NCBI GenBank assembly: GCA_963764625.1
Contig: CAVXTH010000009.1
Coordinates: 1-64,000, forward strand
Length of the DNA stretch: 64,000 nt
Direction of reading: 5' to 3'
Source: Candidatus Krumholzibacteriota bacterium
GTDB lineage: Bacteria > Krumholzibacteriota > Krumholzibacteriia > JAJRXK01
The translations under genes were made by a program, and so were the position numbers. Positions within the stretch are counted from its first letter, which is position 1; each line of letters starts with the position of its first letter. Shown piece after piece: positions 1 through 64,000 of the stretch. The notes beneath the pieces are model-generated. The model did no database searches. It was given only the letters and a program-made list of their open reading frames with translations, and had not been told where the DNA came from.

Positions 1-17
1 AAAGTCCAGTCGAAGCG

Positions 18-2450
18 ATGTCTCCGCGAGACGACTTGATCTTCGCCAACGGCACCGGCGGTTTCACGCAGGACGGTCGTGAGTACATCATCGATCTTCC
101 GCCCGGTCGCCACACCCCGGCTCCCTGGGTCAACGTCATTGCCAACTCGCGGCTGGGCACCGTGGTCAGCGAGAGCGGCAGCGCCTACACCTGGTTCGGC
201 AATGCCCAGCAATGCCGATTGACGCCGTGGAGCAACGACCCCGTCAGCGATCCAGGCGGCGAGGTCATCTACATCCGCGACGAGGCAAGCGGACGGTTCC
301 AGAGCCCGATGCCGTGGCCGCGCACCAGCGAGACGGCATATGCCTGCAGACACGGATTTGGGTACAGCGTCTTCGAGCACAACGAGGACGAGCTGGCGTC
401 GGAGTTGAAGACCTACGTGGCGGTCGACGCGCCGGTGAAGTTCCTGTCGTTGACGATCAGGAACTGTAGTGAGCGCCGCCGTACCGTCAGTGTCTTCGCC
501 TCCGTCGACCTCGTGCTCGGTGACCTCCGGCCTCGCCATGCCATGCACGTCGTGACCGAACTCGAGCCGCTGACGGGCGCGATCCTGGCCCGCAACAGCT
601 ATAACGAGGAGTTCTCCGACCTCGTGGCCTTCTTCGACTGCAGCGAGGCCACGCGCAGTATCAGTGGTGACCGCGCCGAGTGTCTGGGACGCAATGGCGA
701 CCCGTCGAACCCCGCGGCCATCCGCTTACGGAAACTGAGCGGGCGGTTGGGTCCGGGTCTGGACCCGTGCGCGGCGATGCAGGCGCGGATGGAACTGGGG
801 GCGGGAGCCGAGCGGGAGATCGTCTTCATCCTCGGCGCGGCGAACAGCAGCGAGGAGGCCACTGCACTGGTCCAGCGTTACCGGGGCGTCGGGGCGGCGC
901 GAATCGCGCTGGAGGAAGTCTGGCGGTTCTGGAAGGACACGCTTGGCGTGATGCACGCCGAGACGCCGGACGCCGGTTTGAACGTACTGATGAACGGCTG
1001 GTTGCCATACCAGGTGCTCTCGTCCCGGATGTGGGGCCGCAGCGGCTTCTACCAGTCGGGTGGGGCCTTTGGTTTCCGCGATCAGTTGCAGGACTGCATG
1101 GCCGTTCTGCATCAACTGCCCGACGTGTCCCGGCAACATCTCCTACGCAGCGCCGGGCACCAGTTTACGGAGGGGGACGTACAGCATTGGTGGCACCCCC
1201 CGAGTGGGCGCGGCGTCCGGACGATGTGCTCGGACGACTTCCTATGGTTGCCGTTCGCCGTGTCCCGCTACGTGTCCTTCACGGGCGACACCGGTGTGCT
1301 CGACGAGCGGATCCCCTTCCTGACGGGCCGCACGCTCAACCAAGGCGAGGACAGCTACTACGACCTGCCGGGCCGCTCCGACCAGACCGGGACCCTGTAT
1401 GAGCACTGCACGCGGGCAATAAGGAACGGCTTGAAGTTCGGGGTGCATGGACTCCCCTTGATGGGTAGTGGGGATTGGAACGACGGGATGAACCGAGTCG
1501 GACACCTCGGGTCGGGAGAGAGCGTGTGGCTCGGGTTCTTCCTGCACGAAGTGCTGTCGCTTTTCGTCCCCGTGGCACAGCAGCGTGGGGATACCCCGAT
1601 GGCCGGCGAGTGCCGCGTAGCCGCCGACGAACTTGCCAACCGGATCGAAGCGATGGCCTGGGACGGCCAGTGGTACCGGCGCGCCTGGTTCGACAGCGGC
1701 GAACTCCTCGGCTCGGCGAGCAACGCGGAATGCCAGATCGACTCACTGCCTCAGAGCTGGGCCACCATCGCCGGTGTCGGCGACCCCGAGCGCCGCCGGT
1801 CGGCGCTGGATGCCGTATGGCAGCAACTCGTGCGTCAGGATCTCGGAATCGTCGAGCTCCTCACCCCGCCGTTCGACCAGGCCAAGGTCGATCCCGGCTA
1901 CATCAAGGCGTACCCCCCCGGTGTGCGCGAAAACGGCGGGCAATACACCCACGGCGCGGTATGGGCGGCCCTGGCTTTCTCGCTGGCCGGGCGGAGCGAG
2001 CAGGCCGCGGCATTGGTGTCGATGCTGAATCCCATCAACCATGCGCAGGACCCGGCGTCCGTCGAACGCTACAAAGTTGAACCGTACGTGCTCGCGGCGG
2101 ATATTTACAGTCAGGCACCTCACGCCGGCCGTGGTGGCTGGACCTGGTATACCGGTGCGGCGGGGTGGTACTACCGGTTGCTGCACGAGGTCATCCTCGG
2201 GATCGAGCGCGAGGCGACCACGCTACGCTTCCGTCCCCGGGTTCCGGCTTCGTGGACCAGTTTCAAGGTGCACTACCGCTACTACCAGACCCTCTACCAT
2301 CTGGTGTACACTCAGGATGCGTCGCGCCACGGTTCGGTCCGTCTGGTACTTGACGGTCGGGCGTTGCCGGAAGGCTTCTTGAGCCTGGTCAACGACCGGC
2401 GCGAACATACCGTTGAGGTGCTCTTCGGCCCAAACGGAGGACTGAAATGA
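18..2450 (+). CDS. GH94/GH36-type glycoside phosphorylase; probably the C-terminal part of a larger cyclic beta-1,2-glucan synthase/phosphorylase (NdvB/Cgs-like) that begins before the window
   Basis: Motifs TPAPWVNVIAN, RSGFYQSGGAFGFRDQLQD, GDWNDGMNRVG, RENGGQYTH and GWTWYTGAAGW. The frame is open to the left edge of the window. Confidence 0.85.
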   Translation: MSPRDDLIFANGTGGFTQDGREYIIDLPPGRHTPAPWVNVIANSRLGTVVSESGSAYTWFGNAQQCRLTPWSNDPVSDPGGEVIYIRDEASGRFQSPMPWPRTSETAYACRHGFGYSVFEHNEDELASELKTYVAVDAPVKFLSLTIRNCSERRRTVSVFASVDLVLGDLRPRHAMHVVTELEPLTGAILARNSYNEEFSDLVAFFDCSEATRSISGDRAECLGRNGDPSNPAAIRLRKLSGRLGPGLDPCAAMQARMELGAGAEREIVFILGAANSSEEATALVQRYRGVGAARIALEEVWRFWKDTLGVMHAETPDAGLNVLMNGWLPYQVLSSRMWGRSGFYQSGGAFGFRDQLQDCMAVLHQLPDVSRQHLLRSAGHQFTEGDVQHWWHPPSGRGVRTMCSDDFLWLPFAVSRYVSFTGDTGVLDERIPFLTGRTLNQGEDSYYDLPGRSDQTGTLYEHCTRAIRNGLKFGVHGLPLMGSGDWNDGMNRVGHLGSGESVWLGFFLHEVLSLFVPVAQQRGDTPMAGECRVAADELANRIEAMAWDGQWYRRAWFDSGELLGSASNAECQIDSLPQSWATIAGVGDPERRRSALDAVWQQLVRQDLGIVELLTPPFDQAKVDPGYIKAYPPGVRENGGQYTHGAVWAALAFSLAGRSEQAAALVSMLNPINHAQDPASVERYKVEPYVLAADIYSQAPHAGRGGWTWYTGAAGWYYRLLHEVILGIEREATTLRFRPRVPASWTSFKVHYRYYQTLYHLVYTQDASRHGSVRLVLDGRALPEGFLSLVNDRREHTVEVLFGPNGGLK

Positions 2451-4285
2451 ACAGAACGCTCGGCACACTGACTCTGCTCTCCTTCACACTCATCCTCAGC
2501 GCCCCTAGCGCCTCCGCCATGACCCGGCATGGGGAGCAGGACGGGAGCGGCCTCTTCACTTTCACTGATCTTCAAGTGGGGTTGGATGGATTCGCCATGC
2601 AGGTGACTATCCCCACCCCCTCATCGTTGATCTGGGGCGACTACGACAACGACGGCAAGCTCGACATCCTGCTCGCGGGAATCTCGAGCATCGGGGCCAT
2701 CGCCCAGATCCACAGAAACAACGGCACCGGCACCTTCAACGACATCGGAGCCGGTCTGCCCGACCTGCATGACTGCTCGGTTGCCTGGGGCGATTACGAC
2801 AACGACGGCGACCTGGACATCCTGCTCGCCGGCGGTACCGGAACCGGGTTCATCGCGAGGATCTACCGCAACGACGCCGGGAGCTTCACGGACATCGCGG
2901 CGGGCCTACCCGGACTGTATGATTGCTCGGCTGCTTGGGGCGATTACGACAACGACGGCGACCTCGATCTCCTGCTCACCGGATTCACCACCGGAGGGAC
3001 GGGGTATCTCTCCGAGGTCTACCGCAACGACGCCGGCACCTTCACGAGCATCGGCGCGGGCTTGCCCGGCGTCAGCTTCTCCTCGGTTGCCTGGGGGGAT
3101 TACGACAACGACGGCGATCTCGACATCCTTCTGACGGGCGACACGGGCTCAGGGTACATCGCCCGCGTCTACCGTAACGATGGCGGGGGTACCTTCGCGG
3201 ACGCCAGTGCCGCGCTGCCCGGAGTTGCTCATTCGTCCGTTGCCTGGGGGGACTTCGATGACGACGGCGACCTGGACATCCTGCTCGCGGGTGACACGAG
3301 CTCGACCTATATCTCCCTCGTCTGCCGCAACCTCGGTGGGGGCGTCTTTGCACCCGCCGCATACCTGACGGGAGTCTCGCAAGGATCGGTCGCCTGGGGC
3401 GATTACGACAACGACGGCGACCTGGACATCCTGCTCGCGGGCGACACGGGCTCGGGGTACGTCTCCCTCGTCTACCGCAACAACGGAGACGGGACCTTCA
3501 CTGACATCGGGGCGGGCTTGCCCGGCGTGATCGACGCCTCGGTTGCCTGGGGCGATTCCGACAACGACGGGGACCTGGACATCCTGCTCATGGGATACAC
3601 GGGCTCGGCGTACCTCTCCGGGGTTTTCAGTAGCAGTGGTTCCGTGGCGAATGCACCACCGAGTCCACCGTCGAACCTCGCCGCGATCGTCGTCGGGAGC
3701 GAAGTCACACTCAGCTGGGACCCCGCGAGCGACGACACCACCCCCGCGGCGGGTCTGAGCTACAACCTGCGGGTCGGCACGACGCCCGGTGGCGGAGAAG
3801 TCCTCTCGGGCATGGCGGATGCCGCCACGGGCTATCGAAGCGTGGTGCAGCTCGGAAACACGAACCAGCGCACGAGCTGGACCCTCGATCTCCCGGCCGG
3901 TCCGGACTACTACTGGAGCGTGCAGGCGATCGACGCGGGGTTCGCGGCCTCACAGTGGGCGATGGAGATCGCCACTGGTGTCGATGACGGCGCGCCGACG
4001 CCGCGGGCGTTCGCGCTTCATGCGGCGGTGCCGAATCCCTTCAATCCGCGCACGACGATTCGCTACGACCTGCCGCGTGACTCACGGGTCCACCTGAGCG
4101 TCTACGACGTGTCGGGCCGCCTGGTGCGGACTCTGGTCGAGGGCGTGGAGGTCGCGGCGGGTCAAAGGGAAGCGGTCTGGGACGGACGCGACGAGGTCGG
4201 CCGCTCTGCGTCCTCCGGCGTCTATTTCTGTCGGCTGGAAACGGACGATTACCACACGGCGATCCGAATGACACTGCTCAAGTAG
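2447..4285 (+). CDS. Secreted FG-GAP/VCBS-repeat beta-propeller protein with FN3 domain and C-terminal FlgD-Ig/CTD-like domain
   Basis: Signal peptide (..PSASA), seven WGDYDNDGDLDILL-type repeats, FN3-like PPSPPSNL..LSW, C-terminal PNPFNP..SGVYFCRL..MTLLK. ATGA overlap with the GH94 stop. Confidence 0.9.
   Translation: MNRTLGTLTLLSFTLILSAPSASAMTRHGEQDGSGLFTFTDLQVGLDGFAMQVTIPTPSSLIWGDYDNDGKLDILLAGISSIGAIAQIHRNNGTGTFNDIGAGLPDLHDCSVAWGDYDNDGDLDILLAGGTGTGFIARIYRNDAGSFTDIAAGLPGLYDCSAAWGDYDNDGDLDLLLTGFTTGGTGYLSEVYRNDAGTFTSIGAGLPGVSFSSVAWGDYDNDGDLDILLTGDTGSGYIARVYRNDGGGTFADASAALPGVAHSSVAWGDFDDDGDLDILLAGDTSSTYISLVCRNLGGGVFAPAAYLTGVSQGSVAWGDYDNDGDLDILLAGDTGSGYVSLVYRNNGDGTFTDIGAGLPGVIDASVAWGDSDNDGDLDILLMGYTGSAYLSGVFSSSGSVANAPPSPPSNLAAIVVGSEVTLSWDPASDDTTPAAGLSYNLRVGTTPGGGEVLSGMADAATGYRSVVQLGNTNQRTSWTLDLPAGPDYYWSVQAIDAGFAASQWAMEIATGVDDGAPTPRAFALHAAVPNPFNPRTTIRYDLPRDSRVHLSVYDVSGRLVRTLVEGVEVAAGQREAVWDGRDEVGRSASSGVYFCRLETDDYHTAIRMTLLK
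2632..3590 (+). repeat. Seven intragenic FG-GAP repeat units at about 150-156 bp spacing
   Basis: Near-identical GCCTGGGGCGATTACGACAACGACGGCGACCTGGACATCCTGCTC cores near 2632, 2783, 2933, 3089, 3242, 3392 and 3545, all in frame. Confidence 0.9.
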
Positions 4286-4453
4286 AAACGGGAAGCCCAG
4301 GGAGACTGTCTGCTCCTACCCGAATCTTCATAAGACTACTGTCATCCGCGGGTAGCATGAGCGCCGTTCGGAGACTCCACTCTTGACGATACTCACCGTC
4401 CTGTATTATGGGGAGGTACCGAGCACCCTACTCCTGGAAGCAATGTTGTTCCG

Positions 4454-5221
4454 ATGGTCAAACTATCCGCAGTCATCATTACGTTCAACGAAGAGGAGAA
4501 TATTGGCCGTTGCCTCGACTCCGTGGCCGGGGTTGCTGATGAAATCGTAGTGATTGATTCCTTTTCGACCGATCGGACCAAAGAAATCTCGGAATCGCAC
4601 GGAGCCAAGTTCATCCCCCGTGAATTCACGGATTATGTCGATCAGAAGAACTTTGCCACTGCACAGGCAAGCTTTGACCATATTCTTTCACTCGATGCCG
4701 ATGAAGTCTTGTCAGAGCAATTGAAAGAGTCGATCAAACGAACGAAAGAACATTTTGCGGCGGGCGGATATACCATGAACCGTCTGACCAACTATGCCGG
4801 AACATGGATAAAGCACTGTGGATGGTATCCCGACCGAAAAATGCGCCTCTTCGACCGCCGACAGGGAAAGTGGGAGGGGCTCATCATTCATGAATCGTTT
4901 CGACCGATCGAAGGCGCCACCATCGGCCACCTTGCCGGGGATCTCTTGCATTATTCGTTCAACTCGATTGATGAGCACAAGAGACAGTCCGAACGATTCA
5001 CCACTCTGGGAGCACAAGCCGATTTTCAAAGAGGAAAGGCGGCACCGCTTTACAAACTCTGGCTCGCACCCGGCATAAAGTTTTTGCAATCCTATGTTTT
5101 GAGGCTTGGTTTTCTCGACGGGAAAACCGGATTTACCATTTGTCGGCTATCCGCATTGGCCTCGTACCACAAATACATGAAGCTCAGAGACCTCTCCCAA
5201 CAGCAGCACGACAATGCCTGA
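4454..5221 (+). CDS. Glycosyltransferase family 2 (LPS core beta-1,4-glucosyltransferase, WaaE/KdtX-like)
   Basis: LSAVIITFNEE, VIDSFSTDRT, LSLDADE, GWYPD..RLF and GFLDGKTG motifs. Confidence 0.88.
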   Translation: MVKLSAVIITFNEEENIGRCLDSVAGVADEIVVIDSFSTDRTKEISESHGAKFIPREFTDYVDQKNFATAQASFDHILSLDADEVLSEQLKESIKRTKEHFAAGGYTMNRLTNYAGTWIKHCGWYPDRKMRLFDRRQGKWEGLIIHESFRPIEGATIGHLAGDLLHYSFNSIDEHKRQSERFTTLGAQADFQRGKAAPLYKLWLAPGIKFLQSYVLRLGFLDGKTGFTICRLSALASYHKYMKLRDLSQQQHDNA

Positions 5222-6224
5222 GAGGATCTTGATCAGCCGAATCGACCGTATCGGTGATGTCATTCTGACACTGCCCATGGCCGGCGCACTGAAAGCCTGG
5301 AATCCCGACTGTGAAGTGATCTTCCTTGGACGCGACTACACCCGCGACGTCGTCGCCTTGTCGTCACACATCGATGAATTCATAAGCTGGGATTCGACAG
5401 AAGGAATGTCGAAGAACGATACGCTAGACTGGTTCAGAGAGCTGAACATCGATACCATCATTCATGTCTACCCTGAGCCGCGCATTGCCAGGCTGGCCAG
5501 AGCAACCGGTATCGCAAAGCGAATCGGGGCATCGGGACGGTACTATCATTACCTGAACTGCAATCGGATCGTTCTCCTCAGTAGAAGACGTTCAGAACTG
5601 CATGAAGCACAGTTGAATTTCAAATTGCTCAAACCGATCACCGGTCAGCCGGTCATCCCTTCCTTTGATGAGTTGATCCACTACTTCGGACTCCAGGCTC
5701 CGGTAGCGCCACTTAACAGCGAAGACAATCCGATCGACCCGAAGAGGTTCAACCTCATCCTGCACCCCAAGTCGAAAGGAAGTGCCCGTGAATGGCCGGA
5801 GGAGTCTTATAGCCAGCTCATCGAGCGGCTGCCTGCGGAAGAATTCAATGTTCTCATCACCGGTACGGCTGAAGAAGGTAAGTTGCTCGAGAACTTTCTT
5901 CGAAGAAACGCCAATAGAGTTAGCGATCTGACGGGTCGCTTTACGATGAGTGAACTCATCGCTTTCATCAATGCATGCGATGGAGTGGTCGCTGCGAGCA
6001 CGGGTCCTTTACATATCGCAGCTGCGCTCGGTAAATTGGCCATCGGTATCTATCCGCCCATCAAACCCATGCACCCGGGACGATGGGCCCCCATTGGAAA
6101 GAGAGCTCATTTTGTCGTGGCCGACAGAAAGTGCAGTGATTGTAGAGGATCGCTGAAGTGTCACTGCATGGGTGAAATCGCGCCGGAGCAGGTACGGGAC
6201 ATCATTGTCGAGAATGGCCGATAG
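5214..6224 (+). CDS. Glycosyltransferase family 9 (ADP-heptose:LPS heptosyltransferase-like)
   Basis: RIDRIGDVILTLP, LHPKSKGSAREWP and STGPLHIAAALG motifs. Overlaps the GT2 stop codon. Confidence 0.9.
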   Translation: MPERILISRIDRIGDVILTLPMAGALKAWNPDCEVIFLGRDYTRDVVALSSHIDEFISWDSTEGMSKNDTLDWFRELNIDTIIHVYPEPRIARLARATGIAKRIGASGRYYHYLNCNRIVLLSRRRSELHEAQLNFKLLKPITGQPVIPSFDELIHYFGLQAPVAPLNSEDNPIDPKRFNLILHPKSKGSAREWPEESYSQLIERLPAEEFNVLITGTAEEGKLLENFLRRNANRVSDLTGRFTMSELIAFINACDGVVAASTGPLHIAAALGKLAIGIYPPIKPMHPGRWAPIGKRAHFVVADRKCSDCRGSLKCHCMGEIAPEQVRDIIVENGR

Positions 6225-6355
6225 AACCACAAACATTGATCGTCGGCCTTGAAAGTCCTCGTATCGTAGCTCGCCATACCGTGCCGAAGGCGGATCTCAT
6301 CCGAGAATCGATGGAGTGAGGTGGGTGCGAAGGGGCAAGGGGCGCTTCCACGCCC

Positions 6356-6388
6356 AAACAGAAACCGGGGGCGTCACCGACGCCCCCG
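6356..6388 (-). terminator. Rho-independent terminator of the 6462-6941 gene
   Basis: Perfect 10-bp stem CGGGGGCGTC-acc-GACGCCCCCG (6366-6388), followed on the minus strand by GTTTCTGTTT. Confidence 0.75.
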
Positions 6389-6461
6389 AGAATCATCGAA
6401 CTCAGAAAACCGAATCCGAATCAGGACTACACTTGCAAGCTCCAAGGCTTGCAAATCCAGA

Positions 6462-6941
6462 TCAACCCTCTTTCTTCATCATCTTTGCCATCTCTTCTTT
6501 GTTCTTTTCAGCCCACGCATGGAGCTTTGCAACGACTTCCTTGTCCTTGGCCGTGATGACCATGAGATCGCCTGTCTTCGTCTCGACGTAGTCGTAGCTT
6601 GCGCCATTCGCCAGGCAAGCGCCAAGCGCCTTGCAGCTGCCGCAAAGTGTCACGTTTTCGCCGGCCTCGAGCCTCTTGTGGACAGCCATCATGTCCATGT
6701 GGGCTTTGCGGTAGGCCGGCAGGGCTTGCTCGGTGACGTTGGTGATGGACACCACGCCGCTAGCGATGGGGTACTGCTCCCAGCTCATACTCGAAAACAA
6801 CTCCTGCGGCATGCTCTTGCACATTTCACAGTGCTGCATGTCGAACCAACCAATCTCCGCCGTCTTGGCGTTGTCTCCGGCGGCGCTGACTCCGACGGCG
6901 AGCGTGAGAATGAGCGTGAGAGCGATGAGAATACGGGACAT
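6462..6941 (-). CDS. Exported hypothetical protein with two CxxC motifs (putative metal-binding)
   Basis: Signal peptide MSRILIALTLILTLAVGVSA, HCEMCK and LCGSCK motifs, Met/His-rich. GAGGAGG RBS upstream and terminator downstream. Confidence 0.75.
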   Translation of the reverse strand: MSRILIALTLILTLAVGVSAAGDNAKTAEIGWFDMQHCEMCKSMPQELFSSMSWEQYPIASGVVSITNVTEQALPAYRKAHMDMMAVHKRLEAGENVTLCGSCKALGACLANGASYDYVETKTGDLMVITAKDKEVVAKLHAWAEKNKEEMAKMMKKEG

Positions 6942-7287
6942 CTAGATCCTCCTCGAAACGGGGGATGAGTTCGACGACAAGTTGGCTTGTCGGTGGGAAT
7001 CCTAGCATTGGTGTCGCGTTCCACCAACGCCAGGGTTGGGACCCCGTGGAGCGCCCGGTCCCAAACCGGCAGAAATCTGGTCTGGGAGCCACGGATCAGC
7101 GAACATCGTCCGTATGGTGACCTCAGCCCATTGAGGATCCATGCCCCCGGATTGCCCGCCAAGAGCGCCTACAAGCTCTGATCGTGACGCACGCTCCCCA
7201 CGGAACTGTGGCCAAGAGTGGCACGATCCATGAGACTCCCAATCGATCGGATCCACCTCGAGGACTCCGGCGATTGGGAGCTTTCAC

Positions 7288-8169
7288 ATGAGTGATGAAA
7301 AGCATGAATCGAGAGATTCGACGACGATCGGTGAGGAACTGAACCAGTCCCAGGAGTATTCGCCCCCGATGCGCCAAGGGTCTTCCCGGCTACGCTATGT
7401 CGCCTGGATCGTGACCGTTCTGGTTGCAGGGTCTCTTCTCGGAACCGTTCTCGTTCTTCGTTCCTGCAGCAATCAGACCAGAGACGCCACCGAGCGCGCG
7501 GCACGGGCACTGAGCGGTGCGTTCACCAGAAATGTAACCCACGAGTTCATCACGACCGCACCCGCGCTGCACTCGGAGTCCAACCTGGAGATTGCATCGA
7601 TCACCATGCACGAGGTGTGTACCAGAACGGAGCGCGACAACACTCCGTTTTGGCCGGATTCGGAGAGAAACATCTCGCTGACTGTACCTGTCACCTATCG
7701 CTACTATGTTCCCTGGGATGACGAATGGAATATCGTCATTGATCACCATCCCGCATCACAGGACAACCGGACTCCGGCTGCAGTCGTGGTGAATGTGATC
7801 GCGCCGAGAATTCGTGCATCTCTGCCACCCGCCCCGGACACTTCCGATCTCATGATACGGCGTTACAACAACTGGATTGGGAATCTGCCCCATCGTGACT
7901 TGCTCGAGAGCGTGGTCAGAGAGTGGACGCCGGAGTTTTCCCGCAAGGCCGAATCCGAAGAGTACATAGGGTTGATTCGCGAGTTGGGGCGGCGACAGAT
8001 CAGTCTTTTCGTACGCTCGTGGGCCCGCCTTCAGGAGGGAACAAGCCCAGACGCCAAGGTATTGGTCGAAGTTCGGTTCAGGGACGAAATCGGTGAAGCT
8101 CCCACCGACCCATCGTGGCAACCTCATCAGAGCAATGAAACGAACGCAACTGGACAAGGGGAAAAATGA
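7288..8169 (+). CDS. Single-pass membrane hypothetical protein (possibly DUF4230-like)
   Basis: One N-terminal TM segment (YVAWIVTVLVAGSLLGTVLVL) followed by a soluble domain with a VPVTYRYYV beta strand. GGGAG RBS. Confidence 0.6.
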   Translation: MSDEKHESRDSTTIGEELNQSQEYSPPMRQGSSRLRYVAWIVTVLVAGSLLGTVLVLRSCSNQTRDATERAARALSGAFTRNVTHEFITTAPALHSESNLEIASITMHEVCTRTERDNTPFWPDSERNISLTVPVTYRYYVPWDDEWNIVIDHHPASQDNRTPAAVVVNVIAPRIRASLPPAPDTSDLMIRRYNNWIGNLPHRDLLESVVREWTPEFSRKAESEEYIGLIRELGRRQISLFVRSWARLQEGTSPDAKVLVEVRFRDEIGEAPTDPSWQPHQSNETNATGQGEK

Positions 8170-8474
8170 TGCTCCGAAAGCGCGATTTCGCCGGGATCAT
8201 TCTCGCGCTTGTTGCCGACGGCGTGCAAGTCAGCTCAGCCGTGGTCAGCTTTGGTTCTGCCGAATTGGCAGTGCCCCTGCAACTGCTCTTCTCGGCGTCG
8301 GTCAGTGTCCTTCTCATGTTGGTGATGGGGCCGAGTGTGCGGCTCCTTCCTTCTTCAGTGGTCGAACTCGTTCCCATGGTGAATGTTGCTCCGGGATTCA
8401 CGCTCGGAGCGCTTTGGGTCGCGTTCCACAATCGGCGCCGGGTTTCTCGCAAGGGACTGTCGAACGGAAAGTAG
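8166..8474 (+). CDS. Small hydrophobic membrane hypothetical protein
   Basis: ATGA overlap with the upstream gene, hydrophobic segments and an ELVPMVNVAPGFT motif. Confidence 0.55.
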   Translation: MMLRKRDFAGIILALVADGVQVSSAVVSFGSAELAVPLQLLFSASVSVLLMLVMGPSVRLLPSSVVELVPMVNVAPGFTLGALWVAFHNRRRVSRKGLSNGK

Positions 8475-8670
8475 ACTTGGCCCCGAAGGAGCCCATGATC
8501 AAGTGAATCAACGATTGCTCATGATCGATCTCTTGGATGGAATCCGAGACCGCTTGAAGGCGGCCGGAAGGGAAGCTCCGCCTGAAGCGAGCTGAGCGCT
8601 TGCCTCAATCCCCTACCCGTGGTACGTACGGTGGCAGGAGATCCCTTACTACCCGCCAGAGGCTCGTTCC

Positions 8671-10980
8671 ATGGCCCAACTCCACTCTGATCCAGATCAG
8701 TCTCCGCTCTCGCCGTGGTGGCGCCGCTCCGTATTGATCATCATGCTCGTCGGCTTCGCGTTGCTGAGCCTGGTGACGGTGAAGACCTATCAGGGAGCGC
8801 CGCCCATCCCGGCGACTGTCATCGATGCGACAGGACAACCGATCTTTACCGGCGAGGACATTGAGCATGGCCAAGACGTCTTCCTGAAATACGCGCTCAT
8901 GGAGCACGGGACACTCTGGGGCCATGGAGCCTATCTGGGGCCGGACTATTCCGCGGAGTATCTCCATCGCACGGTCGAAATCGGTCAAGACGCCCTGTCT
9001 CAGTCGATGTATGGAACGAACCTCGTGAACTTGAATGAGGCCCAGCACATCGAAGTCACCGAAACCCTCAAACGCGAACTCAAGCAGAACCGTTACGACC
9101 CAACCACGAAGACGCTTCGATTCACAGCGGTCGAGGCGGCGTCCTTCCGAGCTCAGATGGCGGAGTGGGCGAACTACTTCGACGGCACCAAGCCGGCGGC
9201 CGGTTTGCCCAAGGGAGTCATCACGGATGAGGCGGAGCTGCGGGATCTCACCGCGTATTTCGCGTGGGCCGCATGGGCCACCACGGCCCTCCGCCCCGGC
9301 ACGGACTACTCCTACACCAACAACTGGCCTTACGACCCTCAGGCCGGAAACACGCCCACGGCAGCGTCCTACTTCTGGAGCGCCATGAGCCTGGTGGTTC
9401 TTCTGTGCGGCCTCGGGCTCATCCTCACGATGTTCGGGAGATTCGAGTCCCTGGGCTGGGGCGCCGAGAAGGGGATGCATGCCCACGAGGGGCGACTCAA
9501 CCAATGGAAGCTCACACCGAGCCAGAAATTCCTCGGCCTCTACTTCGTCGTGGTGGCCGTGTTGTTCCTGGCGCAGACGGCGCTCGGTGGTGTCATCGCC
9601 CATTACCGCGTGGAGCCCGGCGGATTCTACGGTCTCGACCTCTCACGCATCCTTCCCTACAACCTCGCTCGCACCTGGCACCTCCAGACCGCGATCTTCT
9701 GGATCGCTACCTCCTGGGTTGCGGGCGGACTCTTTTTGGCCCCGCTCGTGGGAGGAGCTGAACCCAAGGGCCAGCGCCTAGGTGCGATCGTTCTTCTGGT
9801 CGCTCTCGCCGTCGTCGTCTTCGGGAGTCTCTTCGGCGAAATGGCGGGCCTCAAAGGACTGCTGGGCAGTCTCTGGTTCTGGCTCGGCCACCAGGGAAGT
9901 GAGTACCTGGACCTCGGTCGCCTATGGCAATTGCTGCTGGCCGCGGGCTTGGCCTTCTGGCTCTTCTTGATGTTCCGAGCACTTCGGCCCGCGATGAGAG
10001 AGCCAGGCAAGGGAGAACTGCCCACGCTCTTCTTCCTGTCCGCCGTGGCCATTCCGCTCTTCTATCTACCGGCGCTTTTCTACGGGCCTCACACCAACTA
10101 CGCGGTCATCGACAACTGGAGGTTCTGGATCATTCACCTTTGGGTGGAGGGGTTCTTCGAGCTCTTTGCCACGGTGCTCGTCGGCGTGATGTTCGTGCAG
10201 ATCGGGCTCGTGAAAGTGAAGTCTGCCACGCGCCTCATCTATCTCGATGCAATCCTCTTTCTCACGGGTGGAATCGTGGGTACGGGCCATCACTGGTACT
10301 TCACCGGTCAGAGCACCCTGAACATGGGATTGGCGTCCTGCTTCAGTGCTCTGGAGGTTGTCCCCCTTACCCTGTTGACCCTGGAAGCGTGGGATTTCAT
10401 CCATTTGAAGGATCGCAACTGTTCTGACTGCGGCCGTCCCCTCATCGGCGGACAGAAATGGGCCATCAGATTTTTGATCGCGGTGGGGGTCTGGAACTTC
10501 ATCGGAGCCGGGGTATTTGGATTCCTCATCAATCTACCCATCGTTTCCTACTTCGAGATCGGTACCACCCTCACCGCCAATCACGGTCACGCGGCCATGT
10601 TCGGCGTGTTCGGGATGCTGGCGCTGGCGGTGCTCGTCTTCTGTTTGCGAGCCCTCAGCTCCGATGAAGCCTGGACCCGCGCGGAAAAGCACATCCGCCG
10701 CGGCTTCTGGGGGCTGAACATCGGTCTGGGCCTGATGGTCCTGTTGGATCTATTCCCAGCCGGCGTACTGCAGTTATGGGACGTGTTGCAGAATGGCTAC
10801 TGGCACGGCCGCCGCCTGGAGTATCTGATGGGCGGAAACTTCCATATCCTCGAGACGGTTCGTATCGTCGGAGACCTCATCTTCTTGTTCCTCGGAACGG
10901 TCCCCATCGTCATTGCGACACTCCAGCTCGTATTCGGGCGCAAGTTCAAGACGCGGGAGCCGGGCTTTCGTTCCGGTTGA
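8671..10980 (+). CDS. norB: Quinol-dependent nitric oxide reductase (qNor, single subunit)
   Basis: WGHGAYLGPDYSAEYLH, YTNNWPYDP, RTWHLQ, HLWVEGFFE, GTGHHWYF, HGHAAMFG and R-x-x-GD motifs with many TM helices. Confidence 0.95.
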   Translation: MAQLHSDPDQSPLSPWWRRSVLIIMLVGFALLSLVTVKTYQGAPPIPATVIDATGQPIFTGEDIEHGQDVFLKYALMEHGTLWGHGAYLGPDYSAEYLHRTVEIGQDALSQSMYGTNLVNLNEAQHIEVTETLKRELKQNRYDPTTKTLRFTAVEAASFRAQMAEWANYFDGTKPAAGLPKGVITDEAELRDLTAYFAWAAWATTALRPGTDYSYTNNWPYDPQAGNTPTAASYFWSAMSLVVLLCGLGLILTMFGRFESLGWGAEKGMHAHEGRLNQWKLTPSQKFLGLYFVVVAVLFLAQTALGGVIAHYRVEPGGFYGLDLSRILPYNLARTWHLQTAIFWIATSWVAGGLFLAPLVGGAEPKGQRLGAIVLLVALAVVVFGSLFGEMAGLKGLLGSLWFWLGHQGSEYLDLGRLWQLLLAAGLAFWLFLMFRALRPAMREPGKGELPTLFFLSAVAIPLFYLPALFYGPHTNYAVIDNWRFWIIHLWVEGFFELFATVLVGVMFVQIGLVKVKSATRLIYLDAILFLTGGIVGTGHHWYFTGQSTLNMGLASCFSALEVVPLTLLTLEAWDFIHLKDRNCSDCGRPLIGGQKWAIRFLIAVGVWNFIGAGVFGFLINLPIVSYFEIGTTLTANHGHAAMFGVFGMLALAVLVFCLRALSSDEAWTRAEKHIRRGFWGLNIGLGLMVLLDLFPAGVLQLWDVLQNGYWHGRRLEYLMGGNFHILETVRIVGDLIFLFLGTVPIVIATLQLVFGRKFKTREPGFRSG

Positions 10981-11232
10981 ATGAAGTTCCCTTACTTTCG
11001 TGGATCGGTTTTGGGAGAGGATTTCGAGACACGGACGCCCACCCGACGGCCTCCTGGCGCCGAGCGGCTGGCCTTCCCCCCGCTCCATTTTATGTTTGCC
11101 GAGGGAGACGGATGGATCGAGCGCACCGACGCGACTGGCAATACGATTGTCCTTCAGCTCGAGTCCTATGGGCCCGGTGTGGCGGCCGAAGCCCCGACTT
11201 GGGGCTGGGTGAAAGCTCTCTACCAGAACTGA
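10981..11232 (+). pseudogene. Orphan C-terminal fragment of a secreted protein ending in a TWGxVKALY-type tail
   Basis: Translation ends ..GPGVAAEAPTWGWVKALYQN; no signal peptide and no recognisable N-terminal domain. Confidence 0.45.
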
Positions 11233-11258
11233 ACACAACCCAGACCCGGGAGGATTTT

Positions 11259-11902
11259 GTGATCCCCATCGTCGACGAAGCCATCGAGCACTATGCGACC
11301 ACTCATTCCGCTCGGGTAGACGCACTCTATGAAGACCTGCGCGTCGAGACCATGGCCAACGTGCCGGAACCGCAGATGCAGGTGGGCCGGCTCGAAGGGC
11401 GCCTGCTGAAGTTGCTCACTCAGCTCGCGGGAGCTCGGCTCGCGGTGGAGATTGGAACCTATACCGGGTATTCGGGACTCTCGATCGCCGAAGGACTCCC
11501 TGACGACGGCCGCCTGATCACCTTCGACAAAGACCCCATGGCGACCGAGGTGGCCCGGCGCTACTTCGCCCGGGCGCCGTGGGGGCACAAGATCGAGCTG
11601 CGCCTCGGGAACGCACGCGAGAGAGTATGCTCGAAGTCGCAGGTCCCATCGACTTCGCCTTCATCGACGCCGACAAGATCGGCTACCGTCACTACTGGGA
11701 CACGCTGGTGCCGCGCATGAGGTCCGGTGGGATCATTGCCGTGGACAACGTGCTGTGGAGCGGGCACGTGCTCGCCCCCCGAGAGGGCGAAGCGAGCGAC
11801 CGCGCCCTCGTGGCCTTCAACACCCACGTGGTGGCCGACGAGCGGGTGGAAGCGGTGATGCTCACGGTGCGGGACGGACTCTTCGTGGCGCGGGTGAACT
11901 AG
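11259..11902 (+). CDS. Class I SAM-dependent O-methyltransferase (caffeoyl-CoA OMT/YrrM-like), frameshifted near 11620
   Basis: VEIGTYTGYSGL in one frame; DFAFIDADK..GGIIAVDNVLWSG..TVRDGL in another. Removing one GA from GAGAGAG restores a single ORF. Confidence 0.85.
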
Positions 11903-11914
11903 GCGCGCGTGCGG

Positions 11915-11954
11915 CATGGCGCTGAGAAACACCACATCGGTCCAGACAAAGTCG
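11915..11954 (-). repeat. 40-bp diverged direct copy of 13241-13280 (internal part of the radical SAM gene)
   Basis: CATGGCGCTGAG[A/G]AACACCACATCGG[T/C]CCAGACAA[A/G]GTCG, 37 of 40 positions identical. Confidence 0.85.
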
Positions 11955-11989
11955 GAGTCCAAGAGAGAGGTTGTCGACTCCAGGTCAAT

Positions 11990-13462
11990 CTAAAGCACCT
12001 TGGCCACGAGTCGAAAATGATGGCCGTAGATAGCCAGCCCCACCGCCACACCGAGAGCCTGAGGATGACGGAAGAGCGTACTGCCGAGGAACCGCCAGTA
12101 ATCCCACCGACCCCGGTGCCGGATGCCGAGGACCCAGAAGGAGCGGAATAGAGCCAGCAGATCGTTCTTCTCCAGATGGGGCCGCGGGCCTTGTTGCCGA
12201 TAGTGACACAGGAATGTGCGGGCACGCTCGTAATAGGCGTGGGGCTCGTAGAGAGTGCGCATCAGCCTGGCATAGCCGTCCTGGATAAACTTCGTGTCCA
12301 GACGCGTCATGAAATTGCACACGGCCTGCGTATTGTTACCATTGCTCTCCTTCAGCAAGCGTCCTTCCCTGGACAGGCGCTCATAGAGACGCGTCTTGGG
12401 CAAGGCCGTGAGCAGACCGACCATGGCGGTGACCACACCTGCTCCCTGGATGAAGCTGAACTGACGGTCGAAGATATCCTGCTGATCGTTGTCGAATCCC
12501 ACGATGAAACCGCCCATCACCTCGATTCCCGCCGCCTGGATGGTGTGGACCGCCATGGTGAGATCGATGCGCGTATTCTGGAGCTTCTTGCATTCGTGAA
12601 GACTCTCCAGATTTGGAGTCTCCAGACCGAGAAAGACTTTCTTGAAGCCCACCTGTGCCATGAGAGCGAGGAGTTCGGGATCCTCGGCGAGCAAAACCGT
12701 GGCCTCGGTGAGGAAATTCATGCTGGACCCGGTTCTCGTGCGCCAGGCCAGAACTTCTCTCAGCATTTCCTTCACTCGCCGGCGGTTGCCGATGAAATTG
12801 TCATCCACGACGAAGACGCTACCCTTCCAACCGATGCACCGGAGAGCTTCGAGCTCCGCGATGAGATTCTCAGGGCTTTTCAGGCGAGGTCGCCGACCAT
12901 TCATGACCACGATGTCGCAGAACTCACAGTCGTGTGGACAGCCGCGCGAGAACTGCACACTCATAGTTGCGTAATCGTTCAGACGAAGCAAATCCCAACG
13001 GGGTACCGGCGTGTCGTTCAGAGAGGGAAAGCCCTCGGCCCGATAGATGGTTTGCAGAGTGTCGTTCTCCAGATCCCGGATCAAGTCGGGGAGAATCTCT
13101 TCAGCCTCACCCAGAGCGAAGTGATCGATTTCGGGGAAGCGCTCGTGTCCAGTGGTGAAGAGTGGCCCACCGGCAATCACCCGCACTTCCGCTGCACGAC
13201 AGCGGCGGACAATCTCTCGAACCGAGTCCTCATGAATGATCATGGCGCTGAGGAACACCACATCGGCCCAGACAAGGTCGCTGCTCTTGAGTGAGCGAGC
13301 ATCGCAATCGACGAGACGCAGTGACCAGGTTTCAGGAAGAAGGGCTGCGACGGTGAGGAGACCTAGCGGAGGGTGAGCAGCTTTCCGCGAGATGAAAGGC
13401 AGGACGTGCGTGAAGCTCCAGAACGTGGTCGGCGTCTGGGGGGAAACCAACAGGACGCGCAT
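11990..13462 (-). CDS. Cobalamin-binding radical SAM protein (DUF4070/HpnP-like)
   Basis: N-terminal PPLGLLTVAALLP B12-binding domain, RGCPHDCEFC CxxxCxxC, VVDDNFIG and GGFIVGFDND. Confidence 0.9.
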   Translation of the reverse strand: MRVLLVSPQTPTTFWSFTHVLPFISRKAAHPPLGLLTVAALLPETWSLRLVDCDARSLKSSDLVWADVVFLSAMIIHEDSVREIVRRCRAAEVRVIAGGPLFTTGHERFPEIDHFALGEAEEILPDLIRDLENDTLQTIYRAEGFPSLNDTPVPRWDLLRLNDYATMSVQFSRGCPHDCEFCDIVVMNGRRPRLKSPENLIAELEALRCIGWKGSVFVVDDNFIGNRRRVKEMLREVLAWRTRTGSSMNFLTEATVLLAEDPELLALMAQVGFKKVFLGLETPNLESLHECKKLQNTRIDLTMAVHTIQAAGIEVMGGFIVGFDNDQQDIFDRQFSFIQGAGVVTAMVGLLTALPKTRLYERLSREGRLLKESNGNNTQAVCNFMTRLDTKFIQDGYARLMRTLYEPHAYYERARTFLCHYRQQGPRPHLEKNDLLALFRSFWVLGIRHRGRWDYWRFLGSTLFRHPQALGVAVGLAIYGHHFRLVAKVL

Positions 13463-13629
13463 GGCAAGACTCCAGTAAGAGCATCTAGGCACAAGCTAGA
13501 ACCGTTTGGGAAAGGTGGCGAGCTATATCTGGGCTCCTGTCGTATGCTGGGCCTGCTGCCTAAAGGTGGGACACCAGCCCACTGTCTCTTTGAGGTTAAT
13601 CAACCCTTGAGTACCGGGGAGAGCACTCC

Positions 13630-14328
13630 ATGTCCAAGAGACACCAAGAGACTCATCGAGTTGGCGTGGGAGGGTGGATGCGTGCGGCGGTTCTCGGCGC
13701 CAATGACGGCGTCGTTTCCACGGCCAGCCTGGTGATCGGCGTGGCGGCCGCAAGCGCATCGCAGGCTGCCATCGTCACCGCCGGAATCGCCGGTCTCGTC
13801 GGGGGCGCGTTATCGATGGCGGTGGGTGAGTTCGTTTCCGTCAGCTCTCAGCGTGACGTCGAGAGAGCAGATCTGGACCGCGAGCGCAGCGAATTGAGGG
13901 AGGAACCTGAAAAGGAACTCGAGGAACTCAGCCACTTGTTGGTAGCAAAGGGGATGAGTGCTGAAACCGCGAGAGTTGCGGCGCTGGAACTCACCGAGCA
14001 CGATGCGCTGCGAACTCATGCACTCGAGGAACTCGGCATCCGTTTCGACCGGCTCGCTCAGCCGACGCAGGCAGCTCTGGTATCAGCGCTGGCGTTTGCG
14101 GCCGGCGCTGCCCTTCCACTCGTTGCCATTGCGCTTTCTCCTGCTCCCATTCGTATGGAAGTGACTGTGATCGCGTCGCTAGGAGCACTGGCCCTATTGG
14201 GTGGATGGAGTGCGCGACTGGGTAGAGCACCAAGGCTACGGGCGGTGGTTCGTGTGATTTCGGGAGGTGCGATTGCGATGGGCCTCACCGCTCTGATTGG
14301 TCACCTTTTGGGAACGCTGGTGGGCTAG
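13630..14328 (+). CDS. VIT1/CCC1 family iron/manganese transporter
   Basis: RAAVLGANDGVVSTASL, ALSMAVGEFVSVSSQRD and HALEELG motifs. Confidence 0.92.
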   Translation: MSKRHQETHRVGVGGWMRAAVLGANDGVVSTASLVIGVAAASASQAAIVTAGIAGLVGGALSMAVGEFVSVSSQRDVERADLDRERSELREEPEKELEELSHLLVAKGMSAETARVAALELTEHDALRTHALEELGIRFDRLAQPTQAALVSALAFAAGAALPLVAIALSPAPIRMEVTVIASLGALALLGGWSARLGRAPRLRAVVRVISGGAIAMGLTALIGHLLGTLVG

Positions 14329-14421
14329 CCGGCCCCCGCTGTCCCGTGAACAAGCTCGCCGCGGAGCGTCTATATCGATCCCTTCAGGTTTTGATGAAGG
14401 TGTTTCGCTCGAGCTCCTCGA

Positions 14422-14667
14422 TTGCATGTTGCCCGGTGAGATCACGCCTTTGTTGCCAAGGTTGTTAGGGTGCCCGACTTTGCCACGGAGGACATAGGGG
14501 ATCGTCTCCACGCCGCGGTGCGGATGCCACCGAACCCCTTTCCTGTACTCGGCGAGATCGTCGGAGCGAAAATCGTCGAGGAGAAGGAACGGGTCGTACT
14601 CCTTCGGTGATCCGAAGCCGAATGTGGACGGGCGGTTGGGTAGATCTCGAGCTGCTCCACCTTGCAC
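14422..14667 (-). pseudogene. Pirin family pseudogene fragment
   Basis: DPFLLLDDFRS and WHPHRGVET motifs. Degenerate N-terminus; similarity stops at GVISPGNMQ, before the expected WMTAG. Confidence 0.75.
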
Positions 14668-15373
14668 TTGAGCCGTAGAGTTAAGTGCAGGATCGGTAGC
14701 TCATCGGCATCCGGGTAAGGGGGAGGTGTGGAAGGGAACACGGCACGATACTTGTCATATCCACCACTAAGATCCCCAGGACCTCGACTACATAGGGGAA
14801 CAGCCAGAACCCACTCAAAACTTCGATGGCAGGGTTGTTGAGCGCCGGAATCGAGAACTCGATGGTCCTCTTGGGATAGCCCGCGGTAAGTCCTCACGCA
14901 AAGACATGCAATTCGAACCTGGCTCCGGGAAAAGCGATCTGACTCGTTTGAGTTCCCGCTTCAGCAAAATTTACACTGAGCTCTACCTGAGCCTGACCAA
15001 TGAGAGGCGTCTGGAGGGACAGTTGGCATCGCTGTTCACCGCAGTGGAGAAAATAGTCGCGCTTGCGGGTGAGGTGATGATAGAGTTGCCGAGGTTGGGA
15101 GTTCTTGTGGGCAGGCTCTCCGCCGCCGCCGAGCTGGAGATCGCGCTCCGGAAGCTCATGTGCAGGACCACTAGATCCACTACTGGACGGGGTGCTGGCG
15201 TGGAGCGTAAAAGAAAAGGGGGGAAGTCCTCGCTTAAGCCGAGAAAAATGCGGTATCATTATTATTCGTCGAGCAGGGAATTCAGGAATTCACACTCAAT
15301 GTCTTCGAAGATCGTTTATTCTGGAATACGTGCCCAATTACCTTTCAAATTGCCATGAGAGTCTGGAGCGCCC

Positions 15374-17227
15374 GTGAAGACGATCCTTGGTATTTCCGCA
15401 TTCTATCACGACAGTGCCGCTTGCCTCGTCGTTGACGGAGAGCTCGTTGCGGCGGCCCAAGAAGAGCGGTTCACACGACGCAAGCACGACCCGTCGTTTC
15501 CCACGCACGCGGTGGCGTACTGCCTTCAGCAGGCTGGCTGTTCCATCGAGGACGTCGACTACATCGTCTTCTACGAGAAGCCCCTGCGCAAATTCGATCG
15601 CCTCATCGAAACCTATCTAGGCTTTGCACCCAAGGGCCTCGCCAGTTTCAGCATGGCAATGCCGGTCTGGCTGAAGGAGAAGACACGGCTGCCGCGCATC
15701 ATTCGCTCACACACCGGTGCCCACAGCGCTTCGCTTCTCTTCACCGACCATCACGAGAGTCACGCGGCCAGCGCCTTCTTTCCCAGTCCCTTCGAAGAGG
15801 CGGCCATTCTCACCCTTGACGGTGTCGGCGAATGGAGTACCACCACCGCCGGCGTTGGAAAGGGCAACCGTATCGAGCTGACGCGGCAGATTCGTTTTCC
15901 GCACTCGATAGGTCTGCTTTACTCGGCGTTCACCTATTACTGTGGTTTCAAGGTCAACAGCGGCGAATACAAATTGATGGGTCTCGCGCCCTACGGCGAG
16001 CCCAAGTACAAGGACCTCATCACCAAACACCTCATCGACATCCGGCCCGATGGTAGCTTCTGGCTCGACATGAGCTACTTCAACTACTGCCAGGGGCTCA
16101 CGATGACGAACCGGCGGTTCGACAAGCTCTTCGGCGGCCCCCCGCGCAATCCAGAGTCCGGCATTCTGCAGAAGCACATGGACCTGGCGGCCAGCATTCA
16201 GGCCGTCACCGAAGACATCATGCTGTCCATCGGCCGCGAGCTGCACCGCGAAACGAAGCAGCGGTATCTCGTCCTGGCCGGCGGTGTCGCGCTCAATTGC
16301 GTCGGCAACGGACGCCTGCTGCGCGAAGGCCCCTTCGACGACATCTGGATACAGCCCGCCGCAGGCGACGCCGGGGGTTCGCTGGGCGCGGCCCTCTTCG
16401 TTTGGCACCAGCTTCTGGACAATCCACGCCACACCAACGGACAGGATTTTCAACGAGGAAGTCTGCTGGGACCGCGTTTCACCACCGACGAAGTGTGTCG
16501 CGTGCTCGACGAGGCAGGCGCGGTGTACAAGCGTGTTGCGAGCGAAGACGAGTTGATTCGCCTTGTGGTGGAACTCCTCACCTCGGAGAAGGTGGTGGGG
16601 TGGTTCCAGGGACGCATGGAATTCGGCCCGCGAGCCTTGGGGGCGCGCAGTATCCTGGGAGATCCGCGTTCACCCAAGATGCAGACGACCATGAACCTCA
16701 AGATCAAGTTTCGCGAGAGTTTTCGGCCCTTCGCACCCATCGTAATGAGGGAGGAGGCGCATCGCTGGTTCGACCTCGCGCCGGCCAAGGAGAGTCCTTA
16801 CATGCTTCTAGTGGCCCCCGTGAGTGAGAAGCGCCGTGTGAAACTGCCGGTTGAGGAATTGGAGCGAATGAAATCCGATCCCGATCTGCGCAAGCGAGTG
16901 AACGTGGCGCGTTCGGAGATTCCCGCGGTCACCCACGTCGACTACAGCGCTCGTGTACAGACCGTCGACGCCGAGCGCAATCCGCGACTCTCACGCTTGC
17001 TCGGTGCCTTCGCAGAGAAGACGGGCTGCCCTGTCCTGGTCAACACGAGTTTCAACGTCCGTGGCGAGCCGATCGTCTGTACGCCTCGCGATGCCTACAA
17101 CTGCTTTTTGGGCACAGAAATGGACGCGCTCGTCATGGAAGATACGATCCTGCTCAAGGAGGACGTGGCACTTCATTTGCGCGATGCGATGCATGAGAAA
17201 TATATCAAGCAATTCGAGCTGGACTGA
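15374..17227 (+). CDS. O-carbamoyltransferase (NodU/CmcH/SxtI family)
   Basis: ILGISAFYHDSAA, HHESHAASAF, GEYKLMGLAPYG, GGVALNCVGN, EFGPRALG, KFRESFRPFAP, NTSFNVRGEP and C-terminal FELD. Confidence 0.95.
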   Translation: MKTILGISAFYHDSAACLVVDGELVAAAQEERFTRRKHDPSFPTHAVAYCLQQAGCSIEDVDYIVFYEKPLRKFDRLIETYLGFAPKGLASFSMAMPVWLKEKTRLPRIIRSHTGAHSASLLFTDHHESHAASAFFPSPFEEAAILTLDGVGEWSTTTAGVGKGNRIELTRQIRFPHSIGLLYSAFTYYCGFKVNSGEYKLMGLAPYGEPKYKDLITKHLIDIRPDGSFWLDMSYFNYCQGLTMTNRRFDKLFGGPPRNPESGILQKHMDLAASIQAVTEDIMLSIGRELHRETKQRYLVLAGGVALNCVGNGRLLREGPFDDIWIQPAAGDAGGSLGAALFVWHQLLDNPRHTNGQDFQRGSLLGPRFTTDEVCRVLDEAGAVYKRVASEDELIRLVVELLTSEKVVGWFQGRMEFGPRALGARSILGDPRSPKMQTTMNLKIKFRESFRPFAPIVMREEAHRWFDLAPAKESPYMLLVAPVSEKRRVKLPVEELERMKSDPDLRKRVNVARSEIPAVTHVDYSARVQTVDAERNPRLSRLLGAFAEKTGCPVLVNTSFNVRGEPIVCTPRDAYNCFLGTEMDALVMEDTILLKEDVALHLRDAMHEKYIKQFELD

Positions 17228-17263
17228 GGTCACCCAGAGTCACAACGCCCCGTGGAGGCTCAC

Positions 17264-17674
17264 ATGCAGTGGTCGGACGTAAAGAAACCAGCTTCGCCGA
17301 AGACTCTCCGGCAGTTCGCCGGGCTGTGTCTCCTCGTGTTCGGAGGCATGTTTGCCTGGCGCCTCTTCAGAGGGCAGTTGACCAATGCCTCCTGGGGATT
17401 TGCTCTTCTGGCGTTCGTGGGGACCGTGGGTCTCGTTCGTCCCACCGCGATTGGCTGGTTCTACCGCCTGTGGATGACCGTCGTCTTTCCCATTGGATGG
17501 ACGATTTCCAAGCTTGTCATGCTACTCTTGTTCTATATCGTGTTCACTCCGGTGGCTTTCGTGTTCCGGTTGATGGGCCGTGATGAACTGCGGCGGCGCC
17601 GTACGGAGAGTTCTTCGTACTGGACGCCGAAGAACGGTGCTCGTGACCCCAAGCAGTATTTCAATCAGTTCTGA
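17264..17674 (+). CDS. SxtJ-family membrane protein
   Basis: LRQFAG, YRLWM..PIGW, FYIVFTP..RLMGRDEL, SYW and C-terminal YFNQF. Follows the carbamoyltransferase. Confidence 0.85.
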   Translation: MQWSDVKKPASPKTLRQFAGLCLLVFGGMFAWRLFRGQLTNASWGFALLAFVGTVGLVRPTAIGWFYRLWMTVVFPIGWTISKLVMLLLFYIVFTPVAFVFRLMGRDELRRRRTESSSYWTPKNGARDPKQYFNQF

Positions 17675-17690
17675 TTCGAGAGGAGACGCT

Positions 17691-17876
17691 GTGTCTGAGT
17701 TTGAACGAATCGCAGAATCCTCGAAGGGGCACGGCGTATTCCAGGAACTCTGGCAGTTTCTTCGCCACAGCAAAAAATGGTGGCTGTTGCCGATTATCAT
17801 TCTGCTCTTCCTGTTCGGACTGTTGATCCTGCTCTCGGGAACCGCGATCGCACCCTTCATCTATACGCTGTTCTAG
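17691..17876 (+). CDS. DUF5989/SxtK-like small membrane protein
   Basis: ELWQFLRHSKKWWLLPII..AIAPFIYTLF. GTG start behind an AGGAG RBS. Confidence 0.88.
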   Translation: MSEFERIAESSKGHGVFQELWQFLRHSKKWWLLPIIILLFLFGLLILLSGTAIAPFIYTLF

Positions 17877-17887
17877 GAAGCAAGAGA

Positions 17888-19000
17888 GTGAGCGACTCCG
17901 CACTGCAAATTCCGACTTGGCGCAAGATTTTCTATGCGCTGATCCTCCTCTGCGTGGCACTGCTGATCGGGGAGGGGGCGCTCAGGCTGCGTGCCTGGAT
18001 CAAGTACGGAGGTGCCGCCGCCGGGGTCCGGGACCCCATGGTGGTCTACGACCCGTTGATCGACCTCACGATCCCGCGCGCGGGATACGAAGTCAGCGGC
18101 AAGGACATCCACATCAAGATCAACTCTCTGGGGTTTCGCGGGCCCGAGTTCGCGCGCGAGAAGCCACCCCACACGGTTCGCATTGCCTGCTTGGGCGCGT
18201 CGACGACCTTCTCAGCAGAGGCCTCGTCGAACGACTTCGTGTGGACGAAGCTGCTCCAGGATAAATTGCAGGCCGCACATCCCGACGTACACTTCGAAGT
18301 CATCAACGCGGGCGTTCCCGGTTACACTTCGGCCCAAAACCTCAAAAGCCTCCGCTCCCGCGTTCTCGACCTGGATCCCGATCTCGTCATCTACTACGAG
18401 GCGAACAACGAGATCGTGAAGGATACCCGCAAGCTCGCCATCGAAAGAGGACTGATCAACCCCGATAGCGGCCGGCGATCGCCCGTGATCCGAACGCTCT
18501 CCCGTATGAGCCTGGCGTTCGATCTCATCTACAAGAATCTCGCCATCCTGCTTCGCAGCCGTAAGGAATCGAAGGGTGCGCTCGATAGCGTCCCTCAGAA
18601 TTTGCCTGCGCACTTCATCGCCACTTTGGACGAGATGAAAGGTGAACTCGACGAGCGAGACATCCAGTTTGTCCTGTCCACCTTTATCGTGAAATATCGG
18701 CATGGACAGGATCGGGCCACGCAGATCGCAAACGCAAACGTCGCCTTTTACTACATGCCCTGGATGAGCATCGATGGGATGCTGAATGCCATGGACGTCT
18801 ACAATGGGGCCATCGTCGCCTACGGGCGGAAAAACGAATTGATGGTAGTAGACGACCGCTACGCGATCCCTGCGGACGATGAGGACTTCGCCGACTGCAT
18901 GCATCTGGCCGACAAGGGCAATGAGGCGATGGCTGAGCGGTTCTTCAAAGCATTCGAAGAGTCAGGACTCGACGAACGGCTCTGTCAGCGAGTTCGCTGA
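17888..19000 (+). CDS. Membrane-anchored SGNH/GDSL hydrolase (SxtL-like position)
   Basis: N-terminal TM, INSLGFRG, LGASTTF, INAGVPGY, ANNE and DCMH blocks. Confidence 0.85.
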   Translation: MSDSALQIPTWRKIFYALILLCVALLIGEGALRLRAWIKYGGAAAGVRDPMVVYDPLIDLTIPRAGYEVSGKDIHIKINSLGFRGPEFAREKPPHTVRIACLGASTTFSAEASSNDFVWTKLLQDKLQAAHPDVHFEVINAGVPGYTSAQNLKSLRSRVLDLDPDLVIYYEANNEIVKDTRKLAIERGLINPDSGRRSPVIRTLSRMSLAFDLIYKNLAILLRSRKESKGALDSVPQNLPAHFIATLDEMKGELDERDIQFVLSTFIVKYRHGQDRATQIANANVAFYYMPWMSIDGMLNAMDVYNGAIVAYGRKNELMVVDDRYAIPADDEDFADCMHLADKGNEAMAERFFKAFEESGLDERLCQRVR

Positions 19001-19013
19001 TCTACGATCCTCA

Positions 19014-22000
19014 TCAGCGCACCAGAGCGAGCTTGACGCTGGATTCTCCTGAATTTGTCACCAAATGCGCAAAGTAGATGCCGGAAGCCAGGGACCGGCC
19101 TCCTTCATCGCGCCCATCCCATTCCACGAAAGTTTCCCCGGCGTGCATCGGTCCGTCGATCAGGCGGCGCACTCTGCGACCCCGAACGTCGAAAATCTGC
19201 AGAAGTACGCGTCCCTCCGACGCCAAATACATGTGGATCTTGGTGGAGGGGTTGAAGGGGTTGGGATAGGGAGGGAGCAGTTGGGTGATACGACGGGTTG
19301 TCGGTGGAGTTTCCGTCGAGAAGAGTTGATCCGTGAAGACCAATTCGTGCATATCTGAAAAGCTCACCGAGGCACGGGTGCCGTCCGGCAACGGCTGCGC
19401 CGGTTGCACCGGATCCACCTGCAACTGAGTGACGGCGGCGTGCGGTGTGTTGGCTGGATCAGTTACGACCGCGGGCAAATTCCACTCGGCGATCACGCCG
19501 GTGAGCGTCATCGCCGGTCGCAGGGGCCAGCGCTCAAGCGTGGCGATCTGCGTTGAATTCCCGCCGTATTGCCACTGCTGCATTCCGCCATCGAGTCCTT
19601 GTGCCGTCCAGCTGCTCGCGCCCACACCACTGAAGTCGGTCTCGAGTTGGACCGAAGGGCCGTTGCGCAGGGTCAACTTGATCTCAGTATTGGTATTGTT
19701 GTCCTGGAAGAGGACCTCTACGTTGCCGTTGGGTTCCTGCGTGAGATTGGGTCCCGGGAAGTTCAGCTGCACCGGTTGACCGTCGAGCCGCTCCACCAAG
19801 AACGAGGCAGGAGTGTTCCAATCCGGGCGCACGATCTCGAGACTTGCGTTGGAGTTGACGAAGTATCCGTTTTGGAGATCGCGGAAGATCTCATCGAAGC
19901 GCTGAATGCCATACGAGGCGATCTGAACTGGCGGAATGTCATTGGCCGTGAGCTGAACTTTTCCGAACAGTCCCTTGGCCATGCTGCCACCCGTCTCCGA
20001 AGTCAGGGTCAGCTGATCACCCACGTAGTTGTTGCCACCGATCGTCAAGGTGACGTCCTGCCCCCAGTCGCAGAGCAGATTCAGTTCGCCACCATTCCAC
20101 AGCAACCCCAGAATGGCCGGCAGACCCTCGCTGCACTGCCAACTTCCAGTGAAGCCGCTCTGCGAGTAGACCGTCTGATCGCTCTGCGTGAAATTCAGAG
20201 AGAGAGTCGATGATCCGAGCGCACTCATGTCGGGCTGGTGGGTCATGACGCCCGAAGATGCAGTTGAGGTGAGGGTCACAAGAGGGTTCCCGCTGGGATG
20301 GTCAAAGCTCCAGTTCAGGCTCGCCCCGTCCGGCAGGTTCACCGCGGGCAGGGTATTGGCGAAGATGATGCCGACGCCGTCGACGCCAGCCGTTCCGGTC
20401 TTGCCGAACCCTCCCCCCAGGCCCATCAGATCGATGTTCATCCCACCGCTGGCGGAGTTCAACCCGCCGAGTTCGAGGGCCCCGACGGTGCGGGCGAGGG
20501 TAGCCGCGTCGAGCGCTTCGCAGATGAGCCCGGCCCAGAGCTCGCCCGGGAAGGGGTTGATGACTGCGCTGTTTACGAGCGTGAAGGGATGGCTGTCGAG
20601 AGTGGGATCGCCCCCGGCCCACCCGGGCATGCCCGAGCTGCCGAAGCTGGTGTGGGAAACCGGCGCGGGGGTGAGCGCAAATCCTTCCACACTCGCGTGC
20701 AACCTCAGCCTGCCGTGCAGAAGTGGTACGTCGGGGGTGTCGGGATAGGGCGACCTGAGAACGGCGCGGAATTCGCCCGGTCCCGCGTGGCTATCGGTAA
20801 GACGGGTTGCATAGAGGTAATTCGTGTAGAGGAGTTCGACCCTCGGATCGTTGAGAGCTGGAATCGCGAACTCGATCCCCTTCATCTGGTTGTTCGGGGG
20901 AAGTTTGCTCGCAAGGACGTAGAAGTCGACCGTGGCTCCGGGGGCGGCGATTTGTCCCCATTGGGTTCCTTCGGCATCGAAGAATACGCTGATCACTCCT
21001 ACCCCCGGACCGACGTGAGGACTGCTCGAGGGACACGCCACATCGTCGTTCATCGCAGTTTCGATAACATGGTCATCCGAGCTGTCTACGTGCCCGTCGA
21101 GGTTGTAGTCCACTCGGTGGTCGTTGGTGGCGAGATAGTCGAAGTAGCGCACATAGTCCAAGAGGCCCACGTTCAAGTCCTGGTCGAGGTCGACACAGCG
21201 CACTTTGAAGTTGATCAACTGGGGCGAGAGAAGGCCTCCGATGCGGAATACCGTCGAGGCAGACCTGCATCTGCTCGGCGTGGCCGCCCGCGGCCAGCGG
21301 GAGGCTGAACTGCGTGATGCCGGCCTCGTCGGTGCTGCTATCCGCCCACGGCGGCGTAGGACACCACACCAGATCGGTCTCGGGCCAGGCCTTGAGGGTG
21401 ATGCGGCTGGGAGCAATGCCGGGGACCGGCCGATAGACGTCATCGAGGAGCTGCACATGGATGGTGGCACCGATCGATTCCAACGAGGGACCGGAGGCAT
21501 CGGGGATGGAGAGCGCGGCCGCACCCGGAGGCGCGATGATCACGGACTTGCTCACGTCGGGTGGTCTTGGGGGTGTCGGAGCCGGGATGAGCTTGCGCCA
21601 TACCCCACGCCCGAAGGTCCCCGCGTAGAGCCAGTATTCTCCCAGCGTTTCTCCGGTGGGGACCAACTCGAGCTCGCGCACGTCCATGTCTACCGGCATG
21701 CCCATGTTCACCGCGAACCAGTTCGTGCCTCCGTTCGGGGTCCAGGAGACACCGGTGGAGGTGGCGGCGAAGATCTGATTGGGGTCGTTCGGGTGCGCGA
21801 CGACGTCTTGCACGATGAAGGACTTCAGCGATCCCGGAGATGTCGGTGTAGCTTTCGCCCCAATCGGTGGTCATGAAGAGGTTTCCCGTACCATATCCCA
21901 CGCTGTTCAGGATCGCGTAGGCCCGTCCCAAGATCGTCGGATTGGGAACGACAGCGCGGACTATTCCGGCCGGAAGTTCGGGGGCGTCGCCGTCGGACCA

Positions 22001-23857
22001 GGCGCCGTCTTTGTAGACTTGAATCCGCCCACTCGATGCAGCAACAGTATTCGCAAGGGTGGCGTAGACTGCGCCGGATTCGCCCCGTTCGACATCGATG
22101 CCGTAGATCGAGTCGGGAAAAACCGTTGAATTCAGCTTATGCCAGGTCGTATCCGCATCCAAGATCCAGTAGACGAAGCCACCGGCGTGGGTATACGTCC
22201 GCACCCTGTACGGTGCGGTCTTGATGTAGGGATACCAGTTCGGGTTGTCATCGATGCCGTCCTCGACTCCGACGTTGGATCCGAAGGTATCCATGCTCCG
22301 GTTGCGAAGCCAGGCCTTTGGACCGTCGAATACTCCTAGTGCATTCCAGGAAACGCTGCAAATATCCGGATCGATGGCGACACCGCCACCGTCTCCCGTC
22401 GACATTTGTTCCCAGTTCATTCCGTCCGTGGTTACCGTGACACCGTTGTCCTGCAATCCTCCCATGCTCACACTGGGATCGTTGGGACAAACCGAAAGAA
22501 AGAAAAACTGGCTGATGGGATAGGTATTCGCCGAGGAATCGAAGTTCTGGCCTTGATCCGTCGAGTGGAATACCCCCCCGTCGCTGCCCTCCCATAGCTC
22601 GGTGCCGGCATCGTTCCACTCGAAGATGTGGTGATCGGCGTGTGTGCCGTTAGGCGTGGTCCAATTCGCCCCACCGTCGTCGCTGCGCGCGATGTGGACT
22701 CCCCCTACCAGAACCAAATCGGGGTTGTTGGGATTCACGGTGATAGCTTCATTGTAGTTCGCTTGTTTATTGGAAAAATCAGGAGGAAGTCCGATGTCGT
22801 CCCAGGAGACCCCATCGGTGTCCGTACGCAGGATGGTGGTCACTTTATTGCTGTCGGTGGTGGCGAGCAGAAACCAAAGCGTTTCCGGTTGAGTCTTACA
22901 GATTGCCAGGTCGCCATTGAAGTAAGTCGAGCCGTCATAGGTATCCGTGGTCAGTTTGTTCCAGGGGGCTCCCAAATTTGGAGTAGCGGTAGAGCCCATC
23001 TCTCCGGAAGGCAGCGTAGACGACACCTGGCTCCGTGGGGTGGAGGACCATCGCGAAGCAGTCTCCAGATTTCGTGCGAGTCCAGCTCACTCCGCCATCA
23101 GTGGGAAATGAGATGGCCGGTAGGAAGAAGCGGCGTGGACTTCGAGTGGATTCCACGGTGCAAATTCCAGGTCGTAGAACCAGCGCGGACTCGTGCCGGC
23201 AATCGACGCGCTCGTCCAGCTCGAACCACGATCGGTCGTGTAGTAGATTCCACTGCCGGTGAAGATCGCCGGCTCCCCCGTACCGATGACAATCCGATTG
23301 TCGTTCCCCGGATCGGTGGCGAAGGCGCCGATGAAGGGGGAGACGTTGTCAGTCAGGCAGACGTAGCTTCCCGATTGGGATTCCCAGAGTCCACCCGAAG
23401 CGCTCCCGACACGCAGGCCAGTGGACGAGCGCCACTCCAGCGAGCGAACGCGTCCGGAGTGCGTACGCGTCGTGCTCCGTACCGGAAGGCCATTCGGACC
23501 GACGAATTCCCATTGGTGTACGAGCTTGCTCGAGGAGTTTCCGTTCGGCGGTTGGTAGGTGGTCTCATCGGGAAGTTGGACCCAATCGTCGTGCAGCGCC
23601 TGCGTGACCTCGTAGGGGAGAGTGGTGCCGTAGGGATAGTGGGACTGGGCGAGCAGCCATTGCATCGCCTCCACGCCGTTCCGTTCCCCCTGTTCCTCGG
23701 AGGGGTTCGCGGGAACGTGCGAAGGGTTCAGAAACCACCCGCGGGAGAGAAACGCACCGAGCACGGCGAGCGCAAAGATAGAGAGAAGCAGACCCTGATA
23801 GCGAGAGGACCTGAGGCTTTTCGCTGAACCAAGCAAGAACGGGCGAAATCGGAACAT
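19014..23857 (-). CDS. Very large secreted BNR/Asp-box beta-propeller protein with dockerin/EF-hand-like motif and C-terminal FlgD-Ig/CTD-like domain; interrupted by several frameshifts
   Basis: Consecutive fragments in different frames: WEFVGP..SGRV..GGLW, TTDRGSSW, SDDGGANW..HADHH, GGLQDNG, TPNGGTNW..AGTFGRGVW, DLDQDLNVGLLD..DYNLDGHVDSSD and PNPFNP..SGIYF..LALVR. Confidence 0.75.
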
Positions 23858-23970
23858 CGGGACCTCCGGCTCGACTTCTGGCCCGACGCGCTGGGGCACG
23901 TTCTGGGCGAAGGAGGGGGAAGAACCCTGAGTATAACACGACGCGTGCTCGCGACGACAGAGGAGTGGCC

Positions 23971-25407
23971 CTACTTACCCGGTGCTTTGGTCTGAGCTTG
24001 GAACTCGGACTTCAGGAGGCCCATGCTCGGGCTGTCCACATACGTCGAGCTGTCACCAAAAAAAGAAATCGTATCGTCCACCGACGGGCTGCCACCGCCA
24101 AAGAGTTGGATTCCGTTCGCGGTCAGTTGGTATTCCTGTCCATTCACGAAGGAGTCCGCCGTAGCGACGCTCACCATGGCCACCGTACCAGTCACGGAAA
24201 CGGAAAGCGGCGTGAAGGAGGTCCCCTGTTGGATTGCTCCCTCTGGGCTTTGGTTTTCGAATACGATTTTTCGGATCTTCTGGAACATTTCGAACGAAAG
24301 CATGGAGTAGAGGGCATACCCGCCGGCCTGGCCCGACGAGTTGTCGCTCGCCAGGACATCTTGGGTGAAGTTCTGAACGTTTCGCCCGCTCGGATGGGGT
24401 ACGTCGTTGGCATCCAAGAAACCGCCAAACCACGAACCGGGCGCATTCACCGGGCCGTCATTCGGTTGGTAGTGCTTGATGGCCGCATAGAAGTCCACGT
24501 AGGGGATGTGGAGTTCGTTGGCCACCTCTTTGATGGAGCGATTCGTATCCTCGACCAGATTGGTGCCGATGAGATCGCTCCGCGGCGGGATGGTGACCAG
24601 GAACGGCACCACGCCCAGGTTGATGTATTCCTGCACATAGGCCTTGTATGAGGCTTTCCAGGAGGTGCGCATCGTGTTGTTGTTGCGGATCTGGGAGACG
24701 TCGTTGGTTCCCAACATGATGGAACATGCCCTGGGGATTGACGTTGCTTACCGCGACATCGGCGTGTCCATAATCCTGCGAGGAAGCCACCGTCCACCCG
24801 CTCTCACATCCATTAGCGGGGCCCTTGTTGTAAGCGGAGAAGTGGTAGTAATCCTGGGATTGCATCCACTCGGCCAGAGAGCCCGCGGGCGGCGGATTCA
24901 AGGGGTCCTCGTAATAGGGGGGGTTCAGAGAACGTTCCGATCCTATCGTGAAACCCGTAGTGTTTTCTGCGAGTCCCCAAGCGAAGCCGCAGCTGATGTA
25001 CGCGGCGGAATTTGTGATCGAGTCACCGATGTAGGCGACAGCACCACTTCGAGGGCGGCCATGTCCAGCCGAGCTGTCCTGACCATTATCCCGAATGGCT
25101 CTCAAGTTCTCAGCCATGGCCGGGGTAATTGGACTCAAAAACCGAGAGCATTGAAATCGGCCCACGGGTTGATCGTATGTCCGAGATAGTCGGTCAAAGA
25201 CAAAGTCGCCGACGTGGGAACGACTTTGAGGAGGGCGTAGTTGTCGGTGTTCTGGCCGGTGCTCGGATCGATATTCCGGTCAAACGTGATCTTGAGGGTA
25301 GTGCTGGAGGTGGTTATGGCTTCGGTCATGGCCGGTTGCCCGTGGGCAGTCTTGCCACGAATGCCAGGAGAAGCGAGGAGAGTGGATGGGATGAGTCGCC
25401 TGATCAT
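23971..25407 (-). CDS. Secreted SGNH hydrolase flanked by halves of an Ig-like domain; frameshifted
   Basis: GDSIT, LGTND and DVPH blocks lie across frames joined near 25140 and 24720. Ends SPSMGLLKSEF. Confidence 0.7.
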
Positions 25408-25654
25408 GGGTGTTCTTCTTTCGATGGGCGCGCCGCATCTTTCGCTACCAATACGACACCCCGCTCCACCTGGTCCAGTAAAATCAGCGGCGGAGCTGTC
25501 CATGTGTGAAGTCTTCAGTGAGAAAACATAGGCTCACTCGGCGAAAGTGGCGAATCCGGGCCTGACCGCGGAGTTTCCGATCGTCTCCCCTCGTGGCGCC
25601 ATGGGTGGAGAAGTGCGCTGAGGGCGCCAACGTTCTTGTCCGTTCGCCCGAGAA

Positions 25655-26116
25655 TCAGGCCGCTCCGAAGTACTCGCTCACCGCCTTGCGGCGGTAAGAG
25701 AAGATGCACTCCAGAGAGCGCAGCACGAACAGCGATCGGGCCACGGTGCCCAGGGGTCCAAACGGAAGCTCGTAGTCGACCAGGTCGCGCATGCGCGTCC
25801 CCTGCTCGACCCCCTCGAACTCGTGCGTATGGTGCCAGTACCGGTAGGGCCCTTTGAGCTGGATGTCGACGAAGCGCCGTTCGGACTCGAACTGCTCGAT
25901 GCGGGTCCTCCATTTCATCGAGATCCCGTAGAGACGCAACGAGTAGTCGATGATCGTCCCCGGCTTCATCTCGATGGGTCCGGGAGTAAGGATCTTGAAA
26001 CCGAGAAAGCCAGGAGTGAGTCGCTCGAGATTGCGGGCGTCGGCAAAGAACGCAAAGACCTCCGTGCGTGGTCTGGGAATGATCTGCGTCTGCTCGAATT
26101 GCCAGCGGTGTGCCAT
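25655..26116 (-). CDS. SRPBCC/START-domain family protein
   Basis: VFAFFADARNLERLTP, FVDIQLKGPYRYWHHTH, DLVDYELPFG and IFSYR motifs. Confidence 0.9.
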   Translation of the reverse strand: MAHRWQFEQTQIIPRPRTEVFAFFADARNLERLTPGFLGFKILTPGPIEMKPGTIIDYSLRLYGISMKWRTRIEQFESERRFVDIQLKGPYRYWHHTHEFEGVEQGTRMRDLVDYELPFGPLGTVARSLFVLRSLECIFSYRRKAVSEYFGAA

Positions 26117-26315
26117 TAGATGAGACCGATTGCTTTGCCGAAAGTTGGGCGCTACACCAAGCCCCCAGGGCGAGGATGCGATTGGGGAGAACGATAGCCC
26201 AATTCCACCGGTCTGTGCGAATCAATCCGTAAGGTGTGTGCTCGTGTTGGAACGGCCATAAAACAGGTGTTCGAATGGTCGCCGAGATAAAGCACCTAGC
26301 CATGGGCACGAGCCC

Positions 26316-26483
26316 GGGCGACTGGTGACGACACTCGTCGATGTGGCCAAGAGTGTTGGCAGGCATGACGTTTCGTGGGATGCTAGGGACTCCAAAGGTC
26401 TTTCCGTTGCGTCGGGAACCTATCTCTGCCAGCTCGCCGCAGACGGCGTCATGCAGACCCAACGCATCGTTCTGCTGAAATAG
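26316..26483 (+). pseudogene. Orphan 3' half of a FlgD-Ig/CTD-like domain (not in the ORF track)
   Basis: Frame from 26316 reads GRLVTTLVDVAKSVGRHDVSWDARDSKGLSVASGTYLCQLAADGVMQTQRIVLLK-stop, with no PNPFNP half upstream. Confidence 0.75.
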
Positions 26484-26505
26484 AGGGTTCTACGAAGGAG
26501 TTGTC

Positions 26506-27288
26506 ATGTTGCGTGCACGAATAAGACGCATTCCGGTTGCGGCGCAGGCGATCGTATTCATGACCATGTTCGCCGCATCGGCGGGCGCGGTCGAGACCCA
26601 CGTCACCGTCAACGTGCTCAGCAAGGACGCCAAGTTCATCGGCTCGAGCATGGGCGGGGCACTGGTCACGATCCGCAACGCCGACACCGGCGAGCTGCTG
26701 ACTTCGGGCCTCACCGAGGGCTCGACCGGCAACACCGGTCTGCTCATCAAGAACGACATCACGCGGCGCACTACGCTCGTCGACGACGGTTCGGCGAAGT
26801 TCCAGGCGACGGTCGACATCGACGCGCCCACGCGAGTGGAGATCTCCGCGCGCGGGCCCATGGCGCAGCGTCAGTCCATTGATGCGGCCTCGGTCACCCA
26901 GTGGCTGCTTCCGGGGAAAGATGTCACTGCCGGTAACGGGGTATTGCTGGAGATCCCGGGCTTCGTGGTGGACGTGCTCTCGCCGCCCACACATCAGAGT
27001 ATTGCTGGGCCAGCCGACGTCACCGTGCGCGTCAATCTCACCATGATGTGAGGTTGCTCCGTGGAGCCCGGGGGGCTCTGGGATTCGGACGCGCTCGAGA
27101 TCACAGCACACGTCATCAAGAACGGCGAACCCATGACCGAAGTCGCGATGAAGTACGCCGGCGCGCCGAGTCAGTTCGAGGCGACGCTTCCGGCCCTCGA
27201 GTCGGGACTGTACGTGGTGACCGTCACCGCCTTCGATCCGCGCAACGGGAACGCGGGGGTGGATACCACGACTTTCATGGTCAGGTAG
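26506..27288 (+). CDS. Exported candidate selenoprotein with MM-U-G-C motif (in-frame TGA at 27049-27051)
   Basis: ORFs 26506-27051 and 27061-27288 share a frame: ATG ATG TGA GGT TGC TCC GTG GAG. Signal peptide (..ASAGA), AAGGAG RBS and a hairpin just 3' of the TGA. Confidence 0.75.
27058..27083 (+). promoter_or_regulatory. Candidate bacterial SECIS hairpin
   Basis: TCC-g-TGGAGCCC-[GGG]-GGGCTCTG-GGA. The G-containing apical loop starts 18 nt after the TGA. Confidence 0.5.
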
Positions 27289-27667
27289 CGGAGCGGGCCT
27301 CAGGGTTCGAAAGTTGACGTTTGTAGTTACTTGAACACCCGGGAGATGAGGTGTAGCAGAGTAAGAAGCCTGCTATTCCTGTCTTGGATTGGTGGCGAAG
27401 CGCGTGAAACGGAAACTCGACGCAGCGACTGAATGTTTCAGTCAGCAAATTTCGTTCCGTGAGCAGAAGCCGTTGCATGGTATGGATTCACGATAGAGCA
27501 AGTCGGTCAGGACGGTTGACTGGAAGCAAGCTTTTTCATTCATGGCTCATGATCTTCGCCGGCCGGGAGTATACTGCCTCACGAATTGGTTTCCCCGCCA
27601 GCGCCACGTTTCAGGACGGTAACTACGGAGAGCCGCCGTCGCCCTTTCGACGTGCAAGGAATTGATC

Positions 27668-30600
27668 ATGAGAAAGATTGGCATCGTTCCGCTATGCCTA
27701 CTCCTCGTTGCTTTCGGCGCAAGCTATGCCTTCGCCGCGGGTCATGAGAGTGGGACCGCGTCCACGAATCACCACGAGATCTTGAAGTATGCGAACAACC
27801 ACGATGGGAGGCAGATCTCTCAGATCTACTCAGGCACAGCGGATGGCTCGAGCAAGGCTGCGACCGACACCTTCTATCTCTACGGAGGTCCTCCCAACTA
27901 CCCAGAAGGGACTTTTGAGGGAAGCGGTAAAGCTCCGGGGGACGTGTACGGTTGGAGTACTATAGATCTAACCAACCCGAGTATGTACTGGCATGGTTCG
28001 ACCATCTACGGTGATGCCAGCTCTAGTCCGGCTGACGAGCTTTTTTCCGATTCCGGAACCGGGCATCCAAACAAGTGTGTCATCTCGCACCACGAAGGCA
28101 GACAATGCAGCCGACTATACCGGATATGGCAACAACTGGGATGACTCAGTTGGTTTTCACTCTCTCAGTTAAAACCCAGCCGACGCTGCAAGCGTGCCGA
28201 GCACCGTTCCGATTCACCACAGAGTACAAGTACGATCTGGAGGCCGGTGCACGACTTCCTGAGCTTTCGACTACAAAACGACCAGTGGATGGAATGCCCC
28301 TCTGCACGTTCAGCGTCGACGACCTCGACTCGTACGACGGAGTATGCAGTACAGGGCTCGGTACTTCGACTCGAGTGATCCCGTGCACAAGGCGGCATCA
28401 TTGGTGGGATCACCTACGCGAACGACAGACTACCTAGGAGCTGGCCACGATGAAATTGTTGTTGCGTATCAGGGTCACTTCCGACAGTAGCTGGTCGGAT
28501 GAAGATGGTCGCCCCTCCGCGGGGCGCGGCGGCGCTTTCATCGACAACATCAATGTGTACCTGAACGGCAACCTGATCAGCAACGCAGACTGGGAGGGCG
28601 CAACGATCGTCGACGAGCCCGAGGGTGACATCAGCGGCCTCAACAATGGTGCTGGGAGCTACAAGGCCGCCGGTGATATTTACGGCTGGGTACCGACCCC
28701 TGCCAGTTTCAATGGAGACTTCTGTAACATCATCTCCTCGTTTGTCGAAGGCGACCTTGATCCGTGCGCGGAGAACAACACGACAATGCTGTCGTTCATC
28801 AACGAGGGGCAAGGAGCGAACAACGATCCCCTCGGGCCTAGCAATGCCTCGGGAGTGCCGCCCGCGGTGGGAAGCACCACCTACGGCATCCCGAGTGGCA
28901 ATGTGTTCGAGTATCAGGGAGGGCTGCTGCCTGCGGGTGAGGGGGGCGTGTACAACAAGTGGATTAGCCCCGCCATCGCAGTGGACCAGGGGTTTGCTGC
29001 CACCAACGGCGGTTTTGCCATGGGCTTTTCCGACTGGACTGACCTTCCGCTCTCGAACTATATCTTCTGGCGCTGGAGCGTCCGCAGTCATGATCCGCTA
29101 GCCGGTGCCTGGACCCCTTGGCGGGATTCCCCGTACCACTACTACGGGGCGTCCCACTCATGGGGTAATCCCGTGATCGACATCATCTGACAAGAGTCAT
29201 AAGTGGTGCGGACTCGTGCAGATCGGCCTCATGGGTCGCGACGCGGCAGTCGCGTTTACCGGGTCGCCCAGCATGGACGCGACCCCTGCGCCGGAGTTCG
29301 ACAACATCTATGTGAAGAGATTCGACATTGGAGGACCCGTAATCACGGTTCCCACCAATGACCTGTTCAACGACGCATTTCCTCCGGATGGTACCTTGAC
29401 CTCCGCAGTGCGCTTCGATCCCGCCGGTAACATCGGGGGCATCGGGATGGCGAATGCTGCTTACTTTCCGACAGGATTCCCTTGCAGTGACCGCAAGAGC
29501 GATCATTCCGGGAACCAGTCTGGTCGATTTTGGCACCATGCACGTAGCTCAATTGGAGAACCCTGCCTTCGGCTCTAGCGTTCGCAGTGCCGGGAAGACG
29601 CTCGTGGGAGCATCCGCGGCAGTTCCAGCGGTGGATGCCGCGCACGCGGGATGGGCGTGTTCGACCTTCGATGTTGCGGGTCAGCAGAGTACCGCGAACA
29701 GCCTACCAGTGGCTGATACCTACTTCTTCGATCTACCCGATGGCCCCGGCTACGGTCTGTACGGGCACGCCGATGAAGATGCGCTCGATTTTCCCAGGGG
29801 ATGTCGTGCACTACTACCTCGAGTTCACTGACGACCAGGTGACTCCGGGTGACAGTCGGACCGTGGCCGACATTAGTGACTTCTTGAATTTCAGTCGCAC
29901 CACTTGGTGGCCGCGCTCGTGGACCATGCGGGCTCTACCCACGATGTTTGATGCAATGACCGGCGAACAACCTCTGGCACTTTGGTGGAATGACTCCGGG
30001 CACCGTGGCCAAGAACAAGAGATGCTTCTGGCCTTCGCGCAGAACGGGATGCTGGAAGGCAGAAACTTCGATACCTACACTACGACAGGCGCGTCTTCAG
30101 GTCTGGGGAATGGTCTGGGTTCTGCGGGTGAGCACGGGGCAACCGCACTCCAGCTCGCCGGTTACGACTGTTTGTTCTACACCTTGGGGAATCTCGCCGA
30201 ACCCGCTCTGAGCAATGGCAACAAGGGAGTCGACGGCAACGACTGGAGCGATGACATCAGCGTAATGACGGATTGGCATAACCAAGATGCTGACCGGTTC
30301 TCGGCCTACTTCGGAGAGAACTTCGCGCAGGCGATGATGAATCAGCAAAACTCGGCGTTTCTCTCGAACATCCTGGGGGTTGACTTCGTCATCGGCGACA
30401 TGAATGCCAGCCACGGTTTGGATGATCAGGTGACTCCCCTGGTAAAGCCGACCGGGCTCAGCTCCCTACTTCGTGACCAATTACAGCCCCTATGGAAATT
30501 GTCCAGGGATCAATGACTGGGACATGCTCGCTCTCTATCGCTGTCACCAATGCCGTGGTGGCTCACGCGTTCACGCAGCCGGACGGCGCGTTCTACCCCA

Positions 30601-31092
30601 CGACGCACCTTGGGAGCATCTACTGGGATCGTCTCGAAAGCAGGCTTTCGGAAAGTGGATATCACGTTCCCGTATGATTTCAGTCTCATCCGCGACGAAT
30701 ACACGAATCCCGAGTCGACGGGTCCAATTACGGCTCGATCCTACCTCTTGGGTGAAATCCTCGCGTCGTTTGGTAAGGTGGGTGGACCGTCGACTGGCGC
30801 CAACAAGCTCCCTCAGAAGCTGGTGGTTAGCCAGAATTACCCGAATCCCTTCAACCCGAGTACGACCATCAAGTATGCGATGCCTCTCCGCGAACAGGTC
30901 AGCATCAAGGTCTACAACTTGCACGGGGCAATGGTCACGACTCTGCTCGACGGTATCCAGGATGCCGGCGATCACAGTGTGATCTGGAACGGTAAGGATA
31001 GACTCGGCTCTACGGTGTCCACCGGTGTTTACCTGTACAAGGTGAGAACCCGGGATTCGGAAGTCGTCAAGAAGATGGCTCTGATCAAGTGA
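27668..31092 (+). CDS. Giant secreted protein with C-terminal FlgD-Ig/CTD-like domain; heavily frameshifted (assembly error or pseudogene)
   Basis: Signal peptide MRKIGIVPLCLLLVAFGASYAFA. Coherent pieces (DTFYLYGG, GYGNNWDD, SDSSWSDEDG, PGDVVHYY, SSGLGNGLG) alternate between frames. Ends NYPNPFNP..TGVYLY..KMALIK. Confidence 0.7.
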
Positions 31093-31195
31093 TCGGACCG
31101 TCTTCGATTTAGTGGATCGGGCAGGACGGAGATTGGACGAAGAGGCGGACGTTTGCGATAGCCCGTGAGGGCAGAGGTCTGCTATAGTCTCGCCC

Positions 31196-32575
31196 ATGAG
31201 TACGCACCACACTCTCCGCTCAACCTTCCTGTACACGGTGGCATTGCTCGCCGCCTGCGTTTTCGCGCCGGTCAGTAGCTCGGCGGCCTCCTCCAAGGCG
31301 ACCCTCGAGCCACCGGCCGGACCGCTTCCCTTCATCCAGGACGACTACGCCAAGGCTCTGGCTCTCTCGCGTACGCAGAAAGCCCCCTTGTTCGTGGAGT
31401 TCTGGGCTCCGTGGTGACACACCTGTCGCTCCATGAGGGCCTTCGTCTTCACCGACGAATCCCTCGAGCGGCACGCCGGACAGTTCGTCTGGCTCGAGAT
31501 CAACACGGAAAAGGCTGAGAACGCGCCTGTCCTGCAGCAATTCCCGGTGCCAGGGTTACCAACCTACTTCATCGTCGATCCCCGCGACGAAAGCGTACTA
31601 CTGCGCTGGGTGGGCGGGGCCAAGGTGGAACAACTCCACACGATGTTGGACCACGCCCTCGCCTCCTACGAGGGACACCAACCCACCGCACCGGCGGACG
31701 AAGCCCTGGCACGAGCCGACAAGCTCTACGGGGAAGGGAAGAACGCCGAGGCGGCGGTGGCCTATCGCCAGGCGCTGGGCGCCGCGCCGGCCGAGTGGGC
31801 TTCCTACTCCCGCGCGGTGGAGTCGCTCATCTTCGCGCTCTACGCGACCAATCAATACGCGGAGGCCGCCCGGCTCTCGCTCGAGGCCTATCCCGAGGTG
31901 CGCAAGAGCGTCTCGGCGGCCAACGTGGCGGCGATGGGACTCGACTGCGCGATGAGCATGGCGAAGGACGATTCGGCGCGGGCCTGGCTGATCGACTCTC
32001 TCTCCAAGAATGCCGAGCAGGTCGCGGGTGATGCCACGGTTCCGGTGGCGGCCGACGACCGTTCGGCCGTGTTCATCTCTTTGTTGGATGCTCGCGAAGA
32101 CGCTGACGATACGGCGGGAGCCAAAAAGATCGCCCAGCGCTGGGCCACTTTCCTGGAAGGGGAAGCGGCGAAGGCAACCACGCCGGATGCCCGTGCGGTC
32201 TTCGACTCGCATCGCCTGAGTGCCTATCTCGAGTTGGGCGAGCCGGAACGCGCCGTTCCCATGCTGAAGGCCTCCGAGCGCGATCTGCCCGACGACTACA
32301 ATCCGCCCGCGCGCCTGGCCATCGTGTACCAGCGGATGGGGAAGTGGAAAGAAGCGCTCGCGGCATCCGACCGGGCCCTCGCGAAAGCGTATGGCCCACG
32401 GAGGTTGGGATACCTGAGGACACGAGCCTCCATCTACGTCGACATGGGCGACACGGTCAAAGCACGGGCCACCCTGGACGGTGCATTGAAAGAGGCCGAG
32501 GCCCTGCCCGAGGGGCAGCGCTCGGAGCGGCGCATCGAGCAGCTCAAGAAGTCGTTGGCCAAGCTTCAGGACTAG
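31196..32575 (+). CDS. Exported thioredoxin-fold plus TPR-like candidate selenoprotein with UxxC active site (in-frame TGA at 31415-31417)
   Basis: ORFs 31196-31417 and 31433-32575 share a frame: TGG GCT CCG TGG TGA CAC ACC TGT CGC TCC ATG = WAPW-U-HTCRSM. Cis-Pro motif GLPTYF, helical repeat C-terminus and signal peptide. Confidence 0.85.
31424..31473 (+). promoter_or_regulatory. Candidate SECIS-like long hairpin
   Basis: TGTCGCTC-cat-GAGGG-cc-TTCGTC-[TTCACC]-GACGAA-t-CCCTC-GAGCGGCA, beginning 6 nt after the TGA. Confidence 0.55.
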
Positions 32576-32661
32576 ACGCCGGGAGCTCGAAAACTCTGCC
32601 GGGTTGAACTAGCTTGTGGTTGTCCCCCCTCGGAACGGCACTCCACCGGAAGGATCAAACC

Positions 32662-33483
32662 ATGGCGGATCGACACGCGGGCGCTGGCAGTGATGCCGGC
32701 CTCATCATGGCCTATGAGGACAGTGCGGACCGGGTGCCCGTCCTCTGGATCCACGGCTACCCTCTCAACAGCACGATGTGGGATATCCAGATAACCGATC
32801 TGGCCGACGTGGCGCGCTCGATCGCCCCCGACCTGAGGGGACACGGCATGACCGAGCCCACGTCGACGACGCCCTACACCATGGGCTTGTTGGCGGACGA
32901 TTGCCTTCGCCTGCTAGACCACTTGGATGCCGACGGTCCAGTAGTCGTGGCCGGGCTGTCGATGGGCGGCTACGTGGCCCTGGAACTCTGCCGCCGCGCA
33001 CCCGAGCGCGTCTTGGGGCTCATTCTGGCTTCCACCAAGGCGACGCCCGATTCGGATGCAGCGAAGAAGGCACGGGATGAGTCCGCGCGCGTCGCTGCCA
33101 CCGAAGGCATCGAAGCAATCGTCGAGGGTCTCTTGCCGAAGCTGATGGCTCCTCGAACCTATAAGAAGGATCACGAACTCGTAGAGTTCGTGAGGGGAAT
33201 CATGCTGGACACCACGCCCGAGGGAATGGTCGGAGCGTTGGCGGCCATGCGCGACCGTCCCGATTCCACTCCCGACCTGTCCGACCTGGCGATGCCTGCC
33301 CTTGTCATCCACGGCGAAGACGATCAGTTGATTCCCACCTCCGAGGCGAAAGCCATGGTACTCGCTCTCCCCACCGCGGAACTCGTTCTGGTTCCCGATG
33401 CCGGGCATATGGTGAACCTCGAGCAACCGGAGGTCTTCGATGAGGCGGTGCGCGACTTCCTCGAGTCGTTCTACGAGGAGTGA
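32662..33483 (+). CDS. Alpha/beta hydrolase (enol-lactonase/esterase-like)
   Basis: IHGYP, PDLRGHG, GLSMGG nucleophile elbow, GEDD and AGHMVNLEQP. Confidence 0.9.
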   Translation: MADRHAGAGSDAGLIMAYEDSADRVPVLWIHGYPLNSTMWDIQITDLADVARSIAPDLRGHGMTEPTSTTPYTMGLLADDCLRLLDHLDADGPVVVAGLSMGGYVALELCRRAPERVLGLILASTKATPDSDAAKKARDESARVAATEGIEAIVEGLLPKLMAPRTYKKDHELVEFVRGIMLDTTPEGMVGALAAMRDRPDSTPDLSDLAMPALVIHGEDDQLIPTSEAKAMVLALPTAELVLVPDAGHMVNLEQPEVFDEAVRDFLESFYEE

Positions 33484-33525
33484 GTTTCTTGGGTGAGGGT
33501 CCATCGAGGAATGGAGCGAGGTGAC

Positions 33526-34936
33526 ATGGGTGAAAAGGTGACAGGAGATCTCGATGCGACCCTGCAGGCGGCCCGCGATCTCCTGCAGGATGCGGTAGTG
33601 ACGTACCGGGGTCGTCCGGTGGGGACGAAGGCAGCGTGCAATCCACGCTTCGAGGCCGCGTTCAATTACAGCGAGTGCTTCGTTCGGGACTTCGTCTCCG
33701 TCGCGCTGGTGTACTTGGCTGACGGCAAGCCGGAGATCGTCCGCAACTTCCTTCAGGCTGTCAACGAGGTGTGCTCGCGGGGCGAACGGATGACGGGACA
33801 GGACCTTCACCCCGGCGTGATGCTGGCGAGCTTCCGCGTGGAAAATGAGGACGGAGAAGAACGCCTCAGGGCCGACTTCGGAAATCGTGCCATCGGTCGC
33901 GTAGCTCCGGTCGATTCGATGATGTGGTGGGCGATTCTCCTGCTGATCTATGAGCGTGCCACCGGCGACACCGGCCTGGCCAAGACGACCTGAGTTTCAA
34001 CGACGGCTCGAACTCAGCCTCGACTTGTGTCTGAAGGCATCCTTCGAGGTCTTCCCCACTTTGCTCGTTCCTGATGGATGCTGCATGATCGATCGCCGGA
34101 TGGGCGTCTACGGACATCCCCTGGAGATCCAGGCCCTGTTCGGCGCGCTTCTGGACGTCGGACTCGCGCTACTGGTGCCGACCGACAGCAACCAGTCGCT
34201 CCTGGAACGCGCGGCGCAGCGACAGAAGGTGTTGAAGTCGTACGTCCGGGAGTGGTACTGGCTGGATCGGTCGCGCTTGACGGAAATCCGCCGCTTCAAA
34301 ACCGAGGAGTTTGGTTCCACGAGCGTCAACGCACTGAACATCCATCCGGATTCCATGCCCGAGTGGGTGTCCGATTGGCTGCCCGAAGAATGCGGCTTCA
34401 TGGTCGGCAATCTGGGACCCGGACGCATCGACTTCCGGTTCTTTGCCCTGGGTAATCTGCTGGCAGTGTTGTTCGCTTTGGCGAAAGACGATCATGCCAC
34501 GAATCTGTTTCGGCTCTACGACCAACGCTGGGAGGATCTCGTGGGCGACGCGCCGCTGCGGATCACCTATCCGGCGGTCGAAGACGACGAGTGGCGCGTG
34601 CTGACCGGGAGCGATCCCAAGAACACGCCGTGGAGCTATCACAACGGAGGCAGCTGGCCGGTACTTCTGTGGCCCTTCGTGGCCGCGGCTCTCCGTGCGG
34701 GCCGTCGCGATCTGGCGCAGCGCGCCTTCGATCAGGTCGCCGCGCGCTGCGCATCCGAAGACTGGCCCGAGTACTACGACGGGCATCGGGGGCGCCTCGT
34801 CGGTCGCTACGCCAACCTACGCCAGGTGTGGACAGCCTCGGGCCTGCTCGCCAGCCATCAATTGCTCCACCGTCCCGAAATCTTGGACTGGCTGCAGGTG
34901 CATACCGCGGCGCGCCGGGGCTCCGATAAGACCTAA
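33526..34936 (+). CDS. GH100 alkaline/neutral invertase; one frameshift near 33985
   Basis: NYSECFVRDF and ADFGNRAIGRVAPVDSMMWW in one frame; DGCCMIDRRMGVYGHPLEIQALF, GSDPKNTPWSYHNGGSWP and WPEYYDG in the +1 frame. Confidence 0.9.
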
Positions 34937-34978
34937 GCTACTGTCATTGAGGGCGTTATCTGGTTTGATCTCTCCCGT

Positions 34979-35007
34979 TTGACATACATAGAACTACAAT
35001 GTATAAT
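34979..35007 (+). promoter_or_regulatory. Consensus sigma70 promoter of the PadR gene with an overlapping palindromic operator
   Basis: TTGACA (34979-34984), 17-nt spacer, TATAAT (35002-35007). Inverted repeat ATACAT-N9-ATGTAT at 34984-35004. Confidence 0.85.
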
Positions 35008-35031
35008 GCTCCTAGGTAAGGGGGCATCACC

Positions 35032-35385
35032 GTGGATATAGGAAAGGACCTCGTCGCCGCCTCGGCGACACCGCTCGTGCTGGCCATTCTCAGCGAGGGG
35101 GAGAGCTACGGCTACGCCATCCTCAAGCGGGTCGGCGAGCTGTCGCGCGGAGAACTCGAGTGGACGGATGGCATGCTCTATCCCCTGCTGCATCGCCTCG
35201 AGCGCAAGGGCTACGTCAAGGCGGTTTGGGGTCAATCGGAGACGGGCCGGCGGCGCAAGTACTACCGCCTGACCGATGCGGGCGCCGAAGAGCTCGCCAG
35301 CCAACGCCGTCAGTGGCAAGTGGTCGATTCCGCGCTGCGGGACCTCTGGTTCACCATGGCCGGCACGGCGCCGCAGCCGGGTTGA
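35032..35385 (+). CDS. PadR family transcriptional regulator
   Basis: ESYGYAI, GMLYPLLHRLE and RRRKYYRLT winged-helix motifs. Confidence 0.92.
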   Translation: MDIGKDLVAASATPLVLAILSEGESYGYAILKRVGELSRGELEWTDGMLYPLLHRLERKGYVKAVWGQSETGRRRKYYRLTDAGAEELASQRRQWQVVDSALRDLWFTMAGTAPQPG

Positions 35386-35412
35386 CGTACCTCGAACACG
35401 GAGACACGTGGA

Positions 35413-36780
35413 GTGAAGAACAACGGGTCGCTGGAAGAGCGCATTGGGGAATGGCGCAACTACCTTCGGAGGCGGCAGGCAATGCATGCCGTCGACCTCG
35501 AGGAGCTGGAGGATCATCTCCGGAGTCAGGTCGAAGCCCTGAGCCAGGCGGGACTGGACGAAGACGAAGCTTTCCTCGTCGCCGTCAAACGTCTGGGAGA
35601 CCTGGATTCGCTGTCGCGCGAATTCGCGCGCGAGTATTCCGAACGCCTCTGGAAGCAACTCGTGCTTTCACCAGAAGATAGTGCCGCTGCAACGGCCGCC
35701 TCAAGGGAAGCCATTGTCGCGGTTCTGCTGGCGATCACGGCCAGCATCGCCATCAAACTCCCCGAGCTCTTTGGGCTGCACTTCGGGGGACCGCACGCGG
35801 CCGAGTCGTTCTACCTGCGCAATCTCAGCTTTTTCGTCTTGCCCTTCCTCGCGGGATATTTCGCCTGGAAGCGGGAACTCGAACCCTCGCACTGGCTCTG
35901 GCTGAGCGCGCCGTTCTTGGCGGCGGGAGTGGTCATGAACGCAATGCCCTTCCACGCTCACGGGCACACCGAGGGACTGGCTGCCTTACATCTTCCCATT
36001 GCCCTCTGGCTGACGGTTGGATTCGCCTACGTCGGGGGACAGTGGCGCGGTCACGAGCCGCGCATGAACTACGTGCGCTTTTCCGGCGAGTGGTTCATTT
36101 ACTTCACCCTGATTGCCCTGGGTGGAGGAGTGTTGATGGGGTTCACCGCCTTCCTCTTTCGGGCCATCGGACTGCAGCCGGGGATCTTACTCAGTGACTG
36201 GATTCTTCCCTGCGGCGCCGTCGGCGGGGTTCTCGTGGCCGCCTGGCTCGTGGAGTGTAAGCAGAGCGTCATCGAAAACATGGCGCCGGTGCTCACACGC
36301 CTGTTCACGCCGCTGTTTGCCGTCATGCTCCTGTTCTTCGTGGGAACCATGGTCGTCACCGGCAACGCGATCGATGTGGGGCGTGAAGTTCTCATCGGCT
36401 TCGACCTGCTTCTGGTGCTGGTGCTGGGCTTGTTACTCTATTCGATCTCGGCCCGCGATCCGATGGCCCCCGCCGGTCTCTTCGATCGACTTCGCCTCGT
36501 ACTGGTTTTGTGCGCGCTTCTGGTCGACGCGTTGGCGCTGTGGGCCATCGCCGCGCGCATCGCGGAGTTCGGCTTCAGTCCCAACAAGGTGGCCGCGCTG
36601 GGAGAGAACCTCATTCTCCTGGTCAACCTAGGCTGGTCGGCCGTGCTCTACGCCCGGTTCTTGGCAAAGCGCGCCTCGTTCGCGCCTCTCGAGCGCTGGC
36701 AGACGCGGTACATCCCGGTGTATTTGATCTGGGCCTGGGTGGTGGTCGTGGCTTTCCCGCTCGTGTTCAAGTTTCAGTAG
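35413..36780 (+). CDS. Polytopic membrane protein with N-terminal permease-prefix domain (typical PadR partner)
   Basis: ELEDHLR..GLDEDEAFLVAVKRLG prefix followed by many TM helices; GFSPNKVAALGEN. Confidence 0.85.
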   Translation: MKNNGSLEERIGEWRNYLRRRQAMHAVDLEELEDHLRSQVEALSQAGLDEDEAFLVAVKRLGDLDSLSREFAREYSERLWKQLVLSPEDSAAATAASREAIVAVLLAITASIAIKLPELFGLHFGGPHAAESFYLRNLSFFVLPFLAGYFAWKRELEPSHWLWLSAPFLAAGVVMNAMPFHAHGHTEGLAALHLPIALWLTVGFAYVGGQWRGHEPRMNYVRFSGEWFIYFTLIALGGGVLMGFTAFLFRAIGLQPGILLSDWILPCGAVGGVLVAAWLVECKQSVIENMAPVLTRLFTPLFAVMLLFFVGTMVVTGNAIDVGREVLIGFDLLLVLVLGLLLYSISARDPMAPAGLFDRLRLVLVLCALLVDALALWAIAARIAEFGFSPNKVAALGENLILLVNLGWSAVLYARFLAKRASFAPLERWQTRYIPVYLIWAWVVVVAFPLVFKFQ

Positions 36781-36813
36781 GTTCCGGCGCCACGGCCGTG
36801 CCAAGCTGAAGCA

Positions 36814-38346
36814 TCATTGCCGGGCAGGTTCGGAGAAGACCTCCGCCTGAAACACCGACAATCTCGCGCCTTCGCGCCAGGCGTCGGCGGGTAAGCCGGC
36901 TTTACGGCTCAACGCGCTTAGCAGCTCGCTACGGTTCCACCCCTGCTCGGACGCCACTTGGGGCAGAAAGACCGCCGAGCGCCCGGACTTGCGCAGCACC
37001 ACTCCGTCACGGCCCAACACGATTTCGTCGGGACCGGCGACTTCGCGAGCGAGAGACAGCACGGAGATTTCGATTTCCACCTCGTCCAGTTCCCCTGCCC
37101 GCAGCGGTGGGAAGCGACGGTCGTTGAACGCCGCCTGCAACGCCATGGCGCCGACCACCTGCCCCAAGGGTTCATCCTCCGCCATGTGACCGATGCACCC
37201 GCGCAGTGCGCCGTGCTTGCGGAGGGTGACGAAGGCTCCCTGCTTACTCTTCAGAGCGGGGGAGTCCTCGCGGAACAAGGGCGTGGTCTCCGAGGCCAGG
37301 TACTGGGCGATGGTGTGGCGCGCGAACTTCAAGAGCGCGGCGCGATCGTCGTCGCTCAAGCGACCTTGGGGTGGGGGAGTCGGTGCCGGCGGAGCCAGAG
37401 CCGCGGTGTCGGACGGGCGATCTCCAGCGGTCAGAGTCACTGCCGCGTAACCGACACAGCGGTCGGCTTCACCCACCGCCGTGTCACCGCTGTTGGCGAG
37501 ACTGAGGACCGAGGCGCGCGTGGCGCCCAACAACCGGGCTGCCGTCATCACGACGATGATATCTCCCTCGCCACACGCACAGGTGGCCAAACCTGGGTGC
37601 CCCGCCTTCATCTCCTGGTGGATGGTCTTCTGCAGGGCGTTTGGATCGAGGCTCGCGATGGCCGAAACGACGGCGTGGTCACTGGCCATGGCGACCTCGT
37701 GAGGAGGGTAGTGGGAGAGGTCGCTACTGGCCACGAGAAGTGGATGGCGTCCGGCCAGTGCCTTCCCCAGGGCGTGACCGAACTTCCGCCATAAACCGTC
37801 ATCGGCGCCACCGACCACGACCGCCACGATGGGCACCTCGGGCAACACGACCTGGGCAAACGGCACCTGCACTTCCACCGAGTGTTCCTCGCGATCGGCC
37901 CGCTCTGCGTAGGCAAATCGCGGATCGGCCCGGCTCAACTCGGCCGCGAGGCTCTGCTCGCATCGCGCGACACCCAGTGGAGTTCGGTATCCCGGGCCGT
38001 CGTACACGGAGATGCCATCGAAGCCGGCGGCTCGGTGATTGATGCCCACGATGACGATCAGATCGTAGTTGCGGCCGGCCGCCTGTTTCCAAGCATCGGC
38101 CGCGATCTGTCCGGAGTAGAGGTAACCCGCGTGCGGGACGATCAGAGCCAGCGGAAGTTCCGGCCGAACCGGGACCGCGGCGTCGAGATACTCCCGAATG
38201 GCGACCCTCAGATGCGTGGGGTCTTCCGGATAGAACGAACCGGCCACGGCAGGCGGACGCGGTGTCTTCGTCGTCTTGGCCGATACGCCCGCCGCGACCG
38301 CGCAGAGCAAGAGACAGCAGAGGCATGCGACCGAGAGCTTGCGCAC
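36814..38346 (-). CDS. amrB: AmmeMemoRadiSam protein B (MEMO1) fused to protein A (AMMECR1), with N-terminal signal peptide
   Basis: RPPAVAGSFYP, PHAGYLYSG, EHSVEVQVPF, SSDLSHY and CG (MEMO); GAFVTL..LRGCIG, DRRF, EISVLS, FLPQVA and KAG (AMMECR1). Confidence 0.92.
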   Translation of the reverse strand: MRKLSVACLCCLLLCAVAAGVSAKTTKTPRPPAVAGSFYPEDPTHLRVAIREYLDAAVPVRPELPLALIVPHAGYLYSGQIAADAWKQAAGRNYDLIVIVGINHRAAGFDGISVYDGPGYRTPLGVARCEQSLAAELSRADPRFAYAERADREEHSVEVQVPFAQVVLPEVPIVAVVVGGADDGLWRKFGHALGKALAGRHPLLVASSDLSHYPPHEVAMASDHAVVSAIASLDPNALQKTIHQEMKAGHPGLATCACGEGDIIVVMTAARLLGATRASVLSLANSGDTAVGEADRCVGYAAVTLTAGDRPSDTAALAPPAPTPPPQGRLSDDDRAALLKFARHTIAQYLASETTPLFREDSPALKSKQGAFVTLRKHGALRGCIGHMAEDEPLGQVVGAMALQAAFNDRRFPPLRAGELDEVEIEISVLSLAREVAGPDEIVLGRDGVVLRKSGRSAVFLPQVASEQGWNRSELLSALSRKAGLPADAWREGARLSVFQAEVFSEPARQ

Positions 38347-38622
38347 GGGGATCGGCTCCTTCCCGGTAATGCATCGGGTTTTGAACTCACCGGACGCGCC
38401 GGTTCAGCTCCGGACACCGGCGAGGCCAGACCGGGCGGTCAGGGCGTCGCCACAGCCCTCGCCAGAAAAGAAGGGGTGAAGGACCGTGTTCTGCCAGCGA
38501 AACACGACTTTTCGCTCAGCAGGTCTCGGAGAGGTAGGGGGGCGTGGCATGGCTCCTAACTGGTGTGGTAGGATGGAATGACTCCATCCGGGCTCCGGTC
38601 CCCACCCGAAAGGAGACTCGTC

Positions 38623-41600
38623 ATGGCCGCCCGTATCGCTACGGTCCTCATGGTCGCTGCCTCTCTCCTCAGCGCTCCGAGTGCGTTCGCCGCCGACGAT
38701 GAGGGCCGAACAGAAGCCGCCGCCCGCCTGGCGCGCCTCATCGCTTCGGCCCAGCCGAGCCCGGTCACTCTTCCCGATCCCAACGGGCCACGCAGCACGC
38801 AACCCGGTCAGCTCGTCACCCATGATCTTAAGACCGGGAAGACCTTCGTCCACACCGAGTTCGGGCCGGCGCCAAGTGCAGCGAGGGCTTCGGTTCCAGC
38901 GGGAGCCGGTGCTCTCGAGCTGCTAGGCGATTCTTCGATGGTACCGGGCTCGAGCAAGAACTTCACTTTTTGGCAGGCGGTTGCCGATCCGACGAGTGGA
39001 ACCTACCCGCGGCGCGTCCGCATCCAGTCGAAGTTTCTGGACAGTACAGACACCCTGCGGACCTTTTATGGTTCGGGCACCCTCATCGACTCCTACCATG
39101 TCATCACGGCGGCGCACGTCATCTACATGTTGCCCGGCGGTCCCTACGTCTATCCCGACCCATGGGCGCAATCGGTTACGGTGGTGCCCGCCTACTCGAA
39201 CGGCACGGCCCCCTTCGGGGACGCCACGGCCACCGCGCTGCATTCGTGGACCAACTTCACGGTCGACGCCGACTGGCAGCACGACCTCGGCGTGATCACC
39301 CTGGATCGGCCCATCGGTGGCCTGACGGGATGGTGGGGTTACGGCTACAACACGGACTACAACTACTACACGAGCGGCACGTGGCGGCACGCGGGTTGGC
39401 CGGGCGAGGATCCCTACGACGGGGAGACCCTGTACGAGAATGTAGGCACCTTCGATCAATCTCCCATCGACGGATGGGACTGGCGCATCGGGTTCTTCGC
39501 GCCCACCTGGGGAGGCACGAGCGGTGCGGGGGCAGTTCGCGATGGAGCGGTCTTCGGAGTGTTTTCCGGTAGCAATCGCATCGACCACTCCGAAGACGTG
39601 ATTTTGACTCCCACCAAATTCAGTCATATCGAAGGCTGGATCAATGCTTTGACGCCGTCCGGCTGGGATCTGATTCCGATGTTCGTGCAGACCGACGCCT
39701 CAGTTCTCGCCGGCGCGAGCTTGAGCTCGCTGAGCTTCGTGCTGCACAACTACGGCGCGTCCTGGGCGAACACGACCGTCAACTACACGATCTACCTCTC
39801 CAGCGATGCGAGCATCACCAGCTCCGACCTATACCTGGGAACGGGAAGTTTCTCCATTTCCCTTCCCGACAAGAACTCCCAGCTCATCACCCTGTCACCG
39901 CCGAGCATTCCGTCTTATGTCGCATCGGGCGATTGGTTTGTCGGCGTCATCATCGACGTGCCCGATGCCGACGCGAGCAACAACGACACCAGTGGACAGG
40001 AAGCCGCGCCGCTGACGGTGAGCTGTGCCGCGGCGCCCCCGGCACCGATCCTGACCGCGCCCAACGACGGCGCGCAGTGCCGGCCGCGGGACAATCTCTA
40101 TCTGACGTGGAGCGATCTCGGCTCGGGAGACGAATACGAGATCCAGTTGGGAACGTCTCCGGGCACGGGCTCGGTCTCGACGGTCTCGAATCAGACGAAT
40201 CTCCCGCTCTCCGGCTTGGCCGCCAGCACGACCTACTACTGGCGGGTACGCGGCCGGCTGGGTTGCGGCAGCTTCGGACCCTGGTCGGCCAGCCGCAGCT
40301 TTCGCACCGAGCCGAACCTCTATGGGGTGAGCACCCTGGTCGAACCAACCGACGGCGAACACTGTCTATCGCAATCGGTGACTCTGGGATGGACCGCCCT
40401 TCCCGATGCCGCCAGCTACGAGGTGCAGATCAGCCCGAACTGGTGCTACGAGGGTGCGATCACGAGTGGAATCATTGGAACGCAGTACACCGCGAATGGG
40501 CTGACGCCCAACACGACCTACTACTGGCGCGTGCGGGCTCTGACCACATGTGGTGACATGACGGACTGGAGTAGCGTGCCGGGCTTCTGCTGGACCTTCA
40601 AGACCGCTCCGAGTTCGATTTCCCCACCCACGATCATCGGACCGGCCGATGGCGCGACCTGCGCCAACTTGCTGATCTGGAATCACGCCGAGGACTGGGA
40701 TCATTACGAAGTGCAGGTGGGAACCGCCTGCGGCACGGGCACCATCTACACCACGGTGTCCAATGGACTGTGGCCGGAAGGACTTGTCGACGGCGAGGTG
40801 TACGTGTGGCGGGTACGTACGGTGCACGAGTGTGGGCTCACGAGCGACTGGACAGCCTGTCGCAGCTTCACCCTCGATCAAGAGCCCCCGACCAACCCCA
40901 CGACTCTGACGAGCAATTCGCATCAGGTAGGGGTGTGGTCGACCGACAACACGATCGACGTCTATTGGGATTGGGGGTACGACAACTGCTCCGGGAGCTT
41001 TCCTCAATACGCAACCCTGTGGGACACGAATCCCACCACCGAACCCACCATCCCGACGACCAGCGGCGAGACGACTCTGGAAACCAGTCCACCCTTGCCC
41101 GACGGTCAGTCGCACTGGTTTCACGTGCGGACCATCGACTGGGCCGGTAACATGGCCTTGGACACGCTGCACCTCGGACCGTTCTGGATCGACGCGACTC
41201 CGCCCGACTCGGTCGAGGGACTGTGGCTCTGCGAGCCGCTGGGGCTGCCCGGAGATTTCGACCCCCTCACGGCTCAGTGGGATGCCACCGTCGACTCGAC
41301 TTCGGGCCTGGCCGGCTATTCCTGGGTCGTGGTGACGGGATTGCCGGCGGCCGCGGTGCCCGACGACCTCGTCGAGACTTCCGGTGAGAGCGCGAATCCA
41401 GTTCTGTCCAGTGGAGGTGGGTGGTCCTTCGGGGTAAAGGCGGTGGACAACGCCGGAAACAGCGGTCCGGTGAGCGCGGTGGGTCAGGTCCTCCACAATC
41501 CCAACTTGCCGGAATTCCTGGCTCCCGTGTGCGGGACAGAGCTGAACGAGGGGCAGTCCTACGACGTCGAGTGGGAACCAGTGAGCGGGGTTGCGGGAGG

Positions 41601-42112
41601 ACGCCTGCGTCTCTCGACCGACGGAGGTGCGAGCTTTTCCCTCGTCACCGAACTCGACGTGAGCACACTCGCGGCCGGCACCTGGAGCTGGACGGTGCCC
41701 CAGGCCGATACCGACCGGGCGCTTCTCCAGCTCGAGCTCGACTATGCGGGCGGCCGTCCCACCGCGGCCAGCCGCTTCTTCACCATCAACCTGGTCACTG
41801 CGACTCTCCCGGGCGAGCTGCCCAGTATCCAGGGCGTACGACTCGTGGGCAACTACCCGAACCCCTTCAATCCCGCGACAACGATCGTCTTCCGCGTGGA
41901 GCAGACGACCAAAGTGCGGCTGGAGATCTACGACCTCGCGGGTCGCAGGGTGCGCCGACTGGTCGACGGCCTGCGCAACGGACCGCAGCAGCATGAAGTG
42001 ATCTGGAACGGTTGCGGCAGACGACGGGCGCAGAGTCGCGAGTGGAGTCTACTTCTGCCGGTTGGCAACTCCCTTGGGGAACGCGACGCAGCCGATGGTG
42101 TTGTTGGAGTGA
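38623..42112 (+). CDS. Secreted trypsin-like (V8-type) serine protease with CARDB-like, FN3-like and FlgD-Ig/CTD-like domains; frameshift near 42013
   Basis: TAAH, HDLG and GGTSGAG triad motifs, repeated YYWRVR units. The +1 frame from 42017 gives DDGRRVASGVYFCRL..PMVLLE-stop at 42112. Confidence 0.85.
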
Positions 42113-42125
42113 TCACCTGCGCCAA

Positions 42126-42152
42126 GCGGGGCCCGGACGCACCGGGCCCCGC
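42126..42152. terminator. GC-rich hairpin between convergent genes
   Basis: Perfect 11-bp inverted repeat GCGGGGCCCGG-acgca-CCGGGCCCCGC, 13 nt after the corrected protease stop. No clear U-tract. Confidence 0.6.
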
Positions 42153-42283
42153 CATCTCGAGGAACTTCCTACTCTCTCCACGCTTTGGTACTGAACTCAG
42201 GCCTTCGGCATCATGTCACGGATGGCCTGCATCTGGGCCTCCTCGAACGCGCGCCCCGCGAAGGTTCTGGCCTTGCGACCGGG

Positions 42284-43621
42284 TCAGTCTCCGGATCCCA
42301 TGCCCCCTCGGTCGTGCGGCACGACGACCTCGACCGTGGTCTCGTCGCCAATGCCTGACTCGAGATTCTCACAGCGCAAACGGATCGTGTAGACGCGATC
42401 CATCCCGGTGCCCGAACGCTCGGCGCGCAGCTTCAGACTGCCGTCCGCGTCGATCACCCAGTCGGGGGATGTATTTCCGTCTCCGAGGCCGTTGACCGGT
42501 TCGTTGCTGGTGACTTCCAGAACGGTACAGTTCAAATCCAAACCGCACTCGTTTTGGCTCTGAACATCGAAGGAAATGTCGACCATCTTGTGATTCGGTG
42601 GCCAAAGGACGCTCGGTTGCGCCGTGGCGCCGAGGATGGTCACATCCGAGGCTTCGACGGTGACATCGAAACTGCAGGCGCTTTCGTTACCAGCTGCGTC
42701 CGTCGCGGTGACGTTGACAGTGGTGGTTCCCACCGGGAAAACGCTGCCCGAGGCGGGGTCGGAAGTGACCACGGGTGCCTCGTCGCAGTTGTCGGTCGCC
42801 ACCACGTTGTAGTTGAAGACCATACCATCCGGCATCGAGCACTTCAGCACGGTGTCGGCGGGACAGTCGATCATCGGCGCTTCCGTGTCGGCTTCGACGA
42901 TCACGTCGAAGCTACACGTGCTCGCGTTGCCCGAAGCGTCGGTGGCGGTGCAGGTGACCGTGGTCGTGCCCGGACGGAACTTGCTTCCCGAAGGTGGATC
43001 ACAGACCACTACGGGAGCTTCATCGCAATCATCCGTCGCGGTTAGCTCGAACTCCAGGACCACGCCTGCGGTGTCCGCGCAGGAGAAGGTGGTGTCGTCG
43101 GGACATTCGATAACCGGAGCGAACTCGTCCGCTGCGAACACCGGTGGAGTGGGAAGGAAGTCGACTTCACGCGCAGTCTCAGCTGCGGTCTCCCAGGCGC
43201 TCAAGAGGCCTGACAAATAGGCCAGATAGGCTTGGGTGGTCGTTGCTTCGGGATCGAATGCGTCGACCGCGCCCAGGGGATCAGTCTCGAGCTGCCCGTT
43301 GACGGCAGCTTGCCACTGCTGCAAGACCGGCACCAGCTGGGCGAGGTAGTCGGCGACCGAACCACCATCCCAAGCGGGCGCGTCGTTCAGGGTCGCGTCG
43401 GGAAGCCAGGCCGCCAGGGAGTCCTGCCACACGGGCAGGGCGGTCGAAAGTTCGTCGAGGAAAGTGATTTCGCCGCAGACCGGAACATCGAGGAGAGCCT
43501 TGCTGCTGATCTGCGTGAACGGGGGCGTGGAAGTGGGAGATTGGGAATTATCACTACAGCCGTAGATGGCGGCTGTAGCGACAAGAGTCACCAAAGCCAG
43601 CCGTGCCATCAACTTGAACAT
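42284..43621 (-). CDS. Lipoprotein with HYR (Ig-like) domains
   Basis: Lipobox AIYGC, two HYR units (P-I-CP..ATD-CD..GS-F--GTT-V--TATDA-GN---CSFDV) and C-terminal LWPPNHKM..LRAERSG..RVYTI. Confidence 0.85.
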   Translation of the reverse strand: MFKLMARLALVTLVATAAIYGCSDNSQSPTSTPPFTQISSKALLDVPVCGEITFLDELSTALPVWQDSLAAWLPDATLNDAPAWDGGSVADYLAQLVPVLQQWQAAVNGQLETDPLGAVDAFDPEATTTQAYLAYLSGLLSAWETAAETAREVDFLPTPPVFAADEFAPVIECPDDTTFSCADTAGVVLEFELTATDDCDEAPVVVCDPPSGSKFRPGTTTVTCTATDASGNASTCSFDVIVEADTEAPMIDCPADTVLKCSMPDGMVFNYNVVATDNCDEAPVVTSDPASGSVFPVGTTTVNVTATDAAGNESACSFDVTVEASDVTILGATAQPSVLWPPNHKMVDISFDVQSQNECGLDLNCTVLEVTSNEPVNGLGDGNTSPDWVIDADGSLKLRAERSGTGMDRVYTIRLRCENLESGIGDETTVEVVVPHDRGGMGSGD

Positions 43622-43768
43622 GATTCGTCCCCTTGCTGAAGTTGCGAGTCCTGCGTGATAGGGAAGCAGTGGCGCTCCATGAGCGTTGGGACCTCACGGG
43701 AGCACTGGAGCATCATACCGCACCCAATGCCAGATGAAAAGGTCCTTAGGTAGAGGGAAAGGGGCGCT

Positions 43769-46426
43769 TTACCAGCTACGCCAGCCGGTTCTCACGCGAA
43801 TCGCGGGATTGTATCCGCCACTTTCAGCGATCGAGACCAAGGAGAGTCCATCCGGCGAGAGGTCGTAGGCATTTCTCAGGTAGCCCACGTGGGGCGAGGG
43901 CAGGGGCATTACCGGCGAGGGAGAAGAAAATTCGATTCCATCACTCGTATCCTTGACCTTGGAGACCATCAGGTTTCCCGTCAAACTCCGGTAGTAGAGC
44001 TTTCCGCCATCGTGAGTCCAGGATGGATCGCTGCCGCCGCTCACCGAAACCGTCAGCTGCTTCAGTTTGGGTCCTCCCTTTACCGGGGAGACATAGACTT
44101 CAGTTTGTCCGCTGGCGTTGCTCTCGAAGGCGAACCAGCGTGAATCCGGCGAGAAGCGGGCGAAGGAATACAGACTGGAGTCTTCGTGCAACAGCGTCCA
44201 TTCCAGGGTCTCCTTTCCCAAGGAGCCCAGGTAGAGCTCGGTACTCTGGCTTGCGCTGCGGCCTCCGACGAGGATCCAGTTTCCATCGGCGGAGCAATCC
44301 ATAACTGCGAGGTCATTGAGACCCTCCGGGACAGCCAGACTCTCCGCAGCATGCCCCCCGTTCACCTTCTTGCGGTACGCCCCCCACCCTCCCGAATCCT
44401 CAAGAGTGTCGTAGTACAGAAATTCCCCATCCGCCGACCAGGTCGGGCTGTCGGCCATGCGTCCGCGCTCTGATATCAGGGTCCTCGTGCCGCGGTTGAG
44501 GTCGTGAATCCAAATCAGACGTTCATCGGAGCTCACCTGGTCCTCGAACGCGAGCAAGTTGCCATCGGGAGAAATTCGCGGGTTTCGATAGCGCTCGGTG
44601 GCCAAGAGCTGTTTTTGGGCGGAACCGTCGAGCATGTGTTGCTCGATGACCGTCTCTCCCGAATCACTCTGAAAGGCGAGTAGGCCATTCGCGGACACAG
44701 TAAGGGCGCATTCGTGATCGTCGCCGAAGGGTTGAATTTGCTCCTGGACCAGGCGGCGCGGACCCGTGAATTCACGATGCGAGAAATCGAAGGGCCGCGC
44801 GAAGAGTTGCGAATCGTGGCTCCATAGAAGAGCTCCCTTGGGGTCGACGAAGATCGCCGATCGTATGTTCTTCTCGAGGATCTTCTTTTCCTTTCCGTCC
44901 AACGAACATTCGTAGAGCCGGTGGCCGTCGTCACTCGATGCATCGGCAAGAAACACGAAGTGCTGACCATCGGGCAGAAAGGCGGGCCAGCAGTGGTTGT
45001 TTTCTTCGCCTTCGATGACGGTGGTGATGGCCTCAATGCCCTCTCCGTTAGCGGGAACCCGGTAGATCGGTCCCTCCTTGGTGCCCACGAGGATGATGTC
45101 ACGCTGATTCCACGTCCCACCCATGGGCGACTCGTGAATCGTCGCAACCTTGCTGGCCGCGTTTCCATCGAGGGTCGTGCGGTAGACGCCGTCCTGGATG
45201 AAGAATCCGATGTTCTTACCGTCGCTCGACCAGAAGGGTTGCCTTCCGCCGTGGGTGCCGCGCAACAGGCGTGACTCGTCTTCGTCGAGACGCCGGATCC
45301 AGAGGTCCTGGCCGCCGAGCGAATCCCGTCGCGCATAGATGAGATGGGTGCCGTTGGGGGACAGGGCCAAAGATCCGGTGACCAGTCGACCGATATCGTC
45401 GGGGATATCGAACATCAACGGTGGCAGGCCCGTGTCAGCGGGCGGTGCAGTGAGCAGCCGGCTTCCCAAAAAACCCACTCCGAACGTGAGCATGATCGCC
45501 AGCATCCAGGGCCAGAGCTTGACCAGCCCGCTTGCGCCGCCTTTCGCGGAATCGGTGGCGCCAATCGGCTGAAGCATCGTTTCGTTGTCGTCCAGGGCGA
45601 TGCGTGCCTCGCCGATATCCCGCAGACGCAGCTGAGCATCCTTGTGCAGGCAGCGTCGCATGAGAGAACGTAGCGAAGGTGGGGTGTCGTTCGGCAGCTC
45701 CTCCCAAACGATCTCACGCAGCAGCACGCTGGCGAGCGTCTCGCTGATCGTCTCGGCCTGAAAGAGTGGCTTGCCGCTCAGCATCTCGTAGAGGATCACA
45801 CCGAAAGCCCAGATGTCGGCGCGCTTGTCGATCGATTTGCCCTTGGCCTGCTCGGGGCTCATGTAGGCGGCGGTTCCAAGGATGGTCCCGGCCTGGGTCA
45901 TGGCGGCCGTGATAGTGGGGGAGTTCGCGATGTTCCCCTCATCTTCCGAGTCGCTGGAATACGCGCGCGCCAGACCGAAGTCGAGGATCTTCACCTTGCC
46001 CTCGGGCGTGATCTTGATGTTGGCCGGCTTGAGGTCACGGTGGACGATGCCGCGTTCGTGCGCGGCCTCCAGCCCTTCAGCGATCTGCCGGGCGATTGCG
46101 ATGACTTCGTCAGTGGGAATGCGCCCGTGCTGCATCCGTGCCGCGAGGTCTTCACCCGCCACGAGCTCCATGACCAAAAAGCGAACCCCGGCGTCCTCTT
46201 CGAAACCATAGATGGAGGCGATGTTGGGATGCTGCAGGGTCGCGAGAGTGCGGGCCTCTCGTTCGAAGCGGGCGACGCGCTCCGGGTCGCTGGAGAGACT
46301 CAATGGAAGGATCTTCAACGCGACTTCGCGCTCGAGGTGAGTATCACGAGCGCGATAGACCTCACCCATACCACCCTTACCAATGAGATCGAGAACCTCG
46401 TAGTGGGCCAAAGACTTACCGATCAC
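43769..46426 (-). CDS. Hanks-type Ser/Thr protein kinase with TM segment and TolB/PD40-like beta-propeller
   Basis: GKGGMGEVY, VALK, HRDLKPAN, DFGLA and YMSPEQ; SPDG/WSxDG repeats in the C-terminal half. Confidence 0.93.
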   Translation of the reverse strand: MIGKSLAHYEVLDLIGKGGMGEVYRARDTHLEREVALKILPLSLSSDPERVARFEREARTLATLQHPNIASIYGFEEDAGVRFLVMELVAGEDLAARMQHGRIPTDEVIAIARQIAEGLEAAHERGIVHRDLKPANIKITPEGKVKILDFGLARAYSSDSEDEGNIANSPTITAAMTQAGTILGTAAYMSPEQAKGKSIDKRADIWAFGVILYEMLSGKPLFQAETISETLASVLLREIVWEELPNDTPPSLRSLMRRCLHKDAQLRLRDIGEARIALDDNETMLQPIGATDSAKGGASGLVKLWPWMLAIMLTFGVGFLGSRLLTAPPADTGLPPLMFDIPDDIGRLVTGSLALSPNGTHLIYARRDSLGGQDLWIRRLDEDESRLLRGTHGGRQPFWSSDGKNIGFFIQDGVYRTTLDGNAASKVATIHESPMGGTWNQRDIILVGTKEGPIYRVPANGEGIEAITTVIEGEENNHCWPAFLPDGQHFVFLADASSDDGHRLYECSLDGKEKKILEKNIRSAIFVDPKGALLWSHDSQLFARPFDFSHREFTGPRRLVQEQIQPFGDDHECALTVSANGLLAFQSDSGETVIEQHMLDGSAQKQLLATERYRNPRISPDGNLLAFEDQVSSDERLIWIHDLNRGTRTLISERGRMADSPTWSADGEFLYYDTLEDSGGWGAYRKKVNGGHAAESLAVPEGLNDLAVMDCSADGNWILVGGRSASQSTELYLGSLGKETLEWTLLHEDSSLYSFARFSPDSRWFAFESNASGQTEVYVSPVKGGPKLKQLTVSVSGGSDPSWTHDGGKLYYRSLTGNLMVSKVKDTSDGIEFSSPSPVMPLPSPHVGYLRNAYDLSPDGLSLVSIAESGGYNPAIRVRTGWRSW

Positions 46427-46703
46427 GACTGCTCCGTGCTGCAGTTCGAGGAGGAGGATTGGCGGTGTTGGTCGACGAAGCGGGGAACGCGACCGGCCTG
46501 ACCCGGGCGTGGTCCTGATTGTACGGGAGGAAGAGACACCTCACTAGCGCAAAATGGCCGGAGGGACGGCTCTGGCGTCGTGGTCAGGTGGGCGGCTTTC
46601 CTGATCGACCCAATTCACTTACACTATTCCTTTGTCTCTGGATTCACCCCCAGCGTAGTCGATGGCTGGGTGCTCCCCTACAACGTCTCGAGGATGATTC
46701 CAC

Positions 46704-47183
46704 ATGACTCACCTGTCGACCGCTGAAGGCCTCAAGAAGCTCAAGAAGGAGATCGAGGAACTCGAGCGCCACATCAAGATCGAGATTCCCCGCGATCTCG
46801 CGGCGGCGGCGGCCCACGGTGATCTACGGGAAAATGCCGAGTACGCGGCGGCCAAGGACAAGCAGTCCCTGGCGATGGCCCGGTTGAAGGAGCTGCGCGA
46901 GCGCGTCCGGCACGCCGAGGTCGTGGACAGGCGAGATTTTCCCGAGGACATCGTCACTCTGCTCAAGCGGGTCCGCATCAGGGATGTGGAGACGGGCACC
47001 ATGGAGGAGTACACGATCCTGGGTGACGCTGACGCCGATCACGAGAATGGAATCATCAGTTACAATTCTCCGCTGGCGGCCTCGCTCATCGGTCACAAGA
47101 AGGGCGATGTGCTCGACGCCGAGCTTCCCGGCACCACTCGCCGCTTTGAAATTCTCGACTTCGAGTTTTTCAAAGGCGCCTGA
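46704..47183 (+). CDS. greA: Transcription elongation factor, GreA/GreB family
   Basis: AAAHGDLRENAEYAAAK and ISYNSPLAASLIG motifs. GAGG RBS. Confidence 0.9.
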   Translation: MTHLSTAEGLKKLKKEIEELERHIKIEIPRDLAAAAAHGDLRENAEYAAAKDKQSLAMARLKELRERVRHAEVVDRRDFPEDIVTLLKRVRIRDVETGTMEEYTILGDADADHENGIISYNSPLAASLIGHKKGDVLDAELPGTTRRFEILDFEFFKGA

Positions 47184-47254
47184 GGGACTTTCTGCAACCT
47201 CTTCTGCTGTTCTTTGCCGTCTGCTTACAGGAAGCAGTGGACTGCATCGATCTG

Positions 47255-49933
47255 TCAACGTACCAACACTGCTGGCCAGTTCTGGATCAGGGTTGCACCC
47301 ACGAGGCTCTTGTCGGCGGGAGGAAGCTCGTTGGTGAGTATCTGCTGTCCATCCTTGGAAACCGCGAAGCTGGCATCCACGCCGGTCAGACTCAGGGTGA
47401 ACAAGTTCTGGGGCTTGCCGAACGAGAAGGCACCCTTGTTGGAAATGGGAACGGACAGAAGCGAGCCGCTTCTCAGATAGAAAACCTCCTGTCCGTCGCT
47501 ACGCCACGTGGGCAAGATCCCGGCACCGGGGCCCCCGTCGGTCGAGATCATCCACTGGCCCTTTGCGTCAGGAAAAGACTGCACGTAGACCTCGAGGTTT
47601 CCGGTCTTGTTACAGCTGTATGCGAGCCATTTGCCATCGGGTGAGAGCCTCGCGCCCTCATAGCTATCCTCCCCGGAGAGGACGGGCTTCGCTTTCTTGC
47701 TCCGCAGATCCAGTGCCCAGATTTCGCCCCCAGTTTCCGCATCCAGACGGTTGAAGAAGATCAACCGCCCATCATTCGACCAATCGGTCAACCAGATCTG
47801 CGTCGAGTCCGTATAGACCAGACTGGCCTCCCCTTGCCCCGAAGTTGGGCGCAGGTAGATCTCGGCCACCGCTTTCCTAGAAGAGATGAATGACACCTGG
47901 CTACCATCGGGTGACCAGAGCGGACATCGATCATCCGCGGGATCGAAGGTGAAGCGGGTCTGCATTCCCTTTTCCTGGCCGAGAATCCAGATGTCACACG
48001 CGTCCTGGCCGACCGCGAGGGCGAGCCGGGCGTCGTCTCGAGACAGGCTGAAATCAGCGTAGCTGGAAGGCTTGCCTAAAGTACGCAGTACCTTTCCTTC
48101 GCGGTTACGCCAGCGCAATACCGTCTGCGCCGCTCCTACCCCCCTCATGTGAACGAGCAGAGTCTGCGACACCCCGAACTGCGCGCCACCCCAGGAAATG
48201 CCACCTCCAGGGATATCGGTGGCTACCGGCATGGGATCGCCGACGAAGTCCAATGAAGAGAGATCAAAAGGGCGAGCCATCAGTGTGCGTCCGGCGCGGT
48301 ACAGGAGATTGCCGTGAGCGTAGAGCGCACGGGATTCGGAGTTCATGAGATATCGCGAGTCCTTCGAGTCGAGGGAGCCCAGAGCGACACCGCTCGTTGT
48401 GCTCTTGCGCAAGTTCGTCGTACAGACGATGTAATACAAAAAGTGTGTGCCATCGGGCAGAAATTGCGGCCATCGATGGGCGACTTCGAATCGATCCTTG
48501 CTCAGAGTAGTCAGCGGTTCCGGGGTTCCCCCGCTGGATGGGACTCTCATCAGCGCTTCATTCCAGGCCTTCTGAAAGATGATGACGCCCTGGTTGTTCC
48601 ACGCACCTCCCCGTCCGCTATCGGTGGCATCGCACAGGGGAACGACCGGTCCGCCCCGTGCTTCGATCTTGTTGAGCTTGCCGTTGGCGAAGAAGCCCAG
48701 CCATCGTCCGTCCGGCGACCAGAACGGATACTGGGCCCCCATGGTGCCCGCGAGTTCGTGTGGCTTGGGCAAAGTGAGGTCGCGGATCCAGATGCTGTTC
48801 GTCCCCGACGCGACCGTATCGTTATTGGGCAACGCTACTGCGACGAAGGCGACGCGCGACTCGTCTGGACTCACGGCAAAGGGCGACCCCGGCGCGAAAT
48901 CCCAACCGACAGGCGGCAGCAGGGTCGACTGAACCAGGGGCTGGCTTGTGCCCTGCGTTCGATGCATAGAAGTCACGCCCACCACGGCCACGAGTGCGAG
49001 TACCGCGATGATCCAGAGCAAGCGTTCCCGCCGAAAGCCGGAACTTTTCCCGGCAGCAATCTGATCTGCGGATTCGTCGCTTCGACCCGCCTTCAGATCC
49101 TCTAATGCGATGCGAGCCTCCGCGATGGCCTGGAGGCGGCGCGAGGCATCGCGCTCGAGACAACGCTTCAACAGACCTCGCAGGCTGGGCTGAGTGTTCT
49201 TGGGAAGTTGATCCCATGGGATCTCCGCGCGCAGCACCCCGGCCAGGGTATCGGAAACGGTCTCACCCTCGAATAGACGTTCTCCGCTCAACATCTCGAA
49301 GAGCACGACCCCGAAGGCCCAGATGTCAGCCCGGTGATCAGCCCGCTTGCCTCGGGCCTGCTCGGGAGACATGTATGCTGCCGTCCCCAGAATGACTCCC
49401 GCCTGGGTCATGGCGGTGAGGGTGGGGGAGTTGGCCAGATCGGAGTCTGAACCGAAGTCATCCGCATAGGCGCGCGCGAGACCGAAATCGAGGATCTTGA
49501 GCTTTCCGTCCGACGAAATCTTGATGTTGGCCGGTTTGAGATCGCGATGAATCACGCCCACGGCATGGGCCGCCGCGAGACCTTCCGCCAATTGAATCGC
49601 CAGGTCGACCGCTTCGTCGAGGGGGATCGGTCCCCGTGACAGGCGTTCGCTCAAGTCCTCGCCCTCGACGAGCTCCATGACGAGGAAACGGACCTTGTCC
49701 TGGGTTTCGAAACCGTAGATGCTGGCGATGTTGGAATGCTGGAGCGTAGCGAGCGTACGGGCTTCGCGATCGAACCGCGCCAGTCGCTCCGGATCACCTG
49801 ACATCTCTTGGGGAAGAACCTTGATCGCGACCTCACGCCCCAGCTTGGTGTCGCGAGCACGGTAGACCTCGCCCATCCCGCCTTTGCCGAGGGGAGCGAG
49901 GATGTCGTAGTGGGCCAGGTTCTTGGGGATCAA
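47255..49933 (-). CDS. Hanks-type Ser/Thr protein kinase with TM segment and TolB/PD40-like beta-propeller (paralog of 43769-46426)
   Basis: Same kinase motifs, kinase domain closely similar to its neighbour, PFWSPDG and WPQFLPDG repeats. Confidence 0.93.
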   Translation of the reverse strand: MIPKNLAHYDILAPLGKGGMGEVYRARDTKLGREVAIKVLPQEMSGDPERLARFDREARTLATLQHSNIASIYGFETQDKVRFLVMELVEGEDLSERLSRGPIPLDEAVDLAIQLAEGLAAAHAVGVIHRDLKPANIKISSDGKLKILDFGLARAYADDFGSDSDLANSPTLTAMTQAGVILGTAAYMSPEQARGKRADHRADIWAFGVVLFEMLSGERLFEGETVSDTLAGVLRAEIPWDQLPKNTQPSLRGLLKRCLERDASRRLQAIAEARIALEDLKAGRSDESADQIAAGKSSGFRRERLLWIIAVLALVAVVGVTSMHRTQGTSQPLVQSTLLPPVGWDFAPGSPFAVSPDESRVAFVAVALPNNDTVASGTNSIWIRDLTLPKPHELAGTMGAQYPFWSPDGRWLGFFANGKLNKIEARGGPVVPLCDATDSGRGGAWNNQGVIIFQKAWNEALMRVPSSGGTPEPLTTLSKDRFEVAHRWPQFLPDGTHFLYYIVCTTNLRKSTTSGVALGSLDSKDSRYLMNSESRALYAHGNLLYRAGRTLMARPFDLSSLDFVGDPMPVATDIPGGGISWGGAQFGVSQTLLVHMRGVGAAQTVLRWRNREGKVLRTLGKPSSYADFSLSRDDARLALAVGQDACDIWILGQEKGMQTRFTFDPADDRCPLWSPDGSQVSFISSRKAVAEIYLRPTSGQGEASLVYTDSTQIWLTDWSNDGRLIFFNRLDAETGGEIWALDLRSKKAKPVLSGEDSYEGARLSPDGKWLAYSCNKTGNLEVYVQSFPDAKGQWMISTDGGPGAGILPTWRSDGQEVFYLRSGSLLSVPISNKGAFSFGKPQNLFTLSLTGVDASFAVSKDGQQILTNELPPADKSLVGATLIQNWPAVLVR

Positions 49934-50272
49934 GGTGAACTCTGAAAATTATGAGTGCGCCTGAGCTTAGGGGGCTTTCGGCACCCTGTCAACGAAAGGC
50001 AATGCACGGTCATGGCACGTCCCATTCCGGCCCGAATCATCAAGTACCAGAGTAACAGACCCACTTGTCGTCGTCCCGTTGGAAAGTGATCTGGTCGCTC
50101 CAAAATCGCAACTCAGGGATACTGGATATGATATATGCTTGATGATGACAGGTCTTGGGGGAGCGATCCCCTGAACGCCGAATGAGCGGCGCAGCGGTAA
50201 TTCGCGTCCGTATCAACAGGCCGGGTGTTGGTGTTCTTGCTTTTTCCTTCGGAAAATCAGGGTGCGCTGGCT

Positions 50273-50818
50273 ATGTGGAAAAGGGCAATTCTCGCAATCG
50301 TCTTTTTGGCTCTCGGCAGCAGTACGGCTCGCGGAGTCACCGAAATTCGATCGGCCGTCATCTCCGCCGGCGGCACTCCAATTGAATTCGGCAACCAGGC
50401 GCTGATGGCAACGATCGGGCAGCCACTGCACTCAGTAGTGACAGCGTCTGGTTTTGAAATCAAGGACGGCTTCTGGAATCTGGTTCCCCTTTCAGGGACA
50501 GCGACTTCGGTGGGAACTGACCTTCTGCCTAGACCGATTCGCTACATCCTGCATCAAAACACGCCCAACCCATTCAATCCATTGACAGCCATTCGCTTTG
50601 AATTGCCGCACGACGTGGATCGGCTGAATCTGAATCTATACGACATCCGCGGCAGGCATGTCGTCACTCTTTACGACGGCCCAGAAACGGTAGGCGTGAA
50701 GTCTATCACCTGGCGGGGTACGGACAGTAATGGCCGAGCGGTTTCGAGCGGATCGTACTTCTTCGTCATGAGCACATCGGATTTTCGTTCCGTGCTGAAG
50801 ATGATGCTTGTTCGCTGA
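50273..50818 (+). CDS. Small secreted protein: short N-terminal module plus FlgD-Ig/CTD-like domain
   Basis: Signal peptide MWKRAILAIVFLALGSSTARG, VISAGG..ATIGQP..GFW module and QNTPNPFNP..SSGSYF..MMLVR. Confidence 0.8.
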   Translation: MWKRAILAIVFLALGSSTARGVTEIRSAVISAGGTPIEFGNQALMATIGQPLHSVVTASGFEIKDGFWNLVPLSGTATSVGTDLLPRPIRYILHQNTPNPFNPLTAIRFELPHDVDRLNLNLYDIRGRHVVTLYDGPETVGVKSITWRGTDSNGRAVSSGSYFFVMSTSDFRSVLKMMLVR

Positions 50819-50872
50819 TCGCGCCGCTTCCTCCTACGAAGCGATGAACATCTTCTTGTCAGAGGTATCGCC

Positions 50873-52723
50873 ATGAGAGCATTGATGATTTGCCTGATTC
50901 TCGCCACGGTGGTCGCGCCGGTTCTTGGCCCGTTACAGCTTGCAGTCGCACAGCCCACTCAAGTGAGCTACCAGGGCGTCCTGATTCGTGACGGCGTTCC
51001 GTTCAACGGCGAAACCAGAATGAAGTTTGCGATCGTGAGTGATGGCCAGTCCCTTTGGTCCATTGATGGCACGAGCGTTTCCGGTAGCGAACCCGACGCA
51101 TCCGTGCTCATGACGATCCAGGAGGGCATATTCAATGTCGAACTGGGGGGCGCAATTCCATCACAACCCCCCTTGATGAAACCACTGAGTGCATCCGCCT
51201 TGATCGGGTCCGTAAACCCAGTCTTACGAGTCTGGGTCATGAATGCGATGGGTGTATTCGAACTTATCGGCGATCATCCATTTTCGAGCGTTCCCTTCGC
51301 TTTGACGAGCGATGCAGCAATAAGAAGTTTGGGGGACTTTTCCGTGGCGGGCGACATCCTCGGTGGCGGGAATTTGCAGGTGCAGAATGAGGTGCACGCC
51401 GCGTCTTATTTTGGCGATGGCTCAGCCCTTACCGGAGTGCAGAGCAGCGGTCTTGCTGCTGGCATCTATGCCAATGCTGTCCAGTTCACCAATCCGGCCA
51501 ACGTTTTTGTCGGGGACGGTTCGAGTCTGACCGGAGTGCAGAGCAGCGGTCTCGCTGCCGGTATCTATGACAATACAGTCGAGTTCACCAGTCCCGGCAA
51601 CATCTTCACTGGCGACGGCTCGGGCCTGACCGGAGTGCAGACGAGTGATCTAGCCGCTGGTACGTATGACAATGCAGTCGAGTTCAGCAATCCTGGCAAT
51701 GTCTTCACTGGCGATGGCTCGGGCCTCACGGGCCTCTCGACCTGGGGACTGACGGGCAACGCGGGGACCGATCCGGATCTGGGACAGTACCTGGGAACAT
51801 CCGATGCACAGGCATTCGAGATCCGAGTCAATGGACAGCGGGCACTGCGCGTGGAGCCCTCGACATCCACAGATCAGCCCAACCTCATAGGAGGTAGTTT
51901 CTACAACTCTGTGGATCCTGCCGTCACGGGTGTGGTGATTGCAGGTGGGGGCGCAATCGGGAACGAGAACATAGTCGAACACAGTTTTGGGACCATCGGT
52001 GGTGGCGCGCACAATGCCATCACTGGTAGTTCTGGCGGAACGTCTGATGACTACGTCACGATTGGTGGGGGGCGAGACAACAGAGCACACGGGGAAGGTG
52101 CGACCATACCTGGTGGATCTGGCAATCGCGCCTATGGTGACTACAGTTTCGCTGCCGGACGTCGGGCCGAGGCGTATGGAAACGGCTCGATCGTCCTTTC
52201 CGATGGCACCGACGAGTCGTTCGTCTCGATCACCGACAATGAATTCGCCGTGCGGGCAACGGGCGGAGTCCGAATCGCGACCCAAATCGGCATCGGGGGC
52301 GAGCCGACAGCTGGGGTGTCCTTGAGCCCGGGCGATGGGAGTTGGGCCTCACTCAGCGACGTCAACTCGAAGGAGAACTTCGAACCTCTGGCTGGTGAAG
52401 AAGTTCTGAAACGCCTGCGTGATGTACCGGTTTCGGGCTGGAACTACAAAACGCAAAGCCCGTCAATTCGGCATGCGGGCCCCATGGCGCAGGACTTTTG
52501 GCGGTCCTTCGGTCTGGGTGACGACGAACGGAGAATCCACGCCATGGATCTGGCTGGCATCGATCTGGCGGCGATCCAGGCTCTCGATGCGAGAACTCGT
52601 GACCTACTGCAGGCCCGCGAGGACCTGAAGGAATTGCATCGGGAATTGGCTCAACTGAAAGGCGAGAACGCAGCTCTCACCTCCCGGCTGGAACGTCTCG
52701 AGCGGCTGTTGCTTCACAAATGA
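50873..52723 (+). CDS. Secreted tail-fibre-like protein with C-terminal Peptidase_S74 intramolecular chaperone and coiled coil
   Basis: Signal peptide, VSYQGVL..SVPFAL N-domain, TIGGG--N repeats, SDVNSKEN..WNYK..HAGPMAQDF..FGLG and a heptad C-terminus. Confidence 0.88.
   Translation: MRALMICLILATVVAPVLGPLQLAVAQPTQVSYQGVLIRDGVPFNGETRMKFAIVSDGQSLWSIDGTSVSGSEPDASVLMTIQEGIFNVELGGAIPSQPPLMKPLSASALIGSVNPVLRVWVMNAMGVFELIGDHPFSSVPFALTSDAAIRSLGDFSVAGDILGGGNLQVQNEVHAASYFGDGSALTGVQSSGLAAGIYANAVQFTNPANVFVGDGSSLTGVQSSGLAAGIYDNTVEFTSPGNIFTGDGSGLTGVQTSDLAAGTYDNAVEFSNPGNVFTGDGSGLTGLSTWGLTGNAGTDPDLGQYLGTSDAQAFEIRVNGQRALRVEPSTSTDQPNLIGGSFYNSVDPAVTGVVIAGGGAIGNENIVEHSFGTIGGGAHNAITGSSGGTSDDYVTIGGGRDNRAHGEGATIPGGSGNRAYGDYSFAAGRRAEAYGNGSIVLSDGTDESFVSITDNEFAVRATGGVRIATQIGIGGEPTAGVSLSPGDGSWASLSDVNSKENFEPLAGEEVLKRLRDVPVSGWNYKTQSPSIRHAGPMAQDFWRSFGLGDDERRIHAMDLAGIDLAAIQALDARTRDLLQAREDLKELHRELAQLKGENAALTSRLERLERLLLHK
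51410..51735 (+). repeat. In-frame 99-bp (33-aa) tandem repeat, about 3.3 copies
   Basis: ACCGGAGTGCAG at 51431, 51530 and 51629, with a partial fourth unit at 51728. Unit: GDGSxLTGVQxSxLAAGxYxNxVxFxxPxNxFx. Confidence 0.9.
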
Positions 52724-52916
52724 CCGGAGCCGCACCGCGTCGGATTCACCGCCCGATTGTTGAGCTTACGACCTGCCTATCCTGATGGGGTTCCTGACAA
52801 AATTCTGGGGACAATCAGAGATCGTGGGGGAACCAAATTCTCGCGAACTTGCTATCTTATGCGCCGGCAGCTACCGAACTGTGGTCGCCGCAAACCAATT
52901 TTTCAGGAGGGCTCCT

Positions 52917-53474
52917 GTGAGTAAGCAGCAATTGATTTTCGTCGTGTTGATGTTGACCGTGTTCTGCAGTGCATCTGCTTCTGCCGCCACATCCACGGAC
53001 GCGGGCAAGATCGCCCACGGTAAGTACCTGGTCACGATCATGGCCTGTAATGATTGCCACACTCCACTCACCATGGGACCCAAGGGCCCTGAGCCGGACA
53101 TGACGCGCATGCTTGCGGGCCACCCGCAGGACATGGTGTTGCCGCCCGTCCCCAAACTCGAGAAAGGTCCATGGATGTGGGTCGGCACCGGAACCAATAC
53201 CGCATTTGCCGGGCCTTGGGGGGTGAGCTTTGCCGCGAACCTGACGCCCGATAAGGAAACCGGTATGGGAAGCTGGACCGAAGCGACCTTCATCCAGGCC
53301 ATCCGCAGCGGACGGCACGAGGGCATGGGGCGTCCCATCATGCCGCCGATGCCCTGGATGCAGTATCGAAGCGCGAGCGACGAAGATCTCAGCGCCATCT
53401 TCGCCTACCTTCAGTCGATTCCGGCTATCGCGAATCGCGTGCCGCAGGCCATGGAACCGCCCGAGGCTCAGTGA
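52917..53474 (+). CDS. Exported c-type cytochrome (one CxxCH)
   Basis: Signal peptide, GKYLV..CNDCHTP, GPWGVSFAANLTPD and MPPMPW. GTG start after AGGAGG. Confidence 0.85.
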   Translation: MSKQQLIFVVLMLTVFCSASASAATSTDAGKIAHGKYLVTIMACNDCHTPLTMGPKGPEPDMTRMLAGHPQDMVLPPVPKLEKGPWMWVGTGTNTAFAGPWGVSFAANLTPDKETGMGSWTEATFIQAIRSGRHEGMGRPIMPPMPWMQYRSASDEDLSAIFAYLQSIPAIANRVPQAMEPPEAQ

Positions 53475-54548
53475 TGACCCTCCGTTGGCCGCATTTCGTG
53501 ACGGCCCTGTGCCTGGTCACCGCGTTCATGGTGATCGGAACTCTGGCGAGCGTCCGCGGGGCGCTCGCCGATCCCCCGCCCGCACCGCAGTGGTTATCAC
53601 AGACCGGTCTCTACGCCGCAGACGGTCGGGTCGATTCGCGCAACCTCTCATACCTCCCACAGTATCCGCTGTGGTCCGACGGAGCGGGAAAAGACCGCTG
53701 GATCTACCTGCCGCCGGGAACGCAGATCGACGTGTCCGACGGAGACACCTGGCGCTTTCCGGTGGGAACCAAACTGTGGAAGGAGTTCGCGTTTGAGGGG
53801 CACAAAGTGGAGACCCGTTTGATCTGGCAGGTTGATTCTGACCAATGGGTCTTCGCCGCGTACCGCTGGAACCCAGAGCAGACCGACGCGGAGCTCGCAC
53901 CGGCCGACGGTGTTCCTGCCGCCTGGGAAATCATGCCGGGACGTCAGCACGCGATCCCCAGCACGACCGACTGCCAAACGTGTCACATGGGGATTCGCGC
54001 AGTGGTGCTCGGCTTCAATGCCCTGCAACTCTCCGACGATCGGGATCCCCGCGCGCCGCACACGCAGGCGCTGCCGCAAGGTGCCGCCACTCTGAGCACC
54101 TTGGAGGCGGCCGGCCGGTTTACGCCGCCACGGCCAGAATGGGTATCACGATCCCCCGCGCATTCGCACCCATGATCCCATCGAACGCGCCGCCCTGGGA
54201 TACCTCTCCGCCAACTGTGGAAATTGCCACAATGCTTCGGGGCCGCTGGCTCGACTGGGGCTCTTCTTGCGGCACGACGTAACAGGCGCACCCGAGTCTC
54301 CCGAGCCCGCCCGAGCAACCTCGGTCGAGGCGAAAGGCACGTGGCTGGTGCCGGGAATCGGGGCCGAAGACTCGCGGGTCGTGGCGCCGGGGGCGCCCTC
54401 GGAAAGCGCGCTGTACTACCGCATGGTCTCGCGGCGAGCTTCCTCGCAGATGCCTCCTCTGGGCACGGTCCTGCGCGATTCCGTGGCCGTCACCTTGGTT
54501 CGGCAGTGGATCGAGACCTTGCCAAGATCAGGCGCGAGAGCCAACTAG
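53471..54548 (+). CDS. Exported diheme c-type cytochrome (SO2930-like); frameshift in the C-run near 54153-54157
   Basis: [27 protein letters not shown] and CQTCH, then in the shifted frame [18 protein letters not shown]. Confidence 0.8.
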
Positions 54549-54686
54549 TACTCGCCCCGAAGCTGCGATCCCTCGAAACCAAGAAAATGGCGCTTTTGAA
54601 GGAGTGCGTAGAGGGTTGGCGGCGAAGAGCCGGTTTGATAGTATCATGCACTATGACCGCAGTTTCGACCTGAAGAGCAGGATGAC

Positions 54687-55091
54687 ATGCCCACTTTTTC
54701 CAAGAGTCCACTCGAGCCATTTTCCGAGCGCGCCTACGCGATGCTCCGCATCGTGGCGGGCGCGATGCTCACCTTTCACGGGTTGCAGAAGATCTTCGGA
54801 GTTCTCACGGATCACCAGCCGCCGGTCGGATCGCAGCTATGGATCGGCGGCATCATCGAGCTCGTGGGCGGCACTTTCATCGCGCTCGGTCTCTTCACGC
54901 GCATGGCCGCGTTTCTGGCCAGCGGCATGCTAGCCGTCGCGTACTTCCAGTTTCACTGGAAGTTCCAGTTCAACTCGGCGTTTCTTCCGGGCGTGAATCA
55001 CGGCGAGCTCGCGGTTCTCTATTGCTTCGTCTTCTTCTACATGGCATGCAAGGGCAATGGCCCCTGGAGTCTGGGTAGAACTTCACGATAG
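54687..55091 (+). CDS. DoxX family membrane protein
   Basis: LRIVAG..HGLQK, IELVGG..LGLFTR and GELAVLYCF..GNGPWS. Confidence 0.9.
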   Translation: MPTFSKSPLEPFSERAYAMLRIVAGAMLTFHGLQKIFGVLTDHQPPVGSQLWIGGIIELVGGTFIALGLFTRMAAFLASGMLAVAYFQFHWKFQFNSAFLPGVNHGELAVLYCFVFFYMACKGNGPWSLGRTSR

Positions 55092-55102
55092 CCACTAGGC
55101 TC

Positions 55103-57967
55103 TCAGCGGGAATCACGGACCAACACCACGTCGCGGTTCGATTCTCCCGCAGCGAGGACGATGCGGCTGGAGTCCCCCAACCAACCCCACCAAAAGATCG
55201 TCTTGCCGGTGAAAGAGGTGAGCTGCCTGGCTTTGGTCTCGTTTTCTTTGGAGATCCAAAGGTTGTCTCCGCTGTCCAATCTGAGCGCGGAAACCAGGTA
55301 CTTGTGGTCATAGGAGAATCTGGAGCCCGTGCGTCTTCCCTCGGTAAACGCCGTGAGGGGAGTGGATTCGCCTCCATCCAGTGAAAGTCGCCAAATGTTT
55401 CGAAGTGGATCGTTTGGATTGATGTAGGCAATCGCATTTTCTCCCGGAATCCACATGGTCGCCAGCGCATTCTCCGGAATCTCCACTCGTTCGCTCGGGC
55501 CATCTCCTTCCACAGGAAGAACCCTGTAGATCGTCTTGGTGAGAACTCCGGAGGTGTCGTTTACGGCAACCAGCAGCTGCCTGGAATCCGAAGACAATGC
55601 AACAAAGCTAGTTCGGGCGGTTGCTCTCACCGGTAGCAGACGACTCTTCCCAGTATCGGTGGATTGGATCCACAGCTCGGTGGGATCACTTTCCTTGTTG
55701 TAGACGAGGTAGCTGCCGTCGTGGGAGATAGATCGAAGATTCACAGCTCCCTCGACAGCTCTCTGCAGCCCCTTCCCGTCGATGCCGACGCGCCACAGCG
55801 AACTCACCCCGGTCTCAGAGTCCAATTTGGTGAGGAAAATCGTGTCTCCTCCACAGTCGAGACCCAGGGTCAGCCCGTCGCCCGTGGCGATACTGCGTGG
55901 GGTACTGTTGGACTCGGGAGATTGCACGTAGAGTCGAGTGCCGCCTTCCCAAGGCTTGATATAGGCGAAGGACTTTTCTCCCAATGCGAAACCAACGGGC
56001 GCGGTATCGACACTGGTGCTGCGAAGGATAGTGTGGAGAGTTCCTTCTTCGGGCTTTAGAGAGTAGAGATCGGGCAGGTAGGTTTCTCGGACCACCGAAA
56101 TGGTACCGTCCTGCGAAACCCACGGTTGTGAGTACTGAAAGAGATCATTGCTGATGTGCCTGAGTTCACCTCCCGGATAGGATAGTTCGAGAATCTGGTT
56201 GCGGATCAGTTCCGAAAGGACCACTCCGGTAACTACGAGAGCACTCCCATCGCCCGTCCAGTCGATCCCGTTGAAAAATGCCGGTTGCTTGCTCAACAGA
56301 TCTTTTCGTCTGCCGTCCTGAACATTGACGAGCGCGATGGTACCGCGTGTAACCGGGGGAGGAGAAAATATCATGATTGCCACGTATTTTCCGTCCGGCG
56401 ACCAGCTCACTCGAGATTGGAGGGCGTCCGGTGGAAGGATCCGAATCAGCTGCCGCGGCTCCCCCCCGCTGGCCGCTTGCACTTGAACCGTTCCGCCGAC
56501 ATCGGGAATAAAACGAACGAAGGCCATCTGACTGCCATCGGGCGAGAAGCTCACCGGGGAATCCACGTCGAAGCCCCGTTCCTCGGGCTGCCCCCCCAAG
56601 GAGGGGATTCGATACAGAGTGCGATACCGTGGAGCCTCCGGCTTGACCATGGTGTAGAACAGGTAGTTGCCGTCGGGGGAGAAGGACGGATTGAAGAACG
56701 GCGTGGTGGTCTTGGGAATCACCTGAATATCGGCTCCGGTCGCCACCTGGCGCACGAACATGGTGGCGCCGACGGGCTCCAGCGAGATGTAGGCCAGATA
56801 CCGTCCGTCCCTTGAAATCGCTGCGTTACTGATTTTCCCGTTGTTCGTCACGGTGGCGAACCTGGCCGGTCGGAAGGAATCGGCAGAGTGGTCCGATCCC
56901 GCCCCCCTTCCCCGTAGTCCGAAGTACGCAGCCGCCGCCACCACCAGGATGCCGATCGCCAAGATCGGCAACAGAATGGGCCGCCGTTTTTCCAGTGGTG
57001 CCATGCCGAGCGCGCTGGACGACATCGCGCTCGTGCCCGAGATCGAAAGCTCGTCGTACTCGTCGACGATTTCTCTGAGCTCCAGTGCCAGGTCCTTCAT
57101 CGACTGCAAACGCTGATCCGGAGATTTCCGTAGACAACGGCGGATCAGACGCCGCAGCTCGTTGGGAACGGTTTCGTCAAACTCCTCGATGGGGGTGGGG
57201 CGATCGTGCAGGATCTTGTGCATAGTCTCCACGTGCGAATCGCCGCTGAAGGGGCGCTGGCGCGTGGCGGCTTCATACAGGATGCAGCCGAAGGAGAAGA
57301 TGTCCGAACGGTAGTCGACCGTCTTGCCCTGCACCTGTTCCGGGGACATGTAATGGACCGTCCCCATGATTGTGCCCTCGACCGTCTGCTGGGCGCCCGC
57401 AGCCAAAGTGGTAAGGGTGGTCCCGGCTTCGGGACCGTGCTTCTCGGTGAGCTTGGCCAGACCAAAGTCGAGCACTTTCGCGAAGCCGTCATCGGTGACC
57501 ATGATGTTGCCGGGTTTCAAATCGCGGTGGACGATGCCGGAGGCATGCGCCTTGGCGATGCCCTCCGCGGCCTGCGCGAGGTAGCCGAGCAGGGTGCGCA
57601 GGTCGGTATTCTCCTCGTGGATCTTGGTGCTCAGGGTTCTTCCATTCACCAGTTCCATGGAGATGTAGTGCACTGGCTCGGGAGACGATTCTCCGGAAGC
57701 CGAGGTCACCGGTTCCTCGCCGATCTCGTAGATGGTGATGATGTTGGGATGATTGAGCGAGGACGCCGACTTCGCTTCTTGCACGAAGCGTCGTACCCTG
57801 TCGCCGCTGCGCACGAGTTCGGGAGGCAGCACCTTGAGCGCCACGCTGCGCTCGAGCTTCTGGTCCTGGGCGAGGTAGACCTCTCCCATCCCACCCGCGC
57901 CCAGGGGTCCCACCACCCGGTAGTGGGCTACGTGGTCCTCAGCCTGCAATGTCCGTGACGTGGTCAT
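55103..57967 (-). CDS. Hanks-type Ser/Thr protein kinase with TM segment and TolB/PD40-like propeller
   Basis: GAGGMGEVY, HRDLKPGN, DFGLAK, YMSPEQ and FSPDG repeats. Start placed at ATG 57967 because the longer ORF crosses the upstream terminator. Confidence 0.92.
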   Translation of the reverse strand: MTTSRTLQAEDHVAHYRVVGPLGAGGMGEVYLAQDQKLERSVALKVLPPELVRSGDRVRRFVQEAKSASSLNHPNIITIYEIGEEPVTSASGESSPEPVHYISMELVNGRTLSTKIHEENTDLRTLLGYLAQAAEGIAKAHASGIVHRDLKPGNIMVTDDGFAKVLDFGLAKLTEKHGPEAGTTLTTLAAGAQQTVEGTIMGTVHYMSPEQVQGKTVDYRSDIFSFGCILYEAATRQRPFSGDSHVETMHKILHDRPTPIEEFDETVPNELRRLIRRCLRKSPDQRLQSMKDLALELREIVDEYDELSISGTSAMSSSALGMAPLEKRRPILLPILAIGILVVAAAAYFGLRGRGAGSDHSADSFRPARFATVTNNGKISNAAISRDGRYLAYISLEPVGATMFVRQVATGADIQVIPKTTTPFFNPSFSPDGNYLFYTMVKPEAPRYRTLYRIPSLGGQPEERGFDVDSPVSFSPDGSQMAFVRFIPDVGGTVQVQAASGGEPRQLIRILPPDALQSRVSWSPDGKYVAIMIFSPPPVTRGTIALVNVQDGRRKDLLSKQPAFFNGIDWTGDGSALVVTGVVLSELIRNQILELSYPGGELRHISNDLFQYSQPWVSQDGTISVVRETYLPDLYSLKPEEGTLHTILRSTSVDTAPVGFALGEKSFAYIKPWEGGTRLYVQSPESNSTPRSIATGDGLTLGLDCGGDTIFLTKLDSETGVSSLWRVGIDGKGLQRAVEGAVNLRSISHDGSYLVYNKESDPTELWIQSTDTGKSRLLPVRATARTSFVALSSDSRQLLVAVNDTSGVLTKTIYRVLPVEGDGPSERVEIPENALATMWIPGENAIAYINPNDPLRNIWRLSLDGGESTPLTAFTEGRRTGSRFSYDHKYLVSALRLDSGDNLWISKENETKARQLTSFTGKTIFWWGWLGDSSRIVLAAGESNRDVVLVRDSR

Positions 57968-58035
57968 GGATTCCCTCAGTGAAGCGTCCGTGGAAAACGA
58001 GCCGAGATCGTAGCATGGATGACAGGATGGGATAC

Positions 58036-58066
58036 GGAAAAAGGGGGCCGCGAGCGCGACCCCCTT
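58036..58066 (-). terminator. Rho-independent terminator of the multiheme cytochrome gene
   Basis: Minus strand GGGGGTCGC-GCTC-GCGGCCCCC followed by TTTTT. Confidence 0.8.
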
Positions 58067-58090
58067 CTTCACGATTTCCGCGTTGCGGCC

Positions 58091-59074
58091 TTACTTCGCC
58101 GCTGGCGTCATCAAAGCGATGCTCGCGTTGAGCAGTGCTTTGGTGTAGTTCGAATTGTGCACGCCGATGCTCTTGTCTTCGTGCGCAATGTAGAGCCAGT
58201 TCCACAGCGCGATCCCTACGTTCTCCGGAGCTTCGGTGACCGTGGGATGTCCATCGGCGGAGTTCTCACTGAGAACCTGCGCGGTGACCAGCAGGTCGCC
58301 GAGCTGATCGAGCAGAGCCTGCACGTCCGTCTGCACGCTGTGATAGTCGAAGGTATCCAGACCGTCATGGCAGATTTGGCAATTGGCCACGTTGGCATCG
58401 AAAGTGTGATCCCGACCAGAACCCATATGGCATTGGACACAGGTGTTCGGCACCCCGAGGTGCGGGCTGGGCATGTCGGCGACATTGCCCGCTCCGGCTA
58501 CGCCGAGAAGCATCGCGCTCTGCGGACCGTGATGCGGACCCCAGTGCGTGCTGATGCCGGTGATCATCCCGTTCACCGCCACGGGGTCATCCCGCCGCGG
58601 TTGGTGGCAGTTGGCGCAGAGGTTTCCGAGGCCACCGTTGAAGGTTGCCCCGGGCACCGCATAGAGCGGCACCGCCGCCGTACCCCGAACGTCGAAATCC
58701 GACAGGGTGTAGGTCTCGTGGATCATGTGACAGGCCCGGCAGTCCTGGCGCGTCGGATCCGGATCGCCCTCGGTCACCTGGTCAGGCCGCTGTCCCGCGT
58801 CCATCCTGATGGCAGCGGCATTGCCGGAATGGCATCCGGCGCAGTCGGCGCTGGTCCCGCGTTCGTACGATGTGCCGGTGGCGTGCACCGACATGTCCCA
58901 TTGAGCCGCCTTGCCGGTGATGAGGTTGGTGCCGTTGTGACAATCGGCGCAGGACAATTGCGATGCATCGGGGAGGGGACCTTCAGGCCCGGCAGGGCCC
59001 GTGTCACCCGTGCATCCTATCATTGCCAGCAGGGGAATGAGCAGAGACACGAAGAACAGATGACTCAATTTCAT
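58091..59074 (-). CDS. Hexaheme c-type cytochrome lipoprotein
   Basis: Lipobox MIGC, short GDTGPAGPEGP spacer, six CxxCH motifs (CADCH, CAGCH, CRACH, CANCH, CVQCH, CQICH) and C-terminal GVHNSNY. Confidence 0.88.
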   Translation of the reverse strand: MKLSHLFFVSLLIPLLAMIGCTGDTGPAGPEGPLPDASQLSCADCHNGTNLITGKAAQWDMSVHATGTSYERGTSADCAGCHSGNAAAIRMDAGQRPDQVTEGDPDPTRQDCRACHMIHETYTLSDFDVRGTAAVPLYAVPGATFNGGLGNLCANCHQPRRDDPVAVNGMITGISTHWGPHHGPQSAMLLGVAGAGNVADMPSPHLGVPNTCVQCHMGSGRDHTFDANVANCQICHDGLDTFDYHSVQTDVQALLDQLGDLLVTAQVLSENSADGHPTVTEAPENVGIALWNWLYIAHEDKSIGVHNSNYTKALLNASIALMTPAAK

Positions 59075-59181
59075 GACAAAAGGCCTCCTCGACCTGAAGG
59101 GCGACACAATGCGGAAACCGCCGTGGATCAAGAATAGGAGACGCAATTATCTGAATCAAGGAATGATAAACGCAATTTACT

Positions 59182-59200
59182 GAAAGCGAATTTCATTTTC
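59182..59200 (-). promoter_or_regulatory. Possible Fur-type box upstream of the hexaheme cytochrome
   Basis: Minus strand GAAAATGAAATTCGCTTTC matches 13 of 19 positions of GATAATGATAATCATTATC, within an AT-rich patch. Confidence 0.3.
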
Positions 59201-59266
59201 AGAAGTCTCGTGCTCCCTGGAGAACGGATGTCTGGAGAACTCGGGTGGACCGTGGGTTTGCCGGGA

Positions 59267-60790
59267 TCAGTTCTGCTTCACGAACCGAAGGTCGTCGTAG
59301 GCCACGCTCGCCACCGCGCCGTCCACTACCTCGAACTGGAGCACCTCACCGTGGCCGGGAAGCAATTCCACCCGCATGGAATTGGGCTTGGTGTAGGGCT
59401 CGCCCGTGCAGTGCATCAGGCCCAGGGCGACCGTGAAGGTGGAATCCACGCACGCGATGTGCAACGTGCCAAGTTCTTCGGACTCATAGCTTCCCGCGTA
59501 AGAGGAGGGTTCCAACTGGAGCGTCCATGATCGCCGCGCGCGGTGCTGGAAATCGGCCGCGATGGCCTTGGCATACTGATCGCGCATGGTCGCAAAGTGC
59601 GTGATCTCTTCCTTTGGATCCGTGGTCCCCTCGCCCAGCCACCAGTCGTAGATCCAGGCCGCGAGAGGCTCCAACATGCGGCCGCCGATGCTCCCTTCGT
59701 TGACGAAGATCGCCACTCCGATCCGGGGCTCCTCCATGAATGAGATCAAGGAGCGGAATCCGGGATAGCCACCGGTGTGATATAAGACCGTCTGCCCCGA
59801 GCACGAACCCTGCAGCCACCCCAGGCCGCATCCGCTCAATCCGAACAGATCGTGCACAGGATCGCTCGGGATCACCCGGCTGTGGCGTGTTTCACGGATA
59901 AGCTGGGCGTCGAACACGCGCCGGCCCTCCAGCTCACCCTCATTGATCTGCACGAGCATCCAGCGGGCAGCGTCCCGTGCAGTGGTCATGATGCCGCCGG
60001 CCGACTGCATGGTGGAGTCGGTCTTTACCAGCGACACGCGCTGGATTCCGTTCGGGTTCAGTCCGAAGTACGGTGCGGCCATGGGCCACCCCATCGCAGG
60101 GGGGCGCGAGGCATAGGCCGTGGTTCGTTCCATGCCCAGGGGCTCGAAGATCTCGTCCCGGAGCAGGTCTTGCCAGTGACGGCCCAATTCCCGATCCAGG
60201 ATGAGAGTCAAGAGGTTGTAGTCGAAGTTGGTGTATTCGAAGGCGTGCGGCCCCGCCTCATTCGCCTTCGTGGCCGAAAGCAGCTTCCAGAGCAGCTGCG
60301 GAGTGTGTTCGCCGGTGTAGGCGAGGCGCGTGGTTACTGGACCGTTCTTCAGCCCCGAAGTGTGGCTCAGCAGATCCCGCAGCGAGACATCGGGAGCCAC
60401 CAAGTCCAGGTCCATGCCACTCCCTTGCAAGTGCCCGGCAAGAGGGGAATCCAAATCGAGAGTGCCCCGAGCATCCAAAAGGGCCGCGGCCAGGGCCGTG
60501 AACGGTTTCGTGGCCGAAGCGATGTAATAGATCGTCTGGTCGGTGGCGGGCGTGTGGTGCTCGAGGTCGGCAACGCCATAGCCGCGGGTGATGATTACTT
60601 GCTCGTCCACGACCACCGCGAGAGCCAGGCTGGGCACTTCCGGTACGGTCTGAAGGAGTGCAGTGAAGAGAGAATCGGTTTGGGCGACGAACGCAGGGGC
60701 GTCGTGGATCTCGAGTCGGGCCTGCGCTGGAAGGGCGAAAACACAGTAGGCGGCCCACGGGAGGAGGATCGGAAGTATGCGGAACTTCAT
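59267..60790 (-). CDS. Exported serine hydrolase, beta-lactamase/AmpC-like family with C-terminal DUF3471-like domain
   Basis: SATK (SxxK), LLSHTSGL, YTN and HTGG motifs; signal peptide ..LPAQA. Confidence 0.9.
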   Translation of the reverse strand: MKFRILPILLPWAAYCVFALPAQARLEIHDAPAFVAQTDSLFTALLQTVPEVPSLALAVVVDEQVIITRGYGVADLEHHTPATDQTIYYIASATKPFTALAAALLDARGTLDLDSPLAGHLQGSGMDLDLVAPDVSLRDLLSHTSGLKNGPVTTRLAYTGEHTPQLLWKLLSATKANEAGPHAFEYTNFDYNLLTLILDRELGRHWQDLLRDEIFEPLGMERTTAYASRPPAMGWPMAAPYFGLNPNGIQRVSLVKTDSTMQSAGGIMTTARDAARWMLVQINEGELEGRRVFDAQLIRETRHSRVIPSDPVHDLFGLSGCGLGWLQGSCSGQTVLYHTGGYPGFRSLISFMEEPRIGVAIFVNEGSIGGRMLEPLAAWIYDWWLGEGTTDPKEEITHFATMRDQYAKAIAADFQHRARRSWTLQLEPSSYAGSYESEELGTLHIACVDSTFTVALGLMHCTGEPYTKPNSMRVELLPGHGEVLQFEVVDGAVASVAYDDLRFVKQN

Positions 60791-60902
60791 GCGCTTCCTT
60801 CCAGGAGGGGGATCGCGTGCTCTGGAGAGGGCTCCAGAGCGCTATGGGAAGAAGACGCATCAATATCGTGGGGGGTTCCATGGAGCCCGCAGTCCCGATC
60901 GA

Positions 60903-61946
60903 CTACTTGCCCATCACCAAGCGCTGCGTTTCGGTTTGCTGCCCGGTCTGAAGCTGCAGGAAGTACACACCGGAGGCCACGGATTTCCCTTCGTCATCCC
61001 GGCCCTTCCACTGCAGCTCGTGGTGACCGGCCGTCATGGACTGATCCAGCAGGATCCGGACAAGTCGTCCGCTCTGATCGAAGATCTTCAGCTCCACCAT
61101 TCCATCGCGTGACAGGTCGAAGGAAAGGGTGGTCGCGGGATTGAAGGGGTTGGGATGCGGTGGATAGAGCACGGCCGATCGTGAAGAAATCGCGGGAACT
61201 GCAGTAGTGGTTCCACACAGCTCGAACTGCGAATCACCGTCGAACACGTTTCCGGGGATGAGTGGGATTTGAGACTGAGTGAGGACTTGACCGTTAACAT
61301 CGGTGATGCGAACCGTGAAGGGATTCTCCAGAGGAAGGGGAACACCCAAGGTGCCGTCGATGATAAAGACATTGTAGCTCGCGCGCGGTGCCGAAACGTA
61401 TCCCGTGGGAGACAGATACTCTAAAGAGGCGACTCCGTAGCGGGTGTGGCGGGGTTGCACCTGGACATAGTAAGGATTGCTTCCACTCGTGATGTAGTAC
61501 TGGACGTTCCCGGTTGTGGGATCGGGGATAGTGGTCCAGGAGATCGGAATGACACCTTCGCTGAGGTCCGCGAGCTGGGCGAACGCCGCACGGTTCAGAT
61601 CGATGTCGCCTTGCGCACAGCTGGGACAGCTATCGACGATGCGTATGTCGATCGAACCACTGCCGCCAGTGATCCGTACGTAGCGTCCACACATGGCCGA
61701 GTTGTCGTAGTCGACGATGTTCATCGCGGCGACCATGGAATCGGAGTCGTCGCCAATGAACGAGCAGTTTCCTGTACCTGGGGTGTAGTTGTAGTAGGTG
61801 GCCTGTCCGCTGCCCGAGAGAGTGCCGGTGCAAGGGACAGTGGCGCGAGCGAAGGAAGACCCGAATGGGGACAATGGTGCAGTGAGCAGGAATGTGCCCA
61901 CTCCGAACCAGAACGCTCGCTTCGGGTGAAAGCGGCAAATGGACAT
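60903..61946 (-). CDS. Expansin-like protein (EXLX1-type DPBB plus CBM63) with C-terminal FlgD-Ig/CTD-like domain
   Basis: GQATYY..GNCS, CGRYVRITG, IVDSCPSC..DIDLN..AF, GVIPISW, GSNPYY..RYGVASLE..YNVF and PNPFNP..ASGVYF. Confidence 0.88.
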   Translation of the reverse strand: MSICRFHPKRAFWFGVGTFLLTAPLSPFGSSFARATVPCTGTLSGSGQATYYNYTPGTGNCSFIGDDSDSMVAAMNIVDYDNSAMCGRYVRITGGSGSIDIRIVDSCPSCAQGDIDLNRAAFAQLADLSEGVIPISWTTIPDPTTGNVQYYITSGSNPYYVQVQPRHTRYGVASLEYLSPTGYVSAPRASYNVFIIDGTLGVPLPLENPFTVRITDVNGQVLTQSQIPLIPGNVFDGDSQFELCGTTTAVPAISSRSAVLYPPHPNPFNPATTLSFDLSRDGMVELKIFDQSGRLVRILLDQSMTAGHHELQWKGRDDEGKSVASGVYFLQLQTGQQTETQRLVMGK

Positions 61947-62131
61947 GGAACGCTCCGCAAGGCTATGAGGGATCTGTCGGGAATACGATTCTCCGCCACG
62001 GCTCTATTCTAATAAAACTCGCAGTCACCGCCATCCGTCTGCTCAGATTGGCTCGTTATCTTGACCCGCGGTCCACCACGTACCTATTCTTAGTTCGGTG
62101 GCTCCCGTTGCTCATGAGACTGGAGGCCGGG

Positions 62132-63910
62132 ATGTCCAACCGGTGCCGCGCTCCTTTCCTGCCACTGTTGATTCTGGCACTCTTGTTCGTTCAAGATCCT
62201 CGCTCGACCGAAGCGGTCACCTATTCGGTTACCGATCAGGCCTTGCTAGACCAGGCGCTGGCCGCGACTGCTCCCGGGGACACCGTTCTGATCGTGGGGG
62301 ATGGAATCGAGTACGGGATTGCGCGCCTTCGGGTGGGAATCCATTTGATATGTGCCACGCCCTATACGTCGAGTCTCGCGCACATGGAGGCGTTGGATCT
62401 CGCTCAGGAGACGGTCGTCGAGGGTCTCCGATTCAGCGGCGGCTGGCCCCCCCCGGGCGAACTGCCTCCCTTGGGCAGCTACGATGCCAGCGTGCTCGTG
62501 GAAGGATCGAAGGTTTCGTTCCGTGATTGTCGCATGGAACAACTCTCCTACTTCTGGGGCTCTTCACACTACAAGACCGACGTCGATCCCATTTCGAGTA
62601 TTGGCCCGATTTTATTGATGAACAGCCAAGTAAAATTCAGCGACTGTCTCTTTCAGAATAACGGGGGAGGCATTCAATTCGCGGAAGGCCCCGCGTACGG
62701 ATGTATTTGGCAACGTGGAGCGGGTGTAACTTCGTTTGAGAATTGCACTTTCCTGGACCAGCCCTTTCCCATCTCAGCCGATGGTCCACTCGGGATCATC
62801 GATTCCACGTTCCTCAACTGTGGCCCCGGGTTGATCGTCTCCAAGAGCGTGCTCAGCCTCACTGGCTCGTTAGTCCTTGGCAGTGGGCCGTCTCTTTACC
62901 AGAGCGACGACCTCAGTCACATCTTCAGTTTTGCTCGCAGCATTCAGGCCTTTGGTCAGGTGTACATCGAAGGAAATACCTTCGTCGACAACCCCATCGT
63001 GGAACGCTATTGGGGCAACGTCTGGGAGGTAGAGACCCCGGAGATCTATGTGCCACTGGTCGTGTTGGAGGACGGGGTCACCGGCTCGGTGTCGCACAAC
63101 CTCTTCATCGGTCTCACCGGTCCAGCCGTGAAAGGACCCCATGGGGTCGAGCTGAGCTGCAATGACGCCTGGGAGGGCAAGTCCTCTTTGTGGACTGGTG
63201 GTATGGGTGATGTCACCGGCGTGAATGGAAACATTTCGCAGGCGCCGATCTTCTGCTCCCGGGTGGACAGCAACTACACTTTGAGCGCGCAATCGCCGGC
63301 GGTCGCAGAACCGTGCGGTGTGATGGGAGCATTTCCCGTTGCCTGCGACCGGGAGACCGCAGCAGCGCTCGGGAGTTTCTCCGCGCGGTGGACGACAGAA
63401 GGGGTCAGGCTGCGATGGGAGCTCACGAAGCCGCTCGAAGAAGGCTCAGAGTTCGTTCTTGAACGACTCGATCGGGGCGGCATGCGTGAACTCTTTCGGG
63501 GAGAGGCCTCGACCTACGTCGATCCCGCGCCGCCCGAGGAAGGACCTCTACGCTATGCGCTCGGGTACGAGGTCGATGGAGGGTCTCCGACGATTCTGGC
63601 CTGGATCGAGCCTTCAGGAGAACGGCCACAACCGCGAACGCGGCTCCTGGCGGCCAGGCCCAATCCCTTCAACCCTGCGACTACGATTCGATTCGAAGTC
63701 GAACGGTTGACCCATGCCAGGCTCCGTATCTTCGACCGAGCCGGTAGACTCGTGAAAACTCTGATCGACGAGCCATGTTCATCCGGCATGCATGAAGTCA
63801 GATGGCACGGCGAAGATTTCAAGGGAAACCAGGTTGCGACCGGCGTGTACTTCTACCAGCTCCAGACGCGCAGCTTTGCCCGCACCAGGCGGATGGTACT
63901 CTTGAAATAG
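62132..63910 (+). CDS. Secreted right-handed beta-helix protein with C-terminal FlgD-Ig/CTD-like domain
   Basis: Signal peptide, APGDTVLI, FxxCxF repeats, NGNISQAPIFC..LSAQSP and PNPFNP..TGVYFY..MVLLK. Confidence 0.8.
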   Translation: MSNRCRAPFLPLLILALLFVQDPRSTEAVTYSVTDQALLDQALAATAPGDTVLIVGDGIEYGIARLRVGIHLICATPYTSSLAHMEALDLAQETVVEGLRFSGGWPPPGELPPLGSYDASVLVEGSKVSFRDCRMEQLSYFWGSSHYKTDVDPISSIGPILLMNSQVKFSDCLFQNNGGGIQFAEGPAYGCIWQRGAGVTSFENCTFLDQPFPISADGPLGIIDSTFLNCGPGLIVSKSVLSLTGSLVLGSGPSLYQSDDLSHIFSFARSIQAFGQVYIEGNTFVDNPIVERYWGNVWEVETPEIYVPLVVLEDGVTGSVSHNLFIGLTGPAVKGPHGVELSCNDAWEGKSSLWTGGMGDVTGVNGNISQAPIFCSRVDSNYTLSAQSPAVAEPCGVMGAFPVACDRETAAALGSFSARWTTEGVRLRWELTKPLEEGSEFVLERLDRGGMRELFRGEASTYVDPAPPEEGPLRYALGYEVDGGSPTILAWIEPSGERPQPRTRLLAARPNPFNPATTIRFEVERLTHARLRIFDRAGRLVKTLIDEPCSSGMHEVRWHGEDFKGNQVATGVYFYQLQTRSFARTRRMVLLK

Positions 63911-64000
63911 AAGTTCGAAGAACTGCGATGATTGCCATGCGCAAGCTCCGGACTGGTGGATGGAGGCGTGGGGTGATCATCCCATGCCTCTGGCGATCAA

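Follow-up and report, generated by a model that had tools for sequence, protein, structure and literature searches.

A probable thioredoxin-TPR selenoprotein gene with a putative two-hairpin recoding signal

The following observations make it very probable that the forward strand of the window (the whole stretch of DNA that was analysed, 64,000 nucleotides long) carries at positions 31196-32575 a genuine, mis-annotated selenoprotein gene, the product of which would have selenocysteine (Sec) at the active site of a thioredoxin domain. With less certainty, a comparison of the related sequences favors a SECIS element made of two hairpins, in which the SelB-binding loop would be located at about twice the accepted maximum distance from the UGA codon and a covarying spacer hairpin would make this arrangement functional. 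The original prediction of a single exported UxxC selenoprotein of 459 residues is supported by the conservation of the TGA codon, the Sec machinery of the genome, the contigs of public sequencing runs and a characteristic set of truncated gene calls, and it withstands each of the refuting conditions that had been set for it.

When the TGA at 31415-31417 is taken as a Sec codon, the whole gene consists of 459 codons followed by a TAG stop. Translation of the open reading frames confirms that an upstream frame of 73 codons (31196-31417, forward strand), which terminates at this TGA, and a downstream frame of 380 codons (31433-32575, forward strand) are in one and the same frame and are split by the TGA alone, as had been claimed. 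The ATG at 31433, with which the downstream frame begins, is the sixth codon past the TGA. The read-through product contains the sequence FWAPW-U-HTCRSM, and the homologs found in a database protein search span up to 99% of its length. The TGA corresponds to residue 74, the attacking position of the UxxC motif, and defines the column in which the related loci have TGA, TGC or TGT. The resolving cysteine, Cys77, is encoded by the TGT at 31424-31426 on the same strand and is invariant in 71 sequences. The Logan contigs of three public runs (X1, X2 and X4), one of which may be the window's own source sample, also read TGA at this place with zero mismatches; a further run, X3, has no coverage of 31415-31417.

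The TGA is found in exactly the same column in 12 of 12 orthologs that are 51-100% identical to the window's protein. A larger set of 113 loci was obtained by pooling the loci found in genomes with 80 metagenome loci, the latter being the best 80 of 594 matches. Among the 105 loci that cover the column, the codon is TGA in 85 and a cysteine codon in the other 20 (16 TGC and 4 TGT), shares that do not represent frequencies, as one of the two patterns used to search the metagenomes was restricted to Cys forms and only the best 80 metagenome matches entered the set. As the loci share ancestry, statistics computed over them overstate their independence. The coding sequence is conserved on both sides of the column, and a conserved TGA/Cys column flanked in this way is the pattern by which selenoproteins are usually recognized in sequence comparisons. 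The TGA is kept even by members of the family with an identity of only 32-38%.

The carriers span at least two phyla. In the window's phylum, the gene is present in 7 of the 208 genomes searched and has the TGA in all seven. In the second phylum, Acidobacteriota, 25 of 401 sampled genomes match, and 19 of the 21 rows that cover the column (a count that leaves out one unpublished genome) have TGA, the remaining two having no TGA. The gene was not found in the four other genomes of the window's genus. Its distribution is patchy. FastTree was used to build a tree from 101 different read-through proteins, 83 of them Sec and 18 Cys forms. This tree needs at least nine switches between Sec and Cys, at least five of which are forced by well-supported branches. 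The Cys forms are scattered within the TGA-dominated tree, whose unfixed root leaves the switches without a direction.

Two hairpins follow the TGA. Hairpin 1 (31424-31473, forward strand), the proposed spacer of the recoding signal, begins 6 nt past the TGA, and its apical loop, UUCACC (31448-31453), begins 30 nt past it. The three-segment stem-loop refolds as had been described, and it is both conserved and marked by compensatory changes. The minimum free energy (MFE) of the 69-nt segment containing it is -31.4 kcal/mol compared to -20.4 +/- 3.2 kcal/mol for shuffled sequences (z = -3.48), and a single one of 200 dinucleotide shuffles folds equally well. The hairpin forms in all 12 orthologs that were examined first. 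The 63 nt past the codon fold with -30.8 +/- 3.0 kcal/mol in the 85 TGA forms and with -21.0 +/- 5.8 kcal/mol in the 20 Cys forms, a contrast whose significance is overstated by the p-value, the sequences being related. The GC content of these segments is 0.68 in the TGA forms and 0.69 in the Cys forms.

RNAalifold failed to produce a usable consensus of hairpin 1 from 75 TGA-type segments, recovering five outer pairs only. For this reason, an explicit three-stem structure taken from single folds was tested instead. In 75 distinct TGA-type sequences (L034 and L066, which have a one-codon deletion, were omitted), 84.1% of the cells of this structure are paired, a value favoured by the derivation of the structure from the same sequences. 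The pairing falls to 33-46% when the partners are slid by one to three columns, and it is 68% in 19 Cys forms. The covariation score is 0.137, compared to 0.099 +/- 0.006 for shuffles, and is reached by none of 500 of these. Compensatory changes occur at three pairs, for example between columns 9 and 60, where 31 sequences have G-C and 16 have C-G. The two most divergent members of the family have one codon fewer and other amino acids in this region, and they keep hairpin 1 with a different sequence. An Rfam search of positions 31300-31600 at E <= 10 returned no SECIS family and two chance snoRNA-like matches.

Hairpin 2 (31475-31493, forward strand), the proposed SelB-binding core, adjoins the 3' side of hairpin 1. 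It has the sequence GCCGGAC-AGUUC-GUCUGGC, which gives a 7-bp stem and a 5-nt loop (31482-31486) beginning 64 nt past the UGA. Of 77 distinct TGA-type segments, 76 form all seven pairs, as against 3 of 18 Cys forms. The sole exception among the TGA forms, L138, is wholly divergent from this point onward. In 68 of the 77 TGA forms, the loop reads GGUUC or AGUUC, and the mean MFE of the hairpin is -12.7 kcal/mol in the TGA forms as against -6.7 kcal/mol in the Cys forms. When aligned over 87 columns, the helix shows 99.2% pairing and next to no variation. As it hardly varies, its support comes from conservation rather than covariation.

The conservation of hairpin 2 extends to synonymous positions, as codons +20 to +25 are frozen at their synonymous sites in the TGA forms. 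Alanine is encoded by GCC in 100% of the TGA forms compared to 50% of the Cys forms, and valine is encoded by GTC in 100% and 47%, respectively. The glycine codon of the hairpin is GGA or GGG in 76 of 77 TGA-type sequences and never GGC, the preferred glycine codon elsewhere in the gene. A change from valine to alanine (GUC to GCC) is paired with a change from GGA to GGG. The two most divergent members keep hairpin 2 unchanged. The amino acids encoded by the hairpin are changed in 13 of the 18 Cys forms, and three of the five Cys forms that retain AG[QR]FVWL still form the hairpin. Thus, the contrast between Sec and Cys forms is in part a result of amino-acid divergence.

Passages of a 2026 review of bacterial selenoproteins give a consensus SECIS model with a loop of 3-9 nt, a G in the first two loop positions that is usually followed by G or U, a distance of 16-37 nt from the UGA to the loop and an MFE of -7.5 or lower; the same passages state that a subset of bacterial SECIS elements fails this model (PMC13188914). 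In E. coli, according to part of another report, the minimal SECIS hairpin is positioned 11 nt from the UGA, and G23 and U24 of its loop are needed (PMC8659212). Compared with the consensus model as given in those passages, hairpin 1 has a spacing inside the range (30 nt) and no G at either of the two leading positions of its loop. Hairpin 2 agrees with the rules for loop, stem and energy, and its spacing of 64 nt is outside 16-37 nt. Each hairpin departs from the model in a single rule. Hairpin 2 resembles the canonical bacterial SECIS of the E. coli fdhF type, as far as these sources describe it, in its position within the coding sequence 3' of the UGA, in its 7-bp stem and 5-nt loop, and in the G followed by U at loop positions 2-3. 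It differs in that its loop is 64 nt away and that a conserved hairpin of 50 nt fills the gap.

These data suggest how the codon might be read. SelB and tRNA-Sec, both encoded by the organism itself, would recode the UGA at 31415-31417 in response to a signal within the coding sequence just downstream. This signal would have two parts, hairpin 1 followed by hairpin 2. Hairpin 1 would be constrained in its structure, with its sequence free to change. The AGUUC or GGUUC loop of hairpin 2 would supply the G-U that is expected of a SelB-binding loop. SelB would then bind to hairpin 2, and the folded hairpin 1 would shorten the effective distance between the bound SelB and the UGA. We consider it reasonably likely that SelB binds at hairpin 2 and that hairpin 1 serves as a structural spacer.

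It is also conceivable, if rather unlikely, that the gene encodes a selenoprotein but has its SECIS in hairpin 1 alone, the G-less loop of which a lineage-specific SelB would recognize, hairpin 2 being accessory or conserved for another reason. This was the form of the original prediction. The absence of G from the loop of hairpin 1 stands; the assignment of the SECIS to that hairpin probably needs to be amended, as the G/U loop expected of a SelB site is found on hairpin 2 instead. The position of the hairpin 1 loop, 30 nt past the UGA and inside the 16-37 nt that the available passages of the review quote (PMC13188914), would fit such a role, as would the compensatory changes and the greater stability of the hairpin in TGA than in Cys forms. 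Against it, the loop encodes a conserved Phe-Thr pair, and similar loop sequences are found in Cys forms too. Moreover, the element that is invariant in sequence, as a protein-binding site is expected to be, is hairpin 2. The same hairpin 2 is present in two phyla, so that a lineage-specific SelB is not needed.

The selD genes of the carriers provide a further comparison for the two-hairpin arrangement. In five other carrier genomes, selD contains one in-frame TGA each. The selD SECIS of G208 and G566 is GGUC-AGUUC-GACC with a loop that begins 16 nt past the UGA, and both this loop and its closing pair are the same as those of hairpin 2. As G208 and G566 belong to one phylum, they amount to about one independent observation. 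GGA/AGGAU is the selD loop of G000, G005 and G209, and G021 gave no clear loop. None of the six selD SECIS loops that were examined is similar to the loop of hairpin 1, a further point against hairpin 1 acting alone. The stem arms that hairpin 2 has in common with selD of its own genome were also considered as evidence and were discounted, the core motif occurring 438 times in the genome. A broader motif search of the genome, for hairpins like that of selD downstream of in-frame TGAs, was much too loose, with 352 matches; the 438 occurrences belong to a narrower core.

The genome to which the window belongs (3.57 Mb in 9 contigs, estimated to be 96% complete) contains the Sec genes that recoding would require. 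In a profile search, selA, selB and selD were found with scores of 454, 355 and 358 bits, respectively, and tRNA-Sec with the anticodon tca scored 73.3 bits, all above their curated cut-offs. The selD gene has an in-frame TGA of its own at ...AAG-U-AAK..., which we take to be the usual Sec position of SelD. TGA is the commonest stop in this genome, closing 1103 of the 1776 open frames of at least 400 codons, and the genetic code is therefore not reassigned. These properties bear on the explanation in which the TGA is read without selenium as an ordinary amino acid, either by a near-cognate Cys or Trp tRNA or in a reassigned code. Nothing specific argues in its favour. The use of TGA as the end of most long frames, the complete Sec machinery, the in-frame TGA of selD and the association of the downstream hairpins with TGA at this codon all argue against it, making it very improbable.

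The Cys forms were also considered as a possible mark of genomes that lack Sec machinery. This proposal was rejected. The gene for SelA is present in both Cys-form genomes that were tested (G305 and G598), as it is in all three TGA-form genomes tested, and the loss of the machinery thus does not explain the Cys forms.

The protein databases contain traces of the TGA. At E <= 0.001, the search found 3469 homologs. All 70 full-length proteins among its best 120 matches have cysteine in the column, within the motif W-C-H-[TSA]-C. Of the 50 shorter proteins in this set, 47 start at the methionine six codons past the TGA column, and the other three are two fragments of 310 amino acids and one Cys form that is cut N-terminally. 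The common start of the 47 is what gene calls cut short by the TGA would show, and it bears out the earlier claim that standard gene callers split this gene in two. The suggestion that the TGA is a true stop of a split or decaying gene, producing a 73-residue peptide and perhaps a separate TPR protein from ATG 31433, agrees with the public annotations encountered, with the methionine at which those 47 proteins begin and with the predominance of TGA among the stops of the genome, but it is extremely unlikely, since such a stop would split the thioredoxin fold halfway through its active site and leave the downstream product without an export signal, 85 loci from at least two phyla keep the coding sequence on either side of the TGA, the others having cysteine, and a pseudogene is not expected to retain the TGA and two hairpins for so long.

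Public annotation truncates the TGA-type members of the family, some of which have no other name there than 'tetratricopeptide repeat protein'. Owing to this truncation, selenoproteome counts are too low for the soil and sediment lineages that carry the gene. In the JGI collection, some family members have the name 'thioredoxin-like negative regulator of GroEL'.

The domain organization of the read-through protein agrees with the earlier description of a thioredoxin fold with a GLPT motif that follows FWAPW-U-HTCRSM and precedes helical repeats: Pfam matches, the invariance of Pro122 and a structural model all bear it out. The N-terminal residues 1-35 (31196-31300, forward strand) are predicted to be an export signal with a hydrophobic stretch and a lipobox-like LAAC. 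By a hydrophobicity heuristic rather than SignalP, a hydrophobic 12-mer (mean Kyte-Doolittle value >1.6) is present within the first 60 residues in 68 of 71 full-length members of the family, and three of the 71, the window's protein included, have a lipobox-like motif according to the same kind of heuristic. The thioredoxin-fold domain with the W-U-H-T-C motif comprises residues 46-158 (31331-31669, forward strand) and is identified by Pfam, by profile matches to the PDB and by the model. The best Pfam match, Thioredoxin_7 (PF13899), scores 45.2 bits against a cut-off of 27 over residues 48-129 and thus spans the TGA; Thioredoxin (PF00085) and Thioredoxin_2 (PF13098) are also above their cut-offs. 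Trp73, Cys or Sec74, His75, Cys77 and Pro122 are invariant in 71 aligned sequences. Pro122 of the GLPT motif (31559-31561, forward strand) is a candidate for the cis-proline of the fold.

The remainder of the protein, residues 166-459 (31691-32572, forward strand), is a TPR-like domain made entirely of helical repeats, as indicated by the TPR_19 profile of Pfam (36.1 bits against a cut-off of 25 in the C-terminal part), by the model and by Foldseek. The AlphaFold2 model has a mean pLDDT of 91.7 and a pTM of 0.87, with residues 1-35 disordered at a pLDDT below 50. It has a beta-alpha thioredoxin fold at residues 46-158 and 17 helices between residues 166 and 458. For the helical domain, Foldseek finds TPR superhelices such as LGN (6hc2, E = 3.4e-6), with TM scores by target of 0.53-0.57.

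We infer from these domains that the protein is an exported thiol-disulfide oxidoreductase with a TPR domain for the binding of clients or partners. It would attack its substrates by means of the Sec residue of W-U-H-T-C, and the TPR-like domain would probably hold the client proteins or partners. The neighborhoods of 32 loci have no family of open reading frames in more than three of them, and hence they offer no clue to an operon or pathway.

UxxC proteins with a thioredoxin fold are the commonest type of selenoprotein. The finding is not surprising in kind, as this type is common and as SECIS elements that deviate from the consensus have already been stated to exist in the passages mentioned above (PMC13188914). 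If the two-hairpin signal is real, it would be a distinct class of bacterial SECIS and would account for the failure of SECIS-based gene finders and of curated models to detect a selenoprotein family that many soil and sediment bacteria have. The signal provides a natural test case for the distance that can separate a SelB-binding hairpin from its UGA. This question bears on the prediction of selenoprotein genes and on the design of recombinant selenoproteins.

The available text of the 2026 inventory lists Trx (PF00085) and the thiol:disulfide interchange protein (PF13098) as UxxC selenoproteins (PMC13188914). These proteins, to the extent that this text describes them, have in common with the present family the Sec in place of the attacking cysteine of CxxC and the many Cys homologs. 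The present family is set apart by its description, namely by Thioredoxin_7 as the best Pfam match, by a fused TPR-like domain some 300 residues long and by the predicted export signal. The terms TPR, tetratricopeptide, PF13899 and DUF255 have no occurrence in the available text of the inventory (PMC13188914). The main texts of deep-Sep and BSepDB contain none of these family terms either, and their supplementary family tables may still list the family. No description of a thioredoxin-TPR selenoprotein family was found in the literature searched. As far as it can be searched, the family is an uncatalogued addition to the known UxxC thioredoxin-fold selenoproteins.

Among the models of NCBIfam release 20.0, none is passed by the read-through protein, the best being DsbD (NF001419) with 38.5 bits against 330. 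Three other models describe thioredoxin-like proteins or selenoproteins with a domain of the Thioredoxin_7 or DsbD type, and in this they are similar to the present family: Trx7/PDZ (NF041199, 19.7 against 300 bits), VPGUxxT type 2 (NF041383, 20.2 against 275) and TsoB (NF045694, 31.5 against 805). Membership in any of the three is ruled out by scores that are far below the cut-offs. Trx7/PDZ also differs in its motif, which is CxxU as against UxxC here.

By profile, the thioredoxin domain has its closest solved relatives in the 'putative disulphide-isomerase' 2kuc_A (PDB match at 8.7e-18) and the C-terminal, or gamma, domains of DsbD (5.7e-11), both of which are periplasmic thiol-disulfide oxidoreductase domains. 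Unlike DsbD, the present protein has no DsbD membrane domain, and its match to NF001419 covers the region of the gamma domain only. Its predicted Sec in place of cysteine and its TPR domain set it apart from both DsbD and 2kuc_A.

The chaperedoxin YbbN/CnoX (3qou, 3qdn) has a thioredoxin domain followed by TPR, which is the order found here. Foldseek alignments of the model with 3qou and 3qdn extend to 319-339 columns (E = 1.5e-5 to 4.1e-5), at TM scores of 0.20-0.32 and an rmsd of 22-23 A. The global superposition is poor and the TPR region is longer here. The likeness shown is that of the domain order. YbbN is cytoplasmic. In contrast, a signal-peptide-like N-terminus is present, by the heuristic described above, in the great majority (68 of 71) of the members of the present family. 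By analogy, the architecture of this family may represent a periplasmic counterpart of the chaperedoxins.

The window appears to contain a second selenoprotein gene, at 26506-27285 on the forward strand, in which an in-frame TGA (27049-27051), when translated as selenocysteine (U), yields a predicted product of 260 residues carrying the motif TMM-U-G-C. This product would be exported; it has no Pfam match. The gene is present in 9 of 208 genomes searched in the window's phylum. The column of the TGA is occupied by TGA in the genome of the window and in one other genome (G205), and by Cys, as part of a C-x-C motif, in six others. About 15 nt 3' of the TGA begins a hairpin region rich in GC, GAGCCCGGGGGGCUCUGGGAU, whose sequence is identical in G205. 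The fold energy of this region is not better than that of shuffled sequences (z 0.52).

Outside the window, at position 137604 of contig C1 of the same genome, lies selD, which is itself a selenoprotein gene (Sec context AAG-U-AAK). The loop of its hairpin, GCCCGGA-GGA-UCUGGGC, is positioned 20 nt 3' of the selD UGA.

The exported thioredoxin-TPR (Trx-TPR) selenoprotein gene is preceded by a series of long ORFs on the forward strand with a shifting frame (about 27662-31092: 28450-29190, 29216-29578, 29587-30516 and 30550-31092), which is closed by a C-terminal sorting domain (Por_Secre_tail/FlgD_ig). The run looks like one large gene for a type-IX-secreted protein, disrupted by frameshifts or assembly errors. 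The 3' end of the Trx-TPR gene is adjoined by the gene of an ordinary alpha/beta hydrolase (32665-33483, forward strand; Abhydrolase_6, E 1.3e-27), a neighbourship not conserved in other genomes. A homolog of the GH100 'alkaline and neutral invertase' family follows at 33493-34936 (forward strand; Pfam E 4.7e-128). The match in its ORF 33950-34936 covers profile positions 136-435 only, and this ORF is overlapped by the one before it (33493-33993), which lies in a different frame; a frameshift or a mis-assembly may have affected the gene.

Some of the Trx-TPR homologs that have a Cys codon in place of the TGA (loci L049, L072, L076, L084 and L085) retain a well-folding counterpart of hairpin 1 (31424-31473), of hairpin 2 (31475-31493) or of both. 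Such hairpins fit recent changes of TGA to TGC, after which the RNA signal would not yet have decayed.
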